Below, in pieces: positions 1-64,000 of a stretch of DNA of 64,000 bases (positions are counted from its first letter, which is position 1; each line of letters opens with the position of its first letter). Source of the DNA: a virus. The notes beneath the pieces were generated by a model, which was given only the letters and a program-made list of their open reading frames with translations, was not told where the DNA came from and did no database searches. The stretch lies in the IMG/VR virus record IMGVR_UViG_3300045988_162908; one strand, 5' to 3'. The position numbers and the translations under genes were made by a program.

Positions 1-67
1 GTATATCGGTGATAATATCGTTGCCTCTGCCAACTTCTCTCTTGGGCAGAGTGGTGAGGGTGTTGTA

Positions 68-3000
68 ATGGCGTACAAAAATGCTCCGTCTCAACCTTCA
101 AAACCAACTGTTGAAGACTTGTCTCAGCTATCTGACGGATGGTCTCGCACACCTCAGAAAGGTGGGTCTTATAACAAGGTGAGCAACATCAGCTACGGAA
201 ATTACAGCGTCGATAATACTACGAGCGGATATAGCACCTCGGAGTGGTCGGAAGTTTCCGATAGTGGAGAAACATGGCGAAAATCTCCTTCTGGGCTGTC
301 TGATAACTACGGATGGGCAATAATGAAAGTATCATTTTCTACGAATGTAGATAATTCGGACGTTAAAGTTATTATTAAGGCTTATTCCGAGGGCAACTAT
401 GACTTCATTCAAGTTCATGCACTTGATACGGAGATAACAGGTTCAAGCAGCCTTCGGAAGACGGGTGTAGCGTATACATCAGGCAACAGCGTAGAGGATT
501 CGTATTCTTACCACGTGGCAACGGCAGGACAGCATTTCTTCTATGTCTCTTATTGTAAGGATAGTAGCGGTAATGCTAACGGAGACTATGGTTTATTCCG
601 CTTCGACCTATCCGATAATCTCGTCTCTATGCCATCAACGGTATGGATGAGTCAGGCTGTGCTGAAAGACGGGAAGGCTGTACTTCCTTGGTCAACACCT
701 GTACAGATAACAGGCGATGATGCCTATCGAGTAGAAGTTTCTCCATCCACTCTCGTTTTCGATACAAACGAAAATGGTCTTGTTGACTCTGCTACATTAA
801 GCGGTAAATATGCGACTGTGACTGTCTATAAGGGCAATCAGAAGATAAGCGCAGACAACCTCTCTCTGCCAAGCAATTACGCAACGAAAAAATGCACAAA
901 CGTAGATGGCAAAATATCTAATGTCAATGGAGAGGCAAGAATTACTATTGATAGAATAGAACAGGAAACTATTAGCGGAGACGAAAAAGTCAGCAAGTCA
1001 AGCGGACAGATTTCCTTCCCTATCGACGTGTTTGGAGAGCGAAGTACTCTTATGTGGGTTACGGTAAACGTGCAAGTCAACGTTTCTAAGTTCACTGGTT
1101 CTGTAGCATTTGACAATAAGGGCTACAAGGCACAATTTGATGAATTGTCAAAGAATGCTGCAACTAAAAACGAGCTGACCCAAGCAACGTCGAAATTTGA
1201 ACAGACGGCAAGGGAAATCTCACTTTCTGTGAGCGAAAAGTCGATAGCGAGACGTAACCTTCTCGTGGGGAGTGCATTCCAGCGTGATGATAATAACGTC
1301 GAAATATCTGATGGCGCAAGAATCGAGATGAACTCGGGTTATCAGGGCACGAATTGCATTCATATCATTGACGAGACTGACAGGACACCACACTATCTTG
1401 GTGCGTTTTGGGATGGTTCACAGGGTGGTAAGAGTATCGAGATAACAAAGGGCAAGAAGTATATTATATCATGCTGGTATATGACCAATGATGTGAATGG
1501 ACACCTTTATCTTAAAGCGCTTTATACGGACAAGCAGACAAATGCAAAAAGGCAAGGAGGTCCAAACTATCTCTCACCAAGCGCTTTCACTGTTAAAAAG
1601 GTCAATGAATGGGAATTGTTCACAGCGGTTATAGATACAACCGATGCACAATATAATTATCTCGCCTTTAACTTTTTTGAGTCTTGTAATGGCAAATTTG
1701 GTCGCATTGAAGCTTGGATTTGCAGACCGATGGTCGAGGAAGGTGATACTTACAACGGCTGGACGCTATCACAAAACGATTACGACATCATCGGTGCTAA
1801 CTTGATTGACAATTCAAGGACGCTTGATGCAGGTGGTAATGTGCTGGAAGTGAAGGGTCAGAAAGCTCTTGTGGGCGATGCTTATGAACTCACATATATA
1901 GGCTCTGACGACTACAATACATTCTATCGAATAAAAGGCAGCACCTTCCAGCTCGGCGTAGATTATACTATCAGCTTCGAGGTAAGAGGCGATGCTGAGT
2001 ATATGGGTGTATATGCCTATTATCCTATCACAAACACCAAGTTCACTTTTTACGCAGAATCGAAGAATGGTGCAATGACCGAAGTGACAGATGGCGGAAA
2101 GGTTGATAATTATGTTGCTTTGATTCAAGTAAAAGAGCTATCTAAGCAGCAGAGGGTGTGGAGTCATTTTCGATTCAAGGACAGACTTCCTGATCATATC
2201 TACTTCCTGTTCCCAAAGAATGCGCAACAGACTGGCGTAACGAGCTGGAGTGTGGCCATCACGAAGCCGAAAATCGAGGTGGGCGCAGTCGTTACTGAGT
2301 ACACTGAGCGCAAGAGCGACCTTGTGGATAAGGCAAGCTTGAAGGCAGCAGGTATAGAAATTACGAGCGACCAAGTTACCTTGTATGGCAATCAGATACA
2401 CGTAAAGAAGAACAAGACTGATGCAAACGATACAGTGCTTATCGACAACGAGACAGGCCAGGTGTCGGCAGGGCTGATAAATGCTAATAAAGTTGTAGCG
2501 GATGGTATTAAAACGCAGGACCTTGAAGCGCAAAATCTGAATGTGACAGGTAATAGCCGACTTGGAATCTTTCGGATAAAGACATCGGGCGCAGACGAGA
2601 GGGACCAATATACCATAGCTGGCGATATGATTACATACAGCGGAGATTATAAATTCCCTGACGGAACAACGACTATTACTTCTGATGACGGTTTAGCCTA
2701 CTTGATGTACAAGCCTTTGTTCATCAGACAAGGTGCCCCTGATGCGGGTAAGTATATGAGACTCGGAAATTGCTACACAGAATGGGACGATTCCGGATTT
2801 GGTTTTGACCATAGTTATCTATTCAATGGTGCGTCGGCGAGATATGTATGCGGCGGAGTAGAATCTGAGTGTAAAAAGTATGTCCTGCCTACAGATCTGA
2901 CTTACAACGCTAATTATTTCCCAGTCTCGTACATATATTCCATTAAGTCCTCTCCGAATGACCCTGCTTTCGCCATCAATGTGCAAAAGGCAGAAAACAC

Positions 3001-3364
3001 AACAGGTGAGCGAACGGCTATACAGACAAACGGCGCTATACGAGGAGTGTTAGCACCAAACACAGAGATTATTAGTGATACTCAGCAAATATTAAACGGC
3101 GTCGGAATCGTTATTTGCACAAATCCTTCTGATATGACGTTAACACTTCCTGCCAATCCTGTTGATGGTCAGACGATGATAATTATTCAAGGTAATGACA
3201 AAAGGGTATATATCGTTCCTCCTAAAGGCGATACGATATATTGGGGTGGTCAGACGAGATACGATACCGGCAATAGATTCTATTCGGGAACGATAGGACA
3301 GTTTACTATCCTTGTTTTTATCCGTGGGGCTTGGCAACTGCAATTCATGAATTATCGTCCATAA
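68..3364 (+). CDS. large tail-fibre / receptor-binding-like structural protein (1098 aa)
   Basis: Uninterrupted 3.3-kb ORF, S/T/N/G-rich. Two internal segments resemble carbohydrate-binding jelly-roll modules (RRNLLVGSAF..., GANLIDNSRT...). It lies directly 5' of the DGR-diversified fibre gene. The frame is open from nt 2 to the ATG at 68, so the true start may lie upstream of the window. Confidence 0.55.
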   Translation: MAYKNAPSQPSKPTVEDLSQLSDGWSRTPQKGGSYNKVSNISYGNYSVDNTTSGYSTSEWSEVSDSGETWRKSPSGLSDNYGWAIMKVSFSTNVDNSDVKVIIKAYSEGNYDFIQVHALDTEITGSSSLRKTGVAYTSGNSVEDSYSYHVATAGQHFFYVSYCKDSSGNANGDYGLFRFDLSDNLVSMPSTVWMSQAVLKDGKAVLPWSTPVQITGDDAYRVEVSPSTLVFDTNENGLVDSATLSGKYATVTVYKGNQKISADNLSLPSNYATKKCTNVDGKISNVNGEARITIDRIEQETISGDEKVSKSSGQISFPIDVFGERSTLMWVTVNVQVNVSKFTGSVAFDNKGYKAQFDELSKNAATKNELTQATSKFEQTAREISLSVSEKSIARRNLLVGSAFQRDDNNVEISDGARIEMNSGYQGTNCIHIIDETDRTPHYLGAFWDGSQGGKSIEITKGKKYIISCWYMTNDVNGHLYLKALYTDKQTNAKRQGGPNYLSPSAFTVKKVNEWELFTAVIDTTDAQYNYLAFNFFESCNGKFGRIEAWICRPMVEEGDTYNGWTLSQNDYDIIGANLIDNSRTLDAGGNVLEVKGQKALVGDAYELTYIGSDDYNTFYRIKGSTFQLGVDYTISFEVRGDAEYMGVYAYYPITNTKFTFYAESKNGAMTEVTDGGKVDNYVALIQVKELSKQQRVWSHFRFKDRLPDHIYFLFPKNAQQTGVTSWSVAITKPKIEVGAVVTEYTERKSDLVDKASLKAAGIEITSDQVTLYGNQIHVKKNKTDANDTVLIDNETGQVSAGLINANKVVADGIKTQDLEAQNLNVTGNSRLGIFRIKTSGADERDQYTIAGDMITYSGDYKFPDGTTTITSDDGLAYLMYKPLFIRQGAPDAGKYMRLGNCYTEWDDSGFGFDHSYLFNGASARYVCGGVESECKKYVLPTDLTYNANYFPVSYIYSIKSSPNDPAFAINVQKAENTTGERTAIQTNGAIRGVLAPNTEIISDTQQILNGVGIVICTNPSDMTLTLPANPVDGQTMIIIQGNDKRVYIVPPKGDTIYWGGQTRYDTGNRFYSGTIGQFTILVFIRGAWQLQFMNYRP

Positions 3365-3382
3365 TAAATTTTATATAAGCTT

Positions 3383-6184
3383 ATGAAAAAAATAGTGAAA
3401 GGAAATGACTTCACGCTGCGAATCCCAGTGATGAAGATGGTAGAGGGGACAGCTCAGGCTTTCCCTCTGCCAGCCTGTACCGACGTGCTGGTACAGGTGT
3501 GTAATCAGTTTAGGCGCATCCCTCTTGCATTTGAGATTGATGTAAAGGAGGACAATGTTCTCCTTGCGAGAGTAGAGGGTGACAAGATGAGCCTCGGAAC
3601 TTACGCCATCGAGGTAAGGGGCAAAATCTTCGGCAATGACTGGCGAAGCAACGAATATCCTCAGTTTTCCATTGTAGCTAAGAATGCCGATGCTGATACT
3701 GAATTTGGAGAGACTGACGAGGGCGATAATAGCGTGGAGATGGATACCGCTATAGTCATCCTCCCTCCTTCCGTGGAATTGTCTGACCTCATCAATAAGG
3801 CGAATGATGCTCTCAAAACCAACAAGGAGACAAACGATACCCTCAATACTAACGAGGAAGCACGTAAGGAAGCAGAGGTGAAACGAGTATCTGCCGAGTC
3901 TGAGCGAGTATCTTCCGAACAGACGAGAGTATCTGCTGAGGATGCTCGCATGACGGCAGAGACCAGTCGTGTAAATGCGGAATCCGACCGAGAGCGAGCG
4001 GAAGATGCTCGTACCCAAATCGAGATTGAGCGACAGGCAAATGAACTTACACGCAAGGATAACGAGGCGAAGCGTATCAATGCTGAAACATTAAGGAACA
4101 ATGCCGAGAAGTTGCGTGTCTTGCAAGAGAATGAGCGCAAGGGTAACGAGGACGTTCGTAAGTCAGATGAGGATGCACGTATCAAGGCTGAAAGCGCACG
4201 TAGCAAGGCTGAGACCAAGAGAGAGGAAGATTTCTCTGCATCAAAGGAAGCCGCTGACAACGCAACCGAAAAAGCTTTATCTACTTATTCCCACCCTCCT
4301 TATGCTGATAGCGATGGTTTCTATTACAAGTGGAATCCTGACACGCAGAGTTACGACAAGACGGATGTGAACTTGAAGGCGCAGCCTAGCAAACCAGCCT
4401 TTGTCTTCAAGTCGGTTGAAGAAATGGAGACTACGGACATAAATAACTTCGACCTGTATGATTATGTTATCATCAATACCGACGATACAGAGGATGAGGA
4501 CAATGCGAAGCTGTACCTCATAGACAAGAACGAGGATGGCACAAAATATTACCATTACCTTGTTGATATGAGTGGTTTCCGTGGATTTGCTGGCAAGACA
4601 CCTCAAATCTCCATCGGAACGATTACCACCCTACTTCCTAGCGAGAAGGCTAGTGTAGCCATGACCAGCGACGGTATGGATGAGCAAGGAAACCCCAAAT
4701 ACGTCATTAACTTCGCTATTCCGCAAGGACGGAAAGGCGATAAGGGTGATTCATTTTCTTACGCTGACTTCACGGCAGAGCAAATCGAGGAGCTACAAAA
4801 ACCTGCTACTGATGTTATTGCAACACTTGGTCAGACCAAGGTGGATTGTGAGAATGCTACAAAGGCAGCAAACGATGCTGCTTCTGACGCTACCGTAGCT
4901 AAGACCAAGGCAGAGAACGCTGCTTCTGGGGCAGAGAAGTGTAACGTCATCCTTGAAGGCTCTACTATCTCTGTGACCAACAGACACGGAGAAACCGAGT
5001 CGGTAGATGTTATTAATACCGACGAGGAAGTAACCGTTACCATCGCCTCTTCTGTGGAATCTATCAAGGTGGCAGGCATTAAGATTAATGTGTTCCTCAA
5101 TAACGGAAAGACACCTCAGAGCTATACCACCAACGCAGAGGGTAAGGCTACATTCACTATTTATCGAGGAAACTACTATCAGGTCGTATTCCCTGAGTAT
5201 GGCAATGCGCAGCCTATCGCTCCTCAAGGCTATACAGCAGTATTGGGCAGTCGTAATATCAATGTAGAATATCTGCCTTACGATGAAGACAGTATGGAGA
5301 AGGCGATTATCACGGTTACTAAGTACGATAATAACGTGGGGACGGCATGGGAAGGTATTCCTGTTGTTGTGACCGTTGACAGAAAAGATACCACCTATCA
5401 AACTGACGCAAAAGGTCAGGTAACGGTATTCGTACCATATAAGAAGGAATATACTGTAAGAATTGATAATCAGGATGGCTATAACGTTAGCTTTAACAAA
5501 AATTCAAGAACCAATACCGCGAATGTTCCTCAGAGACTTATCGACTACAGGTTCTATCAGTTTAAGGCAGGTATTTTTGTAGTAGATATTGACAAAAATG
5601 AGTACTACATCGAGGACTGGGTAGCAGCAGGCAAAACCGCTGATGATGCGGTAGCTATCAAGGTGGCGGATGCCTCATTATTAGTCAATCATGGTACTTT
5701 CTGTATCCGTACAAGTGACATTAAGAACGTGTCGCAGTTGGTCAGTAAGCCATGGTGTACACAGAACTTGCAGTTCGATTCTATTGCGCTGAATGGTAAT
5801 AATGTAAAAGATGCAAATTACTACAACGGAGAATCTTCATCATACCTTATCAGACAGGAGGCTCAGGAGCGAAGTTTATCTGTGCCAGCTTTTGATTATG
5901 CCTACGATCAGATATTCACAATCGGTGATGAAGAACTTCATGGATTTGTCATGTCGGTTGGTCAGGAATACGTACATGTAGCCAATATCGGTATCATCAA
6001 ACAGGTGTTGGAAACCCTGTATGGCGAAGAAGTAGCTACTAATTATTACGACTTTGTGATGAAGAAATACAGATGGACTTCTACGCAGGGCAGCGCTACG
6101 AACGCTTGGACCTTCAGTAGTAGTGCAAGCAACTTCTACTCCAAGTGGTACGGTTCCGTGGTCCTGCCAGTTTACGCTTGTTAA
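3383..6184 (+). CDS. DGR target protein: tail-fibre-like, with coiled coil, two prealbumin/Ig-like repeats and a C-terminal variable domain
   Basis: 933-aa ORF. Residues ~150-290 are a charged AE..R-type repeat coiled coil. Two NAEGKATF / DAKGQVTV beta-sandwich-like repeats follow. The last 33 codons carry the VR, which matches the downstream TR with adenine-only substitutions. Confidence 0.85.
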   Translation: MKKIVKGNDFTLRIPVMKMVEGTAQAFPLPACTDVLVQVCNQFRRIPLAFEIDVKEDNVLLARVEGDKMSLGTYAIEVRGKIFGNDWRSNEYPQFSIVAKNADADTEFGETDEGDNSVEMDTAIVILPPSVELSDLINKANDALKTNKETNDTLNTNEEARKEAEVKRVSAESERVSSEQTRVSAEDARMTAETSRVNAESDRERAEDARTQIEIERQANELTRKDNEAKRINAETLRNNAEKLRVLQENERKGNEDVRKSDEDARIKAESARSKAETKREEDFSASKEAADNATEKALSTYSHPPYADSDGFYYKWNPDTQSYDKTDVNLKAQPSKPAFVFKSVEEMETTDINNFDLYDYVIINTDDTEDEDNAKLYLIDKNEDGTKYYHYLVDMSGFRGFAGKTPQISIGTITTLLPSEKASVAMTSDGMDEQGNPKYVINFAIPQGRKGDKGDSFSYADFTAEQIEELQKPATDVIATLGQTKVDCENATKAANDAASDATVAKTKAENAASGAEKCNVILEGSTISVTNRHGETESVDVINTDEEVTVTIASSVESIKVAGIKINVFLNNGKTPQSYTTNAEGKATFTIYRGNYYQVVFPEYGNAQPIAPQGYTAVLGSRNINVEYLPYDEDSMEKAIITVTKYDNNVGTAWEGIPVVVTVDRKDTTYQTDAKGQVTVFVPYKKEYTVRIDNQDGYNVSFNKNSRTNTANVPQRLIDYRFYQFKAGIFVVDIDKNEYYIEDWVAAGKTADDAVAIKVADASLLVNHGTFCIRTSDIKNVSQLVSKPWCTQNLQFDSIALNGNNVKDANYYNGESSSYLIRQEAQERSLSVPAFDYAYDQIFTIGDEELHGFVMSVGQEYVHVANIGIIKQVLETLYGEEVATNYYDFVMKKYRWTSTQGSATNAWTFSSSASNFYSKWYGSVVLPVYAC
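6082..6176 (+). repeat. DGR variable repeat (VR)
   Basis: 95 nt aligning to TR 6772-6863. There are 9 substitutions, every one at a TR adenine, plus one 3-nt length difference. The 3' block GTGGTCCTGCCAGTTTACG is identical in both. Confidence 0.85.
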
Positions 6185-6298
6185 TCTCTTTATCTCTTCA
6201 AAATCTCTTCCTCTCTCCATGTAAGCAGCGAGCAGGCAGCGAGCAATGAGCAGGGAGGAGGGATATAAGAGCAATTTTTAATTTCATTCCCTTAAAAA

Positions 6299-6916
6299 AT
6301 GGCATTTACAGAGGATTTGTACATATATAAAGATACGCTACTCTTGTGCAAGATATTACTCAAGTATAGTAATAGCGTGAGTAGAACCGTCAGATTTACA
6401 ACCTACAATGAAGCGGTCGTCAAGTCTTGTACAGCTCTTGACTTGGTTAGGAGAATTAATGAAAGTTGGGAGAATAGAGAGGAGCGTATGCACGATTATA
6501 TTCTGCTTATGTCGGAAGTTAAGTCAAGGATCAGCCTCCTCACGGATGCCGAGTTCTTAAACAAGAAACAGGCAACTAACCTTAATATGATGTCAGACAA
6601 GGTACTGAAGGAGGTGTACGGCTGGCGGAAGTCTGAGCGGAAGCGCAAAGGCGAGAATTGCAGAGTCAACGACAATGCGAGAGTGCCGTCACTGGATGTG
6701 ACAAGGGGTACAATCACGCAACTCACTTATGTGAGAAGTGAGCAGACTGAAAAACAGAGAATGTACCGAGATACGCAGAGCAGCGCTACGAACGCTTGGA
6801 ACTACAGTAGTAGTGCAAACAACAACTACAAGTGGAACAGTTACGTGGTCCTGCCAGTTTACGATTATCCAACAGTGACGAATGCCTCTGTATTTGCTAT
6901 TTTTAAAGGGATATGA
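6299..6916 (+). CDS. avd: Avd-like DGR accessory protein; the ORF reads on through the TR
   Basis: The first ~125 aa are helical and end in a basic GWRKSERKRKG tail, like four-helix-bundle Avd proteins. The position between target gene and TR/RT is canonical. There is no stop until 6916 because the TR is stop-free in this frame. The stop overlaps the RT start (ATGA). Confidence 0.6.
   Translation: MAFTEDLYIYKDTLLLCKILLKYSNSVSRTVRFTTYNEAVVKSCTALDLVRRINESWENREERMHDYILLMSEVKSRISLLTDAEFLNKKQATNLNMMSDKVLKEVYGWRKSERKRKGENCRVNDNARVPSLDVTRGTITQLTYVRSEQTEKQRMYRDTQSSATNAWNYSSSANNNYKWNSYVVLPVYDYPTVTNASVFAIFKGI
6772..6863 (+). repeat. DGR template repeat (TR)
   Basis: 92 nt homologous to the VR. It is adenine-rich at the diversified codons (AAC AAC AAC TAC AAG TGG AAC AGT TAC) and lies 50 nt upstream of the RT start. 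Confidence 0.85.
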
Positions 6917-8079
6917 AATTTGAAAGAGAATATGTTACGATAGAAGAGGTGTATGCCGCCTATTATGACTGCTGCAAGCATAAAGGTTCAACACCAGGTT
7001 GCATCGAATATCAGATGAACTACATTGCGAATAATTATCAGCTATATATCGAACTCAACTCGATGATATATGAGATAAGTAAGAGCAAGGCGTTTTGTGT
7101 GACGAGACCAAAGCTCAGGGAAGTGTTCTGTGCAGATTTCCGTGACCGCATCATTCACCATCTGCTTGCTATCAAGTTCACGGATATACTCGAAGGCGAA
7201 ATGACAGATAAGGCGTATGCCTGCCGTAAGGGTAAGGGAACTGGTTATGGTATCGCTGATGTCAAGAAGCAAATAAAGCGAGTGAGCGATAACTATACTA
7301 AGGAAGCATGGATATTGAAAGGTGATTTACAGGGCTTCTTCATGAGCATCAATCGTTTACTCCTTTACGACCTCTTCGAAAAGGCCATCAGAAAAAAGTA
7401 TCATGGAAGTGATATAGAATGGTGGCTGTGGCTATGGAAGAAAGTCGTCTTACATGACCCGACAAAGAACTGTGTTCGAGTAGGCGATTTGAGCTTGTGG
7501 GATAAGCTTCCTGCTAACAAGTCGCTTTTTACCTGCGGTGAGGGCAAGGGACTCCCGATCGGCAACCTGCCATCGCAATTACTTGCCAACCTTCTGCTAT
7601 CTCGATTCGATAAGCTGATGATAGAGCGAGTGGGCGAAGATGGTGGATATGGCAGATATGTAGATGATTTTGTGGTTATCGGTAGGGATAAAAAGTTACT
7701 CCTGAATATTCTGCAAGAGGCAAGGAACTATCTGTTAGAAGAGCTTGGTCTTACGTTGCATCCTCATAAGGTTAGCCTACAGAGAGCAGCGAGTGGAGTG
7801 AGGTTCACGGGCGTATTAATTCGTCCAGGCAGGACACTTCCAAACCAACGAACGATAGAACATCTATATGACGTGATTGATAGGTTCGGGATGGCGCCCA
7901 ACCCTGAAGGTGAAGTATTACAGAGGTATGCAAACCGCATCAACAGTCTGATGGGTATGCTTGCTCATTGCAATACTTATAACATTAGACGAAAAGCGTG
8001 GACTATGATGCCGCACAAAGACAGAGTTTTCTGCATAAATATGAAGAAAATTAGAATAATGAATAAATATAAAATGTAA
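6913..8079 (+). CDS. DGR reverse transcriptase
   Basis: 388 aa with RT motifs LKGDLQGFF, GLPIGNLPSQLLANLLL (the IGxxxSQ signature of DGR RTs), YGRYVDDFVVIG and LTLHPHKV. It lies adjacent to the TR. Confidence 0.9.
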   Translation: MKFEREYVTIEEVYAAYYDCCKHKGSTPGCIEYQMNYIANNYQLYIELNSMIYEISKSKAFCVTRPKLREVFCADFRDRIIHHLLAIKFTDILEGEMTDKAYACRKGKGTGYGIADVKKQIKRVSDNYTKEAWILKGDLQGFFMSINRLLLYDLFEKAIRKKYHGSDIEWWLWLWKKVVLHDPTKNCVRVGDLSLWDKLPANKSLFTCGEGKGLPIGNLPSQLLANLLLSRFDKLMIERVGEDGGYGRYVDDFVVIGRDKKLLLNILQEARNYLLEELGLTLHPHKVSLQRAASGVRFTGVLIRPGRTLPNQRTIEHLYDVIDRFGMAPNPEGEVLQRYANRINSLMGMLAHCNTYNIRRKAWTMMPHKDRVFCINMKKIRIMNKYKM

Positions 8080-8085
8080 AAGATT

Positions 8086-8676
8086 ATGAAAAAAATTAAT
8101 TTTATCAAGGCCTTTATCCCTAAAGGCGATTTTAGTGAAAAGTATGAGCATGGAGGAATAATGGTTCGCCATCTTGCTGCTGTGCTTGACGAAAAAATGG
8201 GAGCTTACGAATGCTACGAGTGTACCGTTCCTATCGGTGAGTACGATGAAAACGAGGTTCAGAAGGCATTTGTTGAGTTTTCGGCTAAGATGAATGCCTT
8301 GGATCTCGAACAGGCAAAGGCTGATAAGATAGCAGAAATCACAGCCTACGACAAATCCCCTGCTGTCAATGCTTTTTACCTTAACGGAGAACAACATTGG
8401 CTCGACTTTAATTTAAGAGACCGAGTATTTGATGGTAATGAGAGAATTGCTTATAAGGGTCGAGAAGAGACGAGCCTTTGGCTTGATGGAAAGTGTTTTG
8501 TCATGCCTATCACAGTAGCTCAAGACCTCATCTGTACTATTGAGGTGTATGCTAAGGATTGCTACAATGTGACCGCTACTCATCAGGCAGAGGTCAATAA
8601 GCTGACAACCATTGAGGAGGTAGAGGCTTATAACTATAAGACGGGTTATCCTGAAAAGCTTAATCTCAAAGTGTAG
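8086..8676 (+). CDS. hypothetical protein, possibly fibre-associated (DUF4376-like C-terminal half)
   Basis: 196-aa ORF starting 7 nt after the RT stop. The C-terminal pattern (LEQAKADKIAEI...VNAFYLNGEQHWLD...YAKDCYNVTATH) recalls a domain common next to phage fibre genes. Recognised from memory only. Confidence 0.4.
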   Translation: MKKINFIKAFIPKGDFSEKYEHGGIMVRHLAAVLDEKMGAYECYECTVPIGEYDENEVQKAFVEFSAKMNALDLEQAKADKIAEITAYDKSPAVNAFYLNGEQHWLDFNLRDRVFDGNERIAYKGREETSLWLDGKCFVMPITVAQDLICTIEVYAKDCYNVTATHQAEVNKLTTIEEVEAYNYKTGYPEKLNLKV

Positions 8677-8768
8677 CATCATTTTCCCATCATCGGGAAA
8701 AATGATAGCACCATTTTCCTGATGTCACGAAAATGGTAAGACCATTTTGTTGACGTCGATAAAATGGT
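8677..8768. repeat. three phased inverted repeats (CATCATTTTCCC/GGGAAAAATGAT; ACCATTTTC/GAAAATGGT; ACCATTTT/AAAATGGT)
   Basis: Hairpins or dyads at 8677-8706, 8710-8737 and 8741-8768. Their centres are ~31-32 bp apart. They lie between the DGR block and the lysis-like genes. Confidence 0.6.
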
Positions 8769-8801
8769 ATTAATGTGTAACTAATTAAATTTCTAAAGAT
8801 T

Positions 8802-9368
8802 ATGTATGTATTAAGTATGATTTCTTTCCTTCTGTGGGCAGGATTTCTCTTGCTCGCAGCCATGCGGTTCGGCATTCCCGACATGATGAGTGATGTGTAT
8901 TACCAGTTGCAGAGGTGTACGGGCAGTGAAGTGATAGGCGATAAGCGTAAGCGAAATTATGGATGGGTATTTACCGCTGTCATGGTGGCGAGTGCGATAC
9001 TGATGCTCATCCCTATGCTCGACTCTGGCAAGGGAATCCAATGCCTTTCCTTTTTGGGGTGCGCAGGACTGATGTTCGTAGGAGCTGCACCCAACTATAT
9101 TGACAAAGATACCATGCCCGTCCATAAATGCGGTGCGATCGTGGCAGCCATCGGGTGCGTAGGCTGGTGTATGAGCGTGAATATCCTTCCTACGGCCATC
9201 CTTGCAGTGATGCTTCTGCTCACCCTTTGGATTTTGAATAAGCAATGGGAATACTGCCTTGTAGATCGTGATGGACGTGAGCCGGAAATGCACTTGCATC
9301 CCTGGTATTGGATAGAGATAGCGGGTTTCCTTGATGTATATCTCACATATTGGTTGTGCGTATGCTGA
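8802..9368 (+). CDS. multi-pass membrane protein (lysis-cassette neighbour)
   Basis: 188 aa with 5-6 hydrophobic segments. Its end overlaps the next small membrane ORF. Confidence 0.55.
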   Translation: MYVLSMISFLLWAGFLLLAAMRFGIPDMMSDVYYQLQRCTGSEVIGDKRKRNYGWVFTAVMVASAILMLIPMLDSGKGIQCLSFLGCAGLMFVGAAPNYIDKDTMPVHKCGAIVAAIGCVGWCMSVNILPTAILAVMLLLTLWILNKQWEYCLVDRDGREPEMHLHPWYWIEIAGFLDVYLTYWLCVC

Positions 9369-9604
9369 AAAGACTGTTTACCCTCAACAGGCGAGACTGG
9401 ATAGGTCTTGCTTGTTGGTTTCTCTTGAGTGTGCTGATAGGCATCATAGCCCTTCCGCTGATGATTTGGCGGGAGATTTATCAGTACGACAAATATCAGC
9501 TTCCCCGCTTTGAGTGGGAAGATATAGTGAGATATTCGCTTGTCATCATCATCGGTAGCGTAGTTAATTATTGGTTATTAGATTTGTTATTATGCAGATA
9601 TTGA
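9362..9604 (+). CDS. small two-TM protein, holin-like
   Basis: ATG at 9362 (MLKRLFTL...) overlaps the upstream stop. Two hydrophobic helices. It sits immediately 5' of the putative wall hydrolase. Confidence 0.4.
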   Translation: MLKRLFTLNRRDWIGLACWFLLSVLIGIIALPLMIWREIYQYDKYQLPRFEWEDIVRYSLVIIIGSVVNYWLLDLLLCRY

Positions 9605-10026
9605 TAGATAGAAAATGGAAGAAGGAGGGTTACACCATCAGCAAGGTGTATGTAGATGGCGAGGATTTCCACTGCAATTGCCTTGAGGACACCGACCGTG
9701 GATTGTATCAGGGCATGAGTACCGCGGACGTGCTGGCTGTAAAGGAAAAAGGCAAGACTGCCATTCCGAGAGGCACCTACCATGTGATCTACACCTATTC
9801 CCCTCGTTTCAAGCGCCGCCTGCCCCTATTAGAGAATGTCACTGGCTTTGCGGGCATCCGCATCCACCCCGGCAATTCGGCCAAGGACACCGAGGGCTGC
9901 CTGCTTTTTGGCAAGAACGACAAGGTGGGATGGCTCAGCGACTCAAAGCTTTGGACCCTTCGCATCATCGAGAAGATGAAGGAGGCTTGGGAACGCAAGG
10001 AGAAAGTCGTAATCACAATCCAATAA
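9592..10026 (+). CDS. putative cell-wall hydrolase / endolysin candidate (YkuD-like H...GC motif)
   Basis: MQILIDRKW... The motif IRIHPGNSAKDTEGCLLFG resembles the His/Gly-Cys catalytic site of L,D-transpeptidase-fold enzymes. It follows two membrane proteins. Confidence 0.4.
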   Translation: MQILIDRKWKKEGYTISKVYVDGEDFHCNCLEDTDRGLYQGMSTADVLAVKEKGKTAIPRGTYHVIYTYSPRFKRRLPLLENVTGFAGIRIHPGNSAKDTEGCLLFGKNDKVGWLSDSKLWTLRIIEKMKEAWERKEKVVITIQ

Positions 10027-10208
10027 AGGTAAAAAAGTAAAAAAGTAAAAAAGTAAAAAGAGCATTTTTGCTCCAAGATGGACTTTTAAAAGTAAAAGGT
10101 AAAAAGGTAAAAATGGCAGGGATATATATTGCCCTACTGATTTTTTACCTTTTTACCTTTTTACTCTTTTACCTTTTTACCTTTAAAAGGCTCTTTTTAC
10201 TTTTAAAA
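10027..10208. repeat. GTAAAAAG-type dispersed repeat complex (two forward arms plus an inverted arm)
   Basis: Forward arms AAAGGTAAAAAAGTAAAAAAGTAAAAAAGTAAAAAGAGCATTTTTGCT (10027-10073) and AAAAGTAAAAGGTAAAAAGGTAAAAA (10087-10113). Inverted arm TTTTTTACCTTTTTACCTTTTTACTCTTTTACCTTTTTACC (10141-10185). Confidence 0.9.
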
Positions 10209-11031
10209 TAGCGCTTCTGTTTTTGCGCCAAATGGCAGCCATATAGCCATTTTTCTCATTATAGAATTTCACATCGAGGCCATCCGAATTGATGTAGTAG
10301 AGACTGACCACATTTCCTTCTGTGATATAGCCGTTGATGGTAGCTTTTCCGTTCTTGGTAGTATAGGTAGTAGTGAAATCCCACAAGCCTTCCACCACCA
10401 TGTGCATTGTTCCATCCTCATTAAAGGTCATAGAAGCTACGTGGTTCTTTCCAGTTGCATGATCTGTTACCAGAGCATACCATGTGCCACGTAGTGCCAT
10501 ATCATGATCCGTAGCATCTGAAATATCATCCATCTTTTTGCCACAACTTAGTCTGCATTCATTTCCGTTGGCAAATGAGCCTACGATGAATGGGCGCTGG
10601 TCGATATTGATAGAAGTTCCGCTACCAGTTAATGTGTTGTTTTCCTCCAAGTGGATGCCGGATAAGTTTCCATTCAGCAGGTTGCTTACATCAAAAGTAG
10701 CCGGACGACCGAGTACAAACTGGGTAGTGAGCTTATCGCCCGTCATCTGCCAGTAGCCAAAGCCGATGTTAGGCTCACCCACGAGTCCACCCGATGTAAA
10801 GCCCGGACTACCCTCGTAATATACCATGTGGTTCTTGTAGTAGGAGTAAGTGCCGTTGGAGGTACCGATACTCCACTCTCTGCCAGCAAGATATTCCTCG
10901 ATATTCACTTTCTCATCATCATCATCACTACTACTGCAGGATGAGAAGGCAGTAGTCATTACGCTCATTGCCATCATAGCACAGAAGGCAAGAATAGAAC
11001 GTCTCAGTTTGTTTTGAATTTCCTGTTTCAT
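10183..11031 (-). CDS. lipoprotein of unknown function (moron-like, opposite strand)
   Basis: Signal peptide plus lipobox (AFSSC SSSDDDDE). 282 aa. It is the only minus-strand gene in this block and is bracketed by GTAAAAAG repeats on both sides. Confidence 0.75.
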   Translation of the reverse strand: MKQEIQNKLRRSILAFCAMMAMSVMTTAFSSCSSSDDDDEKVNIEEYLAGREWSIGTSNGTYSYYKNHMVYYEGSPGFTSGGLVGEPNIGFGYWQMTGDKLTTQFVLGRPATFDVSNLLNGNLSGIHLEENNTLTGSGTSINIDQRPFIVGSFANGNECRLSCGKKMDDISDATDHDMALRGTWYALVTDHATGKNHVASMTFNEDGTMHMVVEGLWDFTTTYTTKNGKATINGYITEGNVVSLYYINSDGLDVKFYNEKNGYMAAIWRKNRSAILKVKRAF

Positions 11032-11074
11032 ATCTTCTTATATTTAGAATGTATTATTTTTTTACCCCTAAAAT

Positions 11075-11123
11075 AGCAAGCCTGTTCTTTTTGCCTTTTT
11101 ACTTTTTTACCTTTTTACCTTTT
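11075..11123. repeat. GTAAAAAG-type dispersed repeat (inverted arm)
   Basis: AGCAAGCCTGTTCTTTTTGCCTTTTTACTTTTTTACCTTTTTACCTTTT. Confidence 0.85.
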
Positions 11124-11152
11124 CCAGTCCCATTGTTTCACGCAGAATTTAT

Positions 11153-11160
11153 TATCTTTG
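11153..11160 (+). promoter_or_regulatory. Bacteroidota -7 promoter box TATCTTTG
   Basis: Exact TAnnTTTG match followed by CA. No clean TTTG -33 element at the usual spacing. Confidence 0.4.
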
Positions 11161-11251
11161 CAGATGAGAAAACTCGGAGCATGATTCCGAGAGATTTCTG
11201 GGTGAAAAATCGGCTTGATATTCGGAAAGCAATACCGAAACCGCGATAGAA

Positions 11252-11284
11252 TATTCATTGACTATTCATTGGCTATTCATTGGC
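11252..11284 (+). repeat. 3 x 11-bp tandem repeat TATTCATTGNC
   Basis: TATTCATTGAC TATTCATTGGC TATTCATTGGC, with a one-helical-turn period. It lies in the ~320-nt leader upstream of the 11478 gene. Confidence 0.8.
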
Positions 11285-11477
11285 CATCCGCAGAGCATTG
11301 TCGAAAGACTAAAGAAAGGCATTCGTTTTAGAAAACTTTTCTTCTGTTCTGTTGCTTTTATGGTTCTTTTCGAGCCTTTGAAAGACGGAATGTTTCACGC
11401 TCACGAAATCTCGCCCACAACAACCCCGTCTCTGTCTCAAAATTTATTTTATTGTACTTTTAAATTATTAAAAAGTT

Positions 11478-12032
11478 ATGGCAAAAGTTAAATTTGCGCC
11501 TGATGTGGAAAGCATATCGGGCAAGCTCTGCTCCAGAAGCGGAGTTATCTATGCTGTCAACAAGCAGACGGGTGTCACACATCGTATGGAACGACATGAG
11601 TATTCTGATGCTAACACCGAAGTGCAGCAGACTCTTCGCAAGACTTTCTCGTCGATGAGCAAGTTAGCCTCCGCTTGGTGGAAAACCAACAAACCATCAG
11701 ACAAGCAGCCGAAAGGCAGCGAAAACTATCAGCTCTTGATGAAGGCTTACAAGAGTCAGCACAAGATTGGCAATCCCTACAGCTATATGCGTGCGCTTGT
11801 GACCGACGACATGAAGGTGAAGTTGGGCGACCTTGACATTACGGGTAGCGTGACCGCAGGTGGCACTGGCTCGCAGGGTGGAAGCCCTTCCACCGGCAAT
11901 AGCGGCTCGCAGACTGCAGGCGGCACTGGCTCGCAGGGTGGAAGCCCTTCCACCGGCAATAGCGGCTCGCAGACTGCAGGCGGCACTGGCTCGCAGGGTG
12001 CAGGCGGCACTGGTGAAGGTGGCGAAGGCTAA
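11478..12032 (+). CDS. hypothetical protein with a G/S/T-rich tandem-repeat C-terminus
   Basis: 184-aa ORF. The C-terminal TAGGTGSQGGSPSTGNSGSQ units are encoded by a 60-bp tandem repeat. Confidence 0.6.
   Translation: MAKVKFAPDVESISGKLCSRSGVIYAVNKQTGVTHRMERHEYSDANTEVQQTLRKTFSSMSKLASAWWKTNKPSDKQPKGSENYQLLMKAYKSQHKIGNPYSYMRALVTDDMKVKLGDLDITGSVTAGGTGSQGGSPSTGNSGSQTAGGTGSQGGSPSTGNSGSQTAGGTGSQGAGGTGEGGEG
11852..12000 (+). repeat. 60-bp tandem repeat, ~2.5 copies, in-frame
   Basis: 11852-11911 differs from 11912-11971 by 2 nt. The partial third copy 11972-12000 is identical to the second. Confidence 0.9.
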
Positions 12033-12052
12033 AATCCTTCTTTTTTTACTTA

Positions 12053-12640
12053 TTAGTCTTCGGGCAATAATACCACCCCTACCCTAACCTTCTGTCCACA
12101 ATGTGGGCAGAAGGTTTCTGCACGCATCATATTGTTTTCGGTACGGATATTGCCGTTTTCGGTACGGATATTGCCGTTTTCGGTACGGATATTGCCGTTT
12201 TCGGTACGATTATCGGCATTTTCCATCGACTTTTCGTCTGCTGTCATCAGTCTCTTTGGGTCGAGAAATTCCATCAATTCATCCACCTCTTCCTTCTTGA
12301 TGCTTGGGTAGGCTTTCTTCACCAAGTACTGCAATCTCAGAGCGAGTGGCGTGCTGATGTTATTTGCATAGTCGATGGCTTCTTTTATTTCCTGCTCCTG
12401 CACCTGCTCCATTTCTCTATCCTGCTTTTCTTTTTCCGCAGCCTCTTCTGCTGGGTCGGGATAGAAAAGGTCGGTGATGTCGCAGCCGATGCCTTCAGCT
12501 ATCTGCATGAGCTTGGCAACGGTAGGATTGCCTTTTATTACCGAGGTCAAACTTTGAGGAGAGAGACCTAATTTTTCGCCAAGTTGAACCTGGGTTATAT
12601 TGTGATCAGATAATGCTCTTTTTATATCTAAATGCTTCAT
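12053..12640 (-). CDS. XRE-family HTH transcriptional regulator (repressor candidate) with a C-terminal repeat and zinc-ribbon-like tail
   Basis: The N-terminus ITQVQLGEKLGLSPQSLTSVIKGNPTVAKLMQIAEGIGCDITDLF is a classic HTH_3. The C-terminus has NGNIRTE x3-4 and then CPHCGQK. It is divergent from a + strand promoter. Confidence 0.8.
   Translation of the reverse strand: MKHLDIKRALSDHNITQVQLGEKLGLSPQSLTSVIKGNPTVAKLMQIAEGIGCDITDLFYPDPAEEAAEKEKQDREMEQVQEQEIKEAIDYANNISTPLALRLQYLVKKAYPSIKKEEVDELMEFLDPKRLMTADEKSMENADNRTENGNIRTENGNIRTENGNIRTENNMMRAETFCPHCGQKVRVGVVLLPED
12131..12223 (-). repeat. 21-bp in-frame tandem repeat (~4 copies) inside the regulator gene
   Basis: GGTACGGATATTGCCGTTTTC at 12140, 12161 and 12182, a degenerate copy at 12203, and a partial copy before 12140. 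Confidence 0.9.
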
Positions 12641-12677
12641 ATTGCTTTATCTTTATTATATTGTAATTTATGTGGTG

Positions 12678-12685
12678 CAAAAGTA
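12678..12685 (-). promoter_or_regulatory. -7 promoter box TACTTTTG for the HTH regulator
   Basis: The reverse complement of CAAAAGTA matches TAnnTTTG, 38 nt upstream of the ATG at 12640. Confidence 0.5.
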
Positions 12686-12756
12686 TAATATATTTTTATA
12701 ACATACAAGTTTTTAGCCTAAAAAATGGTTAAAATAAAGATTTTTATTTAGAAACG

Positions 12757-12788
12757 TTTGGTTGTTTCGAGAAAACTCCTTATCTTTG
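12757..12788 (+). promoter_or_regulatory. Bacteroidota promoter TTTG-N20-TATCTTTG
   Basis: TTTG at 12757 and TATCTTTG at 12781, 24 nt start-to-start. The same spacing recurs at four other promoters in the window. Confidence 0.6.
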
Positions 12789-12795
12789 CACCGTC

Positions 12796-13000
12796 TAAAA
12801 ATAATAAATTCCAAGAATGTATCGAAGTATATCGTTTTGATTGCGATGTAGTTTGATACGGAATGTCGCATAACTATCTAATGTATAAGAAATAGCTGTG
12901 CGCACTCCCTCGCCTACGGTTAATGCCTTGGGCGTGGTTCTTTCTTTGGAATTTAGAACCATTAGACAGAGGGCGAGGCGCACGGCCTTTTATTTTATTC
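12796..13000 (+). ncRNA. candidate ~200-nt structured RNA in the switch region
   Basis: It starts just downstream of the 12781 promoter. A long hairpin pairs GTGCGCACTCCCTCGCC (12898-12914) with GGGCGAGGCGCAC (12971-12983) and encloses GGTTCT...AGAACC. A T-rich run TTTTATTTTATT follows. There is no credible ORF. Confidence 0.3.
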
Positions 13001-13129
13001 GAGATTACGTATCTTATGCTGACGCGATAGAAGTATTCCTATCCCCCATCTCAGTTTTGATATTGTTTCGTATATATATAATGAATGTATGCGCAAATGT
13101 CTAACAATATTTAATAAATTCCAATTTTA

Positions 13130-13321
13130 ATGATGAAAGAAACAACTATTACCCTACCTATGGGTAAAGCTGACCTTCAAGAGGCAGTTACGGCAGTTAT
13201 CGAGCAGCTTGCCACTGCGCCACCCGACACCGAGAGCATGAGTCAAGAGCAGTCCATATCCTATAATATGGGCTTGAGTATCCTTTTTGCGTGTTTGCGC
13301 TCTACTTTTGTGCAAGCATAA
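13130..13321 (+). CDS. hypothetical small protein
   Basis: 63-aa ATG ORF, first in the rightward unit opposite the HTH regulator. Confidence 0.4.
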   Translation: MMKETTITLPMGKADLQEAVTAVIEQLATAPPDTESMSQEQSISYNMGLSILFACLRSTFVQA

Positions 13322-13348
13322 AGTTTCACTTTTAAAGAGATTAAGATT

Positions 13349-13990
13349 ATGAATCAGTTAACTAAGAAAAGTAGTGAGAGTGAGATTAAGGCATACTTCG
13401 AGAGTATTGCTAAGCTGATGCAGAGTAATGAGCAGTTTCCGGTTAACCTGGAAGATGTTTGGCAGTTGGTATATGCCACAAAGAGTAAGGCTGTACAAAC
13501 ACTCAAAAGAAGCGAATTATTTATCGAAGGTATTGATTATCAATCATTAAACCAAAAAGTACAGCGAGAAGTAGGTGGTACAACGAGAGTTGAATATATG
13601 CTTTCAGTTCCTTGCCTTGAGTTTTTTATCGCCCGCAAGGTTCGTCCAGTATTCGAGGTTTACCGCAAGGTATTCCATAAGGTAGTAGATACGGTGCAAT
13701 CAACCACCATTTCCACTTTCCAACCTATCAGTTTCGTTGACAGTTTAGAGCCGCTGGCAGAGCTTAACCGTAGCATCATGGCTCGTTTCAAGCGATTGCA
13801 GGAAATGTCTGGCGGTTGTTCCTGTGTAACCCAGGTATTGAAAGCTTATCGCGAAGGATACCTTATATACCGTGGTTGTATCAGTGACCTCACCTTTTTG
13901 GAAGGAGTAGCCAAGTGTGACGGCGCAGAATATTTGAAGGAATTGAGATATACCGATGGCGATGGTTCTATTCAGATGCCTAAGATATAG
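13349..13990 (+). CDS. antirepressor-like / AntA-type DNA-binding protein
   Basis: FPVNLEDVWQLV...ELFIEGIDYQ...VEYMLSVPCLEFFIARK resembles AntA/KilA-type N-terminal domains of phage antirepressors. Recognised from memory only. Confidence 0.45.
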   Translation: MNQLTKKSSESEIKAYFESIAKLMQSNEQFPVNLEDVWQLVYATKSKAVQTLKRSELFIEGIDYQSLNQKVQREVGGTTRVEYMLSVPCLEFFIARKVRPVFEVYRKVFHKVVDTVQSTTISTFQPISFVDSLEPLAELNRSIMARFKRLQEMSGGCSCVTQVLKAYREGYLIYRGCISDLTFLEGVAKCDGAEYLKELRYTDGDGSIQMPKI

Positions 13991-14003
13991 ACAGAAACAG
14001 AAT

Positions 14004-14031
14004 AGCCCAGAGCAAAAAGCCCTGGGCTTTA
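14004..14031 (+). terminator. intrinsic terminator hairpin
   Basis: AGCCCAG-agcaaaaagc-CTGGGCT followed by TTT, 14 nt after the stop at 13990. Confidence 0.6.
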
Positions 14032-14309
14032 CCATTATATTTATTTAGTTTTTAGCAAGAAAAATCGCAATTTTATCTATATACTTATTTATTTTTAAGA
14101 TAAAAACGTATATTTGAGTATTTTTTACCCATATTTTTAATAAGGATAAGACGTTTTGGTTGATTTCTGAATTATTTTTAAACCCCGATAACGTATTGAA
14201 AATCAAAGTCTTATAAAACAATTATCGTGTTTTCTTCCTCCCGACTGGAGAATATAAATAATTGATATTTAGAGCAATCCGTTCTCTACGATTGTCCCGA
14301 AAACTTTAA

Positions 14310-14463
14310 GTCGCACGGATTAGCCCCGCCGCCCTGAAACGACTCCCTCCTGCCCTCCTGCCTGGGATCGGTTGGGAATATGAGGCCGCCACCAGGAGGT
14401 AGCCCCACCAGCCACCGCCGGAACTCATCCCCCACCAGCCACCAGGAGGTAGCCACCAGCCGT
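14310..14463. other. isolated GC-rich island with internal direct repeats
   Basis: CCACCAGGAGGTAGCC occurs at 14389 and 14439. CCACCAGCCACC occurs at 14405 and 14432. The island sits inside an ~800-bp AT-rich non-coding stretch. Confidence 0.7.
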
Positions 14464-14636
14464 TTAATTTTTCCTTATATATAATAAGGTGTAAACCATA
14501 TAATCAGAATAAAGGTATAGTAATATATCCTTATTAATATAAGCGTATATTTTTTGTGAATAACTGTAAATATAAAGGTATATATTGTTTTTAAACGTTA
14601 AATATAAGGGTAAATCTTTATTTTTTTCGCAAATTG

Positions 14637-14668
14637 TTTGGTGGAATAAAAATATATTATTATCTTTG
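14637..14668 (+). promoter_or_regulatory. Bacteroidota promoter TTTG-N20-TATCTTTG (entry to the small-gene array)
   Basis: TTTG at 14637 and TATCTTTG at 14661. A leader hairpin CGTAAAAC...GTTTTACG follows at 14673-14699. Confidence 0.65.
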
Positions 14669-15056
14669 CAAACGTAAAACAAAAGGTAATAGTTTTACGA
14701 TTGATCTTTGACTTAATTACATATTGTGTGTAACTGCAGGCAGTTACTCAAAATCACAAACGAAATGAAAATATATAATAAGTAGTAAATACTTATTAAT
14801 AAACATATAAGGATTTTTGCCGTTAACCTTCAGGAAACGGCGGGCACTAACAACAGGCTATTATAAAGAATGTAGCGAGCTATTAGGTAGTGTATCTTAT
14901 TACAGGCGCGGGCGTTATTTTATTGCAACGGTAAGAAACGGTAACAACTCAAGCCAAACGAAATACAAAATACATTACATTATAGACGGTGAAAACATTT
15001 AGCTTTTGCAAAAGAGGCAGCTTCTTTTATAGCCACAAATTAAAACAAGAAACATA

Positions 15057-15083
15057 TTATAGAACATTTAAATTTTGAAAATT
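15057..15083 (+). promoter_or_regulatory. class-1 upstream motif
   Basis: TTATAGAACATTTAAATTTTGAAAATT directly 5' of ATG 15084. Confidence 0.5.
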
Positions 15084-15470
15084 ATGAAAAAGAATTCAGT
15101 TATTGCAAAAGTTGCTGCGATTGCAGCATTAAACCCTTCAGGTTTCACCGTTGACGCTGCAACTTTGCAGCCTGTAACAGCCGGTTACGCGGTTGCTATG
15201 AAACAGACACAAAACAGCTTTGGACCTGAAGGTCTGGCAAAGGTTGCAAACACTATCGAGGAGCTCCAGGCCGGCGCCGCAAAGATCGGCTTAAATATAG
15301 ACGGCCGTCTGGCTTTTGGCGGCTGGTATGACTCAGAAAGCGGCCTCTATTATTATGATGCTACTTTGATTTTTCCGGAAAATTGGAAAAAAGAAGCAAT
15401 CGAGGCCGGTCGCGCAAACGAGCAAATAGCAATCTTCGACCTGTCAAACTTGGAGGAGATTCGATTGTAA
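15084..15470 (+). CDS. hypothetical protein
   Basis: ATG preceded by the class-1 motif. The ORF track starts 9 nt earlier at a TTG. 128 aa. Confidence 0.65.
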   Translation: MKKNSVIAKVAAIAALNPSGFTVDAATLQPVTAGYAVAMKQTQNSFGPEGLAKVANTIEELQAGAAKIGLNIDGRLAFGGWYDSESGLYYYDATLIFPENWKKEAIEAGRANEQIAIFDLSNLEEIRL

Positions 15471-15515
15471 TATAAGTTAACGGGGGCCGTTCCTGGCTCC
15501 CTTATTATCCCTTTA

Positions 15516-15544
15516 TTATAGAAACATTTTAAAATTTAGAAATT
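15516..15544 (+). promoter_or_regulatory. class-1 upstream motif
   Basis: TTATAGAAACATTTTAAAATTTAGAAATT directly 5' of ATG 15545. Confidence 0.5.
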
Positions 15545-15982
15545 ATGAAAAATAAAAGATATAATATCAAAACATTTGATTTTGTAGTTAACGGCGAACA
15601 TATTTATTTTACTTGTAGCACTTCAAACACACGAAACGGCTTTTGTCATCATGTTTTTGCATTCGGAGGCGGCAAAGATTATGAGCACTCCCGCGTATCA
15701 TATTATAACCGCACTTGGGAGACCTTCGAGTATGAAACGGCCCTATATCACGCTATAGAGAAGTTTTCTAAAAGTATGCGTGAACCTTTGCGCCTCGAAG
15801 TGGAGGCGCTGGCACTCGATGAACACAAAAAGGCCGAATGCTTTATAAAAGCATTCGAAGCTAATTTTGTCGCATTAAGCGACGAACAAAAGAAATTTGT
15901 GTGTGAACACACACCAGAAATCACAAACAAGGACCAGGCAAAAACCGTTAACGCGGCCGTTGCCATGATGGCGGCGCTATAA
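15545..15982 (+). CDS. hypothetical protein
   Basis: 145-aa ATG ORF after a class-1 motif. Confidence 0.65.
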   Translation: MKNKRYNIKTFDFVVNGEHIYFTCSTSNTRNGFCHHVFAFGGGKDYEHSRVSYYNRTWETFEYETALYHAIEKFSKSMREPLRLEVEALALDEHKKAECFIKAFEANFVALSDEQKKFVCEHTPEITNKDQAKTVNAAVAMMAAL

Positions 15983-15997
15983 TATATTTTAAGGATT

Positions 15998-16050
15998 CCA
16001 GGGTACAAAGGTAGCCAGGCCAACACGGCGGATCATTCCCGCCGGTACCC
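15998..16050 (+). repeat. structured intergenic repeat, partial copy (R_A)
   Basis: GGGTAC-AAAGGTAGCCAGGCC-ACGGCGGATCATTCCCGCCG-GTACCC. It is homologous to the first half of 17085-17180 and 17679-17773. Confidence 0.75.
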
Positions 16051-16055
16051 CCTAT

Positions 16056-16083
16056 TTATAGAACATTTAAAATTTTAGGAATT
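16056..16083 (+). promoter_or_regulatory. class-1 upstream motif
   Basis: TTATAGAACATTTAAAATTTTAGGAATT directly 5' of ATG 16084. Confidence 0.5.
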
Positions 16084-16395
16084 ATGAAAAAGAATTTTGA
16101 TTTTTTTGGTATCATGGCAAAGTTGAAGGCAGTAGCCGCAAAGGTAAAGTTTTTCTTTGCCGTACTCGCAAAGGTAGAAGTTTTTTATTTTTTCCCTGTA
16201 GCCCTGGCGATCGTCTTCTTTGCGGTTGTTATTGATTGCGTTTTTGCACTTGTTTCCGGCGGGTGCCCTAATGTTGCTAAAGCCGTCGAAGGTATTATTA
16301 TTTTCGGCCTTCTGTCTTTTGTTTCCGCTTTCGCGGGTATTGCCTGTATCGCTGCAGATTGGGACTATACAAAGAAAGAAGTGCTAATTAAATAA
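16084..16395 (+). CDS. hypothetical membrane protein
   Basis: 103 aa with three hydrophobic segments. A class-1 motif lies upstream. Confidence 0.6.
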   Translation: MKKNFDFFGIMAKLKAVAAKVKFFFAVLAKVEVFYFFPVALAIVFFAVVIDCVFALVSGGCPNVAKAVEGIIIFGLLSFVSAFAGIACIAADWDYTKKEVLIK

Positions 16396-16447
16396 TATGA
16401 GATAACAGCGAGAAAAGAAAGTATCAATTTTCTAAACATATAACATC

Positions 16448-16639
16448 ATGGCAAAGAAGACAATTAAACAACAGTACGACGAGTTAGCAAAATACGGTGA
16501 ATGTTTCGAGCAAGAAGGTTATGGAGGCTTTGCCCTTGTAATCGACGAAAACGGGGAACGTGCCCTATATAAGGTTTGTTATAACAATACGGAGGAACTT
16601 TGCGCGCGCTGGCAAAAAAATAAAATACACGTGCCCTAA
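16448..16639 (+). CDS. hypothetical small protein
   Basis: 63-aa ATG ORF in the array, with no class-1 motif. Confidence 0.5.
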   Translation: MAKKTIKQQYDELAKYGECFEQEGYGGFALVIDENGERALYKVCYNNTEELCARWQKNKIHVP

Positions 16640-16767
16640 AAAAGAAAATAACTGGCCCCGTCCTTATATCACAATTAAGGGAGTGCGCCACTATCTCGAC
16701 AACTTCATGCGGTGTGCATAAAAGCCCGGTACCCTGAACCTTCCAGGGTACCCACAAAATAACTATA

Positions 16768-16794
16768 TTATAGAATTTTTAAAATATTGAGAAA
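16768..16794 (+). promoter_or_regulatory. class-1 upstream motif
   Basis: TTATAGAATTTTTAAAATATTGAGAAA directly 5' of ATG 16795. It is preceded by the hairpin GGTACCCTG...CAGGGTACC at 16728-16752. Confidence 0.5.
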
Positions 16795-17055
16795 ATGAAC
16801 AATTATAATATTACATTTTCGCGCCGTTCCAGTACGGCGGCCCTGGTAAGTGTTTTATTTGCCGTGTGTGCCATTCTGTTTGCACGCCTGAATAAAAGTA
16901 CCTTTGCAGCTATAAAAAGCGCCTGGCGATGGTTATTTGCGCCTAAAACCTACTTTGCCAGCGATGGCGACGGTGTAACGGTCAACGGGCTTCAATTTAT
17001 CGGTATTAATCTAATAGCCGCGGCCGTGTGTGTATTACTGTCTATCTCCTTATAA
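16795..17055 (+). CDS. hypothetical membrane protein
   Basis: 86 aa with two hydrophobic segments. Confidence 0.6.
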   Translation: MNNYNITFSRRSSTAALVSVLFAVCAILFARLNKSTFAAIKSAWRWLFAPKTYFASDGDGVTVNGLQFIGINLIAAAVCVLLSISL

Positions 17056-17084
17056 AGATATTCTTTTTCAAACTTTAAATATCA

Positions 17085-17180
17085 GGGTGCAAAGGTATCC
17101 AGGCCAAAACGGCGGATCATTCCCGCCGGCACCTTCTAATAAGTGATAAAGCCGCTTTTATAGCGGTTGCAAAATATCAC
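17085..17180 (+). repeat. structured ~95-nt intergenic repeat (R_B)
   Basis: ~88% identical to 17679-17773. It contains nested stems GGTGC...GCACC, CGGCGG...CCGCCG, GTGATA...TATCAC and CCGC...GCGG. Confidence 0.8.
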
Positions 17181-17199
17181 AAGGAATTAATAAAATATA

Positions 17200-17227
17200 T
17201 TATAGAACATTTTAATTTTTAGGCAAT
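17200..17227 (+). promoter_or_regulatory. class-1 upstream motif
   Basis: TTATAGAACATTTTAATTTTTAGGCAAT directly 5' of ATG 17228. Confidence 0.5.
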
Positions 17228-17446
17228 ATGAAAAAGAAAATTTTCTCATTTGAAATGTACCTTATTATGAACGGTACGTGGACCCTGTTACGTAATTTTC
17301 GTTGTGATATAAACGAAAAGAGAAAACAAGTAGCATACCTTAAAAACAAGGGTTATGTTTACGACCGAAAAGAAAAAGCCTACTTTTTACGAAATGTAGG
17401 CACCGCCTATAATTGCGCCGTGTCAATTAAAAGCTATGAGATGTAA
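17228..17446 (+). CDS. hypothetical small protein
   Basis: 72-aa ATG ORF after a class-1 motif. Confidence 0.6.
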   Translation: MKKKIFSFEMYLIMNGTWTLLRNFRCDINEKRKQVAYLKNKGYVYDRKEKAYFLRNVGTAYNCAVSIKSYEM

Positions 17447-17460
17447 AATATAGTGCTATA

Positions 17461-17489
17461 TTATAGGACGTTTTTAAAAATAGAAAATT
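17461..17489 (+). promoter_or_regulatory. class-1 upstream motif
   Basis: TTATAGGACGTTTTTAAAAATAGAAAATT directly 5' of ATG 17490. Confidence 0.5.
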
Positions 17490-17678
17490 ATGAAAGCAGC
17501 ATCTTTTATTACATCAAAAAATTATAGCGGTGAAGACATTTGTCAAATATATTTGGGACGTCGAGCCGCTGAAGAAGGATACCAGAGTATCCAGGAGCTT
17601 ATTTCAGACTTACCAAACAGGACACCCAAGGGCAAAAGAAGCGGAATTGGTTTTTGGTCCTTATGTTTTAAGAAATAA
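17490..17678 (+). CDS. hypothetical small protein
   Basis: 62 aa. Preferred over the overlapping ORF 17530-17814, which runs through the R_C repeat. Confidence 0.5.
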   Translation: MKAASFITSKNYSGEDICQIYLGRRAAEEGYQSIQELISDLPNRTPKGKRSGIGFWSLCFKK

Positions 17679-17773
17679 GGTGCAAAGGTTTAAGGCCCAC
17701 ACGGCGGATCATTCCCGCCGGCACCTTCTAATAAGTGATAAAAGCCCTATTTATAGCGGCTGCAAAATATCAC
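17679..17773 (+). repeat. structured ~95-nt intergenic repeat (R_C)
   Basis: Paralog of 17085-17180. Confidence 0.8.
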
Positions 17774-17791
17774 GAAGAATTATTAAACAGA

Positions 17792-17818
17792 TTATAGAAC
17801 ATTTAAATTTTTAGAGTT
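17792..17818 (+). promoter_or_regulatory. class-1 upstream motif
   Basis: TTATAGAACATTTAAATTTTTAGAGTT directly 5' of ATG 17819. Confidence 0.5.
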
Positions 17819-18205
17819 ATGAAGACTTTTCATTTTAATTACACGGTGACTCCTTCTGTATTATACGACAAGGAGGGCAACGAAAAAAGTGCGGATTTTT
17901 GGATTGATATTAGAAATCAGCACAGCGAGATCCAGGCGGAAAACCTGAAGGAGGCGTGCCGGGCATTCAGCGAGATTCTGAGCCGTAACTGGTGCATAGA
18001 TTTGACCAAAAACGGCATAAAAACCGCTGAAGGTGTGTATAGAGACACCGACAAAGGAGTAGAACAGGTAGGTCTTGTATTCAAGGCGCGCACGGAGATT
18101 GAATTTGATTACGCTTATAAAAGACGTAATATTCGAGTATGGGCATCTATCCGTGAAGAGTTCATTCCCGATTTTGAGAAAGAAGGCTTTAAGGTATCAT
18201 TATAG
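17819..18205 (+). CDS. hypothetical protein
   Basis: 128-aa ATG ORF. Confidence 0.65.
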   Translation: MKTFHFNYTVTPSVLYDKEGNEKSADFWIDIRNQHSEIQAENLKEACRAFSEILSRNWCIDLTKNGIKTAEGVYRDTDKGVEQVGLVFKARTEIEFDYAYKRRNIRVWASIREEFIPDFEKEGFKVSL

Positions 18206-18226
18206 ACTCTTTAAAATTTTGAGGAT
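18200..18226 (+). promoter_or_regulatory. class-1 upstream motif (overlaps the upstream stop codon)
   Basis: TTATAGACTCTTTAAAATTTTGAGGAT directly 5' of ATG 18227. Confidence 0.45.
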
Positions 18227-18514
18227 ATGAAGAAATTAAAGAAATTAGCTATTTTATTGCGTGCCCTTGGCTTTAAGGTTGAAGTAAGACACGAGCCTAT
18301 CACTTTTGATGATGGCACCGTAATAGAAAATATCTTTGCCGCCGTCGATTTAGCGGGCTGTCACTGGGACATCTGGCACGAAGGTGTTACCTTTGAAATG
18401 CACTTTTATAGGAATAAGGAGTGTATTTATGATCAGGTGTACTACTCGTTTCAGCTTGGAGTTATCAAACAGATTTTTATAGACTTCGACAAGTACGAAA
18501 AATACGCCTGTTAA
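18227..18514 (+). CDS. hypothetical protein
   Basis: 95-aa ATG ORF. Confidence 0.6.
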   Translation: MKKLKKLAILLRALGFKVEVRHEPITFDDGTVIENIFAAVDLAGCHWDIWHEGVTFEMHFYRNKECIYDQVYYSFQLGVIKQIFIDFDKYEKYAC

Positions 18515-18569
18515 GGCTTCCAGGGCACTCCTGGAGTCTTTTATATAGGATGCAAAGAATATCACTATA

Positions 18570-18598
18570 TTATAGAACAATTTTAATTTTGAGGAATT
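18570..18598 (+). promoter_or_regulatory. class-1 upstream motif
   Basis: TTATAGAACAATTTTAATTTTGAGGAATT directly 5' of ATG 18599. It contains an exact TAATTTTG (TAnnTTTG). Confidence 0.5.
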
Positions 18599-19423
18599 AT
18601 GGAAGCAAAGATAGATTTTGAGAATTTGGAAAAAGAGGCCATCTGGAAAATTGAGGACCGCCTGGGTGATTTAAAAGAAGACTCCGGAGACGTTTTTCTG
18701 TGGGCAAGTAATTCTATCCCGGCTACAAAACCGGAACGTTTTAGCAGCGTGAAAAATGCAAAAGAATACGGAATTTTGAGAAATGAGTCTTACATGCGCC
18801 GTGGTATAATGAAACGAGATGAGCCAATAGACTATATTATAGGATCGGAAAAAGATTACCAAAAAACCGTGAAGTCTTGGTTCCGTCGCAAGAAAAACGA
18901 GATGGTAAGAAAGTACCGCGAACACGTCGAAAAACTCGTGGACCGCTCAAACAAAGAAATAACAGCGATGAAGGCGTTTAAAGACGTTTGCCGTACCTTC
19001 GATGGCAAAGTGATAAATAAGCGCTTTCTGGACGCTGCAAGGTATGCTACAGGCTTTTCTTGTAGCTTTTATGATGGCTGTCTTGAAATGAACGCTATCA
19101 ATTCTTACGGAGAATACGCTCCAGGTATCACGTTTTATTCTCCTTGTTGTTCTCTGACACAAAAAGCCTGGAAGTGGACGACAAACGACCGTATGGCTGC
19201 AGCAGAAGCCGTCGATCTGATAGACGGGTATATCTTGAACAAAACACGGGATATTGCTAAATACAAAGATAGCATCAAACATTATGCAAAGTACGTGGAC
19301 CAGGTACGCAAAATCGAGGCTTCTCTTCATAAGCTGGTAAAAACCGATGTAACGATCAGAGGCTGGGCACGTGAACACGACCTGGAGAAGTACCCACTGT
19401 TTGGTCACATCTGGGTATGCTAA
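18599..19423 (+). CDS. hypothetical protein
   Basis: 274-aa ATG ORF. Confidence 0.7.
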   Translation: MEAKIDFENLEKEAIWKIEDRLGDLKEDSGDVFLWASNSIPATKPERFSSVKNAKEYGILRNESYMRRGIMKRDEPIDYIIGSEKDYQKTVKSWFRRKKNEMVRKYREHVEKLVDRSNKEITAMKAFKDVCRTFDGKVINKRFLDAARYATGFSCSFYDGCLEMNAINSYGEYAPGITFYSPCCSLTQKAWKWTTNDRMAAAEAVDLIDGYILNKTRDIAKYKDSIKHYAKYVDQVRKIEASLHKLVKTDVTIRGWAREHDLEKYPLFGHIWVC

Positions 19424-19481
19424 CAAATAGCCCTGAATGCTATTCAGGGCACCCTTTATAGAATGAGTGATTTTTTACTTA

Positions 19482-19510
19482 TTATAGAACGTTTTTAATA
19501 TTGAGGAATT
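19482..19510 (+). promoter_or_regulatory. class-1 upstream motif
   Basis: TTATAGAACGTTTTTAATATTGAGGAATT directly 5' of ATG 19511. It is preceded by the hairpin GCCCTGAAT...ATTCAGGGC at 19430-19450. Confidence 0.5.
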
Positions 19511-20222
19511 ATGAAAGACAATAAATTGTATGTAGATATTTTGAGCCGACAGGCAAATAAGGATGGCAGACCATACGAAATGGCACTGAGCGATTTCTGT
19601 GACTTCCTTCTGGATTTATTCAGCGTCGAGGCATTCAAGGGCAAAGATGTTGACAGCCTGCAAAACTGGTTTAGTGAGCGTATCAGCAAGAAGCCTGACT
19701 TCGGGCTACTGGCTACAAACTGGCTGGTAGATGTAAGCGTGGCACTTCAGAATGGTACCTGGCTTGATGTGTTTGGCATTCTTTATGAGAACATGTACCT
19801 ATTACCTGGCAAGGCCTCCAAGACAGGGCAATTTTTCACGCCTCCTGCCATTTCCGACCTAATAAGTGATATTATAGGCTCGAAGAAAAAAACAGGCTTC
19901 CAGCCCTAATATTTCAGGCAAAACGGTAAATGATTGCGCCGCTGGTAGCGGTCGCCTTCTTCTGTCACACTTTGCTAAAATGAGCAGCCCTGATCCTTCA
20001 GTAGGTAGAACATATAAGTATGTTGCCCAGGATTCAGATCCGCTGGCATGTAAGATGTGCGCCCTGAACATGATGGCGCACGGTATGAATGGCGTGGTAA
20101 TCTGCCAGGATACCTTGGCAATGAGTACACCATCGGCGGTGTATTACGTCAACGAAGTGAAATATCCATTTAATACGCCTTATTATAGCGTGCGTGTAGT
20201 ATCAGGGGATCCAGCAAAATAG
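19511..20222 (+). pseudogene. frameshifted, C-terminally short N6-adenine DNA methyltransferase-like gene
   Basis: ORF 19511-19909 ends ...KTGQFFTPPAISDLISDIIGSKKKTGFQP*. The +1 frame, open from 19878, continues ...ISGKTVNDCAAGSGRLLL...ALNMMAHGMNGVVICQDTL. These are HsdM-like motifs (GQFFTP, xDxAxGSG). The switch point coincides with an A7 run at 19886-19892. Confidence 0.6.
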
Positions 20223-20251
20223 GATTCCCTGGCAATAAAGAAAATAACATA

Positions 20252-20269
20252 TTATAGAACAGATAGAAA
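20252..20269 (+). promoter_or_regulatory. class-1 upstream motif (short form)
   Basis: TTATAGAACAGATAGAAA directly 5' of ATG 20270. Confidence 0.4.
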
Positions 20270-20626
20270 ATGAAGAAATCATCAGTTATATATAATTTCG
20301 CTATCTCGCAGCATCAGGGTAAAATCCTGCTGACTGCCCAGGAATACCCCTGGAGTGTGCTCCAGGTAATCACTTTCGAGCCACAATTTTTCGACAAGGT
20401 GGTGGCGCTTTGCAAGCGCCGCGGTATGGTAGCTACCCACGACAAGGATCGCTCCTTCTGCATCATCCATCTTGGCAGTGGAGATCAGAACGGCAAATAT
20501 CCAGATAGGCATATCAATACCGATACGCCGGCAGCTATCGACAAGTATCTGGAGGCATTGAAAGATGCGATGGCGCAAGCAGTGGTTTGGTATTTTACGA
20601 ATATTATAGAACGTGTGAAAAATTAG
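20270..20626 (+). CDS. hypothetical protein
   Basis: 118-aa ATG ORF. Its 3' end contains the next class-1 motif. Confidence 0.6.
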   Translation: MKKSSVIYNFAISQHQGKILLTAQEYPWSVLQVITFEPQFFDKVVALCKRRGMVATHDKDRSFCIIHLGSGDQNGKYPDRHINTDTPAAIDKYLEALKDAMAQAVVWYFTNIIERVKN

Positions 20627-20631
20627 AAATT
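20604..20631 (+). promoter_or_regulatory. class-1 upstream motif
   Basis: TTATAGAACGTGTGAAAAATTAGAAATT directly 5' of ATG 20632. Confidence 0.5.
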
Positions 20632-20892
20632 ATGATAGAATATTTGTTAGATATATATACGATCCGCAGATATACAAATGGGAAGGTAACATGTGAGAAA
20701 ATCTCGAAAGTACTTAAAGAAAGTACGGTAAAACTTGCAAAACGAGCTTGCAAAAACGTTGGTTATAAGTACATCGGACGTTACAAGGATACATACGGTA
20801 ACTATTATGCCAAGTATGAACGCAAGGATGAAAAGTTATCTAATTCCGAATGTGAAGTTTACTTCAGGCAGATATTCACAAAATTAAAGTAA
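20632..20892 (+). CDS. hypothetical protein
   Basis: ATG at 20632 (MIEYLLDIY...) chosen because the class-1 motif abuts it. The ORF track starts at 20587. Confidence 0.6.
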   Translation: MIEYLLDIYTIRRYTNGKVTCEKISKVLKESTVKLAKRACKNVGYKYIGRYKDTYGNYYAKYERKDEKLSNSECEVYFRQIFTKLK

Positions 20893-20922
20893 TATAGAAT
20901 CAATAAAAAATTAGAAAATCGT
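20893..20922 (+). promoter_or_regulatory. class-1 upstream motif (degenerate)
   Basis: TATAGAATCAATAAAAAATTAGAAAATCGT directly 5' of ATG 20923. Confidence 0.4.
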
Positions 20923-21222
20923 ATGAAGCATATTTATATACTGAGCACTTGCGACAACTGGAAATCCCGCGGCTCAATGATTAGATATTACGTCGGATCA
21001 TCCGACAAGGCTGGCACCCGCCGACTGCTGGCAGCTATCACAAAAGGTATTAGGGATCGCGTTTTCCGTTGGGCTACGAATGGCGAGAAGATTCCGGTAC
21101 TGGAACAGATAGAAGACTTTCAACACGATGTGAAGTTTGCCGGTGCTACAGTTGCGTATGAAATCCAGAGTAAACTGGAAGGCGGCTCGCTGGAGCTCGT
21201 AGAGTTTAACAGTTATCAGTAG
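20923..21222 (+). CDS. hypothetical protein
   Basis: 99-aa ATG ORF. Confidence 0.6.
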   Translation: MKHIYILSTCDNWKSRGSMIRYYVGSSDKAGTRRLLAAITKGIRDRVFRWATNGEKIPVLEQIEDFQHDVKFAGATVAYEIQSKLEGGSLELVEFNSYQ

Positions 21223-21223
21223 T

Positions 21224-21252
21224 ATTGTAGAATCATAAAAAAATTAGAAATT
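21224..21252 (+). promoter_or_regulatory. class-1 upstream motif (degenerate)
   Basis: ATTGTAGAATCATAAAAAAATTAGAAATT directly 5' of ATG 21253. Confidence 0.4.
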
Positions 21253-21513
21253 ATGGCAAAGTTAACAAAGAAAGATAAGGAGTTTTTAAAGAAAATCGGC
21301 TATCTCGAAGAGGATTTCAATCAGATAGAAAAAGCCAATTACAAGTATTACACCAAAGATGATCAGAGAATCAGCGAGGAGGAAGCTCTTAAAAAGTTAG
21401 GTAGAGATCGCTGGCTGTCTGGTATAGGTAGAGCCTGTTTTCATGCTTCATCTGTAAGAGATTACAAGCGTGGTTCAGGATATGTATATATAAATAGTGA
21501 TACTTTCCAATAA
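21253..21513 (+). CDS. hypothetical protein
   Basis: 86-aa ATG ORF. Confidence 0.6.
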   Translation: MAKLTKKDKEFLKKIGYLEEDFNQIEKANYKYYTKDDQRISEEEALKKLGRDRWLSGIGRACFHASSVRDYKRGSGYVYINSDTFQ

Positions 21514-21533
21514 ATAATATCACGATCATCATA

Positions 21534-21561
21534 TTATAACAACATTAAAAAATCAGAAATT
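21534..21561 (+). promoter_or_regulatory. class-1 upstream motif (degenerate)
   Basis: TTATAACAACATTAAAAAATCAGAAATT directly 5' of ATG 21562. Confidence 0.4.
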
Positions 21562-22104
21562 ATGGAATCAAAGAATAATAATAAGAACGGTATGAACGTT
21601 ATAGAGAATATAGAAAACGAAGTGAAGGTAACAGAAGAGAGCCGCAAGGCATACGGACGACCATCTGTTAACGAGGAAAAGGGCTGGAAGCTGGATCACG
21701 TTATCCCTTTTGACTTCTACCACAACGCATATATAAAGAGCCGCATGGGTATTGATGAACTCGTAGAGATAGTGCTGCAGGAGTGTAATATCAGCGCGGA
21801 TGATACCTGTTCCTGGGCAAAAGATATTCGCACACTCATTAAGTACGCCATCGAGCATTTCGATGAGCGGATGGAGGAGGACGAGGAAGACCCGGATGGG
21901 GAAAATGAACTCTTATCAGGGTGCTGGATAGGCGATGCTATCACCCTGCGTGAAGAGGCGTACGAGTGCGCAGAAATGCACCGCAGCCACACACCAGAAG
22001 AGAGACAGGAGTTTCTTGAATATTGCTGGGGATTTGCATCTAAGGCTGCGAGCCGCATCGACCGCATGATGAAGATATTTGAGCCTTCAGACACGAAGCA
22101 GTAA
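21562..22104 (+). CDS. hypothetical acidic protein
   Basis: 180-aa ATG ORF, last gene of the class-1 array. Confidence 0.65.
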   Translation: MESKNNNKNGMNVIENIENEVKVTEESRKAYGRPSVNEEKGWKLDHVIPFDFYHNAYIKSRMGIDELVEIVLQECNISADDTCSWAKDIRTLIKYAIEHFDERMEEDEEDPDGENELLSGCWIGDAITLREEAYECAEMHRSHTPEERQEFLEYCWGFASKAASRIDRMMKIFEPSDTKQ

Positions 22105-22446
22105 CCCACCATCCCATACAGGGGAAGTCTGAAAGCCTTCCCCTACCCCGTCCGGCAGACCGGCAAGCGTGGAGCGACACCACGGCGAGGTGCATTATTT
22201 CTTTGAAATAACTTTGAAATTTTAAATGTTTTTTGCGGAAGCGTCCGCACTTGTTTTCACGCTGTCTGCGGTCCGTGAGGATAGCAGCGGCATTTTTTCC
22301 CATCGCTGCCACGGCTGGCACCATCTATTGAAGATGTGAGGATCGACACCTCAGAGCGAACAATGACTGACAAATAAGGTATAGAGTGCTGAAAACGTGA
22401 TAAAACGTTAAAAATACATCTAAAATAGTATTTTATGTGTATTTTA

Positions 22447-22478
22447 TTTGGTAGTTTCAGAAATTATCCGTACCTTTG
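22447..22478 (+). promoter_or_regulatory. Bacteroidota promoter TTTG-N20-TACCTTTG
   Basis: TTTG at 22447 and TACCTTTG at 22471, 24 nt start-to-start, ~80 nt upstream of the first class-2 gene. Confidence 0.65.
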
Positions 22479-22525
22479 CATCAGATAAAACAAGAAGATA
22501 ATATATAATACTAATAATCATTTTT

Positions 22526-22554
22526 AGCCCTAAGCGCATCACGGTTAAGCGCAA
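22526..22554 (+). promoter_or_regulatory. class-2 upstream stem-loop motif
   Basis: AGCCCTAAGCGCATCACGGTTAAGCGCAA, ending 5 nt before ATG 22560. Stem GCGC/GCGC. Confidence 0.6.
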
Positions 22555-22559
22555 GTAAT

Positions 22560-22925
22560 ATGAAAACAATTTCCTTTAATTTAAATTTTGTAGAAATCCA
22601 ATCCTTGCTTACATCTATTATCAATATAGATAAGTTAATGGGTGTGCATGATTGTTCAGATCAAGACTATCCACGAACACCGCAGGAGGTAAAGATTGCG
22701 GTTGCCATCGAATTGAAGGCGATGGGCGTGTTAGCCTACGACCTCGACAATATCACCGACAAGACCCGCGATACCTTGGAGAATCGAGGATATACGGGAG
22801 AGTGGCAGGACGAGTACGAATCCTTCTGGCTGAAGGGTCAATATGTATGGGTGCGAGTAAGAATGCTCTACAAAACGGACGGAACGCCTGTTATAGCTTT
22901 GGAGGCAAAAGCCAATAATCAATAA
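22560..22925 (+). CDS. hypothetical protein
   Basis: 121-aa ATG ORF after a class-2 motif. Confidence 0.65.
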   Translation: MKTISFNLNFVEIQSLLTSIINIDKLMGVHDCSDQDYPRTPQEVKIAVAIELKAMGVLAYDLDNITDKTRDTLENRGYTGEWQDEYESFWLKGQYVWVRVRMLYKTDGTPVIALEAKANNQ

Positions 22926-22939
22926 TACATTTATAATTT

Positions 22940-22968
22940 AGCCCTAAGCGCATCACGGTTAAGCGCAA
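22940..22968 (+). promoter_or_regulatory. class-2 upstream stem-loop motif
   Basis: Identical 29-mer AGCCCTAAGCGCATCACGGTTAAGCGCAA before ATG 22974. Confidence 0.6.
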
Positions 22969-22973
22969 ACAAT

Positions 22974-23681
22974 ATGGGAACATATAGAAGAGTATTTATT
23001 CCTTCCAAATTTTCATCTGTTGAGAATGCTAACAAAAAGCATAAGAGTAGAGTTTCAGCGTGCAGAAAGAACGGTGTAGTAAACGTTTGTGTCTTCGATG
23101 GTACCGCATCACTCCTGGGTAAGCTGAAGGCTTTCGTCGAAGAAAAGAAGGTAGATTATCATACCTTCGGTGATAACTACAACGGCTACGGCTACCAGGA
23201 TCACTATCACGATTATTACCTGAATACAAAGGACGGAAAAGCATTCATCGAAATGCTTGACGGGAAAAAGAAGGTCGTAAAGAAGGCGAAAACCTGGGAG
23301 GACGTTCGCGACGCATGGGCTCGCTCGCTGGTTAGAAAATCAGAGAATGCAGTTACCTTCGAAGAGGCGCAGCAGATGGCAGAGGAAAAGGTAGATTATA
23401 AGAACGACAGAATATCTGCGATGATCTCGCGCCAGTCTGAGCGAGGCGACAGCGTAAAGCGCGGCAAGCTCATTGCAAAGATGGAGCGTGAAAATCCTTT
23501 CCGTCCTATCCGAGATTACGACCACGCCCTGGCTATCATTGCAGCAAGCAAACGTCACAATAATACGGCCTACGATAGTCTCCTGAACGAGGCGCACGAT
23601 ATGGAGCGCTATGGCGATATTGAGCCAGGAACCGCAAAAGAGTGGGCACGTGAACAGATAAAGAGAACTAAGCAGTTATAA
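22974..23681 (+). CDS. hypothetical protein
   Basis: 235-aa ATG ORF. Confidence 0.7.
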   Translation: MGTYRRVFIPSKFSSVENANKKHKSRVSACRKNGVVNVCVFDGTASLLGKLKAFVEEKKVDYHTFGDNYNGYGYQDHYHDYYLNTKDGKAFIEMLDGKKKVVKKAKTWEDVRDAWARSLVRKSENAVTFEEAQQMAEEKVDYKNDRISAMISRQSERGDSVKRGKLIAKMERENPFRPIRDYDHALAIIAASKRHNNTAYDSLLNEAHDMERYGDIEPGTAKEWAREQIKRTKQL

Positions 23682-23690
23682 TTATTACTA

Positions 23691-23719
23691 AGCCCTAAGC
23701 GCATCACGGTTAAGCGCAA
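23691..23719 (+). promoter_or_regulatory. class-2 upstream stem-loop motif
   Basis: Identical 29-mer before ATG 23725. Confidence 0.6.
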
Positions 23720-23724
23720 ATAAT

Positions 23725-24315
23725 ATGAAGAAGTTTTTTGTATATTTCGACAAGAAAGTTATTATTGACTCAGCAGAAAAAGCCGAGGAGTTTATTAACA
23801 GCCTGACTGACAAGAACGAGCCTGACGGCAGAAAGTTGGAGGTTAACGACAACGTTCATTCCCTTCTGAAGAAGATTTATCAGGACGAACAGGCGGGCAG
23901 AAAATTGCAGACTACAGGCTGTAGCCCATCATCCTTCATCTATTGCTATCCTGCCCTTGCTGATACTCCAGAGGAGTGCGAGAAGGCTATCATAGCAAAA
24001 GAGGCAGCAGACCGCAAGCACAAGCAGGATGAGGAGATCCAGGAGAAGCAGCGTATCGCCCGTGAAATCAACGAGCGCCGCAAGGAACTGGCTGCGATGC
24101 CGAAAGGTTTCTTTACCGTCTGTCTTTGTGCAACCGTCAATTTTTCATATAAATATTATGAGTACGTAGGCTATGCCGAGAATGGCGAGGAGGCATATAA
24201 AATGGCAGTAGCGAAGCTACAGAAAGATTTCGGTACCCACCTCTGGGATTACGATAACATCCTGGATGCAGAAATCATTCCTCGCCTTCTTGGTGATGAA
24301 GTTTATTCGTTATAG
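23725..24315 (+). CDS. hypothetical protein
   Basis: 196-aa ATG ORF. Confidence 0.7.
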   Translation: MKKFFVYFDKKVIIDSAEKAEEFINSLTDKNEPDGRKLEVNDNVHSLLKKIYQDEQAGRKLQTTGCSPSSFIYCYPALADTPEECEKAIIAKEAADRKHKQDEEIQEKQRIAREINERRKELAAMPKGFFTVCLCATVNFSYKYYEYVGYAENGEEAYKMAVAKLQKDFGTHLWDYDNILDAEIIPRLLGDEVYSL

Positions 24316-24351
24316 CATCGGATTTTTATTACTGGTTTATAGATTATTTTC

Positions 24352-24378
24352 AGCCCTACGCATCACGGTCAAGCGGAA
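24352..24378 (+). promoter_or_regulatory. class-2 upstream stem-loop motif (variant)
   Basis: AGCCCTACGCATCACGGTCAAGCGGAA before ATG 24384. Stem CGC/GCG. Confidence 0.55.
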
Positions 24379-24383
24379 CTAAT

Positions 24384-24980
24384 ATGGAAAGAAACGACAT
24401 AGTAGTATTGGAGAATCTTCAGCAAGAAGATGATCAACCAAGATACCTTGTAGTATTAGCTAAGGAAATAGAAAATTATGCCGCAGACGGAAGCAGCTAC
24501 GATTATTCCTTAGAGAACGGCGAGAGTGAGTGTGAGCATGATATGATGAAGGCTATAGAGAAGAAGTTCGGAATTAACACTGCCGAGCTGTCTCTATGTG
24601 GAGAAGACAACGAACTTGAAGCTTGTATCGCTTCTGAAATTAGCGATGAGTTGCTTGCCGAGATAAACACTTTCGCTAAAAAATGGCGAGAGGAAAATGA
24701 ATGGTTTGATAATCCGCTCTATTGGAACTATTTTGATGGCTCAAACTGGAAGTCAGAGCTGTTACATAGTGAAGTAGAAGGTGTGAATGACAACCGTCAG
24801 TATGATTTGCTCGATAGCAATGGCGAGACCGCAAAGGACGTTATTGCGGCATACGACAGAGCCGAGGACGTTCCAAGACAATGGGAAAACGGATATTCTA
24901 CCTTCATTGATGAAGAAACCGGGTATGAGGTTAGATTCTCTCAATGGTACGGACACGCAAGTATGGCAGACGTTTATTAA
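24384..24980 (+). CDS. hypothetical acidic protein
   Basis: 198-aa ATG ORF. Confidence 0.7.
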   Translation: MERNDIVVLENLQQEDDQPRYLVVLAKEIENYAADGSSYDYSLENGESECEHDMMKAIEKKFGINTAELSLCGEDNELEACIASEISDELLAEINTFAKKWREENEWFDNPLYWNYFDGSNWKSELLHSEVEGVNDNRQYDLLDSNGETAKDVIAAYDRAEDVPRQWENGYSTFIDEETGYEVRFSQWYGHASMADVY

Positions 24981-24993
24981 AATCATTATTATC

Positions 24994-25018
24994 AGCCCTC
25001 GACATCACGGTTAAGTCA
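24994..25018 (+). promoter_or_regulatory. class-2 upstream stem-loop motif (variant)
   Basis: AGCCCTCGACATCACGGTTAAGTCA before ATG 25025. Stem GAC/GTC (compensatory). Confidence 0.55.
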
Positions 25019-25024
25019 ATAGGT

Positions 25025-25612
25025 ATGGAGGTTTTTAATCTTGTTATAGAAGGGCAAAATAACCTTAAATGTTTATTAAGCGTAAAATTGCCCGTTGATG
25101 ATCCTAAATATTCAAAGTTTGGGAAAGACTTTTTTGATGATGAGTTTATAAATGATGAAGTCTTTAAATATTTCGATCGTTATTTTATGTATCTTTCAGA
25201 TGAGTTTACTGCCTGGTATCAGCAAAACGAAGAAGAAGCATGGTTTGACTTACGCTTAGGCGATGATGGCAAAATGTATGCGGTAGCAGGCGACTCAGAA
25301 GGTATTAAGTTCTTAAATGAGGTAATCTATATAACATTAGATTATCTCGATCATGAGATAAACTTTATGGGTAGCGAGAAAGATAGTAGTTATTGGTTTA
25401 GTTTTTGGATTGACCCAGATGGTGGCATCCTAAAAGCTGCTGACCATTGTCGTTCTTTTGACTTTTATGACGACTTAAATGATGATGACGCATATTATCC
25501 GATGACAGAATATAGCTTCAAGGCAGCTCTCGATGATTTGATTGCACATAGCGACGACTATCAGAATCCTATCGAGGAGGAGGACGAAGAAGAGGAGGAA
25601 GAGGAAGAATAA
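25025..25612 (+). CDS. hypothetical protein with a poly-Glu tail
   Basis: ATG at 25025 (MEVFNLVIEG...) abuts a class-2 motif. The ORF track starts at 24944 inside the previous gene. The protein ends EEEDEEEEEEEE. Confidence 0.65.
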   Translation: MEVFNLVIEGQNNLKCLLSVKLPVDDPKYSKFGKDFFDDEFINDEVFKYFDRYFMYLSDEFTAWYQQNEEEAWFDLRLGDDGKMYAVAGDSEGIKFLNEVIYITLDYLDHEINFMGSEKDSSYWFSFWIDPDGGILKAADHCRSFDFYDDLNDDDAYYPMTEYSFKAALDDLIAHSDDYQNPIEEEDEEEEEEEE

Positions 25613-25616
25613 AAAA

Positions 25617-25735
25617 GCCCCGACCTAAGCCGGGGCACTGCGAGCCTTCTGGCTCGAATCTACTATAGTAGAAATTTGGCTCTTTAAGAGCGTTTGAATC
25701 CACAGACTTTTGAAAGTCTGACCGTCAACGGAAGT
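25617..25735. other. cluster of 5-6 consecutive hairpins (terminators and/or small RNA)
   Basis: GCCCCG..CGGGGC (with A6 on the 5' side, which is T6 on the minus strand), CGAGCC-ttct-GGCTCG, TACTATAGTA, GCTCTT-AAGAGC, CAGACTTT-AAAGTCTG, and CCGT-ca-ACGG plus a T-run. Confidence 0.6.
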
Positions 25736-25859
25736 TTTATTTTTCTTTCTATTCCATAAAGGTACGATTAAAAATCTTCCGAAGACGGTGCAAATTTAAG
25801 AAATAAAACAATACGGTGTATCAATTTACACGAATTATTAATATTAATTAAGATATTTC

Positions 25860-25886
25860 AGCCCTACCGCAGCACGGCGAAGCGGA
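25860..25886 (+). promoter_or_regulatory. class-2 upstream stem-loop motif (variant)
   Basis: AGCCCTACCGCAGCACGGCGAAGCGGA before ATG 25891. Stem CCGC/GCGG (compensatory). Confidence 0.55.
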
Positions 25887-25890
25887 TTTT

Positions 25891-26364
25891 ATGGAGGATA
25901 TGAAAAATCAGGCATCATCAACCGCCACGAAAGATAGTATCAGCATCGCTCCCCGTGATGTGCTCCAGTGTTACGGCCTATTGGAGGCTCACCTGGATAA
26001 TTTGAAGCCTGGCGAGTATTCCGTCTGCATCAATTACAAGAAAAAGGGTGTTGTAGAGCTGCGCAGGAACCCACGTCCTGCTGATCACCTGAACGTATTG
26101 GAGAAGGTAACGAAGGAGGAGAAGAATACCAAGGCAGCCCTGCATCGTTTTGCTGTCGAGGTTCGTAAGGCGTACCAGTCTGGTATCACCATCATCGGCA
26201 AGACTCATGCCCTGAAAAGTTTCGGAAAACGTATCGTAGATGCAGCGCTATGTATTAAGGAAGCCAACAACCAGTATTATTCCTGCGCTGCTCCTCGTCA
26301 GTACTACGATAAGAATGCGCTGGTATATATGAAGCTGGAGCAGATAGAGAATGAAGATAAATAA
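25891..26364 (+). CDS. hypothetical protein
   Basis: 157-aa ATG ORF. Confidence 0.7.
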   Translation: MEDMKNQASSTATKDSISIAPRDVLQCYGLLEAHLDNLKPGEYSVCINYKKKGVVELRRNPRPADHLNVLEKVTKEEKNTKAALHRFAVEVRKAYQSGITIIGKTHALKSFGKRIVDAALCIKEANNQYYSCAAPRQYYDKNALVYMKLEQIENEDK

Positions 26365-26400
26365 AGTAATTATCGTAACTATTAAAATTCACTTGAAGTT

Positions 26401-27060
26401 ATGAAGAAAGATAGATTTGTTGTAAAATCCAGCAAGACCGAATCTGTAGTATGGACGGTTGAAGATAATATGTCGGGCATAGGCATCACTTTCGTAGAAG
26501 GAGATTTGTTTGATACTTGTAGATATTTTTTCATCGACAAAGCAAAATGCAAGAATAAGAATATTGATGGCATCGTTGCAAATATCACTAAGTGGATAGG
26601 TGAGAACCACCTGGATTTAGCTGTATGTAACGTTTCTGCCCGATTTCGTGCTATCTGGCTGCTGAACGATTCCCACTGCCTGACAGTCATCACTGAGGCT
26701 ATTAAGGGTATCTCTCCTAACGATGTGGATATGGCCAAAGCTTCTGATACTCTCTTTAACAAGGTTCACGATTACGTTCTTACGGGCGATGGCGAAAATG
26801 AGTTCTGTTCCGAGCAGGAGATTACCCGACTCCTTGGCGCGGTATCTATGCTATCAGATAAAGAGGCGATGGAGGTGTATTGTCTGGCTTCCGTCTTCTG
26901 GAATTACAAGGATAAGGCAGAAATAGATATTGGCAATTATGCAGATGATCTTATTTGTTGGCCAGTCTATTTACCTCGTGAGCAACAAGCCGAGGCGATG
27001 GGCAATGATAGCAAGATTATCGAAGCTGAAGATTTTGAACTCGAAGAAGAGGAAAAATAG
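26401..27060 (+). CDS. hypothetical protein
   Basis: 219-aa ATG ORF. Confidence 0.7.
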   Translation: MKKDRFVVKSSKTESVVWTVEDNMSGIGITFVEGDLFDTCRYFFIDKAKCKNKNIDGIVANITKWIGENHLDLAVCNVSARFRAIWLLNDSHCLTVITEAIKGISPNDVDMAKASDTLFNKVHDYVLTGDGENEFCSEQEITRLLGAVSMLSDKEAMEVYCLASVFWNYKDKAEIDIGNYADDLICWPVYLPREQQAEAMGNDSKIIEAEDFELEEEEK

Positions 27061-27140
27061 AACACGAAAAGGCTTTGGCCAAACTTCTATTTAGGAAAAA
27101 TAGAACATTTATAGTAACTTTTTTAAATCACAAAAATAAT

Positions 27141-27335
27141 ATGGCAACGATTACGATTGTAGATAATAAAGGCAGAAAAGGCAGACCTGCTGCTGAAGGC
27201 AAGAAACGACAGTATGTCATCCCTGACGATGTGCATGAGTGGATCATGAGTCACGGAGGCAGCAAGTATATTGCTGATACTTTCCGAGCTATTAAGACTA
27301 CGACCTTACAGGCGCAGGAGGACCCCTCGTTATAG
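27141..27335 (+). CDS. hypothetical small basic protein
   Basis: ATG at 27141 (MATITIVDNKGRKGRP...). The ORF-track start at 27075 is a TTG. Confidence 0.5.
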   Translation: MATITIVDNKGRKGRPAAEGKKRQYVIPDDVHEWIMSHGGSKYIADTFRAIKTTTLQAQEDPSL

Positions 27336-27374
27336 TGTCGGTGATTTTTCACCGATGCTGCGACAAAATTATAA
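27313..27374 (+). promoter_or_regulatory. class-3 element: stem CGCAG/CTGCG enclosing a hairpin, then ACAAAATTATAA
   Basis: CGCAG (27313-17) pairs with CTGCG (27358-62). Inner hairpin TCGGTGA-tttt-TCACCGA. Followed by ACAAAATTATAAAC, 27 nt before ATG 27401. Confidence 0.5.
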
Positions 27375-27400
27375 ACATCAATACTAAAATTTACAAGGCT

Positions 27401-27700
27401 ATGAATAAAGAAGAAATCGAAGAGATTGTTTGCAATAAGCTCGCAAACGATCTGAACTTTAACGAAATGCAGATTCGCCATGAAACCATCACGGATATTA
27501 CAAACAAATGCGGTACCATACAACCTTGCATTATTGCGATGCAGCCGGTTGTAGATTGGTTTAACTCGAAAAAGCTCGAAACCAAACTGAGGAGAGAGCA
27601 AGAGCCTTATGTGGGTGTACTCCTCAATCTGATTGCGTTTCTTGCTGCAAACGACATTGCAGGCTTGACGCAGAACTGGGTACTCAGTGATATGGAATAA
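27401..27700 (+). CDS. hypothetical protein
   Basis: ATG at 27401 (MNKEEIEEIV...) downstream of a class-3 element. Confidence 0.6.
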   Translation: MNKEEIEEIVCNKLANDLNFNEMQIRHETITDITNKCGTIQPCIIAMQPVVDWFNSKKLETKLRREQEPYVGVLLNLIAFLAANDIAGLTQNWVLSDME

Positions 27701-27739
27701 GAAACATCAATTTAAATACATTCAAAAGATTATAGCAAT

Positions 27740-27862
27740 ATGAAAAAAGCAATTACATATTCCCTTGCAGCCCTCGCCCTCGTAGGTGTAGCGGTACTGC
27801 TCTTCTCTACTATCGGTGTAGCAGTATTCTTCCTGCCTCTTCTGGCTGGAGCATTCAAGTAA
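27740..27862 (+). CDS. 40-aa single/double-pass membrane peptide
   Basis: MKKAITYSLAALALVGVAVLLFSTIGVAVFFLPLLAGAFK. Below the ORF-track length cut-off. Read directly from the sequence. Confidence 0.4.
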   Translation: MKKAITYSLAALALVGVAVLLFSTIGVAVFFLPLLAGAFK

Positions 27863-27995
27863 GACAGGGTTTCAAACTCTATCTTACTTGAATATAGTTT
27901 GAAGTAGCAGCGAAACTTCGCTGGGAATCTAAAAAATACGTAGATACACACAATATTCCGGAATGGTATGCGTTATTATGGTATGCGAAGATAAT

Positions 27996-28040
27996 CACAG
28001 GAAGCGGCTATATACTGCTTCCTGTGACAAAATATAAAAC
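27996..28040 (+). promoter_or_regulatory. class-3 element: stem CACAGGAAGC/GCTTCCTGTG, then ACAAAATATAAAAC
   Basis: Perfect 10-bp stem (27996-28005 / 28017-28026). The tail motif is shared with 27358-27374 and 45414-45432. Confidence 0.5.
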
Positions 28041-28068
28041 TAATAACATATTAAAGTCGAAAACTGAA

Positions 28069-29025
28069 ATGAAGAAGAAGAACTTTTTAGTGGCTGCTCT
28101 GATGATGGCAGCAAGCGTGATGTCCCTTACATCATGCAGCGAAAACGAAGTAATCAATCAGTCTGAAGAACAAGATCAGAGTGCAGACCATGGTAAGGTT
28201 GCGGTCAAGTTAGTCTGCTCCCCTACTCCATCGGTAACTTACACCCGTGCATCCATGACAGCGAATGGCAAGCAGCTCACGGATCTCTACATCCTTGACT
28301 ACAACAAGGCAACCGGCAAACTGCTCCAGGTATTACACCAGACGAGCACGGCAGAAGACTTTGCCGAGCCTACGCTGAACCTCGATTACGGCAACCACAT
28401 TTTCAAGGTGATTGCTACGAGAAGCGCATCCCCTACCCTATTGGGTGAAGATGGCGCTTTATGGAACCTGCAGGAGAACACTGCTTTTGCGGTAGCCGAT
28501 GATGGCAATGTGCCTGTAATATGGACGAGTGACAAGACCTCTGATAGTTTCGGAGCTTCGCAGGATGTCAATGTAGGCATAGGCAAGGACCAGACCATCC
28601 ATATCCAGTTGGAGCGTATGGTAGCGAAATTGGTACTCAAGAATACGGGTACCTTTCCGGCTGATTGCAGCACCATCCAGTTGTCTCTCGACGAGTACAA
28701 GACCTGGAACTGGCAAAGCTTCTCCGTTATGGAAGCTGCAAAAAATCAGCGTATCTCTGACGCTTCGCAGTATGCTGGCCAAACGGGTAGTACTATTTCC
28801 TACTTCTTCCTGGCTCCTGATGGCGATGGCTACACTACGGACATTTCTCTCCAGATGAACCGCAAGGATAGCAACGAGCCGTATGCTGCCTTCACCATCC
28901 CGAATGTGCGCCTCCAGCGTAACCGTATCACTACCATAAGCGGTTCTTATTATGACCACCAGTCCGGCTTTTCCCTTACGGTAAATGATGCGTGGGAGGA
29001 AGAACAGAACAATGTAGAGTTTTGA
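28069..29025 (+). CDS. lipoprotein, possibly fimbrillin/Mfa-like
   Basis: ATG at 28069 gives MKKKNFLVAALMMAASVMSLTSC (lipobox). The body has the beta-rich, TRA-containing N-terminal pattern seen in Bacteroidota fimbrial lipoproteins (weak). Confidence 0.6.
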   Translation: MKKKNFLVAALMMAASVMSLTSCSENEVINQSEEQDQSADHGKVAVKLVCSPTPSVTYTRASMTANGKQLTDLYILDYNKATGKLLQVLHQTSTAEDFAEPTLNLDYGNHIFKVIATRSASPTLLGEDGALWNLQENTAFAVADDGNVPVIWTSDKTSDSFGASQDVNVGIGKDQTIHIQLERMVAKLVLKNTGTFPADCSTIQLSLDEYKTWNWQSFSVMEAAKNQRISDASQYAGQTGSTISYFFLAPDGDGYTTDISLQMNRKDSNEPYAAFTIPNVRLQRNRITTISGSYYDHQSGFSLTVNDAWEEEQNNVEF

Positions 29026-29080
29026 GTAAAGGTAAAAAGGTAAAAGAGTAAAAAGGTAAAAAGAGCATTCTTGCTTTTAC
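29026..29080. repeat. GTAAAAAG-type dispersed repeat (forward arm)
   Basis: GTAAAGGTAAAAAGGTAAAAGAGTAAAAAGGTAAAAAGAGCATTCTTGCTTTTACC immediately after the stop at 29025. Confidence 0.85.
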
Positions 29081-29091
29081 CGAGGATAAAG

Positions 29092-29301
29092 CGTGCGGAT
29101 ATGCTATTATGGAATTGCATATTCGCACGTTTCCATTATACCATATTACCATAATCAAAGATTTCCATAACAACAGATTTCCATAATTCAACGTTCATGC
29201 AAGAGTATCATTCCATAAACCCACAAACACACAAACGTGCATATATTTATGCGTTTATGGATTTATGTATTTGTTGATTTCAATATACAAATACATAAAT
29301 C
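29092..29301. repeat. centromere-like repeat region upstream of parA
   Basis: 13-bp near-perfect IR CGTGCGGATATGC / GCATATTCGCACG (29092-29104 / 29117-29129). TTCCATAA octamers in both orientations at 29107, 29163, 29179, 29211 and 29255, plus a degenerate TTCCATTA at 29131. Perfect 15-bp IR GATTTATGTATTTGT / ACAAATACATAAATC (29260-29274 / 29287-29301). Confidence 0.6.
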
Positions 29302-29465
29302 AACGTAGAAACATACACACTCATACATATAGAAATACATTCATACACCAACGAAGAAATAAACACATTAAGCAATAAAAGAATGAATAAATACACTAAT
29401 ACATATACAAATGAACTAATAAATGAAGAAATTTACGCATAAAAGCATTAAATATTTTAAATTTG

Positions 29466-29497
29466 TTTGGCGGTTTAAATTTAATTTCTTAAATTTG
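29466..29497 (+). promoter_or_regulatory. Bacteroidota promoter TTTG-N20-TAAATTTG for parA
   Basis: TTTG at 29466 and TAAATTTG at 29490. It is flanked by two copies of ACACAAACGTGCAT (29229 and 29525). Confidence 0.65.
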
Positions 29498-29661
29498 CAG
29501 TCATAAAAGCACAAAAACATAAAAACACAAACGTGCATTTGTATATTTGTGTATTCATGCACTTATGTGTATGCAGATTAGTGGATGTGTGTATTCGTGT
29601 ATTGTTTCCTGCATTGTCAGGCTAAAGAGAAGATAATAATAAATAACCAAAAATATAAGTT

Positions 29662-30537
29662 ATGGCAGAAACAAGATTGAAAGAAATCCTCGCCTTCGTA
29701 AATCACAAGGGAGGAGTTGGTAAGACAACAACAGTTCAGAGTTTGGCAACAGGTCTTCGTCGTTACGGCAAAGGTCATTTCGGTTTGGGTAAAGATGGCA
29801 AGGAGCGCAAGCCTCGCATCCTGCTAATTGACCTTGACCCCCAGTCAAGTCTCTCCTTCCTCTTTGGATGGAGTGAGGCAGAGAATGCCGGGCAGCCTAC
29901 CGTATATGATGCGATGATACAGCAGTCTCGTTTGCCTGTCTATCAGGTAAGAGAGGGCATATATCTCGCTCCTGCATCTTACAGATTGATCAACATCGAG
30001 CCTTTCCTCAACCAGATGCCGGTACCACGCAAGGCTTTGTTTAAGCTATTCAGTAAGCCGATGACGGAAGTTCGAGGCGACGAATTGACAACGGAAGGAG
30101 TTTCATCTATCCTGGAGGCTTTCGATTACGTTCTGATAGACTGCCCCCCAGCGTTATCTCTGCTTACGCATAATGCCCTATCGGTTGCATCGGGCGTGGT
30201 AATACCTATCCAGCTCGAAATGCTGGCAACAAAAGGTATTGCTGAAATTCTGAATGCGGTGCAGGAAACTCGTGAAGACTTGAATCCTGATATTGATATT
30301 CGCGGTTTGTTCATGGTAATGAGCAATGATCAGACAAGAGCCACTAAGCAGTTTAAGGAGTATCTGGGCAATAAGTTTGATGACTATATGTTTGATTCAT
30401 ACACTCGTCGAGATACGAAGATGGTGGAGGCACAAGCCCTCAATCAGGATATATTCTCTTATTCGCCTTATTGCAGGGTAGGACAAGACTATGAGAATTT
30501 TACGAAAGAGATATTGGCCAGTATGCCGAAAGATTAA
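29662..30537 (+). CDS. parA: ParA/Soj-family partition ATPase
   Basis: Deviant Walker A NHKGGVGKTTT at the N-terminus. Walker B-like VLIDCPP. 291 aa. Confidence 0.85.
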   Translation: MAETRLKEILAFVNHKGGVGKTTTVQSLATGLRRYGKGHFGLGKDGKERKPRILLIDLDPQSSLSFLFGWSEAENAGQPTVYDAMIQQSRLPVYQVREGIYLAPASYRLINIEPFLNQMPVPRKALFKLFSKPMTEVRGDELTTEGVSSILEAFDYVLIDCPPALSLLTHNALSVASGVVIPIQLEMLATKGIAEILNAVQETREDLNPDIDIRGLFMVMSNDQTRATKQFKEYLGNKFDDYMFDSYTRRDTKMVEAQALNQDIFSYSPYCRVGQDYENFTKEILASMPKD

Positions 30538-30585
30538 GGCACCGGACGTTATAGATAATGTATCATTTTAAAAAGAAACATAGAT

Positions 30586-30993
30586 ATGGCAAGACAAGCA
30601 TCGAATAATTTGAATAAGTTTAAAGGACTGGAAGACTCTCCAGCCATCCAAGGTATAGAAAGAATTTATGAGGCTAACGAGGAAGCTCACCAAAAGCGAG
30701 TTGCCGAAGCTTTGGAACAACAGCAGAACGGACAGGGTACCGCAGAGACGGACACTATGTCACAGACTGATGCACCTTCGCACTCTCCGGTCCCTCCTGT
30801 ATCATCTGCCCCTATTTCTACTCCCGAACCTGCTCCAGCGAAAAAAACTGGCAAGAAGACTCAGAACGGCATCACTATCTATGTGCCGATGAACTACTAC
30901 ATGCAGATATTACAGATGAAGATGGAGACGGGTGTTCCTATTAAGGATATTGCCCTGCAAGCTGTCATCGAGTACCTGAATAGACATAAATAA
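30586..30993 (+). CDS. partition adaptor / centromere-binding protein candidate with a C-terminal ribbon-helix-helix (ParG-like)
   Basis: 135 aa. Disordered P/S/T-rich middle. The C-terminus GITIYVPMNYYMQILQMKMETGVPIKDIALQAVIEYLNRH has a beta-alpha-alpha RHH pattern. It lies immediately after parA. Confidence 0.55.
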   Translation: MARQASNNLNKFKGLEDSPAIQGIERIYEANEEAHQKRVAEALEQQQNGQGTAETDTMSQTDAPSHSPVPPVSSAPISTPEPAPAKKTGKKTQNGITIYVPMNYYMQILQMKMETGVPIKDIALQAVIEYLNRHK

Positions 30994-31028
30994 AGGTAAA
31001 AGGGCAAAAGAGTAAAAAGGCTTTTGCT
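30991..31028. repeat. GTAAAAAG-type dispersed repeat (short forward arm)
   Basis: TAAAGGTAAAAGGGCAAAAGAGTAAAAAGGCTTTTGCT, overlapping the stop codon. Confidence 0.75.
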
Positions 31029-31050
31029 GGTAAATGAAAAGTCAGATTTC
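31029..31050 (+). repeat. outlying iteron copy (direct)
   Basis: GGTAAATGAAAAGTCAGATTTC. Confidence 0.8.
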
Positions 31051-31060
31051 TACCTTCTGA

Positions 31061-31099
31061 GGTACCGAAAACTATACCCCTCGGCACTATTTCGGTACC
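31061..31099. repeat. perfect 10-bp inverted repeat GGTACCGAAA-N19-TTTCGGTACC
   Basis: It lies between the two outlying iterons. Confidence 0.8.
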
Positions 31100-31155
31100 A
31101 ACTCACTACATTTGTGGCTAAGTTTAGGCGAAATCCTACTAAATCATTTTACCTT

Positions 31156-31176
31156 CAATCTGACTTTTCGTTTACC
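31156..31176 (-). repeat. outlying iteron copy (inverted)
   Basis: CAATCTGACTTTTCGTTTACC is the reverse complement of the iteron. It is followed by an ~80-bp AT-rich stretch (31180-31260). Confidence 0.8.
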
Positions 31177-31275
31177 AAAAAATGAAAACTTTAAATAGAA
31201 AATTATAAGATTATAGATATTATATATATTAGGAAAATCTTAATAGTTTGGTTTTCAGACACTTACAAAGTTACT

Positions 31276-31407
31276 GGTAAACGAAAAGTCAGATTGTGGT
31301 AAACGAAAAGTCAGATTGTGGTAAATGAAAAGTCAGATTGTGGTAAACGAAAAGTCAGATTGTGGTAAACGAAAAGTCAGATTGTGGTAAACGAAAAGTC
31401 AGATTTG
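31276..31407 (+). repeat. six tandem 22-bp iterons (origin of plasmid-type replication)
   Basis: GGTAAACGAAAAGTCAGATTGT x6, head-to-tail. One copy has AAATG and the last ends TTTG. The array abuts the rep start codon. Confidence 0.9.
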
Positions 31408-31409
31408 AT

Positions 31410-32702
31410 ATGATTGATGATAATGAAAACAAGGGTTTAGCCTGGATAAATACTCCTTTTTCACTCACGAAACTGGATAGACAATACTCTCTTTTTCAGC
31501 AAAATGTGTTGATGATAACAAGCACGCACCTACAGAAGTTTGTAGATGAGTACTTTTTAGAGAAAAGGCAGTTGGGCGATGCTCGTTCTGATTTTCTTTT
31601 TGAGCAAGGCGTGGACCATGCTGTGATGAATATCCCGCCTATTAAGATAGACATCCATGATTTCATTACTTGCGAGAATATGAGCTATCAGAAGTTGAGA
31701 TCGGAGCTAAAGACAAGCATTCTCGATATGACGGTGAAGAGTACGCTGCCCGATGGTAGCGATGAGTTTGCTCATATATTCAGCCGCATGAGTATTCCGT
31801 CATCGAAGAACGGATATACGACTAAGGACGGAAAGAAGGTGAACCGCATATTGGGATATATCACGCTTGAGATTGATCCGAAACTTTCTAAGCGGGTGTT
31901 TGATATGGGACAGGGGTATATTCACCATATATCTATGATAGCTAAGTTTGCTAAGAATGTGAATACCCCTCGTGTCTATATCTATCTTTTGCGACAGATA
32001 GGATTGAGCAGGAGTATGGATATAGCCGTACCCTTCCTGGAGCTGAAATCTTATCTTGGTTTAGTGGAACTTGATTGTAATAAGAAAGAAATCTTAAAGA
32101 ATGAATCTGGAGAGCCTGTTATGAACAAATATCCTAAATTTTCTCAGTTTAGAAAGCAAGTTCTTGATGTGGTATGCAGAGATTTGCAGAGAATGGAAAA
32201 GCTATCCCAGACAGATATTGTGTTTGACGAATTGAAAGATGAGGATATTATCTATAAATCGGGTAAACGGAAAGGTGATCCGGACTTCATCAGATTTCGC
32301 GTGAAGCGCACAGTAGTAGGTGAGAATCATTTATCTAAGGATAAAAATACCGATATTGCCGCTACTCTGAATGAGCGATACAAGCAGAACAGCGTACAGA
32401 AGACCGGGAAACTGGTAGAGGGTGATATATTCGCCCATGTGCATCAGCCTACGGAAAGCAAGATTATAACCGAGAGCGGACAGGGTACCGACAAGTGGAA
32501 GGCTTTCTGTAAGCTCATTATAGGCGACGCTGAAAAATCACTGGTTTCCCGCATTTCCTTTGTCGGTATGAAGAACGACAGGTTCTGCGTGGAGTGCAGC
32601 GATGAGGACTTTGATATGCTTCGAAAGTTGGGCATCGAGGAAAAAGCTAAGGAGTTCTTTGACTGCAAAGGTTCTTTTGCACCAGTATTCTACCGAGGGT
32701 AG
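31410..32702 (+). CDS. iteron-type replication initiator (Rep_3/RepA-like)
   Basis: ATG at 31410 (MIDDNENKGLAWINTPFSLTKLDRQYSLFQQNVLMITS...) preferred over the GTG at 31362, which lies inside the iterons. The N-terminal pattern resembles Rep_3 initiators. Context is iterons upstream and parAB upstream of those. Confidence 0.7.
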   Translation: MIDDNENKGLAWINTPFSLTKLDRQYSLFQQNVLMITSTHLQKFVDEYFLEKRQLGDARSDFLFEQGVDHAVMNIPPIKIDIHDFITCENMSYQKLRSELKTSILDMTVKSTLPDGSDEFAHIFSRMSIPSSKNGYTTKDGKKVNRILGYITLEIDPKLSKRVFDMGQGYIHHISMIAKFAKNVNTPRVYIYLLRQIGLSRSMDIAVPFLELKSYLGLVELDCNKKEILKNESGEPVMNKYPKFSQFRKQVLDVVCRDLQRMEKLSQTDIVFDELKDEDIIYKSGKRKGDPDFIRFRVKRTVVGENHLSKDKNTDIAATLNERYKQNSVQKTGKLVEGDIFAHVHQPTESKIITESGQGTDKWKAFCKLIIGDAEKSLVSRISFVGMKNDRFCVECSDEDFDMLRKLGIEEKAKEFFDCKGSFAPVFYRG

Positions 32703-32706
32703 TCCT

Positions 32707-32879
32707 AAAGGTAAAAAAGTAAAAAGGTAAAAAGGTAAAAAGAGCCTGGCGGGATATTGCTGTTCTTTTTACCTTTTGCCTTTTATAGCAAGAATATTCT
32801 TTTTACTCTTTTACCTTTTTACTCTTATCAGCAAGAATGTTCTTTTTACCTTTTTACTCTTTTACCTTTTTACCTTTAA
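32707..32879. repeat. GTAAAAAG-type dispersed repeat complex (forward arm plus three inverted arms)
   Basis: The forward arm is AAAGGTAAAAAAGTAAAAAGGTAAAAAGGTAAAAAGAGC. The inverted arms include TTCTTTTTACCTTTTGCC, AGCAAGAATATTCTTTTTACTCTTTTACCTTTTTACTC and AGCAAGAATGTTCTTTTTACCTTTTTACTCTTTTACCTTTTTACCTTT. Confidence 0.9.
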
Positions 32880-32913
32880 AATTCTTTGTCCTTCCCATTT
32901 ATTTCTTTCTTTG

Positions 32914-32921
32914 TATCTTTG
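32914..32921 (+). promoter_or_regulatory. -7 promoter box TATCTTTG
   Basis: Exact TAnnTTTG followed by CA, 29 nt before ATG 32950. Confidence 0.5.
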
Positions 32922-32949
32922 CACCAGAAAAATTAAGAAATGAATACGT

Positions 32950-33561
32950 ATGAAACGGAAAGAGATTATACTACTACTGATGATGTCGGTAGTGATGGTG
33001 CTTACAGGCTGCGCTTCTTCTCGTCGAGTGACTGATATGAGTCACCAGGAAGTGAAGGACAGCATGAGGACAGAGCAGACGGATAGTGTACGCAAGACGG
33101 TGGTATCATCGGATAGCGTGCAGAAAAGTACACAATCGACGGTGCAGGTATCGTCTTCCACTACTGAAGGTGATAGCCTCTCTGAAACCATCCATGAGCT
33201 GATAACTGAGACCACGGATGCGCAAGGCAACAAGACGACCACCACGGATAGGACTATCCAGCGCAATTATGGCTCACAGAAACAAAGCAGTTCTCAGTTA
33301 ACTGCCAACCACCAACGGCATGAAATTAAACAGATGCAGCAGAGCGTGGATAGTATTGCACTAAGCGATAAGCGTGATGTGGGTACACACTGGGCAATCA
33401 ACGACAGTTTATCGGATAGGCAGGAGAAGAATACGGAAGATGTCAAAAGACAGTCTTTCATTGAAAAAGCATCCAAGAATGCCTTCGCTCTATTCGTCAT
33501 TCTGGTCATCGTTCTGGTACTTACATCATTCAAAAAACATACAGACAATGGGAAAGGGTAA
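32950..33561 (+). CDS. lipoprotein with an S/T/Q-rich body and a C-terminal TM anchor
   Basis: MKRKEIILLLMMSVVMVLTGC lipobox. Low-complexity middle. Hydrophobic FALFVILVIVLVLTSF near the end. Confidence 0.65.
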   Translation: MKRKEIILLLMMSVVMVLTGCASSRRVTDMSHQEVKDSMRTEQTDSVRKTVVSSDSVQKSTQSTVQVSSSTTEGDSLSETIHELITETTDAQGNKTTTTDRTIQRNYGSQKQSSSQLTANHQRHEIKQMQQSVDSIALSDKRDVGTHWAINDSLSDRQEKNTEDVKRQSFIEKASKNAFALFVILVIVLVLTSFKKHTDNGKG

Positions 33562-33856
33562 AAGAGGAAATGATTTTGACGGAATCGACAATAGCGATCA
33601 GGCGCAAGTAACCTTAGACGATTTCGTTATTCCGGCTAAGATAACGGCATTCTGCAATCAGTATGCGCCATTGGATCATTGGACGGAAGATTGCGATACC
33701 TATACCGACTACCAGTTGAGGAGCTACTTCAAGGCGGTGGTCTGTCCGTTAGGCGACCCGTTGAGTCTGTATCTGCAGGAGTTGAGTTATCACGGCTTTA
33801 AGATGCACAACGATGAAAGTGGTGAGCCGGTCATTTATTGTAAGGCAAAGTTTTAA
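33548..33856 (+). CDS. hypothetical protein
   Basis: ATG at 33548 (MGKGKRGNDF...) overlaps the upstream stop by 14 nt. The ORF-track start at 33374 lies deep inside the previous gene. Confidence 0.55.
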   Translation: MGKGKRGNDFDGIDNSDQAQVTLDDFVIPAKITAFCNQYAPLDHWTEDCDTYTDYQLRSYFKAVVCPLGDPLSLYLQELSYHGFKMHNDESGEPVIYCKAKF

Positions 33857-33875
33857 TTATCAAAATAAAGGATTT

Positions 33876-34457
33876 ATGGGAAAGAACAACAGACCTCACG
33901 TTTATCTCAAGGTAAGTGAGGAAAGCGAGACAGGTAAGAAGTTGCAAAGCTTTATTGATGATTGCAATAGGGTGAGTGAAACGGCAAGAGCCTGGGTGGA
34001 AAAGCAGGGTGGAGATACCTACTTTGAGTCGGTGGCTGGCATGGCTGGCGGTGTAGCGATGGTAGAGTTCAAGAATACCATCAGCAAGCCTGGATGGAAG
34101 AATATAGAAATCCCTAACGTGGAGGGCATCGAGCGAACTCCTTATTTTGTTCCAGAACCTGATAGTGCGTTGGAGAAGGAAATGATGGCGCTGCCTGTTG
34201 TGAGCGAAATGAACCTGATAGGTATGCTGCAGCTCAAGCCTATTGAGGAAAAAGATAAGGATGGCAATCCTATCAAGGACCAGGACGGGAACGCAGTCAT
34301 TCTTCCGTTCTCTTTCGGTGATACGGCTCCTGCCTTGTTCAAGTATCGTGGTTTCTGGTACACGGATGTGCCTTATGAGAGCCTGTCAGACGATTGTCAG
34401 GTAATCACAGAGAAGGAATTTTATCGCCGCAGAATGTCGGCAACAAATAAATCATAA
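33876..34457 (+). CDS. hypothetical protein
   Basis: ATG at 33876 (MGKNNRPHVYLK...). 193 aa. Confidence 0.6.
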   Translation: MGKNNRPHVYLKVSEESETGKKLQSFIDDCNRVSETARAWVEKQGGDTYFESVAGMAGGVAMVEFKNTISKPGWKNIEIPNVEGIERTPYFVPEPDSALEKEMMALPVVSEMNLIGMLQLKPIEEKDKDGNPIKDQDGNAVILPFSFGDTAPALFKYRGFWYTDVPYESLSDDCQVITEKEFYRRRMSATNKS

Positions 34458-34608
34458 AGTGATCGTGAGATTATTCTTTTTCTTAGAAGCGTTCTAATCG
34501 AATTTTAGAAATGATCTTAATTTTTTATTATGTTTTTTATTATTAGTTAGATTTTTTATTATCTTCTTGGTCGCCTATCCATCACGGACGGGCGACCTTT
34601 TTTTTTGT

Positions 34609-35301
34609 TTATTTATCATCGTGCATCAGTGGGTCGGCAGCCATACCGACATTGCCAGAGCCATATCTTGCATCAGTCATGCTGAGTATGCGGTGGGTGA
34701 GGGTGGCAATCTCTCGTTGCTGTTCTGCAATGAGCGTCTGTTGCCCTGCCATCTGTTTCTGTTGCTCTGCGATAATATCGAGCATCTTGTTAAGCGTTGA
34801 TAGGCTCACGTCTGATTCCTTTTCTGGAAGAGACTGATTGATGAAAGCATGATGAGCAGATGATGACTGATGGATGTCTCCAGTCTGAACATTCTGCCTA
34901 TAGGCCTTGATGTTTGTCAGTCCGGGTATGATGGATTTCATGCGATCCACATCCATAGGATCACGCAGGGCACGACCGCCGTTAGGTCGTCTCTCATTTT
35001 GTGAGATATAGCCGCCATTCGGTTCAAACTGGTCATTAATGTCTGGTTGCACATAGTCAAGTTCATCTATGCTTTTATCGTATTTAGCATCCGTATCAAC
35101 GATGAAAGCGGTGATAGGTACCTGGAACGTATTGCAGAATCGCAGGAGTTGGATAGTAGGGATAGGGGCTTTCATTCTTTCCCAATTACCCAGCCTCGTA
35201 TTGCTTGTTGTACCTATGGCATGAAGAATCTGCCTATCCGTAATATCTCTATTCGCTTTTATCCATTTTTCGAGGAAGCTATAATTATAACAATATTTCA
35301 T
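34609..35301 (-). CDS. HTH (XRE-like) regulator with a C-terminal coiled coil
   Basis: Start at M14 (MKYCYNY...). ITDRQILHAIGTTSNTRLGNWERMKAPIPTIQLLRFCNTFQVPITAFI is HTH_3-like. The C-terminal part is Q-rich and heptad-like. It is divergent from the 35435 promoter, with operator-like 10-mers between. Confidence 0.65.
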   Translation of the reverse strand: MKYCYNYSFLEKWIKANRDITDRQILHAIGTTSNTRLGNWERMKAPIPTIQLLRFCNTFQVPITAFIVDTDAKYDKSIDELDYVQPDINDQFEPNGGYISQNERRPNGGRALRDPMDVDRMKSIIPGLTNIKAYRQNVQTGDIHQSSSAHHAFINQSLPEKESDVSLSTLNKMLDIIAEQQKQMAGQQTLIAEQQREIATLTHRILSMTDARYGSGNVGMAADPLMHDDK

Positions 35302-35356
35302 ATCACTAATAATTAAAAAGGTGAATAACTCTAAAAACACACTCTAAACTAAATAT

Positions 35357-35366
35357 TATACGTAAC
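35357..35366 (+). promoter_or_regulatory. operator candidate TATACGTAAC (copy 1)
   Basis: Contains the palindromic core TACGTA. It lies in the divergent intergenic region. Confidence 0.5.
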
Positions 35367-35399
35367 CTATGTTAAATTCCCCTAATTTTAAAAGAAAAA

Positions 35400-35409
35400 T
35401 ATACGTAAC
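35400..35409 (+). promoter_or_regulatory. operator candidate TATACGTAAC (copy 2)
   Basis: Identical 10-mer 43 bp from copy 1, abutting the -33 TTTG of the rightward promoter. Confidence 0.5.
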
Positions 35410-35410
35410 G

Positions 35411-35442
35411 TTTGTTTATTTCAATTTTAATCTTTAAATTTG
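35411..35442 (+). promoter_or_regulatory. Bacteroidota promoter TTTG-N20-TAAATTTG
   Basis: TTTG at 35411 and TAAATTTG at 35435, 24 nt start-to-start. Confidence 0.65.
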
Positions 35443-35468
35443 CAACAAATTTAAGAAATTTAATTGAA

Positions 35469-35978
35469 ATGACAAAGGAAATTATAGAAAAAGTTACGCA
35501 GCAGAACAATTCGTTAGACGTTAACGACCTAAATGCTGAAGAGAAGAAGAATTTAGCTGAGTTTTTATCGGCTAAGGGCTTCACTGACTCTACTTTTTAC
35601 CTTCGATTCTTTCAGAAAGGTTTCGATGCTTGGGAAATTCTGGGTATTAATAACTGTAAAAGTCAGTTTTTAGGTATGCCTGATATAGGTAAGGTATTAC
35701 TTGAGTACGTAGAGCGTGATGCCTTGGGTAACGAGATAGGCGATAAGGGTTATCTCTATACTCTTGCCCAGAGTGATAAGCCGGGTGTATTTTATGCCTG
35801 TTTGAAGCAGGCAGCAAACGGCTTATGTATGAAACTCTACTCCTTCATGGAGGAACGAGGTATGAGTCGTACCACCATCATCAAGCGTTTCTCGTCTGAT
35901 GACTGGAAAGAGTGGGAAAAGGTAGGCATCAAAGCCTTGCTGGAAGAGTTCTTAAAAGGTAAAAAAGTAAAAGAGTAA
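35469..35978 (+). CDS. hypothetical protein
   Basis: ATG at 35469 (MTKEIIEKVTQQ...), 27 nt after the -7 box. The C-terminus ...KGKKVKE is encoded by the start of a GTAAAAAG repeat. Confidence 0.65.
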   Translation: MTKEIIEKVTQQNNSLDVNDLNAEEKKNLAEFLSAKGFTDSTFYLRFFQKGFDAWEILGINNCKSQFLGMPDIGKVLLEYVERDALGNEIGDKGYLYTLAQSDKPGVFYACLKQAANGLCMKLYSFMEERGMSRTTIIKRFSSDDWKEWEKVGIKALLEEFLKGKKVKE

Positions 35979-36094
35979 AAAGGTAAAAAGCAGTCTTACT
36001 GAAAAAGGTAAAAACCTCGCATGAATCCAGGGAACAAGGAAAAGAAGCAGGAATGCTCTTTTTACCTTTTTACCTTTTTACTTTTTTACTTTTC
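35955..36094. repeat. GTAAAAAG-type dispersed repeat complex (forward and inverted arms)
   Basis: AAAGGTAAAAAAGTAAAAGAGTAAAAAGGTAAAAAG ... GAATGCTCTTTTTACCTTTTTACCTTTTTACTTTTTTACTTTTC. Confidence 0.9.
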
Positions 36095-36106
36095 AAAGAT
36101 GAAACG

Positions 36107-36832
36107 ATGATTGACATAACTATTGATTTTGAAACCTGTGCGCTCCCAGCTACCGCAGCCATCATGAGTGTTGGCGCGGTAGCGTGGAAGCGCTACGATA
36201 CCGAAAATCCGTTCTTCGAGAAAAGTGACGGATTGCTGAGGTACCCAACCTTTTCGGCAAACGTCGATTTGCGAAGCTGCTTTGTGAAAGGCTTCACTTT
36301 TGACCAGAAAACTGCTGAATGGTGGTCACAGCAGAGCGAAGAAGCAAAACAGGCTTTGCTCGATGATGATGATGGGGACAATCCTTGTCTTCCGATAGAC
36401 GTGGTTATCACGGACTTGCTCGGTTGGATAAAGGATGAGGTGCTGGCAACGCTGGGAGATACAGACCTTTGCCTTTGGGCGCAGGGTACTGATTTCGACG
36501 TCGCCATACTAAGATATGCCTGCTACAAGTTGGGCATCGAGTTCAATGTCAAGCATACTCAGTTCCGTGACCATCGCACGTACTATTTGGAGGGTGCGCG
36601 TCTCCTATGGGAGGCAAACAATACGTTTGATCACAATAGTGTTCCTTTTAGTGTTGATTGGGCTTATGGGCAAACTCAAGACTATCAGGATATTGCCGAT
36701 GACGGTGCAGCTCATGACCCTATCTTTGATTGCAAGCGCAGTATATATAGCACTTGGCAGATGATGAAGAGAATGCGAGCTTTCCCGATTCGGTTATCTG
36801 AACTCGAAAAACAGAATGTCTGCGGGTCTTGA
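36107..36832 (+). CDS. DEDDh 3'-5' exonuclease (DnaQ-like fold)
   Basis: Exo I DITIDFET, Exo II QGTDFDVAILR and Exo III AAHDPIFDC (H-x4-D). ATG at 36107. Confidence 0.7.
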   Translation: MIDITIDFETCALPATAAIMSVGAVAWKRYDTENPFFEKSDGLLRYPTFSANVDLRSCFVKGFTFDQKTAEWWSQQSEEAKQALLDDDDGDNPCLPIDVVITDLLGWIKDEVLATLGDTDLCLWAQGTDFDVAILRYACYKLGIEFNVKHTQFRDHRTYYLEGARLLWEANNTFDHNSVPFSVDWAYGQTQDYQDIADDGAAHDPIFDCKRSIYSTWQMMKRMRAFPIRLSELEKQNVCGS

Positions 36833-36853
36833 CGTTTTATTGCAGCAAGAGTT

Positions 36854-37276
36854 ATGAAAAGAAGATACGACTATCTGGGCATGAAATATACGCCCAATAG
36901 ACAACATCTGAAGGCATCGGGGCAAAGGTCTAAACATGCCTTTATTCATCGCATCGCTTACACCGAGACGATGAGAGGCATCAGGGATGATATTCCCACC
37001 TTGCTCTTCTATGCTCCATTCGCATTATGCTATGATGCTGCCCAATACATCTATGATATTCTGAAGAATCACGTAGAAGATATTCGGGTTGTTCCCTCGC
37101 ACAGTTGCCGTGTCAAGAACGGCAAATGCTACTGGAGAACAGAGGTGCAGGTAATAGGGCTGAATACGGAGCTTTTGAACTTTGAGAGCTTCACCAGAAT
37201 GCTGATACATCGGATGCAGGTTATCTGCAACTGCAAGATACGGCATCTGAAACTTGAGACATTTTTGAACACATAG
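36854..37276 (+). CDS. hypothetical protein
   Basis: 140-aa ATG ORF. Confidence 0.6.
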   Translation: MKRRYDYLGMKYTPNRQHLKASGQRSKHAFIHRIAYTETMRGIRDDIPTLLFYAPFALCYDAAQYIYDILKNHVEDIRVVPSHSCRVKNGKCYWRTEVQVIGLNTELLNFESFTRMLIHRMQVICNCKIRHLKLETFLNT

Positions 37277-37328
37277 CAACATTTTTACTCATATAACATT
37301 TATCATACAAAAGTTGTACTGAAAAAAG

Positions 37329-37357
37329 CTCCTTCGTTGGGAAACGCGGGAGTTTTT
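37329..37357 (+). terminator. conserved terminator hairpin (copy A)
   Basis: CTCC-tt-CGTT-GGGA-AACG-cg-GGAG followed by TTTTT. GNRA-type loop. 22/24 identical to 61387-61410. Confidence 0.6.
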
Positions 37358-37908
37358 AAATATGAGTAACGACGTGTTTTGATACGTTCCGAATGTTTAT
37401 TTTTTTTAGACAACCGAGCCATCGGTGAAATGGCAGGAAGACCGGAAGGGCGATAGTGGTGCGGTAGAGGATAATCCCTGCCACCACAATAAACGGCTCT
37501 CAAAACGACGCAGGAATAGTCTGATTAAAAAGCCTGAGAATCCTGTTTCAAAAAGTGACCGTGAAATTTGGCGTGTCGCCCGAGGTCTTCTTTATAGTGT
37601 GAAATAATGATATTGACGAATAGACCCATGAGAGGCGAAGGATGGCAGTAATGCGTCCTGAACTCGTTCATACGCGATCCTGTGCCCGAAATAGCAATGA
37701 TACCTGAATGGATAGGTGGGAGATGTATCAATTTTACATAATTTTATGTGTCGTGGCATTACTGATACATTCCTATTGAGGCGCTCGGACAGGTACATAG
37801 CTGGAGGCTTATAACACTGGAAAGCAGGGTCGTCATCACTTAAGTTTGGCCTCGCCTATCTCATTGGGTCTATTTTCGTCGATACTATAAATATACGATA
37901 GTAAGAAA

Positions 37909-40900
37909 ATGATATATCATCCTATAATCAACCAGCTTGCCAATCTCGACATGGCTTTCCTTGTGAAGCCTGCCGATGAGCAGCATATAGCGAATCAGAC
38001 TGCCTGCTTCTGCCCGTTCTGTCAGAAGAAGGCGGATGATGGTATGGATGATAGCGATACACCTGCCCAACAGACTCCGCATTTCATTATCTATAATAAT
38101 GAGCGAGGCGGTATGTACGACGGTGTGGGTGTGGATGACGACAACCAGGCAGGGCATGGAGCCTTGCGCTGGATGTGTACCAAGACCGGCAAAAGCGGTT
38201 ATGGAGCATTGGAACTCTATGCTGCCATGCGCAACCTGCCGATGCACGGGGCAAGTCTTTTGCGCCTATGCCATGACCTCGTGGTGAGGGTGTATGGCGA
38301 CAATGAGAAGACAAGGGTCAAATGGCCGATGCTCTTTGCTAAGATGGACTATCGTACCATTGCCACACAAACTATTGAGACGTTTTCATTTTTACCAAAA
38401 GTTGACTTCAATCCCCAGGAGCTCGCAGCTTTGGGGTGCGATGTCACAATGGTAAAGGGAATCCCTCAATTTGGGTTTGGTAAGGATTTCAGCACGACCA
38501 TGCTGAATGATGATTTCCGCATCTATGCCGTGGATAAAGTGACCTTGCCCAACGTGGTGAGAAACGGGCAATTAGCGAGTGAGGTGATCTATGGTACTCC
38601 ATGGAACCCTCTTTTCGTCTGCTTCGCTACAGACGTGATAGCGCCTCAAGGCAGTTGCGGATGTTTCTTCCGTCCGGCTATGCAGCAAGACCCGATAGTC
38701 TTCTCTACCTGTGAGGATCATAGCGTAAGAAAGGTGAGCAAGTGGCTGATGGGTGATAAGGTTTTCACTTATGCGATGGACCATCGGAGTAACAACTCTA
38801 CTGCCGTTCATTCGGCAATAGAAAAACTGCAACCCGATGAGCCTTATACAGAGACTAAGGAGATATGGGTAGAGAATGAAACGAAGGAAGGAGCGCCGAA
38901 AGGTACTTATCATAGCGAAGAGGAACCCATAGAAGTGGGTGACATCAAGGCGCAGAATATCGTATTCTGCAGAACACCGGAAGACGCATTGAGTATCTAT
39001 TACGCCATGCGTTCCCTGCGTCAGGATAAGGCGCAGGACAGCCATTTTCAGAAATACTGCTGGTACCACGTAGCCTTCTCGCTTGGCAGAAGAAACTTCT
39101 GGTATATCGAGCGGGGGCAGTGGAGGCAGGAAAAGCTCGACTTCAATGCTGTGCAGTATCAGAAGATGAAGCGATTTGCCGAGAGGGTCATCATGCTTTA
39201 CCCTAACGACATCGCCAGCCAGAGGGATTGTGGAGCCATCGCAACCAAGTATTGCGATATTTGCTATGCTACATTGCCAGATGGCTTTAGAAGTAGATAT
39301 AACCAAAGGTGGAACTGGTTGTATGGTTGCTCACCACGAAGCGTGAGAGATTATCTGATGTGCTATCACATGGATGATGCCGACAACTTCAAGTTCGACC
39401 ACGATATAAGGTTGCCGCTATACTCAAGACTGCGAGGTGCCAACAATACGGACCCATTCGAGATAGAATATCCCCGTGACCCTCGAAGTGGCAAACCAAA
39501 ACCGCCTACCTGTAAGGTATCGCCTACTAAGGTTTGGCTTTTTATGACGTGCCATGGATATTACAGAATGATAGACCCTGAGAGTACCGACCTTGTAGGT
39601 CAGTATATCCATCTGGATAGATGTTTCGTTGAATACATCGACCAGAAGAGTATCATTCAGGCAACGAAGACCCAACTCCTGCAGTTTACAGAACAGAGTT
39701 GGCGGCATAATAACCAGGAGCGCAAGATGATGTCAGACTGCGCCAACCTGATAGACAAGAATTTCAGCGAGAAATCGGCTGGCGGCTTGCAGGGTATGGT
39801 GATAGACTTCACCGAAAGTTTCGATGCTCATACGGAATATTTCTTCTTCCGCAATGTGGCGTTGAAGATTACTCCCGAAGTCATCATGCCAGTCAGCTAC
39901 GACCGCCTGAATTTCTTTATCCCAGCCTTGGCAAAGAAACCGTATGATTTCACGATGAGGGTGTTCAATCCTCCTTTCGTAATCAGCGAGAGTCAGGAAT
40001 ATAAGGATAGGGTAGCAGCCATCGCCCAAGAGGAAGCGCAGGTTAACGAGGACGGTTCACCGGTCTTTTCAAGAGAGGAAATCGACCAGAAAAAAGCTGA
40101 GCTTAAAGACTGGGCGCAGACCTTCCGCTGGCAAGTGGACTGGCAAGGCAAGCAGGAAAAAGAACTTTGGCCGATACTGAGAGTGATTCGAGGCTGCTGC
40201 AATATGCAGTGGCGACTGGAGCAGGATTGCATTCGCAACAAAGAACCGATGTCTGCCGAAGCCATCGCCGACATCAACTCCCATTTTGCCAACATGATTT
40301 CCTGTTTGGGAAGAATCTGCTATCGCTCATGGGCCAACATGCAGAGTATCTGCCCTTATCTCCTCGAAGATGAGGTGGAGGACGAGAAGCAGGCAAGTGG
40401 TGGTTCGGGTAAATCACTCATGGTGAATCTCGTGGTAGGTTCAGCAGTGAATATACTTCGTGTCGATATGAAGGACTTCATAACGATAGCCGATGCAAAG
40501 TTCAGCCTGTCTGACTTGTTGATATATCCAGGCAAGTTTAGAGTAGTGCATTGGGAAGATAAGCCTTCTGGTTTCCCGATGAAATACTTCTATAATAAGG
40601 TAACGGCGGGAGCCAAGGTAGAACGAAAGTTCGGCGACCCTATCGTCTTCAAGCTGGAAGAATCACCGTTAAACGTGATTACCAGTAACTCGCAGTTGAG
40701 TGATGACGATGAGAGTACCATCGGACGTTTTCCACTGGTATCATTATCTGATAGATTCTGCCGTGATAACCCTATGCAGCATAAGGTGGCGCGTTCCCCA
40801 AAGGAAGTGATGAAAAATCTCGTGACAGACCCAGAAGAGTTGAATGAGCGAGACCGCAATCAGGCGATATACATCTGCGCCCTTGCCGTTCAGTTCATCA

Positions 40901-41598
40901 TGCGCTATCACACCTTTGTTATCGCTCCTCAGAAGAACGTACAGCGAAGATTGATGGTAAGAGAACTGACCGAGAATACGGTGAACTACTTCGAGTGGTT
41001 CTTCAGCCGTAACGAGGTCTATTCAGCACCTATCTGCGCAGACGAAATGTTCAATGAGTTCATGCGAGATTGGGCTGATGCCAGTGAGGGTAAGAGTAAG
41101 GAGTATAGCCGAGCCACCTTTAAGAAGAAAATCAGGAAGTATTGCAAGAACATGAACATCATTTGCAATCCTGAAAACCTTCTTGTAGGTGAGGACAACA
41201 AGCGCCATGGTTGTTTCAAGCTTCGAGCCTGGATAACGGAGGAATACTTCGTAGGACGGGAATGGGAGAACGATGATAGCGTTGAGCCAAAGCATATCCG
41301 CAAGGTAAAGACGAGTAAGCACGTCTATTTCTTCTTCCGCAGTGGCAAGGATCATATCCCTGAAAGCTATGACGAGTTGAAACGTATCGCCAAAGAGTAT
41401 GTCGATGGTCCCGACCCATTACCTTATCGTGATGATGATGGCAACATCGTTACACTTACTACCGAAGAGGAGGAACGCTGGAAGGCATTCACCTCTCGTA
41501 AGCAGGGTAGGAGACAAGCCATACCAAATGGCAGTGATAGCAACAACAATGCTGCTGCTACGGTAGATGAAATAGATAAGAGTAGCCTACCTTTTTAA
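37909..41598 (+). CDS. primase-helicase-like replication protein (zinc-finger primase region plus P-loop NTPase)
   Basis: 1229 aa. The N-terminal CFCPFCQKK...TPHFIIY...WMCTKTGKSGYGALELYAAM resembles a primase zinc-binding region. Walker A QASGGSGKS lies at ~aa 825. Its neighbours are an exonuclease and a sliding clamp. Confidence 0.6.
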   Translation: MIYHPIINQLANLDMAFLVKPADEQHIANQTACFCPFCQKKADDGMDDSDTPAQQTPHFIIYNNERGGMYDGVGVDDDNQAGHGALRWMCTKTGKSGYGALELYAAMRNLPMHGASLLRLCHDLVVRVYGDNEKTRVKWPMLFAKMDYRTIATQTIETFSFLPKVDFNPQELAALGCDVTMVKGIPQFGFGKDFSTTMLNDDFRIYAVDKVTLPNVVRNGQLASEVIYGTPWNPLFVCFATDVIAPQGSCGCFFRPAMQQDPIVFSTCEDHSVRKVSKWLMGDKVFTYAMDHRSNNSTAVHSAIEKLQPDEPYTETKEIWVENETKEGAPKGTYHSEEEPIEVGDIKAQNIVFCRTPEDALSIYYAMRSLRQDKAQDSHFQKYCWYHVAFSLGRRNFWYIERGQWRQEKLDFNAVQYQKMKRFAERVIMLYPNDIASQRDCGAIATKYCDICYATLPDGFRSRYNQRWNWLYGCSPRSVRDYLMCYHMDDADNFKFDHDIRLPLYSRLRGANNTDPFEIEYPRDPRSGKPKPPTCKVSPTKVWLFMTCHGYYRMIDPESTDLVGQYIHLDRCFVEYIDQKSIIQATKTQLLQFTEQSWRHNNQERKMMSDCANLIDKNFSEKSAGGLQGMVIDFTESFDAHTEYFFFRNVALKITPEVIMPVSYDRLNFFIPALAKKPYDFTMRVFNPPFVISESQEYKDRVAAIAQEEAQVNEDGSPVFSREEIDQKKAELKDWAQTFRWQVDWQGKQEKELWPILRVIRGCCNMQWRLEQDCIRNKEPMSAEAIADINSHFANMISCLGRICYRSWANMQSICPYLLEDEVEDEKQASGGSGKSLMVNLVVGSAVNILRVDMKDFITIADAKFSLSDLLIYPGKFRVVHWEDKPSGFPMKYFYNKVTAGAKVERKFGDPIVFKLEESPLNVITSNSQLSDDDESTIGRFPLVSLSDRFCRDNPMQHKVARSPKEVMKNLVTDPEELNERDRNQAIYICALAVQFIMRYHTFVIAPQKNVQRRLMVRELTENTVNYFEWFFSRNEVYSAPICADEMFNEFMRDWADASEGKSKEYSRATFKKKIRKYCKNMNIICNPENLLVGEDNKRHGCFKLRAWITEEYFVGREWENDDSVEPKHIRKVKTSKHVYFFFRSGKDHIPESYDELKRIAKEYVDGPDPLPYRDDDGNIVTLTTEEEERWKAFTSRKQGRRQAIPNGSDSNNNAAATVDEIDKSSLPF

Positions 41599-41609
41599 AA
41601 GATAAAAAA

Positions 41610-41867
41610 ATGGCAAAGAAAGAAGAAACAAAAAAGAAGAAAGGCATAAGGGTAGCCAATCGCCAAGCGTGGGTAGATACCTTCGTGTATCTCTGCCCTT
41701 GTCACCGAGGAGGAACGGGACCTGGTGAGTATTGTGAAAATCCGGATGGTACCAGAACCAACTGCACGGGTAGATGCACCTATACCGGTAGCGGAGCTTG
41801 CGAACAGGTAACGCAGTTCTTCAATACATACATTAAGTTCGTCAATAAAGAAATTGAATTTATATAA
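41610..41867 (+). CDS. hypothetical small Cys-rich protein
   Basis: 85 aa, with 7 Cys in LCPCHRGGTGPGEYCENPDGTRTNCTGRCTYTGSGAC. Confidence 0.55.
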   Translation: MAKKEETKKKKGIRVANRQAWVDTFVYLCPCHRGGTGPGEYCENPDGTRTNCTGRCTYTGSGACEQVTQFFNTYIKFVNKEIEFI

Positions 41868-41881
41868 TAAATAGAAGTAAA

Positions 41882-43075
41882 ATGAAAATACAAGCGCAAT
41901 CATCCCTCTTGCTCCGTCAAGCCTTGCAGAAGGCTGCGAAGTGTGTTGACCCTAAGAATGCGATCGCCATTTTGGGAAACGTTCTTCTGACTCAGAAGAA
42001 TGGAAAATTTTTCTTTGTGTCGGCTACTACTGATTCTCAGTTGAAGGTTCCTGCACCTTTCTCTGTTGTCGAAGGCAACTTCACTGATGATGTCATACTG
42101 CACCTCGATGACATTCTGCGTCTTCTCGCTACTCTCCCTGGCGACTGCGTGATCACTTTCGAGTTGTCGGAGCAGACAGGCTCACACAGCATGAACATCG
42201 AGTACTGCACCCATAATGGAGAGACTGCCAAGCAAGGTAAGATCAGAATGGACTTTGAGGATGCAACAGAGTTCCCTCTTGTGGAACCATTCCAAAATGG
42301 AATATCTCATATCGCTCTGCCGATTCCAGTATTCAAGGAGGTGCTATCTCATGCAGGTAAGTTTGTGGCTAATGATGAGTTGCGTCCTGTAATGAACTGT
42401 CTCTGCATCGACGAGGCAGAAGACTTATCACAAGTTACATTTGTGGCTTCGACCGGACACATTTTATTGAAGGTTATTCATACCAATGACCCGAAGACAG
42501 GTGGCAGCGATTACTACCGTGAAGGCAAAGCCAGCAAGATTCTGGTACACAGCAGTTACCTCAAGATATTCTCTGTCTTTGATGATTGCGAAACGATTGA
42601 TATTGAGGACAACGAAAACGCTATCCGATTTACAGCGGATGACATTGAACTCATCTGCAAGAAGGTAGAAGGTGGCTATCCTAACTACAACTCAGTGATA
42701 CCTCGTAACAATCCTTATAGCATTGTGATGAGTAAAAATGAGCTGATCAGCGTGGTAAAGCGTGTGGCGCTTTTCTCGTCAGAAAGCAGTAATATGATTT
42801 CTCTTCAGAAGAAGGGAATGTTCCTCAACGTCCATGCTGAAGATATAGATTTCGGTACATTTGCCGATGATCAGGTACTAATTCAGGACAGTAACTGCCC
42901 TGAAGACTTCCGCATCGGTTTTAAGGCAAGTAGTTTGCTGGACTGCGTAGCCGTTATTCCTTGCGACACCATTCGCTTAGAGTTGAATGATCCAAGTCGG
43001 GCAGGAATATTTGTACCAAACGAGTCTTCGCCAAAGCAATTATCATTGCTTATGCCGATGCTCTTGAATGTCTAA
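41882..43075 (+). CDS. dnaN: DNA polymerase III beta sliding clamp
   Basis: 397 aa. N-terminal LLRQALQKAAKCVDPKNAIAILGNVLL. NDELRPVMNCLCID. GGYPNYNSVIP (cf. the FPDY..VIP clamp motif). Three-domain length. Confidence 0.85.
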   Translation: MKIQAQSSLLLRQALQKAAKCVDPKNAIAILGNVLLTQKNGKFFFVSATTDSQLKVPAPFSVVEGNFTDDVILHLDDILRLLATLPGDCVITFELSEQTGSHSMNIEYCTHNGETAKQGKIRMDFEDATEFPLVEPFQNGISHIALPIPVFKEVLSHAGKFVANDELRPVMNCLCIDEAEDLSQVTFVASTGHILLKVIHTNDPKTGGSDYYREGKASKILVHSSYLKIFSVFDDCETIDIEDNENAIRFTADDIELICKKVEGGYPNYNSVIPRNNPYSIVMSKNELISVVKRVALFSSESSNMISLQKKGMFLNVHAEDIDFGTFADDQVLIQDSNCPEDFRIGFKASSLLDCVAVIPCDTIRLELNDPSRAGIFVPNESSPKQLSLLMPMLLNV

Positions 43076-43122
43076 TTTGTTTTTTTATTATATTAAGTTG
43101 TTGTTGTTGAACTGACGTGTAT

Positions 43123-43821
43123 ATGGATGATACTTTGTTGTTTATCCCGCCTTGTTGTGTAGATAAGAAACTACCCAAGGCTGTAAGTGAGGCACCCAGA
43201 AGGATGCTTACCTTTTACACACATGGCGACGTAACGATGGAGAAATTCTTTCGCGCAATCGCCTATCTGATGGATGATGCACCAAGTCACAAGGAGAGTT
43301 TCCTTGTGATGGTGCTCTCCATGCCGGTTCTCTTAAATGAAACGGCAGTCTTTCTGCAGTTGTGTTTTGAGCGAGGATGGATTACCCATCTTGTACTCAC
43401 TACACAGAGGGACATGAGTAATCTACTGTTCACTTATTTGGAGCAATATAAGGATAAAATCCTCTATGCTAACAATAGAAATGTGAGCAGTCTTACCTCG
43501 CACATGGTGCTCTATAAGAACGATAAAGCCCTCACGCTTTCTGGTCCTATGCTGGAGAAGATGAGCGCTAAAACTTCTGCTTACAACCTGTCATTCTTCC
43601 CGAATACTTCCAACTGGGTGAATGATTTGACTTGGGGAAATCCGGTAGAGAATGTTTGCTTTCCTGATGTTCTGTATCAGAGGCAGCATGTCAATAAGGA
43701 GAAACGAAAGGTGACAGACCTGTTATTCTCTCGTTTCCTGAAGGCAGAGTTTCCACCTTACCAAGATGAGAAGAATGAGCCGATGAGCCATTCAGATCAT
43801 TATAATTTTGGGCAGGTGTAA
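43123..43821 (+). CDS. hypothetical protein
   Basis: ATG at 43123 (MDDTLLFIPP...). The ORF track starts at GTG 43117. Confidence 0.6.
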   Translation: MDDTLLFIPPCCVDKKLPKAVSEAPRRMLTFYTHGDVTMEKFFRAIAYLMDDAPSHKESFLVMVLSMPVLLNETAVFLQLCFERGWITHLVLTTQRDMSNLLFTYLEQYKDKILYANNRNVSSLTSHMVLYKNDKALTLSGPMLEKMSAKTSAYNLSFFPNTSNWVNDLTWGNPVENVCFPDVLYQRQHVNKEKRKVTDLLFSRFLKAEFPPYQDEKNEPMSHSDHYNFGQV

Positions 43822-43847
43822 CTTCTGATATACTAATAGATAATGTT

Positions 43848-44159
43848 ATGGGAAGATATACTCAAAGCTTCACTGTCTTACGGCAGTTTTGCGAGAAATG
43901 GCAATGGATAGACCCTCGTAGCAACCAACTTGTTACAGGGTATATCCATCCTCAAACTGCAAGAAAGGTTGAAAGAAAACCCTTCTATATCAAGTTTCTG
44001 ACCAAGACAGGGCATGTCGATGAAGGTGAATGTGTCTGCCTCAAGGTAGATGTGTTGCGTCATCAACGGATGGTCCAGTTCGTCAAGAGCAAGGAAATCC
44101 GTATCGTAAACGACATTTTGGTAATAGAAGTGGACGGAATTAGATTCATTACACACTAA
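43848..44159 (+). CDS. hypothetical protein
   Basis: 103-aa ATG ORF. Confidence 0.6.
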   Translation: MGRYTQSFTVLRQFCEKWQWIDPRSNQLVTGYIHPQTARKVERKPFYIKFLTKTGHVDEGECVCLKVDVLRHQRMVQFVKSKEIRIVNDILVIEVDGIRFITH

Positions 44160-44542
44160 GTTATTAAGTTATTTTGTTTAAAATATTGATTTCATATTGT
44201 TTGTTAAAAAGTTATTAGGTTGATTATATCGTTGCGAAACGAAGACGGTTTTTAAACTCTAAAAAAGTTCTCTTTAATTTAAAAGATGAATATTAAACAT
44301 TATTTTTCATGTGATGAGCTTTTAGCGAAAAGCAAAATTGAACCTTATAATGTATTTGTTAATTCATGTTATCTCCCTGGTCCGTGAGGATTGGGGAGAT
44401 TTTTGTGTCTTGATATAGGTGTAAGACTTATTTTCTGTAGAGACATTCAGTACAAAATAGATTATAGTTATAATAATTCTTAAATTTATATCTAAATGCG
44501 AAAATAAAATAGGTAAGGTATATTATTTCCCTTGTTTTTTAT

Positions 44543-44550
44543 TATCTTTG
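44543..44550 (+). promoter_or_regulatory. -7 promoter box TATCTTTG
   Basis: Exact TAnnTTTG followed by CA. The operator-like 10-mer lies 16 nt downstream. Confidence 0.5.
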
Positions 44551-44565
44551 CACCCGAAAGTATAT

Positions 44566-44575
44566 GTTACGTATA
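44566..44575 (-). promoter_or_regulatory. operator candidate TATACGTAAC (copy 3, inverted)
   Basis: GTTACGTATA is the exact reverse complement of the 35357 and 35400 10-mer, positioned at about +10 of the 44543 promoter. Confidence 0.5.
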
Positions 44576-44832
44576 TGAAATGACAAATGAGAAATGACGT
44601 TAGGGATGACGTTAAGGCTGATTTCTTGATGTGAAAAGCGTTTCTTATTATGAGAAGATAAATGATAAGATAAGTGAGAAGATAAATGGGGAAGGAGAAA
44701 ACCAAAGCTAAACCTTGTTGGATATGTCTATATGGTAGGTTATGTATTAGTGGGCAGTACTGCTTGAAACGTAAGCGATATGTAGAACATCAAGACACTT
44801 CGGGGTGTACAGACAAAGAAATGAATATATAA

Positions 44833-44877
44833 TGAGAAATGAAAAATGAGAAATGAGAAATGGTAAGTGAGAAATGA
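44833..44877 (+). repeat. cluster of TGAGAAATGA/G decamers
   Basis: Copies at 44833, 44847, 44854 and 44868, another at 44588, and an inverted ATTTCTCA at 44916. All lie in the ~380-nt leader of the 44939 gene. Confidence 0.75.
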
Positions 44878-44938
44878 CAAATAATTATCAGTAATATTGC
44901 ATTTGATAATTTCTAATTTCTCATTAAAATAAAGGCTT

Positions 44939-45337
44939 ATGACAGAAATAAAATCAATATTGTTGACGAAAGAAGCCTGGATGAGTAGCTGTTTTAGCGT
45001 GGCGAAATTTTCGGGTGGTATTACCGTCACAGGTGAAGGAGGAAAGAGAAGAGAGTTCTTTGTCGTCAATAAGGAAGGCAAAACCCTCATGCAGGTCGGT
45101 ATTCCAGCCGGTGAACCTGCTGACTTGGTAGATAAGGAGTTTATTCCTCTCTACAAAAAGTTGGGCAGAGAGAAGTTCATCGAGATAGTGAAGGACAATC
45201 CTCTATTGTCTCGTGAGGAACTGAAGAATGTTCTTAGCGAAGCTGCTGATAAGGCAAAGGCAGCAAAGAAGGCTGAGAAGGAAAGAAAGAAAGCCGAGGT
45301 AGAGGCAAAATCTCCATCACTCGATTTCCAAGATTGA
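44939..45337 (+). CDS. hypothetical protein with a Lys/Ala/Glu-rich tail
   Basis: 132-aa ATG ORF. Confidence 0.65.
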   Translation: MTEIKSILLTKEAWMSSCFSVAKFSGGITVTGEGGKRREFFVVNKEGKTLMQVGIPAGEPADLVDKEFIPLYKKLGREKFIEIVKDNPLLSREELKNVLSEAADKAKAAKKAEKERKKAEVEAKSPSLDFQD

Positions 45338-45343
45338 AAATAA

Positions 45344-45432
45344 CGCAGGTAAACAGTTTCGTAGTTTCGGCTTTCGTTAGTTTATTATACCGAGACTATC
45401 GTTTCACTCGTTACCTGCGACAAAATTATAAG
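45344..45432 (+). promoter_or_regulatory. class-3 element: stem CGCAGGTAA/TTACCTGCG, then ACAAAATTATAAG
   Basis: Perfect 9-bp stem (45344-52 / 45411-19). The tail CTGCGACAAAATTATAA is identical to 27358-27374. It lies 28 nt before ATG 45460. Confidence 0.5.
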
Positions 45433-45459
45433 TTTAATCATTAAAGGATTTATGTTAAA

Positions 45460-45939
45460 ATGAGAACATTACAAGAGTTTCAATCAGACGTGTTATCTCC
45501 CTTACGTAAGGAGAGAGACGAGAAGATGATGGCTACTTATGACCACATAAGTAGTCTGAAATCCACGTACCAGCGTGAAGGCAATGAAAGACAGGAAGAA
45601 AAAATCGCCTTTATGAAAGAACAGAAGGAGGCATTAAAGGCTTTCCTGAAGCAGCAGGCTTTTGACCTTGGTGTATTCAACGCCCAGTTGGCCACTCGCA
45701 AAACCAATTCTTTCAATCTCTTCTCTAACGGTATGGCTCGCATTAAGCAAGAGCGCCGTACCATCAATGAGACCTATCAGGACAAAATAGGTCTCGCCTT
45801 CGCCAGATATAATAAGGAACGCATGGTAGCTGGAGAAGCGCCCGTTTTCTATGATAAAATGGATAGCGAAAAAATGGCAAAAGAGAAAGACAATGGCGAA
45901 TATCAAACAGAACCTGATGCAGCCCACTCCTTCGGCTGA
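45460..45939 (+). CDS. hypothetical coiled-coil protein
   Basis: 159-aa ATG ORF. Confidence 0.65.
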   Translation: MRTLQEFQSDVLSPLRKERDEKMMATYDHISSLKSTYQREGNERQEEKIAFMKEQKEALKAFLKQQAFDLGVFNAQLATRKTNSFNLFSNGMARIKQERRTINETYQDKIGLAFARYNKERMVAGEAPVFYDKMDSEKMAKEKDNGEYQTEPDAAHSFG

Positions 45940-46453
45940 TGATCAGGAGAGGATGAGGATGTGCAAGTTCTGCGTGCATGGCCATATCAGTGACCTCGGT
46001 TACAATCATTGCTGGCAGTCTGATATTGTCACTTGGGATGAATGTTCTCCTATGGGTATCTGTAGTGCCTTTAGGGATAAGCGGGAATGGAAACCTTACT
46101 ATATAGCTCACCTCACTACTGAATATCGAGGGAATATCTGTTGGGTCAAGGCGGTTCGCAACTCTCCAGTAAAAGGCAAGAGTCGTATTTTCAAGTACGA
46201 AATCATTGATCCTGTTGCATTAACCAAGGTTACTCTCACGCCTAAAGAGTTCGTTAAGGCATATACTCCTGCCACTCCAGACTCTAAGCCTCCATATCAG
46301 ATGGATGAGTATGAGAAATGGGATGTCTATTGTTTCGGCACATGCAATCCGCAGCTCACTGAGGAACAGAATGCAAGAAATAATCATGAAGCCCATTGGC
46401 AAGAAATCCTTGCTCAGGAGGCTATAGATAAACAGATAAAAAATGAAAAATAA
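45851..46453 (+). CDS. hypothetical Cys/His-containing protein (start uncertain)
   Basis: The ORF overlaps the upstream gene by 89 nt. In-frame alternatives are ATG 45893, 45917 and 45953. Contains CKFCVHGH...HCW. Confidence 0.55.
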   Translation: MIKWIAKKWQKRKTMANIKQNLMQPTPSADDQERMRMCKFCVHGHISDLGYNHCWQSDIVTWDECSPMGICSAFRDKREWKPYYIAHLTTEYRGNICWVKAVRNSPVKGKSRIFKYEIIDPVALTKVTLTPKEFVKAYTPATPDSKPPYQMDEYEKWDVYCFGTCNPQLTEEQNARNNHEAHWQEILAQEAIDKQIKNEK

Positions 46454-46465
46454 AATAATAAGAAA

Positions 46466-47242
46466 ATGAAAGTAGTAAGATTTTTGAAAAGAGTGGGTAT
46501 TGCAGCGATACCAATTCTTGCAGTGGTTATACTTATGCTGTGTTTTAACATCGCAAGTATGTCATCTTTTAATACACATTATCCTGATAAGTTATCTCAG
46601 AAACTGTTTGCAACAAATACGTTATCTATGTATTGGTTTTTTGCGAGCATAGTTGCTTCCCTTTGGGCATTCTTTAAGCTGATGGATTGGGCAAGAGCAA
46701 AAATCCGTCAAATGGATACAGAGGAACCCGAAGCTGAGGAGCACAAGGATGGCGATGAGGGTGAACATACTAACAATGCCAGATTCAAACCTCCCTTCAA
46801 AGCTTCATACCAGATACAAGATTGGTACCACGTCCGCAGATATTTAATATCTGAAGTACTGATGCTTGATGTCTATGGTACCTTACATCTTGACATACCC
46901 AAGCAGCACGAGAAGGAAAATGATCCATTCTGGAAAGATTGCGACGCTTTCGTCTGGGCACTCTTTGTGGATTGTATTGTAAGAAATACCGGTCTTGCTA
47001 AAAAGATGATGCGTGAAGCCGAGACACTGTGCGTCATGGCAGGATGTCGTACTGTCGGATTGCGTTGGGACGATCGAGAAAGCGAGTCTTGGGTGTTAGA
47101 CTGGTACAAGCGTATGGGGTATGAGGAAATAAGAGTAGAGTCTGATGGCCATGCTCATTTCCTTGTTAAGGATTTGAGCAATAAAGCTGACTCTGGTTCA
47201 TCATCTGATAGCGATAAAAAGGACGATGCAACCGAAGAATAA
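46466..47242 (+). CDS. membrane-anchored GNAT-like acetyltransferase-domain protein
   Basis: Two N-terminal TM helices. The C-terminal ...VRNTGLAKKMMREAETLCVMAGCRTVGLRWDDRESESWVLDWYKRMGYEEI is paralogous to 60322-60702 and 56668-57237. Confidence 0.55.
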   Translation: MKVVRFLKRVGIAAIPILAVVILMLCFNIASMSSFNTHYPDKLSQKLFATNTLSMYWFFASIVASLWAFFKLMDWARAKIRQMDTEEPEAEEHKDGDEGEHTNNARFKPPFKASYQIQDWYHVRRYLISEVLMLDVYGTLHLDIPKQHEKENDPFWKDCDAFVWALFVDCIVRNTGLAKKMMREAETLCVMAGCRTVGLRWDDRESESWVLDWYKRMGYEEIRVESDGHAHFLVKDLSNKADSGSSSDSDKKDDATEE

Positions 47243-47399
47243 CCATATTCACACCATTGTCTTAGGTTCTCTTGATACCCCACCTTTCGATAAGCGCTTT
47301 GAGTCTTGTCGTAGGGTATTCAGTCCACAAGGCATAGCTCCTGCGTGCCATACCTGTGGGGGGGTGGAATAGAGCCTAAGATATTGGTGGAGTTTTAGA
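47241..47399 (+). pseudogene. possible relic of a cytosine-5 DNA methyltransferase target-recognition region
   Basis: Stop-free stretch ...CRRVFSPQGIAPACHTCGG, then a G7 run, then in the adjacent frame GGGIEPKILVEF. It resembles the R(V/I)Y..GI(A/S)PTLTA..GGG segment of C5-MTases. There is no start codon and no catalytic motifs. Confidence 0.3.
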
Positions 47400-47431
47400 T
47401 AAAAATAAACCGCAAAAAAGGTAGGATAATT

Positions 47432-48040
47432 ATGGCAAACAAAATAAAGATAAGCAGTTCCGAGCCTGTAAAATACAGCCGACACGATTTTCAGTTGAGT
47501 GATTATGTTTATGCTCCGGTATCTCTTGACGACCCATCACAAGGGAATCAGTTAGCTTATATCGATCAGCAGGATAAAGGTGGTTGCACTATTACCTTTG
47601 CGCAGACGGGCCACATGACTTGCAGAGAATACGATGACCTTTGTCTCGTTCCGATAACAGATGAATGGTTAAAAGAAAATCCGCAGGTGTTCATTCCTTG
47701 CAACGATATAGTACAGCCGGATAAAGGTTTCCGTTTTGCCTATCAGTATAAGTTCTCTGCCAAGCGTTTCCATGGCGATTTCTATATAGTGGCTTACGAA
47801 CTGCATTATGAAGATGAAGAAGAATATCAGCGGTTAGTAAAAGAAGGTCTGAGTTTCTTCACTTGCATCAAGGAGTCACAGGGCAAGGCTACGGTTGCGC
47901 AAATCGTGCGTTTTGTCCCTGGTAATGTAGATTTGGCAGTAGGAGTTATGCAGGTAATAAGCATTCACGACCTGCAGCATTTTCTTCGTCTTTGCGGATG
48001 TGAAGAACTAAAGATTCCTCAGTCTTTACTCGAAGATTAA
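47432..48040 (+). CDS. hypothetical protein
   Basis: 202-aa ATG ORF. Confidence 0.65.
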   Translation: MANKIKISSSEPVKYSRHDFQLSDYVYAPVSLDDPSQGNQLAYIDQQDKGGCTITFAQTGHMTCREYDDLCLVPITDEWLKENPQVFIPCNDIVQPDKGFRFAYQYKFSAKRFHGDFYIVAYELHYEDEEEYQRLVKEGLSFFTCIKESQGKATVAQIVRFVPGNVDLAVGVMQVISIHDLQHFLRLCGCEELKIPQSLLED

Positions 48041-48188
48041 AATATGTAGATATGGAAAATCTAAAGTCTAATGAAGATGAAGATATAGAAAAGATCTGTA
48101 TTGCCTTTGGTGTGAGTAAGGCAGCATTGAAGCTTAAACTCAAGCAACTGGAGTATTTACATAATAAACGTAATAGGAGAAGAAAGAA

Positions 48189-48452
48189 ATGACGTTAGAG
48201 TTATCGTTGGAGGAAAAGATAATCGGAACCATTTTGTGGGTATTTACGATATTCTTTCTGTTGTTGGTTTCTGGAGTATTTGAAGGTGGGCACGAGCCTA
48301 TAAAGCCATCAAATATCCCGCCACCGCCACCACCGCCTCCATCTCGTCCCCATCCTCTACTATTCCGTCGTAGATTAAGAGTAAGAACTAATAAACGAAG
48401 AAGATATGTTGTACGAAGCAAAAAAAAGAACAAAGGCTTGCGAATATATTAA
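48189..48452 (+). CDS. small membrane protein with a poly-proline tract and an Arg/Lys-rich tail
   Basis: 87 aa. TM helix IIGTILWVFTIFFLLLVSGVF, then PPPPPPPPSRP, then RRRLRVRTNKRRRYVVRSKKKNK. Its ATG overlaps the stop of a 46-codon upstream mini-ORF (48052-48192). Confidence 0.5.
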   Translation: MTLELSLEEKIIGTILWVFTIFFLLLVSGVFEGGHEPIKPSNIPPPPPPPPSRPHPLLFRRRLRVRTNKRRRYVVRSKKKNKGLRIY

Positions 48453-48936
48453 AGGTATTCTCGAAGCTGAAGAGAAAGAGTATCAGGCTTACATGAAAAG
48501 AGTAGATGAAACCGTAGGCTTCGAGTTTGAAAAGTGGCAAGGTTATCAGCCTAACCGCAGTCTGCTGAGAGAGTATGAGATAATCGCTATCTGGGTACCA
48601 TCTGAGCGATATGAAACGCTGGATAAGAAGGTATGGAAGAAACGTGATGGCAAGATGCTGGAGGATGGCTATTATGTAGCTGTAGCACCTAATAAGAGAT
48701 ACAAGCAGGGCAAGGCTATCGCTACCGTGCTTGCCTCTTACAAAGCTGTTACCGACCATTTCAAGATATTGAAGGAGTTGGGTGTAGGGTCTCATCAAGG
48801 TGGTTCTATTTCTATCACTCAGCTTTTCTGCTGCAATGACCGTTACTTTGCCTTCTTCGATGATAGTATTCGAGCCGAGAAATCCAATCCTGATTTCAAG
48901 GAAATCACGATAGGAGAGTATGAGGATATTATTTAA
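48406..48936 (+). CDS. hypothetical protein
   Basis: 176-aa ATG ORF. Confidence 0.6.
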   Translation: MLYEAKKRTKACEYIKGILEAEEKEYQAYMKRVDETVGFEFEKWQGYQPNRSLLREYEIIAIWVPSERYETLDKKVWKKRDGKMLEDGYYVAVAPNKRYKQGKAIATVLASYKAVTDHFKILKELGVGSHQGGSISITQLFCCNDRYFAFFDDSIRAEKSNPDFKEITIGEYEDII

Positions 48937-48966
48937 TAGTTATAATGAACAAAAACATTAAAGAAT

Positions 48967-49230
48967 ATGTCATGTGATTGTATTAGCAAAGTAGAGAAGA
49001 TTATCAAGGAAAAGACCAATGAGAGCGGTTGCCTTGATGCAAGTATCGGTGTTCCGTCGGGTGTTTTGAAGGTAAACATTTACGGAATGTTCCACAAGCA
49101 GAAGAAAGATGGTACCTTTCGTGAGAAGTGGGAAAAGCTTAACATCCTTCCTGAATATTGCCCTTTCTGCGGTAAAAAGTATGTTGATGATCAGAAAGAA
49201 GAGACTCAACAGAAAGAAAAAGAGAAGTAG
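48967..49230 (+). CDS. 87-aa Cys-motif protein, partner of the radical SAM gene (paralog 1)
   Basis: MSCDCISKVEK...SGCLD...EYCPFCGKKYV. ~75% aa identity to 57260-57523. Its stop is joined to the next gene by TAGCGTATG. Confidence 0.7.
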   Translation: MSCDCISKVEKIIKEKTNESGCLDASIGVPSGVLKVNIYGMFHKQKKDGTFREKWEKLNILPEYCPFCGKKYVDDQKEETQQKEKEK

Positions 49231-49233
49231 CGT

Positions 49234-50226
49234 ATGAAAACAGAAACGAAAGAGACTCCTATAAAGGGAACATTGATTTACCAGCCGCAGGGTGCGGCTG
49301 GCGAATACGCAAAGTGGGCAATCAATCTCTATCATGGTTGCTCCAATGGTTGCACTTATTGCTATAATCGCAGAGGGGTACTGAGTCATGCCTTTGGCGA
49401 CAAGCCAGAGTTAGCAGCACCTATCGTGAAAGCAAGAGATAAGTATCTTAATAGATATATGAAAAAAAATAATCTGACCGCACACGATGCTATTCCGCAA
49501 AAAGTTATTCGAGATACGACTGCTGTTGTTGCCCTAAATATTGTAGCTAAAGATATAAAAAGAATTGGGGAAGATGTAATTCGTGAAGACGGAGGAATTT
49601 TCTTTTCGTTTATTTGTGATCCGTTTGATCCTGATACAGATATAGATATGCTGCGAATGATGGTTTTTGTATTCTTAGATCATCAAATTCCAGTTACAAT
49701 ACTTACCAAAAATATAGATTGGTTAGGAAACGGAAAATGGAAAGCTTTTTTGGAACCTGATACCTATTGTCCGGATGAAGATTTCCTTCGTTACCTCACC
49801 ATCGGCTTTACTATCACCGGAAAAGATAAGTTTGAGCCTGGCGCTCCTTCTACTAAGGAACGTATCGAAGCCCTGCGTAAGTTGCATGATGAATACAAGA
49901 TTAAGACTTTCGTATCTTTGGAGCCGATAACGGACCTCGATATAGCATTGGAAGTAATCAAGGAAACATCCAAGATTACGAATGAAATACGCCTCGGTGT
50001 TCAGTCGCCTATCAAAAAAGATAGATATGACCCTAACGAGTTTACCGGTTTCGTTGTCTTGGTTAAAATCATGGCACGTAGTCTTGATTGCCGTTTCATG
50101 GTAAAGGAAAGCATGTATAAGCAGGCTGAAACTTTTGAAGGTGATGATAGAGATGTGTGTGTCGCGAAACTTGATGAAATAAGAAAGATTTATGAATCAA
50201 AGCAAACAGAAAATGATGAAAAGTAA
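49234..50226 (+). CDS. radical SAM enzyme (SplB / DNA-photolyase-like subgroup)
   Basis: NLYHGCSNGCTYCYNRRG contains CX3CX2C in the GCxxGCxYCY context typical of this subgroup. 330 aa. Confidence 0.65.
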   Translation: MKTETKETPIKGTLIYQPQGAAGEYAKWAINLYHGCSNGCTYCYNRRGVLSHAFGDKPELAAPIVKARDKYLNRYMKKNNLTAHDAIPQKVIRDTTAVVALNIVAKDIKRIGEDVIREDGGIFFSFICDPFDPDTDIDMLRMMVFVFLDHQIPVTILTKNIDWLGNGKWKAFLEPDTYCPDEDFLRYLTIGFTITGKDKFEPGAPSTKERIEALRKLHDEYKIKTFVSLEPITDLDIALEVIKETSKITNEIRLGVQSPIKKDRYDPNEFTGFVVLVKIMARSLDCRFMVKESMYKQAETFEGDDRDVCVAKLDEIRKIYESKQTENDEK

Positions 50227-50863
50227 ATTAAAATATTACGCCCAGTTTATCGGTATCAACCTGTTAGCGGCATTGATACCAGTCCTTGCCGTTATCCTTA
50301 TTTATGGTATCGGCAATTTAAAGAATGCCTGCACCAATCCTTATGTTATATCGCAGGAGATATATGATTGTTGTCTATGGGCAACCATTGTAGTAATGAC
50401 TGGCTTTTCCGTAGGCTTCTGGCTTCTTTCTTGGGCAGACAGATGGAGAAAGGCAAAGCTTAGTGCTCTAAAGATTAAAAGAGAGCACGAGGAATTAGGA
50501 TTGCGTATCGAAATGAAAGTTGAGCCTATCGAAGAGAGGGCAGGACAGAAGAATATGCCTGCATCTGCTGATTCCCAGTGGGAAGATGTTTCCGGGTTGA
50601 CGGTTAAGGAGATTTATCATCTCTATCACGGTCGTCAAGTTCTGATTACGACTGGTAAGGCGCAAGGAAATTTCGGTTATCTTGCTGGTTATAATAACGA
50701 AGGTTCTGTTCTCTACGTAGGTTTCACTCAATACTACACAGGTTCTTACTTTCTGAATGAAATAAATACTATGCGTGATACGAATCCCGATGTCAGTCAC
50801 GTAGAACCACAATATAAAAGCTACGTGAAGCTCATCCCAAGACTCGCCCGTATTCATAAGTAA
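50192..50863 (+). CDS. hypothetical membrane protein (start uncertain)
   Basis: Three N-terminal TM helices. Alternative ATGs at 50213 and 50216. Confidence 0.55.
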   Translation: MNQSKQKMMKSKLKYYAQFIGINLLAALIPVLAVILIYGIGNLKNACTNPYVISQEIYDCCLWATIVVMTGFSVGFWLLSWADRWRKAKLSALKIKREHEELGLRIEMKVEPIEERAGQKNMPASADSQWEDVSGLTVKEIYHLYHGRQVLITTGKAQGNFGYLAGYNNEGSVLYVGFTQYYTGSYFLNEINTMRDTNPDVSHVEPQYKSYVKLIPRLARIHK

Positions 50864-50925
50864 GAATCATAAAGCATAGATTATGACAACAGCAGAAGAG
50901 GCAAGAAAAGTAAAGCAAAATAGTT

Positions 50926-51507
50926 ATGGAAAAGATTTATTTGTTTGATGTTGATGGCTTGCTGCAGGTGCTGCAAGCCATCAAAGAGGAAAGACCGGTA
51001 GAGTATCGCCCATTGGAGGAACCTAATTGGCGAGATTTCAACCCAGAGGAATACGATATTGATACGGAAAACTGCATATATCGTGTCAAGCCTTGTGAAT
51101 ATAGTGAATACGTGGGAAGTATTGCTATACCTCCTGCGCTTATGCAGGAAGGTGTGATTTATTTTCTGAAAAACAAAGACCCTCGGAGTACTAAACAGAG
51201 TTTTGCTTGCGTAAAGGCTAACCTCTGGTATATAGATAAAAAGATATTGCTTCATTTTTTTTGGAGCGAAGACGGTGATTCAAAAAAGCTTTATGTTAGC
51301 GATCCGGATAGAAGAGTTAGCCGTAGCGAGAAAACAGATAATTTCGCTAATGAAATTATTCCTGATATAAATCTTGCTGATCCTAATAAAGCCGATATAT
51401 ATGTAGCTTCCATATCGCAAGTCAAGATGTTAGAGTCAAGACTCCGAGATGTGGGTTATGAATTGAAGGACGGACAAATGAAAAGGATAGATGGGAACAA
51501 AGCGTAA
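50926..51507 (+). CDS. hypothetical protein
   Basis: 193-aa ATG ORF. Confidence 0.6.
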   Translation: MEKIYLFDVDGLLQVLQAIKEERPVEYRPLEEPNWRDFNPEEYDIDTENCIYRVKPCEYSEYVGSIAIPPALMQEGVIYFLKNKDPRSTKQSFACVKANLWYIDKKILLHFFWSEDGDSKKLYVSDPDRRVSRSEKTDNFANEIIPDINLADPNKADIYVASISQVKMLESRLRDVGYELKDGQMKRIDGNKA

Positions 51508-52087
51508 ACAAACGCCTCTTCTTACTAAGGAGCAGGTAACAGAGCCGCTCCTTCAGCAGCATTTGCGTTGCTGGAAATCGAACCCTAAGTACATTGTAGA
51601 AAATCTGTATGTGTTCGACTGGGAGAGCGATATGCTCATCAAGACCCGAAGCGGATATTGGTATGAAGTGGAATGCAAGATTTCACTCGCTGATTTCAAG
51701 AATGATTTCAAGCTGAAGTGGCGAAAGCATGACCTACTGAAGACGGGGGATGAAAAGCATCGCCGCCCGAACTACTTCTGCTATTGCGTACCATGGTACC
51801 TTAGTGACAAAGTACTTCCCCTCCTTCCGAGTTATGCCGGATTGATAGTGCTTACGGAGACTGGCAAGCTGAACGAGGTAAGGCGAGCTTCGCTCCTGCA
51901 TACAGATAAGTACACCGACGAGGATTTGAAGTTGTGCAATAAGTTCTATTACGCCTATCGCAACTGGAAGGAGCGTGTGGAGGATCATCAGCCTACTAAG
52001 GAAATCAAGCGCCTGAAAGATGAGATTGCTTTCCTCAAGGCAGAATACAAGGCAGTAGCAGGGTGTGACATTCAGGATGCACTCTGA
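51491..52087 (+). CDS. PD-(D/E)XK-fold nuclease candidate (MmcB-like)
   Basis: VFDWESDMLIKTRSGYWYEVECKIS has a D...E-x-K arrangement. Followed by RPNYFCYCVP. Confidence 0.4.
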   Translation: MGTKRKQTPLLTKEQVTEPLLQQHLRCWKSNPKYIVENLYVFDWESDMLIKTRSGYWYEVECKISLADFKNDFKLKWRKHDLLKTGDEKHRRPNYFCYCVPWYLSDKVLPLLPSYAGLIVLTETGKLNEVRRASLLHTDKYTDEDLKLCNKFYYAYRNWKERVEDHQPTKEIKRLKDEIAFLKAEYKAVAGCDIQDAL

Positions 52088-52226
52088 GTATGCCGAAAGT
52101 TAATATATTAATTAAATGTAGCATATAAATACAAATGGGTGGTAACGTGTAGTTCGTATTGACCTTTCAGACGAAAAATAGACAAGTATTAACCATCCCC
52201 TATGGGGTATAGAATAAGCAATAACA

Positions 52227-52523
52227 ATGGAAAGTAATATTGGAAAGAAGGTCATCATTCGTGGTGATAGAAGTGGAGTAGAGTTTGGTGAGCTTGTAGC
52301 ATATAGTGGTAATGAGGTAACTCTGAAGAATGCTCGCCGTATCTGGTATTGGGACGGAGCTGCATCCTTGTCCCAGTTGGCGGTGGATGGAACAGAAAAA
52401 CCTGAAACCTGCAAGTTCACGGTAGCAGTAAATAGCATTACCATTTTAGATGCCGTTGAGATTATTCCTTGCACCGAAAAGGCGATTAAATCTATCGAAG
52501 GGGTAACAGAATGGAAGTATTAG
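52227..52523 (+). CDS. hypothetical protein (conserved small phage protein pattern)
   Basis: 98 aa. NARRIWYWDGAASLSQLA is a pattern I recall from many phage genomes. Function unknown. Confidence 0.6.
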   Translation: MESNIGKKVIIRGDRSGVEFGELVAYSGNEVTLKNARRIWYWDGAASLSQLAVDGTEKPETCKFTVAVNSITILDAVEIIPCTEKAIKSIEGVTEWKY

Positions 52524-53314
52524 AAGATAAGATCAAGGAGTTCCTGGCTACCAACACTGTTATTTCGCGCGTGGGTTATGGCTTTGCATCTGGTGAAGGA
52601 ACCGCTCTTAGCGGTTGTTCTGGCTATGGTAAAGGTGAAAGTGTAGGCGAAGGCGACGGTCTTCCCCATGGCGATGGCTATGATATTCCTGATGGCGCTG
52701 GATCTGGCTTGAGTCTTGGTGAAGGTGATGCCTTTTGTGCAGGATTCGGCTATAATATTGAATTTGTTCTTTCCTCTTACGTAGTCTATGATACTAAAGC
52801 GATAAATGGATATGAGGTACACCGTATAGATAATATACCAACAATCCTAACCTCTATCAGAGGCAATGTTGCACAAGGTTTCGTTGTTCAATCAGATTTT
52901 CAGCTAAAACCTTGTTACGTTGTCAAGGAGAACAATGAATTTGCTCATGGCGAAACTCTTCGTGATGCCTTTGACTCCCTTCAAGAGAAGCTATATAATG
53001 GTAGTACCAGCGAAGAGCGAATTGAAGCCTTCAAGAAGAAGTTTCCCGAGTATGATGTGAAGTACGACAACAAAGATTTGTTTACGTATCATCATGTGCT
53101 GACTGGTTCTTGCAGAATGGGTAGAGAGACTTTTGTAGTAAGCCATGGGTTATCTCTTGATGGCAAGACATCTGTCCGTGAGTTTGTCGAATTGACCCAA
53201 AATGCCTATGGCGGTGATATTATTAAAAAGCTACCAGGCGCATACGGTGTTGAGCAACTAACCACCCTCTCCTGTGAGAGGGAGAAAAAAAAGAAGAGCA
53301 TTGAGTATGATTAG
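52511..53314 (+). CDS. hypothetical protein with an N-terminal Gly-rich repeat
   Basis: 267 aa. GYGFASGEG / GYGKGESVGEGDG / GSGLSLGEGD repeats. Confidence 0.6.
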   Translation: MEVLEDKIKEFLATNTVISRVGYGFASGEGTALSGCSGYGKGESVGEGDGLPHGDGYDIPDGAGSGLSLGEGDAFCAGFGYNIEFVLSSYVVYDTKAINGYEVHRIDNIPTILTSIRGNVAQGFVVQSDFQLKPCYVVKENNEFAHGETLRDAFDSLQEKLYNGSTSEERIEAFKKKFPEYDVKYDNKDLFTYHHVLTGSCRMGRETFVVSHGLSLDGKTSVREFVELTQNAYGGDIIKKLPGAYGVEQLTTLSCEREKKKKSIEYD

Positions 53315-53720
53315 AATTTTCAAAAAAGAAGTCCAGAGATTGTTTCCGATTTTAGAGGCGATTAAGGAAGGTAAGACCATTCAGTTTCATCTTCCGGACG
53401 GATGGAGAGATATTGATGGCGACGATGAGGGTTTTTACCTTGAAACGCTTATTGGAGAATCTGATAAATATCGCATTAAGCCAGAGCCAAAGTACAGACC
53501 ATTCAAGGATGCAAAAGAGTGCATGGCTGAAATGCTGAAGCATCAGCCGTTTGGGTTGATAACATGCCAATGTGCTTTCTTTCATGTTATCTATATAGAA
53601 GATAAATTGATCGGTTATGGAAGTGCCTGTGGTACAATACTACACATTAAATTTAATGATGCTTTAAAAAGGTTTACCTTTGCCGACGGACTTCCGTTTG
53701 GTGTTGAGGAGGAGGAATAG
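53307..53720 (+). CDS. hypothetical protein
   Basis: ATG at 53307 (MIRIFKKEVQ...) overlaps the upstream stop. Confidence 0.55.
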   Translation: MIRIFKKEVQRLFPILEAIKEGKTIQFHLPDGWRDIDGDDEGFYLETLIGESDKYRIKPEPKYRPFKDAKECMAEMLKHQPFGLITCQCAFFHVIYIEDKLIGYGSACGTILHIKFNDALKRFTFADGLPFGVEEEE

Positions 53721-53819
53721 TATAATGTATTGTTTTTGTGATATTTGTGAATACAAGGATAAGTGTAAGTACTATCGAAAGGTAGTTGTTTGTCCTTATA
53801 TGAAAACGGAGGAATAGTT

Positions 53820-54038
53820 ATGGCAGCATGGTTAGCAGTTGATAAAGATGGTGCAGAATATATCTATGCCGACAAGGAACCTCTTCGAGGTAATGACGTG
53901 TGGAGACCAGACACATGGGACGATTGCTCTGATGACGCTTTCTGTGATTTCGTAAGAATGCCTAAAGGCAGTATCAAGAAACTTATCGGAAGAGAGTTGT
54001 CTTGGAGTGATGAGCCAGTCGAACTCAAAGGAGAATAG
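53820..54038 (+). CDS. hypothetical small protein
   Basis: ATG at 53820 (MAAWLAVDKDG...). The ORF-track start at 53790 is non-ATG. Confidence 0.55.
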   Translation: MAAWLAVDKDGAEYIYADKEPLRGNDVWRPDTWDDCSDDAFCDFVRMPKGSIKKLIGRELSWSDEPVELKGE

Positions 54039-54066
54039 TTATGGTAATCGAAAGATAAAATAGCGT

Positions 54067-54288
54067 ATGAAGATAAAAATTATTTCGTTATATTTCCCAA
54101 GTTGCTTTAATGGGAATAGACTTCCGAGTTTTACGGATAAAGCAAAGTACTTCATCATGTACAAAAAACATTGGTGGCAGAGATACAGATACCTGAAAAA
54201 TAGTTTCGGCAATCAAATGATGTTTGACAGCCAAGAAGAAGCCGAAGAGTTTCTTAAAAAGAAAGGTATAGATTATAAAGGAAAATAA
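54067..54288 (+). CDS. hypothetical small protein (paralog of the C-terminal part of 55946-56281)
   Basis: FNGNRLPSFTDKAKYFIMYKKHWWQRYRYL... versus FNGEKLPHFCDDIEYFVKYKKFWWQKYKYI... Confidence 0.6.
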   Translation: MKIKIISLYFPSCFNGNRLPSFTDKAKYFIMYKKHWWQRYRYLKNSFGNQMMFDSQEEAEEFLKKKGIDYKGK

Positions 54289-54291
54289 CGT

Positions 54292-54741
54292 ATGGAAAAG
54301 AAAGAAGAGCTAAAGAAAGAACCGGCAGAAGAATATGCTGGTTTAGGTACAGAAGTCTTTATCTGCAAGAAAGAAGATTTCGATAATCATCCCCAGTGGC
54401 ACAAAGTTTCTATGGTTGATAACAGTACAGTCTCTGACTTCGGTAATTATTTCGTAGGGCAGCCAGTGAGCGAGGAAACGCCTCGCAGTTTCATCCTTTC
54501 CCTCACGTTGGTAGCTGAAAAGGAAGCACACTACGAAGCTCAGATGTTAGCAGTAACGGTATTGCCTGTATTCAGCAAGTCTATGTTATCCATTACCCAG
54601 CCACATGTGCCATTCGAGCTGCGGAACGATTTTACGGAGTTATATCGTAATCCTTTCAATTTCTTCTATAAGGAGTTGGCCGCCCGTTTACCTTATCCTA
54701 TTCGGAATCCGCAGTGGACTCCATCACTGTTTAAAAAGTAA
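54292..54741 (+). CDS. hypothetical protein
   Basis: 149-aa ATG ORF. Confidence 0.6.
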   Translation: MEKKEELKKEPAEEYAGLGTEVFICKKEDFDNHPQWHKVSMVDNSTVSDFGNYFVGQPVSEETPRSFILSLTLVAEKEAHYEAQMLAVTVLPVFSKSMLSITQPHVPFELRNDFTELYRNPFNFFYKELAARLPYPIRNPQWTPSLFKK

Positions 54742-54746
54742 GTAAT

Positions 54747-55508
54747 ATGGAAAAAGAAAGTTTTAGAAAAAGCATTTACACTCTTGAAACCCTGGCGACC
54801 GGAATGTTTTGGCGAGATAAAAATGGAGTACCAGTAGAACAGGTTTATTGGAATCGCGGTCTTTGGGCAGAGCAGGAACGTTTGCGCAAGGCTCTCGATG
54901 AAGGCATGGTTATCAACAACGAATGGTGTAGAGGGGATTTTCGCGTTCCGAGAGTCTTAACTCACGCTCACGGTTTGGATGCTTATCTGAATGGCATGGA
55001 TGAGTTTCGGCGCAGGATAGAAGTTGTCCTGAATCATGGCGTTAATTTTACGGTAGATTGTGCATGTAAATCCTTCCTTTATAGAGACTTAGAAAACCAG
55101 CAGTTTTTTGCACCCGATTACGCCCGTCAATATTTCAGAGAAAGAGGAGAAACTATGACAAAAAAGAAAGTATTACCCCTGGTCATCGGAAAGAAATGGT
55201 TCAAGAAAATCGTTTCTGGTGATAAGACGGTAGAGTGTCTGGAAATCACGAAGTATTGGACTTCCCGACTGGTAAATCAGCAAGCCGAAAGCGGAGATGT
55301 ACTTTTCGATGAGTTCGGTGGCTATAGTACCGTGGTAGGTAAGCCGGAATACAAACCCTTTACTCACGTCCTCTTCTATGCGGGGCTCGCAGAAGACCGT
55401 CAGGTAGTAGAGAAGAAAATCGAAAGTATCTCTATCGGCAAAACGCAGAAAGGTATGTGCCGGAAAGGGTGGTTAAACAAAGACGTTTTCATCATCAAAT
55501 TCAAATAG
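54747..55508 (+). CDS. protein with a C-terminal ASCH (PUA-like) domain
   Basis: The C-terminal 110 aa (KKVLPLVIGKKWFKKIVSGDKTVECLEI...VFIIKFK) are paralogous to the next gene and fit the ASCH pattern (..I.sG.KT.E.R). Confidence 0.5.
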   Translation: MEKESFRKSIYTLETLATGMFWRDKNGVPVEQVYWNRGLWAEQERLRKALDEGMVINNEWCRGDFRVPRVLTHAHGLDAYLNGMDEFRRRIEVVLNHGVNFTVDCACKSFLYRDLENQQFFAPDYARQYFRERGETMTKKKVLPLVIGKKWFKKIVSGDKTVECLEITKYWTSRLVNQQAESGDVLFDEFGGYSTVVGKPEYKPFTHVLFYAGLAEDRQVVEKKIESISIGKTQKGMCRKGWLNKDVFIIKFK

Positions 55509-55511
55509 CGT

Positions 55512-55937
55512 ATGGCAGAAAAGAAAATATTGACCCTTCATCTTGCCGATGAGTGGTATCAGAAGATACTTAGCGGAGAGAAGACAGAGGAGTATCGAGA
55601 ATGCTCTGTTTACTGGGTAATGCGTCTGATAGCAAAAGATGCACCCAACAGAATAGAATTGATATACAACATCAATATTGCTCGTGAGAAGGGAGCATTC
55701 ATGTACGGCTACGTCTGTCAAGGCGGTACCCATGCTTCCGATAGTCCGGAAGATAGAGCATATCGTCAGAAGGTATTGGAGCCTTTCACTCACGTACATT
55801 TCGTTTCCGGTTATCCAAAAGACAATCAGCCGTATATCGAGCGAGAGATTGATGAAATTACTGTAGGCAAGCCTAAAAAGGCATGTGCCCCTGAAGAGTG
55901 GCTTGATAAGTATATGTTCGTAATTAGATTTAAATAG
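55512..55937 (+). CDS. ASCH (PUA-like) domain protein
   Basis: KKILTLHLADEWYQKILSGEKTEEYRE...FVIRFK. 141 aa. Confidence 0.5.
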   Translation: MAEKKILTLHLADEWYQKILSGEKTEEYRECSVYWVMRLIAKDAPNRIELIYNINIAREKGAFMYGYVCQGGTHASDSPEDRAYRQKVLEPFTHVHFVSGYPKDNQPYIEREIDEITVGKPKKACAPEEWLDKYMFVIRFK

Positions 55938-55945
55938 ATAAGCGT

Positions 55946-56281
55946 ATGATACTTGTACAATGTTCAATTTTACAGCTCGTACTTTTAGCGATATTCGTTA
56001 TATCTCTTATCGTGTTGATGGAGCAGGTAACTGAGTATTTTTACTTTAGAAATGAAAAGCGGATTAAGGTACGATTTGATGTGGTTCGTCAGCCCAGATA
56101 TTTCAACGGTGAAAAGCTTCCGCATTTTTGTGACGATATTGAATACTTCGTCAAGTATAAGAAGTTTTGGTGGCAGAAATATAAGTACATAGCAGACTGT
56201 TGTGGTCGTCCGATGAAGTTTGCCAGTGTAGATGCAGCCAAAGAGTGTCTTAAAAAGGAAGGGTATAAATTATGGAAATAA
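55946..56281 (+). CDS. hypothetical protein with an N-terminal TM helix (paralog of 54067-54288)
   Basis: 111 aa. See 54067. Confidence 0.6.
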   Translation: MILVQCSILQLVLLAIFVISLIVLMEQVTEYFYFRNEKRIKVRFDVVRQPRYFNGEKLPHFCDDIEYFVKYKKFWWQKYKYIADCCGRPMKFASVDAAKECLKKEGYKLWK

Positions 56282-56664
56282 GAAACATAAAGTTCAAAGC
56301 AAAACGTCTTGACAACGGAGAATGGGTAAAAGGCGACTTGGTACACAGCACAAGTTATGTTGGCATAAGTTACCCAAGTGACGAGTTTTCTGATGTACCA
56401 ATAGTGCATAGAGTTGACCCTTCTACTGTCTGCCAGTTTACAGGACTGAAAGACTGCGAAGGCAAAGAGGTTTGGGATCACGACCTTCTGCAAAGCCCTT
56501 GCAAAGAAACAGAAGAAATCTATGAGGTTTCGTGGGGTCAAGAAGAAGGAGGTTTCATTGTTAAACATACAGTAAGTGGTGGACGTTTATTGACCTTTTT
56601 ATGCCCTGCGTTGATGCTATTCAGGTTCAAAGTTATTGGTAATAAATTCGATAAAAAGAAGTAG
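56272..56664 (+). CDS. YopX-family protein
   Basis: IKFKAKRLDNGEWVKGDL...CQFTGLKDCEGKEVWDHDLL...VIGNKFD matches the YopX pattern. Confidence 0.65.
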   Translation: MEIRNIKFKAKRLDNGEWVKGDLVHSTSYVGISYPSDEFSDVPIVHRVDPSTVCQFTGLKDCEGKEVWDHDLLQSPCKETEEIYEVSWGQEEGGFIVKHTVSGGRLLTFLCPALMLFRFKVIGNKFDKKK

Positions 56665-56667
56665 CGT

Positions 56668-57237
56668 ATGAAACAAGAAGAACGTGCAGCCTTGGCTGCG
56701 AGATTAAATGCCTTTCTGAAGGAGACTAAGAAGAATTATCTCGATGGAATTGTAGATAATCTTATTCATGAGGCAGAATGTAAAACTGCAATTCTATCTG
56801 ATGAGGAAGCGAAAGAGCCGGAGTTCGTCTTTATATCATATCTAAAAGAGATGACTTGTTACAACGACCATGATGGTTCTTGGAAACATAACATCCTTAC
56901 TCTTACAAATCTGGCTGGTACCGCTTTCGCCTTGATGGAGTTTGATCCTGCTTACAATCCGATAAGGAAGGACCCAGTGTGTGGCTATATCAATAGCTTC
57001 ATCGTTAGCGAGAAAGATCGGCAGAAAGGCATTGGCTCTCTAATGATAAAAACCTTAGAGGCTATATCAGAAGGTTACGGCGTACATATTTTGTTTGTAA
57101 ATTGGGATATTAAGCCTGGACCTGACACTTGGGCAGATAAGTGGCTTACCGGAATGGGTTATCACCAAGACGAGCCAAACGACCCTCGCCCATTTCATTA
57201 TTATATGATGCACAAAAGATTAGTTGTCAGATATTAG
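56668..57237 (+). CDS. GNAT-like acetyltransferase
   Basis: YINSFIVSEKDRQKGIGSLMIKTLEAISEGYG (motif A-like Q/RxxGxG/A). 189 aa. Confidence 0.55.
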   Translation: MKQEERAALAARLNAFLKETKKNYLDGIVDNLIHEAECKTAILSDEEAKEPEFVFISYLKEMTCYNDHDGSWKHNILTLTNLAGTAFALMEFDPAYNPIRKDPVCGYINSFIVSEKDRQKGIGSLMIKTLEAISEGYGVHILFVNWDIKPGPDTWADKWLTGMGYHQDEPNDPRPFHYYMMHKRLVVRY

Positions 57238-57259
57238 AATAATTAAAATATTAAAGATT

Positions 57260-57523
57260 ATGGCATGTGATTGTATTAGCAGAGTTGAAAAACTTATCAA
57301 GGAGAAGACCAACGAGAGTGGTTGCCTTGATACGGGCATTGGTGTCCCATCGGGCATTGCGATGGTAAACATTTATGGTTTATTCCACAAGCAGAAGAGA
57401 GATGGTTCTTTCTGCGAAAAGTGGAACAAGGTTAATATCCTTCCAGAGTATTGCCTTTTTTGCGGAAAGAAATATGTGGAGGATAAGAAAGAAAATGTTC
57501 AACAGAAAGAAAACGAGAAGTAG
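57260..57523 (+). CDS. 87-aa Cys-motif protein, partner of the radical SAM gene (paralog 2)
   Basis: ATG at 57260 (MACDCISRVEK...EYCLFCGKKYV). ~80% nt identity to 48967-49230. Same TAGCGTATG junction to the next gene. Confidence 0.7.
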   Translation: MACDCISRVEKLIKEKTNESGCLDTGIGVPSGIAMVNIYGLFHKQKRDGSFCEKWNKVNILPEYCLFCGKKYVEDKKENVQQKENEK

Positions 57524-57526
57524 CGT

Positions 57527-58144
57527 ATGTCAAGAATATATGAAGATGAAAAGAATGCGGATCATTCCGTTATTCATCTGATGGTAAATACAAATTGTGA
57601 TAATCATTGCATGTTATGTTGTAATGACCAATACTTTTTAAGTTCTGTTCCGGTTGTAACGGTAGAGGAACTTAACAACGCTAAAACTGTGTTGCTAACA
57701 GGTGGCGAACCTTTCAAGATTCCATACTTTGCTGATTTCGTGCAAAATCTGCGCGGCCAGTATAAAAACATAGAAAACCTTTATGTTTATACTTCGGGAT
57801 ATTCTATGTACCACAACGTAGAACAATGGAACAAAAATAAGGTTTATACTGATATTGATGGCGTAAACATCTCACCTAAAGGAACCAATCGTGAACGTTG
57901 GGCTATACAAGGTATGTTAGGAAAGAATGCGATGGATTGTTTCTTTTATATATTTGCCTCCATGAAAAGCTGCAGGCTTATCTTAATGGACCGCAAGGAG
58001 AAAAATGACGAGTTTCTTTCTACCTTGAATCTCCAACAATTCATAGACCTTGGGGTTCGTTTCGATGTAGAGTATCGTGATTGGCAAAGTGAGTTTCAGC
58101 CTAACGGCGGGGTGTGGAGAAGATTACCGGTATTGTTTAATTAA
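57527..58144 (+). CDS. small radical SAM enzyme (QueE / activase-like size class)
   Basis: NTNCDNHCMLCCND (CX3CX2C) and the SAM-binding-like VLLTGGEPF. 205 aa. Confidence 0.6.
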   Translation: MSRIYEDEKNADHSVIHLMVNTNCDNHCMLCCNDQYFLSSVPVVTVEELNNAKTVLLTGGEPFKIPYFADFVQNLRGQYKNIENLYVYTSGYSMYHNVEQWNKNKVYTDIDGVNISPKGTNRERWAIQGMLGKNAMDCFFYIFASMKSCRLILMDRKEKNDEFLSTLNLQQFIDLGVRFDVEYRDWQSEFQPNGGVWRRLPVLFN

Positions 58145-58155
58145 AGAAATAGCGT

Positions 58156-58311
58156 ATGTTGCCAGAATATATTAATCCTTATTACTTGCATCCAATAGGT
58201 TCGAGAATGGCAGATAAATCATTTTTGATAGTCCCTTCTCCCAAAGACTACGGGCAGTACCTTCAGAATAAACGTAGAAGAAATTTTAAAGGTAAAAAAG
58301 TAAAAAGGTAA
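58156..58311 (+). CDS. possible 51-aa protein
   Basis: MLPEYINPYYLHPIGSRMADKSFLIVPSPKDYGQYLQNKRRRNFKGKKVKR. Below the ORF-track cut-off. Its ATG sits in a TAGCGTATG junction and its 3' end runs into a GTAAAAAG repeat, like 35469-35978. Confidence 0.35.
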   Translation: MLPEYINPYYLHPIGSRMADKSFLIVPSPKDYGQYLQNKRRRNFKGKKVKR

Positions 58312-58340
58312 AAAGAGCATTCTTGCTTCTGAAAGTAAAA
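58288..58340. repeat. GTAAAAAG-type dispersed repeat (forward arm)
   Basis: AAAGGTAAAAAAGTAAAAAGGTAAAAAGAGCATTCTTGCTTCTGAAAGTAAAAA. It shares a 33-nt identical core with 59011-59070. Confidence 0.9.
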
Positions 58341-58351
58341 ATAATAGCGAT

Positions 58352-59005
58352 ATGAAAGAGAAGATAAAGCTTACTCATGAGCAGATACAGAAGATAGCGG
58401 AAGGTATCAATGTTATTTGCTTCAAGCGCAACCCCAAGAATCTGGATGAATATGTGCTTTTGGAATACCCAAGAGTAGATGTTTTTCATCAGTCTTGCAT
58501 TTGGAAAGACCCATCTTTTGATTATGATCATCAGAAGGAAGTAAAGCAAACGTTCCTTTCTTTTGAGGCAGAACATACCTATGGCGCAAAAGAGTTGTTC
58601 AAGCCCAGTCTTGCCGAAGTTATTCAGGCTATGCCTCTTGATTTAATAGGAAAGGTGAATGCTTTTACTATCAAATATGATGGTTTTACAGAGGACTGTT
58701 CCAAGCATAAGAGCGTTGTGACTCCTTATCTTATTGGTGCAAAAATAGTGAAGATACCACCTGTAAAAGATAAAAAGGAAGAATGCCGTTTGCATCCGTC
58801 ATCATTAAAGATAGGCGATCTTGTTGGTACCGTTCTCGATAAGTATTGTCGGGTAAGTATAGATGTAGTTATGCCGAATATGCACTTAGAATCTGTATGG
58901 CAGAGTACATTAGATGACGTACCTGAAGAATACCTTAACTGTTCTTTCCGTCCAATAGATATTGTTACGGATTTTGAAGACCGTATTCATTTGATTGTCA
59001 ACTGA
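58352..59005 (+). CDS. hypothetical protein (cassette flanked by direct repeats)
   Basis: 217-aa ATG ORF. Confidence 0.65.
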   Translation: MKEKIKLTHEQIQKIAEGINVICFKRNPKNLDEYVLLEYPRVDVFHQSCIWKDPSFDYDHQKEVKQTFLSFEAEHTYGAKELFKPSLAEVIQAMPLDLIGKVNAFTIKYDGFTEDCSKHKSVVTPYLIGAKIVKIPPVKDKKEECRLHPSSLKIGDLVGTVLDKYCRVSIDVVMPNMHLESVWQSTLDDVPEEYLNCSFRPIDIVTDFEDRIHLIVN

Positions 59006-59010
59006 TTTTT

Positions 59011-59070
59011 AAAGGTAAAAGAGTAAAAAGGTGAAAAAAGTAAAAAGAGCATTCTTGCTTCTGAAAGTAA
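59011..59070. repeat. GTAAAAAG-type dispersed repeat (forward arm)
   Basis: AAAGGTAAAAGAGTAAAAAGGTGAAAAAAGTAAAAAGAGCATTCTTGCTTCTGAAAGTAAAAA. Confidence 0.9.
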
Positions 59071-59093
59071 AAAAAAATAAAAACAATAAGATT

Positions 59094-60305
59094 ATGAGTT
59101 TATATACAAAACAAGAAAAGGTGAAATCCCTTTGGCATCCTATTACCGATGAGGATTTTGATATTGATTTCAGCAAGCCGTTTGTCGTCTGTTGTGTTGA
59201 CACTTCTCTCTTTATCGTGAAAGATTTTGCAGATATGTTTAACTATCTGGATGAAGACCGATTCTACGATGTCAAGACGCAAGCCTTGACTGAAGAAGGC
59301 AAAGAGGAATTTCGAGAAGACTATTTCGGTTATATGTATCTCGACGATGAGTTTTACCAGGCGATAGAAGGGGAAAAAGGAAAGTATCTTGAGGACGTGA
59401 AGGGTAATATAGAAAGACCGAATTTGTTTGTTATGGCCAAAACGGGACCGAGAATATTCACCCGTTCCGATTTCGAGCCGGATGGCAGTCCTTTAATTTG
59501 CTTTACCAGTAACCTGAGTAAGGATTTCGCTGCAATATATCCCGAACTATATCACGTAGAGTATATCGTTAATCTGGATCGAGTTTCAAAAACCCAGCTT
59601 AGTGCTTTGTTCAGAGCTCCTCTTGATAAGCCTAAGACCGCTTACGTTGTAACATCGGGCCCGTATAGCGACTATCGTGTCGATGGAGTGTTTTCTGATA
59701 AAGAGAAAGCAAATTCTTTTGCTGCTAAAGCCTATGATAGGGCTATTGAACGACATAATATTGATGACGAGGAGCAGCTTCGAGAGGAAAACTGGTACGG
59801 AATTGATGTTTTTATAAGTAAATCCTCAAAAGTAAAGGGCGTTCTTGTTAATGATTTATGCAAGTCTGATAGATATTTCGATGCGGTAAGGTTTACGCTT
59901 AGAGAAGGTGCAAATGATTGTTTTTCATTTTATCTGAAAGCTCTCAATCGTGATAAGGCAGAAGCTATAGCTTTGGAGCGTTTTCATGCTCTATTGGCAG
60001 TAGAATCTTCTCATTTCCCTATGTTAAGATGGACGCGTGTTAGAGAACCTTATTGTAGTTCTGATGGTTTCCAAGAAGGTCTCGCATTTGGGTATTTCGA
60101 TTATAAAGCTTATCTAAGTAAGAGGACGGAGCGAGTACAAGACCTGTTTATGAAGATCAAAGATTCCTTACCTATTCCATTGACTGACGAGGACAAGGAT
60201 CATATCGACTGGCAAAATCTTACAGAGGCCGTTTGTCTGCAGCTTATGGATAGTCATGGCTTAAAGGTAGAAATGAAAGAAGATTTGCCTATGGTGTTTA
60301 TGTGA
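59094..60305 (+). CDS. hypothetical protein
   Basis: ATG at 59094 (MSLYTKQEKV...). The ORF-track start at 59031 lies inside the repeat. Confidence 0.65.
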   Translation: MSLYTKQEKVKSLWHPITDEDFDIDFSKPFVVCCVDTSLFIVKDFADMFNYLDEDRFYDVKTQALTEEGKEEFREDYFGYMYLDDEFYQAIEGEKGKYLEDVKGNIERPNLFVMAKTGPRIFTRSDFEPDGSPLICFTSNLSKDFAAIYPELYHVEYIVNLDRVSKTQLSALFRAPLDKPKTAYVVTSGPYSDYRVDGVFSDKEKANSFAAKAYDRAIERHNIDDEEQLREENWYGIDVFISKSSKVKGVLVNDLCKSDRYFDAVRFTLREGANDCFSFYLKALNRDKAEAIALERFHALLAVESSHFPMLRWTRVREPYCSSDGFQEGLAFGYFDYKAYLSKRTERVQDLFMKIKDSLPIPLTDEDKDHIDWQNLTEAVCLQLMDSHGLKVEMKEDLPMVFM

Positions 60306-60321
60306 TTAGCAAGTAGTCTCT

Positions 60322-60702
60322 ATGATTTATAGAAAAGATATGATGATACAAATTCAAGATTGGGAGTCATCCCAAAAGATTATTATCACGGATGAAATCA
60401 ACCACGGTACCGTACAGGTGGAGATACCAAAGCCTGGACCATACAAGGATGAGTATTACCAGTATGCCGATTGCGCTATCTACAACCTTTGGGTAGATGA
60501 GAAATACCGCAAGCGGGGAACGGCTCGTCTCCTGATGGAGACCGCAGAGCGGGAAGCCAAGAAACTTGGCTGCAAATTAGTGCAACTGGAGTGGAACGAT
60601 AAAGATACCGAGGTTTTCGTTCTCGAATGGTATAAACGCCTTGGCTATCATGTAAAGGCATTGAACGAAAACGATCGGCTGTTGCTGGTAAAGGAAATTT
60701 AA
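60322..60702 (+). CDS. GNAT-like acetyltransferase
   Basis: IYNLWVDEKYRKRGTARLLMETAEREAKKLGCKLVQLEW...LEWYKRLGY. 126 aa. Confidence 0.6.
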   Translation: MIYRKDMMIQIQDWESSQKIIITDEINHGTVQVEIPKPGPYKDEYYQYADCAIYNLWVDEKYRKRGTARLLMETAEREAKKLGCKLVQLEWNDKDTEVFVLEWYKRLGYHVKALNENDRLLLVKEI

Positions 60703-60736
60703 AATCCTTTGTCCTCACCATTTAATATTAAATTAT

Positions 60737-60744
60737 TAACTTTG
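60737..60744 (+). promoter_or_regulatory. -7 promoter box TAACTTTG
   Basis: Exact TAnnTTTG followed by CA, 19 nt before ATG 60763. Confidence 0.5.
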
Positions 60745-60762
60745 CAAACAGAAAATAAGAAT

Positions 60763-61305
60763 ATGAATGAAACAGAAAAGCAGATGATGCTGCAACTGAT
60801 GAATGAGTTTTACTCGTTTATGGAAGGCTCTGCCGGTAAAATGAACTTTGAAAATAATACCCTATGGGAAGAGATTGTAAACCTCGACCAGGAATGTGGT
60901 AATTATCGAGAAGTTGTAGTGGAAATCTATTTCACTGATGGAAGGTATATTCAACTGCATAACCACAGTTTTGAGTCACTTATCAATAATAGATATTGTG
61001 GTGACGATATTCAGCTAATTCCAGACGAGAATGGACAACGTTTCCTTTCGATGGGAGGATTGGGAACATGTACTTATGAAGTTTATGTTCCGATGATTAG
61101 CGTCAGTTATGATGATCCTGAAATGGGGCAAACGTTAACCAGTTTCCCTATCTCCTCCGTTTATCGCATATCCCACAGTACCAAAAAGGTGAAGTGGTGC
61201 GAGAAGTGGAGAAAGTTAAGTCCGGAAGATATGAAGTTGCATGAGACTATCTTTCGGAACTTTCGGGAAAAGTATCTCAGTGAGCAGGCTGAAAAGAAGA
61301 AATAG
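60763..61305 (+). CDS. hypothetical protein
   Basis: ATG at 60763 (MNETEKQMML...) downstream of the -7 box. Confidence 0.6.
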   Translation: MNETEKQMMLQLMNEFYSFMEGSAGKMNFENNTLWEEIVNLDQECGNYREVVVEIYFTDGRYIQLHNHSFESLINNRYCGDDIQLIPDENGQRFLSMGGLGTCTYEVYVPMISVSYDDPEMGQTLTSFPISSVYRISHSTKKVKWCEKWRKLSPEDMKLHETIFRNFREKYLSEQAEKKK

Positions 61306-61386
61306 TCTTGTAGTGTTTTCTCAATATCTACTTAATGTTTTTATTTATAGTAGTTTTAATTTTATGGTTAAACAGAATTTAAGAAA

Positions 61387-61420
61387 CTCCTTCGTTGTGA
61401 AACGCGGGAATCTTTGTTTT
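61387..61420 (+). terminator. conserved terminator hairpin (copy B)
   Basis: CTCCTTCGTTGTGAAACGCGGGAA followed by TCTTTGTTTTT. GTGA loop. Confidence 0.55.
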
Positions 61421-61485
61421 TCTTCATAAGTTCTCATGTATTGAAATATACAGATAGATAATACCAATTTCGTTACTTTTGAGGA

Positions 61486-61526
61486 AGAGGGGCGGTTGTC
61501 GCGATGACACCCGCCCTTCGTTTTTT
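61486..61526. terminator. GC-rich hairpin between convergent genes
   Basis: GGGCGG (61490-95) pairs with CCGCCC (61511-16), followed by T6 on the + strand, 7 nt from the terL stop. Confidence 0.55.
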
Positions 61527-61532
61527 ACCTTC

Positions 61533-63536
61533 TTAAACGTTCCTTCCGTCCGGCAGCACGAACCAGCCGATATTGCCTCGCCAGAATTTGCATCCTAAAT
61601 ATAGAGAGTCAAAGGCATCGGTAAAGTCAGTTCTTTGCTGCAACGGCAGATTTTCTTCCGTTTCCGGCTTCTTTTCCTGACTCTTATCCTTTCGGAATCC
61701 CTGATAGCCGATACTTACCTCACAAAGCTGCAGGGCAATAATCAGGTCGGGATTGTTAAGCTGATTGATGCGGATGGCAGGATATTCTATGCCAGCAAGA
61801 CCATTATTGATGATGCGGTGCTTCACCTCATGATTCTCCGGCACACCCATATCTATTGCCGTCACATTCCAACCATTGCGCTCCAACTCTTTAATCACTG
61901 CCTGATAGAATCGCTCATCAGTCAGCGCATACGATGCACCCTGTTTTGCCGTAGAATCGTAGAAGTAAACCACATCACGGTTTACGGCTCTCTTGGGCGC
62001 ATAATAGCGAGAGAAATCATCTACCAACTCCCTCAGCTTGCGCTCGTTCTTCACATAGAAGCTCTTGATAACATTCACTGCCTCTACTCCGTCACGTTGA
62101 TATACCTGACCTACCACCAACGTATTGATGTTGGCGTTATAGTCAAATGCGAGATAAAGAGGAAGGTCGTTTATGCAGTCGCTATCCATACGGCAGTCGT
62201 TTCTCTCGGACAGCTCTTTCAAGTCCGGTTGATAGCTTTCTGACGTAATCTTTTTGCCGCCGATGATGCCCGTAGCCTTTTTTGTTTCCCACTTCGCCAC
62301 TGAGAGCGGATCTATCTCGTTGTCGGGGATATAACCGTGTACCCTATCTATATCCAGGTTAGAGTAAAAACCGTCATTTGATTTCTTGATTTTGATGTTC
62401 AATATTGAAACGGCGAAGGTATAGGCAGGGAGATCTCGCTTTAACTGCCTGATGTAATCCTCACCGAGAATGTCCACATTCTCGAGAGTAGATGCCCTGC
62501 GTACTACGAAAGCTGAACGCCTCAATTCTCTCAGATATTTATCTTGGAATTTCTTAGAACGTAAAAACATCTGCATCTCGAAATCCTCTTCTGGCGTAAT
62601 CAGATATTCGTAATCATAGATGAGTTCGGCATCTTCTGCAGTAACCAGTTTGTAGTTTACCGCCATATCTACCATGTTTTTGGTAAGATGATTTCCGTGT
62701 TTAGGTAGAATACGAAACATGCCCTCATGCTTCAGCATTTTCAATGCTATTGCACGAATCATCGTTCTTACTTCCGCAGGAACCACATGGGGTGTGTGTC
62801 TTGATTTTTGGGCATTATAGAGGAGGTCATTGTAAAAGATAACTTTATTAGCATATTCTTCCAACTGCTCCTGCACCCATCGGTAGGTTTTACCTTTAAA
62901 AAGTCCGTTCTCTATCACTATGTCTAACTTCTCATCTTCTCTTTCCAGCCAACTGCCTTTTGCGGTCAGAGCAGCATCGGAAACGAAAAGCCTACCTCTA
63001 TAGTAAGGGTTATATTCAGAAAACTCTATATTGCCTAATGGATGAGTCTGTCCTGATAGAGAAGGCATAAACTCCTCGTCGATTTTCTTTTTGTTTGCAA
63101 ATCTACCTTCATCCAAAATGGCGTGTGAAAACGTATAAGAGTTTGCTGATGCAGTTTGTGCAAGGGATATGGAAGCCCATTGTGCGCCGTTGGCGAACCA
63201 TATAATATTATCATAATTTTTTGGCTTAAAAATGGCAGGGCGGGCATGTTTCGGTGGCCTTCCCCATCCCATGTGAATACCTATTGTGAAGCCAAACATT
63301 CGTTCCATGGCTGCCATGGTACCAGGAATAGTTTTAGAAAATGCTTGCTGTCTTGAAATAGCAAGCCAAGCTCCCAACATGCCGGGCATAGAGTTTGATA
63401 CCGCCCATACGCGTGGCGCTACCAATCCGTCTGTTTTACCGGTACGTCGTCCAGCTATGACGATTTCGTCTTTTGCTCCCATATAAAAGAGTTCTTGCTG
63501 GAATCTGTTTAAATATATCTGATGTGGTTGCTGCAT
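61533..63536 (-). CDS. terL: terminase large subunit
   Basis: 667 aa. Walker A-like VIAGRRTGKTD near the N-terminus, Walker B-like HAILDEGRF, and a C-terminal nuclease-size domain. Confidence 0.75.
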   Translation of the reverse strand: MQQPHQIYLNRFQQELFYMGAKDEIVIAGRRTGKTDGLVAPRVWAVSNSMPGMLGAWLAISRQQAFSKTIPGTMAAMERMFGFTIGIHMGWGRPPKHARPAIFKPKNYDNIIWFANGAQWASISLAQTASANSYTFSHAILDEGRFANKKKIDEEFMPSLSGQTHPLGNIEFSEYNPYYRGRLFVSDAALTAKGSWLEREDEKLDIVIENGLFKGKTYRWVQEQLEEYANKVIFYNDLLYNAQKSRHTPHVVPAEVRTMIRAIALKMLKHEGMFRILPKHGNHLTKNMVDMAVNYKLVTAEDAELIYDYEYLITPEEDFEMQMFLRSKKFQDKYLRELRRSAFVVRRASTLENVDILGEDYIRQLKRDLPAYTFAVSILNIKIKKSNDGFYSNLDIDRVHGYIPDNEIDPLSVAKWETKKATGIIGGKKITSESYQPDLKELSERNDCRMDSDCINDLPLYLAFDYNANINTLVVGQVYQRDGVEAVNVIKSFYVKNERKLRELVDDFSRYYAPKRAVNRDVVYFYDSTAKQGASYALTDERFYQAVIKELERNGWNVTAIDMGVPENHEVKHRIINNGLAGIEYPAIRINQLNNPDLIIALQLCEVSIGYQGFRKDKSQEKKPETEENLPLQQRTDFTDAFDSLYLGCKFWRGNIGWFVLPDGRNV

Positions 63537-63572
63537 AATAGTAAGTTTTGTTATCCTGAAAGTATGTTGATC

Positions 63573-64000
63573 TTAAAACAGAGAAGGCTGCATCATTTCT
63601 AACTTGATGCGTTTGCAAGCCTTGTCGTAATATTCTTTGTTCAGTTCAAAGCCGATGAAGTTGCGCTTTTCGCGGATGGCTGCGATAGCAGTAGTACCGC
63701 TGCCCATGCAGTTGTCTAAGATAGTGTCGCCCTCGTTGGAGTAGGTGCGGATGAGATACCGAATAAGAGCGACTGGCTTTTGAGTGGGGTGGAAGGTATC
63801 GGCAGAATGTTCCTTGTCAAAGCAGATAACACTTCTCGGAAACTTTTCATCACCCATATTGGTAGGAACCTCGTTGTGATTACCATAACAACCCATTTTC
63901 CTCTGATGCGGTCCGTTACCACGATCGTGGTTTCTCTGATGTGGCGCGCATTTTACCATTTGAGGATTGTAGATAGGTTGTTTCCGATAGAATACTGCAA
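63573..64000 (-). CDS. DNA methyltransferase (N6A/N4C, PF01555-like), 5'-truncated by the window edge
   Basis: FHPTQKPVALIRYLIRTYSNEGDTILDNCMGSGTTAIAA is the HPTxKP plus FxGSGT signature. The frame stays open upstream of the listed ATG to nt 64000 (...KQPIYNPQMVK...). Confidence 0.8.
   Translation of the reverse strand, partial: AVFYRKQPIYNPQMVKCAPHQRNHDRGNGPHQRKMGCYGNHNEVPTNMGDEKFPRSVICFDKEHSADTFHPTQKPVALIRYLIRTYSNEGDTILDNCMGSGTTAIAAIREKRNFIGFELNKEYYDKACKRIKLEMMQPSLF

Follow-up and report, generated by a model that had tools for sequence, protein, structure and literature searches.

Do the genes and repeats at positions 3383–8079 of this phage sequence form a complete diversity-generating retroelement (DGR), and is that element still at work? 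The window, i.e., the whole 64,000-nt stretch of DNA analyzed here, belongs to a ~107 kb phage from the human gut, for which we infer a Bacteroidales host, probably Prevotella. It had no nucleotide match to any INPHARED phage, no tRNA was found in the window, and none of the ~45 ORFs scanned encoded an integrase; a ParA-like ATPase is the sole basis for reading the phage as plasmid-maintained. We estimate a probability of roughly 90% that the locus is a complete canonical phage DGR in the order target–avd–TR–RT. Elements of this type are well known, and the locus adds a new example.

An adenine-specific repeat pair

6082–6176, plus strand: variable repeat (VR), the last ~33 codons of the target gene (repeat search and local alignment)
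6772–6863, plus strand: template repeat (TR) (repeat search and local alignment)
6177–6184, plus strand: VR-specific 3′ end CTTGTTAA, including the stop codon; recurs in nearly all related loci
6864–6871, plus strand: TR counterpart of this 3′ end, ATTATCCA; recurs in nearly all related loci

A first-pass annotation of this DNA had aligned these two repeats and counted nine substitutions between them, all from TR adenines. Repeat search and local alignment recovered the same pair, with weaker homology to the VR flank reaching 5′ as far as ~6748, and the same count. Within the 91-nt core (TR 6773–6863), 9/9 substitutions fall on TR adenines (TR to VR: 6779 A>G, 6801 A>C, 6804 A>T, 6819 A>G, 6824 A>T, 6825 A>T, 6836 A>T, 6839 A>G, and 6843 A>C), for a spectrum of three G, four T, and two C; with 29 A among 91 core positions, the chance probability is 1.3e-5. 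The diversified TR codons in the window are AGC, AAC, TAC, and AGT, the first of which the annotation had left out. Patterns derived from the TR with N at each adenine matched only two places in the 64 kb, the VR and the TR itself (shuffles expect 0), and we therefore count one VR in the window.

Immediately beyond the 3′ end of the core, the repeats differ at two more positions (6864 A>C and 6867 A>G). Nearly all related loci carry these same 3′ sequences, one on the VR side and one on the TR side, and we therefore read the two differences as a fixed boundary rather than mutagenesis; the end of homology (6177–6184 versus 6864–6871) is a putative IMH/IMH*-like boundary. No hairpin or cruciform was found 3′ of the VR (z 0.22), which counts against a canonical element.

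A lectin-like domain carries the VR

3383–6184, plus strand: target gene encoding a 933-aa tail-fiber-like protein (ORF; weak PHROG matches)
5582–6181, plus strand: C-terminal 200-aa DUF1566/Lcl_C-type (C-type-lectin-like) domain carrying the VR (AlphaFold2 model, Foldseek)

The target protein has a coiled-coil region at residues ~140–300 followed by a C-terminal receptor-binding-type domain, and has >4000 homologues. Its description as a tail-fiber gene stood as far as the 933-aa ORF and the C-terminal VR are concerned, while the tail-fiber identity is suggested by weak PHROG matches (to minor tail and virion structural proteins), collagen repeats in some homologues, and a fold match to annotated tail-fiber C-termini. 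The proposed C-type-lectin fold is borne out by a confident AlphaFold2 model of the last 200 aa built from a diverse alignment (pLDDT 97.7, pTM 0.92), for which the best Foldseek matches in BFVD are DUF1566-domain phage proteins (E 1.9e-8, TM 0.72/0.64, 205 columns), with an annotated tail fiber also among the top matches. In the PDB, the best match was only a weak one, to 8q4e, the C-terminal domain of Legionella Lcl (E 0.1, 68 columns), which tells against the canonical reading.

At the sequence level, the window domain falls below all Pfam thresholds, and a set of 1.84 billion proteins yields only 127 representatives of its family at 50% identity. A distant member, P0236, reaches Pfam Lcl_C at 1e-10, although the best match of the window domain lies elsewhere in P0236. 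To our reading, the tail pattern of the target family, WTSTQ..A..AW....K.....VLPV, is similar to the DUF1566 VR pattern of that protein. DUF1566 is a recognized class of DGR target domain (PMC5758913), and the window target resembles other DUF1566/Lcl_C targets (category “d”, e.g., Legionella LdtA) in placing its VR at the very end of a C-terminal lectin-like domain, as well as in the fold match and the similar tail pattern. Unlike LdtA-type targets, the domain sits on a phage fiber and not on a bacterial lipoprotein, and unlike other targets of this class it is sub-threshold in Pfam and belongs to a small family (PMC5758913).

A DGR-type reverse transcriptase and an extended avd

6913–8079, plus strand: DGR reverse transcriptase (RT), 388 aa (IGNLPSQ and YVDD motifs; Pfam, PHROG, and PDB matches)
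6299–6697, plus strand: avd (accessory variability determinant), homologous part, matching the 118–133-aa Avd of sister clades
6698–6916, plus strand: avd ORF read-through across the avd–TR gap and the entire TR, in frame with no stop before the TR

The motifs LKGDLQGFF, PIGNLPSQLLANLLL, and YVDDFVV that had been reported for the ORF at 6913–8079 are present, including the IGxxxSQ signature, and the protein matches Pfam RVT_1 (8.5e-16) and phrog_1423 (3e-76). The closest solved relative is 8ub7_A, a 328-aa reverse transcriptase that we take to be the bRT of Bordetella phage BPP-1 (E 8e-30).

Could the RT and the repeats have nothing to do with each other? This would require a retron, group II intron, or defense RT beside a duplication or gene-conversion tract, or else a DNA inversion site formed by an inverted repeat, and we consider either case highly improbable. 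The NCBIfam matches of the RT are all to group II, retron, and DRT models, yet these are weak and far below cut-offs (e.g., 86 vs 300 bits). The 8ub7_A match is ~23 orders of magnitude better than the matches to group II or retron RTs (with Cas-RT chains included, 1e-5 to 6e-7), and an Rfam search of the window found no group II intron or retron RNA. Adenine-specific mismatches moreover recur in >80 independent repeat pairs, and the order VR, avd, TR, RT was constant wherever a pair was found, in a pipeline that sought that order only.

The Avd-like ORF noticed earlier between target and TR is supported by phrog_3206, “Avd protein of DGR” (9.4e-5 for the window ORF; 6/6 Avd orthologues match, best 1.3e-8), although no similarity to BPP-1 bAvd was detected by hhalign or by profile search of PDB sequences, a further point against a canonical element. 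The first-pass annotation had missed that this ORF runs through the TR: it is 205 aa long and ends 4 nt inside the RT ORF (ATGA overlap), whereas in sister clades the avd stop codon lies 71–115 nt before the TR. Members of the window clade, among them metagenome loci whose RT is as little as ~83% identical to that of the window, retain the read-through ORF (202–207 aa), an unusual feature of that clade. With the adenine-specific repeat pair, the IGxxxSQ RT, the PHROG Avd homologue, and the C-terminal VR all in place, the original proposal of a complete DGR holds.

Diversity across related loci

Approximately 110 related loci display the same adenine pattern. Mismatches fall on TR adenines in 326/342 cases for 31 IMG/VR TR/VR pairs (Fisher p ~1e-157) and in 556/584 cases for 52 metagenome pairs, so that the expected restriction of population variation to positions opposite TR adenines holds for the great majority of mismatches, with 16 and 28 located elsewhere. 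Per position, changes are almost wholly confined to adenine columns, mainly in AAC-type codons. VRs vary among relatives while flanks and TRs are conserved: in the 90% protein cluster of the window target, residue differences amount to 1.4–10% outside the VR versus 24–60% inside, and relatives whose RTs are 91–100% identical carry different VRs, differing at adenine positions.

It is nonetheless conceivable that the adenine differences record past activity and that homing has ended in this lineage, an outcome we consider unlikely. At least 24 contigs from gut metagenomes (up to ~107 kb long) encode exactly this target protein, with the identical VR allele assembled from several samples. The present VR is no plain copy of the present TR, the two differing in length by 3 nt, and two TR adenines of the clade consensus have been lost (A>T at 6827 and 6842, alongside G>A at 6856). 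The ancestral avd stop codon is also lost, yielding the 205-aa read-through protein. Each of these observations favors a fossil element over a functional canonical one. However, the RT ORF is intact with its catalytic YVDD, as is the Avd-homologous part, and the adenine-position differences between the VRs of close relatives argue for continued diversification. The read-through avd, in turn, is kept in a clade that still shows fresh adenine-only VR differences, and one-codon VR insertions have arisen independently in several clades, as ongoing slippage predicts. On balance we favor a canonical DGR, for which we infer current activity, the priming site, the homing mechanism, and the tail-fiber role of the target.

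One-codon insertions in the AAC tract

6128–6142, plus strand: five NNC codons of the VR (AGC AAC TTC TAC TCC), versus four in the TR at 6818–6829 (AAC AAC AAC TAC)

The 3-nt length difference, absent from the first-pass annotation, makes the VR one codon longer than the TR within an (AAC)n tract. The gap can be placed in several ways, and the placements examined (alignments, by eye) leave every mismatch at an adenine. Insertions of +3 or +6 nt occur in the VRs of 7/31 IMG/VR and 8/52 metagenome loci, while no deletion in the AAC tract was seen across these 31 and 52 loci. Among 120 homologues surveyed at the protein level, 95 of which could be parsed, the tract comprised 4 codons in 80, 5 in 13, 6 in 1, and 7 in 1. 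Insertions thus affect 15/83 DNA pairs and 15/95 parseable protein tails (~16–18% of VRs, with +1 to +3 codons); the tract had 4 or more codons in every TR/VR pair and protein tail that could be parsed.

The best explanation would be that the RT slips by one repeat unit when copying the AAC AAC AAC tract, since the tract never falls below 4 codons and the codons inserted at DNA loci are all NNC. The absence of shorter tracts suggests either that the process is biased in one direction or that loop length is under selection. Beside AAC repeats, TR and VR are known to differ by indels of a multiple of 3 nt, which have been attributed to slippage (PMC5758913, PMC12875486), so the phenomenon is not new. 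The window resembles these cases in its 3-nt-multiple insertion within an AAC repeat, with all other differences at adenines; it differs in the population-scale view available here, with insertions only and never <4 codons.

A predicted helix between the avd start and the spacer

6864–6912, plus strand: spacer from the TR to the RT start codon, holding a conserved GTGACG motif (6876–6881) and the helix 3′ arm
6262–6324, plus strand: helix 5′ arm, conserved core 6300–6314 TGGCATTTACAGAGG, covering the avd leader and start codon (6299)
6875–6936, plus strand: helix 3′ arm, conserved core 6885–6899 CCTCTGTATTTGCTA, covering the RT start codon (6913) in the window clade

The two arms, which a repeat search detected as inverted repeat I1, are predicted to pair with a probability of ~1 in the fold of the 704-nt avd–TR–spacer RNA, and the same helix appears in the full-length predicted folds of 11/11 loci from every IMG/VR clade (probability 0.69–0.94). 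Both RNAalifold and pair counts indicate covariation, which exceeds 500/500 shuffles, and 96% of helix cells are paired versus 30–50% in slid controls. Complementary arms that are distinct in sequence and include G.U wobbles are found in at least 8 clades, at RT identities down to ~46%. Bacteroidales invertons are typically inverted repeats around segments of ~600 bp, a layout that the inverted-repeat flanks of avd–TR resemble; in a DNA inversion site, however, the G.U wobbles of the arms would be mismatches. The conserved helix, as modeled, is possibly the only new feature of this DGR.

What might such a helix do? In BPP-1, priming and termination depend on a duplex of RNA upstream of the TR with the spacer, and 207/278 Avd-type DGRs have a similar duplex by prediction (preprint 10.1101/2023.10.23.563531). 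By this precedent, the helix could tentatively be an architectural element of the DGR RNA that corresponds to the BPP-1 avd:Sp “cPRT Stop” duplex, but with its upstream strand shifted ~470 nt 5′ to the avd start and its loop enclosing the avd ORF and the TR, a proposal at somewhat less than even odds. The recurrence, pairing, and covariation described above are consistent with this role, and the 70 nt directly 5′ of the TR form no comparable conserved duplex (−26 vs −56.5 kcal/mol for the avd start). Conversely, a polymerization stop at the helix would leave ~470 nt of avd antisense, lacking target homology, in the cDNA. The duplex energy is clearly exceptional against native-sequence windows in only 3/10 representatives (z −5.0, −3.5, and −3.1), the uninterrupted stem beats every background window in only 16/75 loci, and Bacteroides phage F2 lacks the helix (pair probabilities ~0.1).

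A translational switch, compatible with the architectural role, is slightly less probable still. Here, the helix would sequester the A-rich leader and start codon of avd, along with the RT start codon in the window clade, so that the RNA acts either as mRNA or as template, or so that Avd and RT dosage is limited. The conserved core always takes in or abuts the avd AUG: in several clades it spans +1 to +15/17, and in one other clade −8 to +2; in the window, 6285–6287 are predicted to pair with the RT AUG (6913–6915), and the avd AUG (6299–6301) with 6898–6900. Translation in Bacteroidota relies on unstructured leaders and not on Shine-Dalgarno pairing, which also fits a switch, but coverage of the RT start codon is limited to a certain clade.

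Comparison with known DGRs

The gene order had been likened to the BPP-1 layout (mtd–avd–TR–brt), which the GenBank record confirms. The locus shares with BPP-1 this order with avd between target and TR, a receptor-binding tail protein with a C-terminal VR, adenine-specific TR-to-VR differences, an RT with IGxxxSQ and YxDD motifs whose closest solved relative is the presumed bRT, and, by prediction, pairing of RNA 5′ of the TR with the spacer. It differs in the target fold (DUF1566/Lcl_C type, not Mtd type), an Avd with no detectable likeness to bAvd, a shorter spacer before the RT ORF (49 nt vs ~144 nt), an upstream pairing partner at the avd start, ~470 nt away from the TR (BPP-1 uses the final 20 nt of avd), the lack of a hairpin 3′ of the VR, and the continuation of the avd ORF through the TR.

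DGRs are already well known from the tail fibers of phages that infect gut Bacteroidota (PMC8008677, PMC8143477, PMC12386605). The nearest RTs among GenBank phages are those of the DGR-bearing Bacteroides phages F2, F4, and Bacuni_F1 (41–43% identity), and these B. uniformis phages share with the window the order target, avd, TR, RT, a TR region open as an ORF with a 4-nt overlap with the RT start, and a Bacteroidales host in the human gut; unlike the ~107 kb phage studied here, they are ~30–40 kb siphophages with a recombinase, and their avd and TR ORF are separate genes (PMC8143477). Quimbyvirus and other gut-phage DGRs (PMC8008677), as well as Zeta crAss-like phages (PMC12386605), likewise combine human-gut Bacteroidota phages with lectin-type tail-protein targets, and one Quimby-like branch also lacks a recognizable integrase (PMC8008677). 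The window differs from this group in its single VR (PMC8008677, PMC12386605), from Quimbyvirus in its single intact RT ORF, as the Quimbyvirus RT needs frameshifts (PMC8008677), and from Zeta crAss-like phages in genome size and tRNA content (155–190 kb and many tRNAs in the latter; PMC12386605).

A model for target diversification

Following the BPP-1 paradigm, the avd–TR–spacer region would be transcribed, and the RT together with Avd would reverse-transcribe the TR RNA, copying C, G, and U faithfully and misincorporating opposite adenines. The mutagenized cDNA would then replace the VR at the 3′ end of the tail-fiber-like gene. The different sequences at which homology stops, on the VR side and on the TR side, would make transfer one-way. 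In this genome, about ten codons are diversified (six AAC, three TAC, and one AGC), and by our estimate they would allow on the order of 10^9 protein variants. They lie in the DUF1566/Lcl_C-type lectin-like domain, the part of the protein that presumably determines receptor specificity.

A canonical DGR with a single variable repeat

The window carries a canonical, well-formed diversity-generating retroelement (DGR), as the first-pass annotation had proposed, and its anatomy was recovered at the claimed coordinates by ORF listing, repeat finding, and local alignment. DGRs are recognized by differences between template repeat (TR) and variable repeat (VR) that lie (almost) exclusively at template adenines, by a reverse transcriptase (RT) whose motif 4 reads [LIV]GxxxSQ and which carries YxDD, by a conserved TR adjoining the RT alongside a VR that differs among related genomes, by an accessory protein that is an Avd-type four-helix bundle, and by the placement of the VR at the target C-terminus, typically within a ligand-binding domain of C-type-lectin (or Ig) fold. 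In DGRs, transfer is one-way, owing to the distinction between IMH at the VR and IMH* at the TR.

Features of the cassette (window coordinates, strand as presented)
3383-6184: target ORF, 933 aa; its last ~33 codons form the VR (6082-6176), which is repeated as the TR (6772-6863)
6299-6916: avd ORF, 205 aa, with no stop before the TR and in frame through it
6300-6314 / 6885-6899: core of a predicted long-range helix
6913-8079: RT ORF, 388 aa, with motifs LKGDLQGFF, PIGNLPSQLLANLLL, and YVDDFVV

All nine substitutions in the 91-nt core of the repeat pair fall at TR adenines (three to G, four to T, and two to C), an outcome with a chance of 1.3e-5 given 29 adenines per 91 core positions. Patterns derived from the TR with N for each adenine matched the VR and the TR alone, with none expected from shuffles, so that a single VR is present and no second VR was found in the 64-kb window. 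Two more differences, A>C and A>G, lie immediately 3′ of the core, where the homology of VR and TR stops after a common GTGGTCCTGCCAGTTTACG and continues as CTTGTTAA on the VR side versus ATTATCCA on the TR side. Since these fixed, differing 3′ sequences are found in nearly all family members, we attribute the two differences to the end of homology, not to mutagenesis, and the 3′ ends are read as a putative IMH/IMH*-like boundary. The pair and its nine substitutions had thus been described correctly in the first-pass annotation, but the boundary differences had been blurred or missed. A GC-rich hairpin or cruciform 3′ of the VR is a trait of the type seen in BPP-1, the Bordetella phage with the reference DGR, and is not universal. 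None was found 3′ of this VR: the DNA fold of 6150-6300 was no better than shuffles (z 0.22), and a weak purine/pyrimidine stem in this interval is missing from the sister clades, i.e., relatives with a shorter avd.

The RT contains the motifs attributed to it, including IGNLPSQ (the IGxxxSQ signature) and YVDD, and matches Pfam RVT_1 as well as phrog_1423 (3e-76). Its best solved relative is the 328-aa RT chain 8ub7_A (E 8e-30), which we take to be the Bordetella phage bRT, with two long aligned stretches that include IGSLTSQ/IGNLPSQ and YMDD/YVDD; group II, retron, and Cas-RT chains matched at E 1e-5 to 6e-7. An identity as a group II, retron, or defence RT was rejected on NCBIfam scores of 86 bits for group II (cut-off 300) and 51 bits for retron (cut-off 235), as were Drt2, Drt3, and Drt4 (12-40 bits against cut-offs of 200-450), and no Rfam family, intron and retron RNAs included, reached the gathering threshold anywhere in the window. 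As judged from these match scores, the grouping with retron or group II RTs that had been named beforehand as speaking against a DGR was not seen. The nearest RTs among GenBank phages, at 41-43% identity, are those of Bacteroides uniformis phages F2, F4, and Bacuni_F1, which carry DGRs (PMC8143477).

Variation of VR and TR across related loci

An RT-based scan of IMG/VR identified 31 related loci (RT identity 69-100%), and a metagenome scan added 80 further loci (38-94%). Core mismatches fell at TR adenines in 326 of 342 cases among 31 TR/VR pairs (30 IMG/VR loci and the window; Fisher p ~1e-157) and in 556 of 584 cases among 52 parseable metagenome pairs. By position, VR changes concentrate on the first and second base of AAC-type codons and are nearly missing at C, G, and T columns and at some adenines (ACG, CAG, AAG), the latter presumably due to selection. 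In comparisons between genomes, on which all of these data on VR variation are based, the window differs from five close relatives at 3.3-8.7% of TR positions and 13.7-21.1% of VR positions, and within its own 90% protein cluster residue differences amount to 24-60% within the VR and 1.4-10% elsewhere. The population-level observations singled out in advance as decisive therefore favour a DGR: changes opposite TR non-adenines are almost absent, and VRs differ between genomes. At least 24 contigs, assembled from several human-gut samples and up to ~107 kb long, also encode the exact 933-aa target with an identical VR allele, indicating that this VR variant is widespread or stable at the consensus level. 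Samples in which this phage occurs include ERZ2664398, ERZ960386, and the runs SRR2221967/8.

The first-pass annotation had also missed that the VR is one codon longer than the TR (AGC AAC TTC TAC TCC at 6128-6142 versus AAC AAC AAC TAC at 6818-6829). The tract between GC(A/G) and AAG comprises four codons in all family TRs and four, five, or six codons in VRs, with insertions of +3 or +6 nt in 7 of 31 IMG/VR pairs and 8 of 52 metagenome pairs and no VR deletion in the AAC tract of either set. Among the protein tails that could be parsed (95 of 120 homologues), the tract has four codons in 80, five in 13, six in one, and seven in one. Overall, about 16-18% of parsed VRs carry extra codons, as insertions alone, and those inserted in DNA loci are all NNC, as expected for AAC copies mutagenized at adenines. 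TR/VR indels have been reported for ~7% of DGRs, 74% of them beside AAC, with slippage by multiples of three given as the cause (PMC5758913; also PMC12875486). The one-codon insertion is thus DGR behaviour already known, to which the present family adds a large sample and a one-directional bias.

Templates also appear to erode. Within clades, TR differences number 45 at consensus adenines versus 22 at other bases; the window TR has lost two adenines (6827 and 6842), and the TRs of four related loci (L010, L011, L021, and L029) lack 4-8. Such losses, which should shrink the diversification potential of these four loci, possibly arose through VR-to-TR conversion or mis-homing into the TR.

A lectin-like target domain in a probable Bacteroidales phage

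A first model of the target C-terminus, built from 50 close homologues, was unusable (pLDDT 41), and a diverse alignment was then used. The last 200 target residues have 127 relatives among 1.84 billion representatives, nearly always C-terminal in proteins of varied length, and a model with 45 of these 127 aligned reached a pLDDT of 97.7 and a pTM of 0.92. Among predicted viral structures, the best match was to DUF1566-domain proteins of uncultured and crAss-like phages (E 1.9e-8, TM 0.72/0.64, 205 columns), with the C-terminus of an annotated tail fibre also among the best matches; among solved structures, the top match was the Legionella Lcl C-terminal domain, a weak one (E 0.1). No lectin family was detected on the window domain by Pfam up to E=10 or by profile search of PDB sequences, and Pfam Lcl_C is present in one distant relative of the target alone. 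Based on the predicted fold, the VR is located in a lectin-like (DUF1566/Lcl_C-type) domain at the target C-terminus, and DUF1566/Lcl_C is a recognized class of lectin-like DGR target domains (PMC5758913). The fold match, weak PHROG tail matches, collagen repeats in homologues, and the position after a 1859-aa protein lead us to infer a tail-fibre role for the target. The last 1098 residues of this 1859-aa protein are encoded by the first window ORF (68-3364), and the ~107-kb contigs show ketoacyl-synthase and ACP-like (PP-binding) genes immediately 5′ of it (L034:1689-9982, in one of the related loci), an odd pairing with phage fibre genes.

The window is part of a ~107-kb phage from human gut metagenomes, and megablast of the cassette against INPHARED phages gave no match. 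Most of the window ORFs (~45 scanned) have no family match; recognizable genes encode a ParA-like ATPase, a sliding-clamp homologue, an exonuclease, and a primase-like 1229-aa protein.

29662-30537: ParA-like partition ATPase (Pfam AAA_31 at 9e-36)

The ~45 ORFs scanned yielded no integrase, replication initiator, or protelomerase, and a tRNA scan of the window returned nothing. The gene content of the window, i.e., the ParA-like ATPase together with the lack of an integrase among scanned ORFs, makes plasmid-like or episomal maintenance possible. A homologue in a Prevotella MAG bin and an Mfa1/FimD-like lipoprotein gene suggest a Bacteroidales host, probably Prevotella. The lipoprotein-like ORF (28024-29025) shows weak similarity to Mfa1/FimD fimbrial proteins of Bacteroidales (NCBIfam E 2e-7, below cut-off) and is possibly a phage-borne surface protein. 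Elsewhere in the window, two adjacent 28-nt hairpin-forming palindromes, which also register as a 31-nt tandem repeat (AAAATG.T...ACCATTTT), occupy 8699-8768 between ORFs 8086-8676 and 8802-9368 and could be terminators or an operator. Radical-SAM-like ORFs (49234-50226 and 57527-58144; Pfam below cut-off, PHROG weak) lie in a module of replication and unknown genes.

The avd reading frame runs through the TR

An Avd-like ORF had been placed between target and TR, and its ~120 N-terminal residues indeed match phrog_3206, “Avd protein of DGR”, as do 6 of 6 avd orthologues from different clades (best E 1.3e-8). No similarity to BPP-1 bAvd was found by hhalign, and an Avd profile search of PDB sequences gave no match; with comparisons to solved proteins negative, the Avd call is based on PHROG family and position. 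The location before the TR stands, but the first-pass annotation had missed that the frame reads through the TR, the read-through segment (6698-6916) overlapping the RT start by its last 4 nt (ATGA). The avd genes of sister clades are shorter, at 118-133 codons, and terminate 71-115 nt 5′ of the TR. This stop is lost throughout the window clade, metagenome loci with RT identities as low as ~83% included, and an ORF of 202-207 aa extends across the TR, for which a single ancestral stop loss could be the source.

A conserved, predicted long-range helix between the avd start and the spacer

The top inverted repeat of the region pairs 6288-6314, around the avd start, with 6885-6911 in the 49-nt spacer between TR end and RT. 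When the 704-nt avd-TR-spacer RNA was folded, these regions formed a predicted duplex of ~45-52 bp (6262-6324 with 6875-6936; probability ~1) that spans the AUGs of avd (6299) and, in the window clade, of the RT (6913). Ten relatives from all IMG/VR clades displayed the same contact in full-length folds, with mean pair probabilities of 0.69-0.94. RNAalifold on 25 non-identical concatenated arm regions recovered the helix with compensatory pairs (UA<->CG, AU<->GC) that derive from a limited number of clade-level events. Paired cells make up 96%, versus 30-50% for slid partners, and covariation lies above 500/500 shuffles. In the metagenome set, at least eight clades have distinct arm sequences, each with its own avd start complementary to its own spacer (e.g., TGGCATACACGGAGA/TCTCCGTGTATGCCA, TGGCATACTCGGAGGAT/ATCCTTCGGGTATGCC, ACATGCTCTCAG.../...TGAGAGCATGT, and ACAGAAGGATG/CATCCTTCTGT). 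G.U wobbles in the arms favour a helix in the sense-strand RNA over an inverted repeat acting as DNA.

Energy-based controls were mixed. Relative to shuffled spacers, 62 of 74 loci reached a z of at most -3, and an uninterrupted-stem control placed 16 of 75 loci above all background windows; when native sliding windows served as a stricter control, the energy of the duplex was clearly exceptional in 3 of 10 representatives only. Support for the helix hence comes chiefly from its conserved position and from compensatory changes rather than from energy. The helix is also bounded phylogenetically: it is missing in Bacteroides phage F2 and lost at ~42% RT identity or below, being weak in the distant locus L114 and not found in L116 and L118.

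In BPP-1, the spacer forms duplexes with the TR 3′ end (template:primer) and, adjacent to this, with the last ~20 nt of avd directly 5′ of the TR, and the latter, “cPRT Stop” duplex is required for priming and halts polymerization; folding of 40 nt upstream together with 100 nt downstream of the TR has predicted similar duplexes between the two sides in 207 of 278 Avd-type DGRs (preprint 10.1101/2023.10.23.563531). No BPP-1-like local duplex between the spacer and the 70 nt directly 5′ of the TR is conserved in the present family, which makes the avd-start:spacer helix the best candidate for an equivalent of the closing duplex. By analogy, we infer that this helix would correspond to the BPP-1 cPRT Stop duplex, with its upstream strand ~470 nt away. 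Because the helix would sequester the avd start, together with the RT start in the window clade, a translational switch between use of the transcript as mRNA and as template is possible as well, and the closing-duplex and switch roles could be mutually compatible.

Taken together, these features can be combined in one model, to which we assign a probability of roughly 0.35: the closing helix would be a relocated avd:Sp duplex and at the same time a switch between mRNA and template, with the TR of the window clade translated as an extension of Avd. A helix of 15 to ~50 bp would close the DGR RNA around a loop that comprises the whole avd ORF and the TR. Each transcript would then serve either as Avd/RT mRNA or as template for reverse transcription, coupling the dosage of the diversification machinery to the fold of its own RNA, and in the window clade the TR would additionally be translated, as a C-terminal extension of Avd.

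Implications for the DGR family

As such, this DGR is one more example of Bacteroidales gut phages re-targeting their receptor-binding proteins and leaves existing knowledge unchanged. A DGR specialist might see novelty in two aspects only, the avd-TR read-through ORF and the conserved helix of avd start and spacer. Judging from the covarying helix, the spacer may pair with an upstream partner that is located hundreds of nucleotides away from the TR and overlaps translation starts, and published surveys that fold just 40 nt upstream of the TR would miss such a distant helix. The main value lies in the size of the family: with >100 related loci and >4000 target homologues in public data, it offers a natural data set for the rate and direction of AAC-repeat slippage, the erosion of templates by adenine loss, and the RNA architecture required around the TR.

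Follow-up and report, generated by a model that had tools for sequence, protein, structure and literature searches.

The closest described counterparts of the element analyzed here are the PeSLs (promoter-early stem-loops) of T4-type phages, mobile regulatory cassettes that consist of a sigma70-type promoter and a terminator hairpin (Arbiol et al. 2010, PMC2839356), and the translational operator hairpins, such as the coat-protein operators of phages MS2 and PP7 and the RegA and gene 32 operators of T4 (PMC3014915). PeSLs act on transcription and are confined to a single phage lineage; recombination between their copies shuffles modules in T4-type phages. In the case of the operators, a single T4 regulator controls many early mRNAs. 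Other counterparts include the lambda nut sites (boxA and boxB), of which each early operon has one; they affect the elongation of transcription and bear no fixed relation to start codons. In the promoters of phage N4, also comparable, the template strand of the DNA forms a hairpin with a 5- to 7-bp stem and a 3-nt loop, which is used by a giant virion polymerase. A further site considered is the integron attC site, an imperfect palindrome of 57 to 141 bp with R''/L''-L'/R' boxes, which is located 3' of the cassette ORF and belongs to a system with IntI, attI, and Pc.

The window, i.e., the entire 64-kb stretch of viral DNA analyzed here, contains six copies of a short hairpin element, all on the plus strand, in the span from 22526 to 25885. 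The element consists, in this order, of AGCCCU, 1 or 2 nt, a 3- to 4-bp stem, an 11-nt loop A-N-CACGG-N-N-AA, the second arm of the stem, a 6- to 8-nt A/U-rich linker, and the AUG. The original prediction listed three identical 29-mers in front of the ATGs at 22560, 22974, and 23725, and the 29-mer AGCCCTAAGCGCATCACGGTTAAGCGCAA was indeed found in three exact plus-strand occurrences, at 22526, 22940, and 23691, with none expected from 100 shuffles. A looser pattern, AGCCCT-N2-8-CACGG, has six sites in the window, all on the plus strand (0.06 expected), which include the three 29-mer sites and those at 24352, 24994, and 25860; the variant copies reported before the ATGs at 24384, 25025, and 25891 were thereby recovered, with the stems as claimed. 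As read from the sequence, the stems are GCGC/GCGC (three copies), CGC/GCG, GAC/GTC, and CCGC/GCGG, and the loops are ATCACGGTTAA, ATCACGGTCAA, and AGCACGGCGAA. All six ATGs are located 9 to 11 nt 3' of the loop and open ORFs of 121 to 235 aa. With filters switched off, a covariance model built on 140 copies matched only the same six sites in the window (33 to 50 bits, next match at 12 bits).

Copy 1, AGCCCT-AA-GCGC-ATCACGGTTAA-GCGC (22526..22552, plus strand; AUG at 22560; 35.0 bits in the covariance model), precedes gene 1 (22560..22925, plus strand), which encodes a 121-aa protein without a family match. The same sequence is found in copy 2 (22940..22966, plus strand; AUG at 22974; 32.9 bits), which begins 14 nt past the stop codon of gene 1, and in copy 3 (23691..23717, plus strand; AUG at 23725; 36.9 bits), which begins 9 nt past the stop codon of gene 2. 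These two copies open gene 2 (22974..23681, plus strand), coding for a basic protein of 235 aa without a significant family match, and gene 3 (23725..24315, plus strand; 196 aa, no family match). Copy 4, AGCCCT-A-CGC-ATCACGGTCAA-GCG (24352..24375, plus strand; AUG at 24384; 49.9 bits), is followed by gene 4 (24384..24980, plus strand), whose product is an acidic 198-aa protein; the element also stands before its homologues in loci L099, L124, and L073. Copy 5, AGCCCT-C-GAC-ATCACGGTTAA-GTC (24994..25017, plus strand; AUG at 25025; 45.8 bits), precedes gene 5 (25025..25612, plus strand), which encodes a very acidic 195-aa protein with a poly-Glu C terminus and homologues in L073 and L188, and copy 6, AGCCCT-A-CCGC-AGCACGGCGAA-GCGG (25860..25885, plus strand; AUG at 25891; 34.5 bits), precedes gene 6 (25891..26364, plus strand; 157 aa), which has no family match but a homologue in L157. 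Gene 5 and copy 6 are separated by an intergenic region (25613..25859, plus strand) that reads as conserved and hairpin rich. It retains 75 to 92% identity in L034, L157, L133, L073, and L188 despite differing flanking genes and probably comprises a terminator and a second promoter or regulatory region. A putative Bacteroidetes primary-sigma promoter, TTTG-N20-TACCTTTG (22447..22478, plus strand), lies 48 nt 5' of copy 1 and is predicted to serve the five-gene array; it was called by the pattern TTTG-N17-23-TAnnTTTG and is a consensus match only, within a stretch that is kept in the relatives L034, L073, and L188.

Pattern scans that were blind to the stem identified at least 251 unique copies of the element in at least 217 loci. 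Three of three Watson-Crick pairs are present in 240 of the 251 stem-unfiltered copies listed, compared with a mean of 75 and a maximum of 95 in shuffles, and the fully paired copies display 11 different stem sequences. These counts are the unbiased measure of covariation, as opposed to alignment A2, whose 140 rows were preselected for three pairs, so that the innermost three are paired by construction; the pair-count covariation score in A2 is 0.517, whereas shuffles give 0.186 and slid partners no more than 0.105. The same 3-bp helix is also the one predicted by RNAalifold, with double changes at all three pairs. Of the 251 copies, 169 have a 3-bp stem, 68 a 4-bp stem, and 4 a 5-bp stem, the length being capped because the nucleotide 3' of AGCCCU almost never pairs. 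All 251 loops are 11 nt long, and AGCCCU, the first A of the loop, CACGG, and the terminal AA are near-invariant (an independent relaxed scan gave 209 perfect copies and 7 variants). A small number of ancestors may have given rise to many of the copies, and the independent compensatory events number about ten, not hundreds. The few wobbles in the core pairs (two T.G versus three A.C or C.A) do not discriminate between RNA and DNA. The alignments strongly support selection on a hairpin in which the loop and the 5' AGCCCT are conserved. The original prediction had proposed, from the four versions in the window, that the stem changes are compensatory and that selection acts on a hairpin and not on primary sequence alone; the first proposal is borne out by the pairing retained in copies from outside, and the second agrees with the pair counts and the RNAalifold result as well. 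The folding energy of the hairpin is close to that of shuffled sequence (z about 0), which makes it thermodynamically marginal, and therefore some partner must stabilize or read it.

The position of the element relative to the start codon is nearly fixed. The AUG follows the loop at 9 to 11 nt in 246 of the 251 copies listed, the linker between stem and AUG measures 6 to 8 nt in 229 of 242 copies and is 81% A/U, and the element is always oriented as its gene. A Shine-Dalgarno (SD)-like triplet is found in the linker of only 10 of 242 copies, and the genes behind the element have no SD-like purine tracts. A strict Bacteroidetes -7 box (TAnnTTTG, background of 0.09 per 150 nt) is present within 150 nt upstream of 55 of the 152 first or isolated copies (36%), mostly at a distance of 12 to 70 nt, versus 3 of 51 internal copies (6%); internal copies start at a median of 9.5 nt past the preceding stop codon. 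The element itself contains no -33/-7 box. Because promoters precede the first copies and internal copies hug stop codons, we infer, from position only, that the element most likely is transcribed and works at the RNA level, where translation is initiated. In Bacteroidia, ribosomes start without SD pairing, and the region around the start is as a rule A/U rich and free of structure (PMC3155529, PMC7797042, PMC6847099), so that a conserved G+C-rich hairpin at -8 to -30 stands out as an exception and calls for a specific function.

Three functions had been offered originally, with no choice among them: an operator for a translational regulator, an RNA-processing site, and a hairpin promoter for a phage polymerase. 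The translational operator fits best because of the fixed 6- to 8-nt distance to the AUG, the lack of SD-like sequence, the copies within operons, and the host promoters upstream of the first copies; RNA processing is possible, whereas the promoter is disfavored. In the latter case, an extruded DNA hairpin would be read by a specialized RNA polymerase or sigma factor, making each gene its own transcription unit. The precedent comes from N4, in which hairpins with covarying stems and conserved nucleotides lie upstream of early phage genes and serve as promoters of the virion RNA polymerase (PMC4496689), and here, too, a conserved element with a covarying stem stands before every gene. Another per-gene motif in the window, TATTATAGAAC...AGGAATT-ATG, does look like a lineage-specific promoter; it is limited to close relatives and thus shows, in contrast to the hairpin element, what a lineage-specific signal looks like. 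However, a 3- to 4-bp stem with an 11-nt loop is too weak for extrusion and is unlike the N4 geometry of 5 to 7 bp and 3 nt. The large ORFs of the 64-kb window contain no polymerase domain (a 1229-aa ORF resembles primase), and no virion-packaged single-subunit RNA polymerase was found there; nor is there a polymerase gene in a 4.5-kb microvirus genome or in 8 kb of a conjugative-element-like region, both of which carry the element. Canonical host promoter boxes are found upstream of the first copies and not of the internal ones, which sit inside tight operons, and transcripts starting inside the element would all have leaders of only about 10 to 20 nt. We regard a DNA-level promoter as highly improbable.

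If the element is instead an RNA-processing signal, a structure- and sequence-specific endoribonuclease, encoded by the host or by the mobile element, would cut at or beside the hairpin in the manner of Cas6/Csy4 or T4 RegB, freeing each cistron, with mRNA stability set by the defined 5' or 3' end that is left. Such a nuclease would account for the presence of one copy per cistron in tight operons, 7 to 10 nt past the previous stop codon, and nuclease recognition sites typically combine a short hairpin of invariant loop with an invariant single-stranded box on the 5' side. Yet isolated monocistronic copies 12 to 50 nt behind a promoter box, as in the microvirus, are common and have no cistron to liberate, the strict 6- to 8-nt distance to the AUG is not accounted for by processing alone, and no nuclease gene co-occurs with the element among the neighboring protein families of 156 loci. 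On balance, processing appears unlikely.

Other RNA signals resemble the element in part. The element shares with the lambda nut sites a conserved linear box and, 3' of it, a short hairpin whose loop is conserved, apparently acting as RNA, but it is repeated for each gene and tied to the start codon. As with the translational operators, the initiation region contains a small RNA hairpin whose stem covaries, with base-specific conservation in the loop and the flanking single strand. The element differs in that its carriers share no protein and that the AUG lies outside the hairpin, at a fixed distance; no candidate regulator common to the loci was found among the neighboring protein families of the 156 loci. 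A mimic of the tRNA D-arm was considered and rejected, the resemblance to a long D-arm being limited to the pattern of invariant nucleotides (U8-N9-stem-A14...G18G19...A21). No tRNA or tmRNA was called in the window, region 22300-26000 gave no Rfam tRNA match at E values up to 10, and the element sequence is present in none of the 57 tRNAs of the loci.

The copies come from IMG/VR phage contigs, Prevotellaceae genomes, one Microviridae genome, and one conjugative-element-like region. Among the matches listed, the phage contigs are 30 to 130 kb long and originate from many IMG/VR samples, and the isolate genomes all belong to Bacteroidales, mostly to Prevotellaceae. The 4.5-kb microvirus encodes only capsid, pilot, peptidase, and Rep proteins, and the single copy in it may not be functional but a passenger picked up recently. 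In Segatella buccae, the element adjoins genes for SSB and a polyvalent protein, and it is also found in prophage-like regions adjoining integrases; the commonest neighboring protein family is present in at most 35 of 156 loci. Host genomes carry few copies each, all in mobile-looking regions, and host genes do not use the element. That it is not peculiar to this phage but common to many unrelated Prevotellaceae mobile elements is an observation beyond the reach of the single sequence on which the original prediction was based. The element precedes hundreds of genes in mobile DNA of Prevotella gut bacteria, and the small accessory proteins that these encode (median, 96 aa) sort into at least 108 unrelated families. 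One of the products is an ArdC anti-restriction protein and many others are acidic, as are the DNA-mimic anti-restriction proteins, a likeness by composition; the genes behind the element are accessory and probably early or anti-defense. The element itself is apparently undescribed, as had been suspected: Rfam 15 gave no match at the gathering score in the whole window and, at E values up to 10, four unrelated chance matches in region 22300-26000, none of them on the plus strand at a copy, and a full-text literature search with the element sequence found no description.

A separate observation, which could not have been made from the window alone, is that the element coincides with breakpoints of module exchange. 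Homology between the window and L034 ends at 22521 and at 25886, the latter being the 3' edge of copy 6, and homology to L099 (88% identity) covers exactly 24352-25027, bounded by copies 4 and 5. Among the ends of HSPs of at least 100 nt around 170 copies, 49 fall at -30 to -1 and 34 at +10 to +39 from the loop start, and two or three copies with mismatched arms resemble crossovers inside the loop. By these comparisons, the element marks junctions of gene-module exchange between related phages. The clustering does not prove that it promotes recombination because phage mosaics usually break at gene boundaries. A cassette system that moves units of element and ORF, similar to attC, with conservation reflecting a recombinase, would explain the clustered breakpoints, the diversity of ORF families behind the element, and the chimeric arms of some copies, and a tyrosine integrase is encoded within 5 kb in 35 of 156 loci. 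These integrases, however, are ordinary phage or ICE types (Arm-DNA-bind_5 and Phage_int_SAM_5), mostly convergent with the array and missing from most loci, including the window. Recombination requires neither a location 5' of the ORF, nor a fixed distance to the AUG, nor a constant sense orientation; the element, at 24 to 27 nt, falls far short of the length of attC and lacks R and L boxes, and any conserved 30-mer would produce such breakpoints through short-homology recombination. A dedicated recombination site thus seems very unlikely. The element also resembles PeSLs: both are short stem-loop elements repeated, in a plastic part of the genome, before small ORFs that are non-essential and mutually unrelated, with shuffling junctions at the repeat. 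In contrast to PeSLs, the element is found on unrelated types of mobile element throughout a bacterial family, contains no strong host-type promoter or promoter boxes, and lacks the features of an effective terminator (its 3- to 4-bp stem has no U-tract and folds no better than shuffled sequence), while it has an invariant 11-nt loop and a fixed distance of 6 to 8 nt from the AUG.

The reading that we favor, at somewhat better than even confidence, is that accessory ("early" or moron-type) genes on mobile elements of Prevotellaceae carry the element as a cis-acting RNA signal in their translation initiation regions. The host RNA polymerase would transcribe it in a 5' UTR or between the cistrons of an operon, and the single-stranded AGCCCU and the 11-nt loop, presented by a deliberately short 3- to 4-bp stem, would be read base-specifically by one conserved trans-acting partner. 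This partner would probably be host encoded, either the 30S subunit itself or an RNA-binding protein. With the stem ending 6 to 8 nt 5' of the AUG, it would bind where the SD helix would otherwise sit and could set how, or whether, an SD-blind ribosome of the Bacteroidota initiates at this codon. The roughly 30 conserved bases common to unrelated genes would, as a by-product, provide crossover points, at which units of element and gene could be swapped among phages, prophages, and conjugative elements. As regards the partner, complementarity to Prevotella 16S rRNA was limited to the variable tip of helix 44 and to a strand paired within helix 45, neither of which is plausible. Were the element read by the host ribosome as an enhancer, its use by host genes would be expected as well, and the observed usage contradicts this expectation.

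A bolder reading, which we consider improbable, is that the hairpin is a structured, IRES-like substitute for the SD sequence that docks on the 30S platform 6 to 8 nt upstream of the P-site codon, the anti-SD of Prevotellaceae being locked away and mobile elements having evolved a small docking RNA fold. The phylum of its hosts has ribosomes that ignore the SD sequence (PMC7797042). As a functional analogue only, the element resembles the SD sequence in being a conserved signal that ends 6 to 8 nt before the AUG of each operon cistron; it differs in being structured, not complementary to the 16S 3' tail, and limited to mobile elements. If true, the substitute would give early and anti-defense genes a privileged, host-independent start-site selection on every cistron, and it would represent a bacterial IRES-like recruitment element spread horizontally across phages, prophages, microviruses, and conjugative elements.

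How cistrons are selected and tuned in the SD-blind Bacteroidota is still an open question, and a compact, strongly conserved, structure-dependent signal at a fixed distance from the AUG, restricted to mobile elements but common to many unrelated kinds, offers a direct experimental handle on it. The element would represent a new class of cis-regulatory RNA that could join Rfam. It flags accessory, probably early or anti-defense, genes in Prevotella viromes, and the genetically poorly tractable Prevotella and Segatella could gain from it a candidate portable part for expression. After the T4 PeSLs, it would be a second example of a regulatory repeat that doubles as a seam for shuffling accessory genes, and the shuffling linked to it crosses kinds of mobile element.

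Re-reading of the window bore out the original description of a repeated hairpin upstream of six genes. The 29-mer AGCCCTAAGCGCATCACGGTTAAGCGCAA is present in three copies (22526, 22940, and 23691) and is not found in shuffled sequence. The pattern AGCCCT-N2-8-CACGG has 6 sites in the window, located between 22526 and 25877 and all on the + strand, against 0.06 expected, while AGCCCT by itself is not enriched (29 sites versus 24 expected). An open reading frame (ORF) of 121 to 235 aa opens at the ATG directly after each of the six copies. The six proteins fall into separate clusters, so that paralogy of these genes was rejected as the source of the repeat. A covariance model built from 140 copies and searched against the window without filters recovered only the same six copies (33 to 50 bits), with the next hit at 12 bits. 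Anchored on the loop, all copies share a common layout: (A)GCCCU, an unpaired nucleotide, the stem, the loop, the 3' arm, an A/U-rich linker, and AUG. The unpaired stretch is a single A or C (two nucleotides in the three identical window copies), the stem has 3 or 4 bp, and the loop is 11 nt long, A-N-CACGG-N-N-AA, in every copy. The motif does appear to be undescribed: searches of Rfam at both gathering and permissive thresholds gave nothing relevant to the element, and a full-text literature search on its sequence, covering 8 million papers, returned only chance primer matches. In the paper on the crAss-like phage phi14:2, early transcripts are reported to have no upstream motif in common.

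The claim that the hairpin is under selection was supported in a set of copies chosen without regard to the stem, which avoids circularity (GCCCU, the loop, ATG at +8 to +11, and an A/T-rich upstream region). Three Watson-Crick pairs adjoin the loop in 240 of the 251 unique copies from 217 loci, compared to a mean of 75 and a maximum of 95 when the 3' arms were shuffled among copies. There are 11 fully paired 3-bp stems, with double changes at all three positions: CGC/GCG, GAC/GUC, GGC/GCC, GCU/AGC, GCC/GGC, AGC/GCU, UGC/GCA, CUC/GAG, AAC/GUU, ACC/GGU, and CAC/GUG. An alignment of 140 copies gave a covariation score of 0.517 (0.186 in shuffles and at most 0.105 with the partners slid by 1 to 3 columns); its rows were pre-selected for three pairs, so this score is not independent of the stem. 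RNAalifold predicted the identical helix. About three quarters of the copies have one of two dominant stems, which puts the independent compensatory events at roughly ten, not hundreds, a number still ample for a 3-bp helix. Wobble asymmetry was discarded as a test of RNA versus DNA because non-Watson-Crick pairs are too few. In two loci (L018, 432, + strand; L103, 2787, + strand), the arms are GCC and G(U)GC and pair only with a bulged U, a rare indel-type stem variant.

Stem length is capped: the nucleotide following AGCCCU has A, G, or C opposite it and is hardly ever paired. On its own, the hairpin folds no better than shuffled sequence; the strong conservation of so weak a fold implies that the hairpin forms, or is recognized, within a complex. 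The primary sequence is constrained as well. A relaxed scan of the loci, allowing two mismatches in AGCCCT and two in CACGG, found 209 perfect copies versus seven variants; shuffled sequence gave none. The first loop position is A in all 251 copies and an A precedes GCCCU in 250 of 251, neither of which was imposed by the search pattern. An AGCC/loop GGUU pseudoknot, suggested by one fold, was rejected since the variable positions of the loop covary neither with AGCC, which is invariant, nor with one another; pairing of N2 with N9 within the loop was likewise rejected for lack of covariation.

The element is widespread in mobile elements of Bacteroidales, mostly of Prevotellaceae. In IMG/VR, a 14-base degenerate pattern matched at least 120 loci, several contigs having 2 to 4 copies, and about half of the loci listed are obvious true copies with an A/T-rich upstream region and ATG 9 to 11 nt past the loop; a stricter pattern again matched at least 120 loci. 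Scanning 185,579 species genomes gave 111 loci, and the 80 listed include 52 from Prevotellaceae (Segatella copri, S. buccae, S. baroniae, Hoylesella, Leyella, Hallella, Alloprevotella, and Prevotella spp.) and about ten from other Bacteroidales. The remaining listed loci come from metagenome bins of unrelated phyla, most simply explained as mis-binned phage contigs; the isolate genomes among the loci listed all belong to Bacteroidales. One carrier is Segatella copri strain HDE04, from which loci L133 and L152 come. Among GenBank phages, a 48-nt query matched a phage scaffold from human gut and a pig Microviridae genome encoding the capsid, a 329-aa protein, peptidase M15, and Rep, where the element lies 23 nt past a TACCTTTG box and 5' of a 72-aa ORF. 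A near-identity query of GenBank phages with the 6-kb region of the window gave no match and no close relative. In Segatella buccae ATCC 33574, the element precedes a 49-aa ORF, identically in several other Prevotellaceae, next to genes for SSB, a polyvalent-protein domain (LPD11), and a transposase, a neighborhood with the look of a conjugative or mobilizable element.

In 246 of 251 copies, AUG follows the loop at a distance of 9 to 11 nt. The linker between stem and AUG measures 6 to 8 nt in 229 of 242 copies; its A/U content is 81%, and a Shine-Dalgarno (SD)-like triplet is present in only 10 of 242. The downstream ORFs are highly diverse, their 184 unique proteins (median length, 96 aa) falling into 108 clusters. 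Among them are an ArdC anti-restriction protein, an HTH protein, numerous proteins of very acidic character, and predicted lipoproteins and membrane proteins; the majority have no Pfam family. In temperate-looking loci, the genes bearing the element adjoin a tyrosine integrase gene, mostly in convergent orientation, and the vicinity of the integrase is the usual place for morons.

Of the three functions offered in the original prediction, that of a hairpin promoter has been weakened. In the 150 nt upstream, the strict Bacteroidetes -7 box (TAnnTTTG) precedes 55 of 152 first or isolated copies, mostly at a distance of 12 to 70 nt, and just 3 of 51 internal ones (background, 0.09 per 150 nt). 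The median distance from the preceding stop codon to an internal copy is 9.5 nt, which leaves no room for a separate promoter. In the window, a complete predicted -33/-7 promoter, TTTG-N20-TACCTTTG (22447 to 22478, + strand), stands ahead of the array and is conserved in relatives. The distribution of the boxes, the spacing of internal copies, and this promoter favor the view that the element is transcribed. With a stem of 3 to 4 bp and a loop of 11 nt, no polymerase found in the large ORFs of the window, and copies in a microvirus and in the conjugative-element-like region, a promoter role is very improbable.

Five predicted promoters of the canonical Bacteroidetes primary-sigma type (TTTG-N19-21-TAnnTTTG), at 12757, 14637, 22447, 29466, and 35411 on the + (coding) strand, probably mark units transcribed by the host RNA polymerase. 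The phage has a second conserved signal between 15058 and 20905 (+ strand), consisting of ATATTATAGAAC, about 13 nt, (T/G)AGGAATT, and ATG. It precedes at least 11 small genes of the 15- to 21-kb block (15058, 16057, 16769, 17201, 17462, 17793, 18571, 19483, 20253, 20605, and 20893, all +), often behind a G+C-rich terminator-like hairpin, and includes an SD-like AGGA, which is unusual in Bacteroidota. Confined to close relatives (loci L073 and L188), it probably combines a promoter and a ribosome-binding site specific to the lineage. Its appearance is quite unlike that of the AGCCCU hairpin, which is family-wide.

The window as a whole has the look of a phage: nearly all genes are on the + strand, and it encodes a reverse transcriptase of the diversity-generating retroelement (DGR) type, ParA, a sliding clamp, a primase-like protein, and virion proteins. 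Searches of the window for tRNAs and Rfam families found none. The DGR occupies 3383 to 8079, with the reverse transcriptase at 6913 to 8079 (PHROG 1423, E = 3e-76) and a repeat pair that is 84 to 90% identical; 6082 to 6179, at the 3' end of the gene for a 933-aa virion protein, is likely the variable repeat and 6772 to 6866 the template repeat. Four tandem 21-nt repeats, TTTCGGTACGGATATTGCCGT (12115 to 12219), fall where ORFs on opposite strands overlap (12053 to 12640, -; 12101 to 12571, +). A hairpin-rich intergenic region at 25613 to 25859, with GCCCCG/CGGGGC, GAGCC/GGCTC, CAGACTTT/AAAGTCTG, and others, is 75 to 92% conserved in five other loci with different flanking genes; candidate roles are a terminator-plus-promoter block and a small RNA. 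Six tandem 22-nt repeats, TGGTAAACGAAAAGTCAGATTG (31253 to 31427), at the start of a 446-aa ORF downstream of parA resemble iterons and may mark an origin or partition site. Clusters of 8-nt periodic repeats, GGTAAAAA / AGTAAAAA, lie behind several genes around the parA and replication region in both orientations (29027 to 29074, 30983 to 31030, 32698 to 32753, and 35946 to 35993; inverted at 32787 to 32881 and 36038 to 36105) and may be parS-like or other protein-binding arrays.

The element marks junctions of gene exchange. Compared to the related locus L034, whose ParA is 94% identical, homology of the window extends to 22521, five bases short of the first copy, returns at 25607, and is over at 25886, the 3' edge of the sixth copy; the genes between 22521 and 25607 and past 25886 differ. 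With locus L099, the common segment is exactly 24352 to 25027, from the fourth copy through the fifth. Among 170 copies, 49 ends of HSPs of at least 100 nt fall at -30 to -1 and 34 at +10 to +39 from the loop start. A few copies join the 5' arm of one stem class to the 3' arm of another, 5' GAC being combined with 3' GCG (L160, 559, +) or GCC (L206, 2902, -), and appear to be remnants of crossovers within the conserved loop. Module exchange at the element parallels that in the promoter-early stem-loop (PeSL) cassettes of T4-type phages (PMC2839356), but, shuffling excepted, the element is without their defining features, and it also lacks those of N4 promoters, attC sites, and tRNA-like elements. 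An integron-like organization of the loci was rejected. Since most of each intergenic gap is taken up by the element, these data take a role in recombination no further than common sequence. A dedicated DNA recombination site appears quite improbable.

The observation itself is solid; the mechanism is inferred. Ribosomes of Bacteroidia are blind to SD sequences, as bS21, bS18, and bS6 sequester the anti-SD, and initiation regions are normally A/U-rich and unstructured (PMC3155529, PMC7797042, PMC6847099, PMC13000453). Against this background, a G+C-rich hairpin with an invariant loop 6 to 8 nt before each AUG makes it rather likely that the element is a specific signal in the translation initiation region. 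It would act as the operator of a repressor or activator, or as an element that docks the ribosome directly; with its distance of 6 to 8 nt to AUG, the translational operator is the best fit among the functions originally offered. Processing of the transcript by a specific endonuclease is the main rival, if an unlikely one.

Pairing with 16S rRNA is unsupported, as the only candidate sites in the 56 Prevotella-type 16S genes recovered are not credible. Sites complementary to GCCCU and to UCACGG are found together at a single place, the variable tip of helix 44 (about 34 of 56 sequences), which is far from the mRNA path. The loop segment ACGGUUA could pair with UAGCCGU, but this is the 5' strand of helix 45 and is paired there. 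Same-sense 16S likenesses (ACACGGUC at ~336 and CACGGUAAA at ~810) are at chance level. The invariant U, A, GG, and A can be overlaid on U8, A14, G18G19, and A21 of a long tRNA D-arm, but D-arm mimicry was rejected as a likeness of pattern only, supported neither by the tRNA model nor by the tRNAs of the loci. No family common to all neighborhoods was found that could be the trans-acting factor, the largest being the integrase (35 of 156 loci). This, together with the invariance of the element in very different mobile elements of gut, rumen, and oral Prevotellaceae, suggests that it is read by a host component or an equally conserved one. The element would resemble a translational operator or SD surrogate in its working and a mobile regulatory cassette in its behavior.
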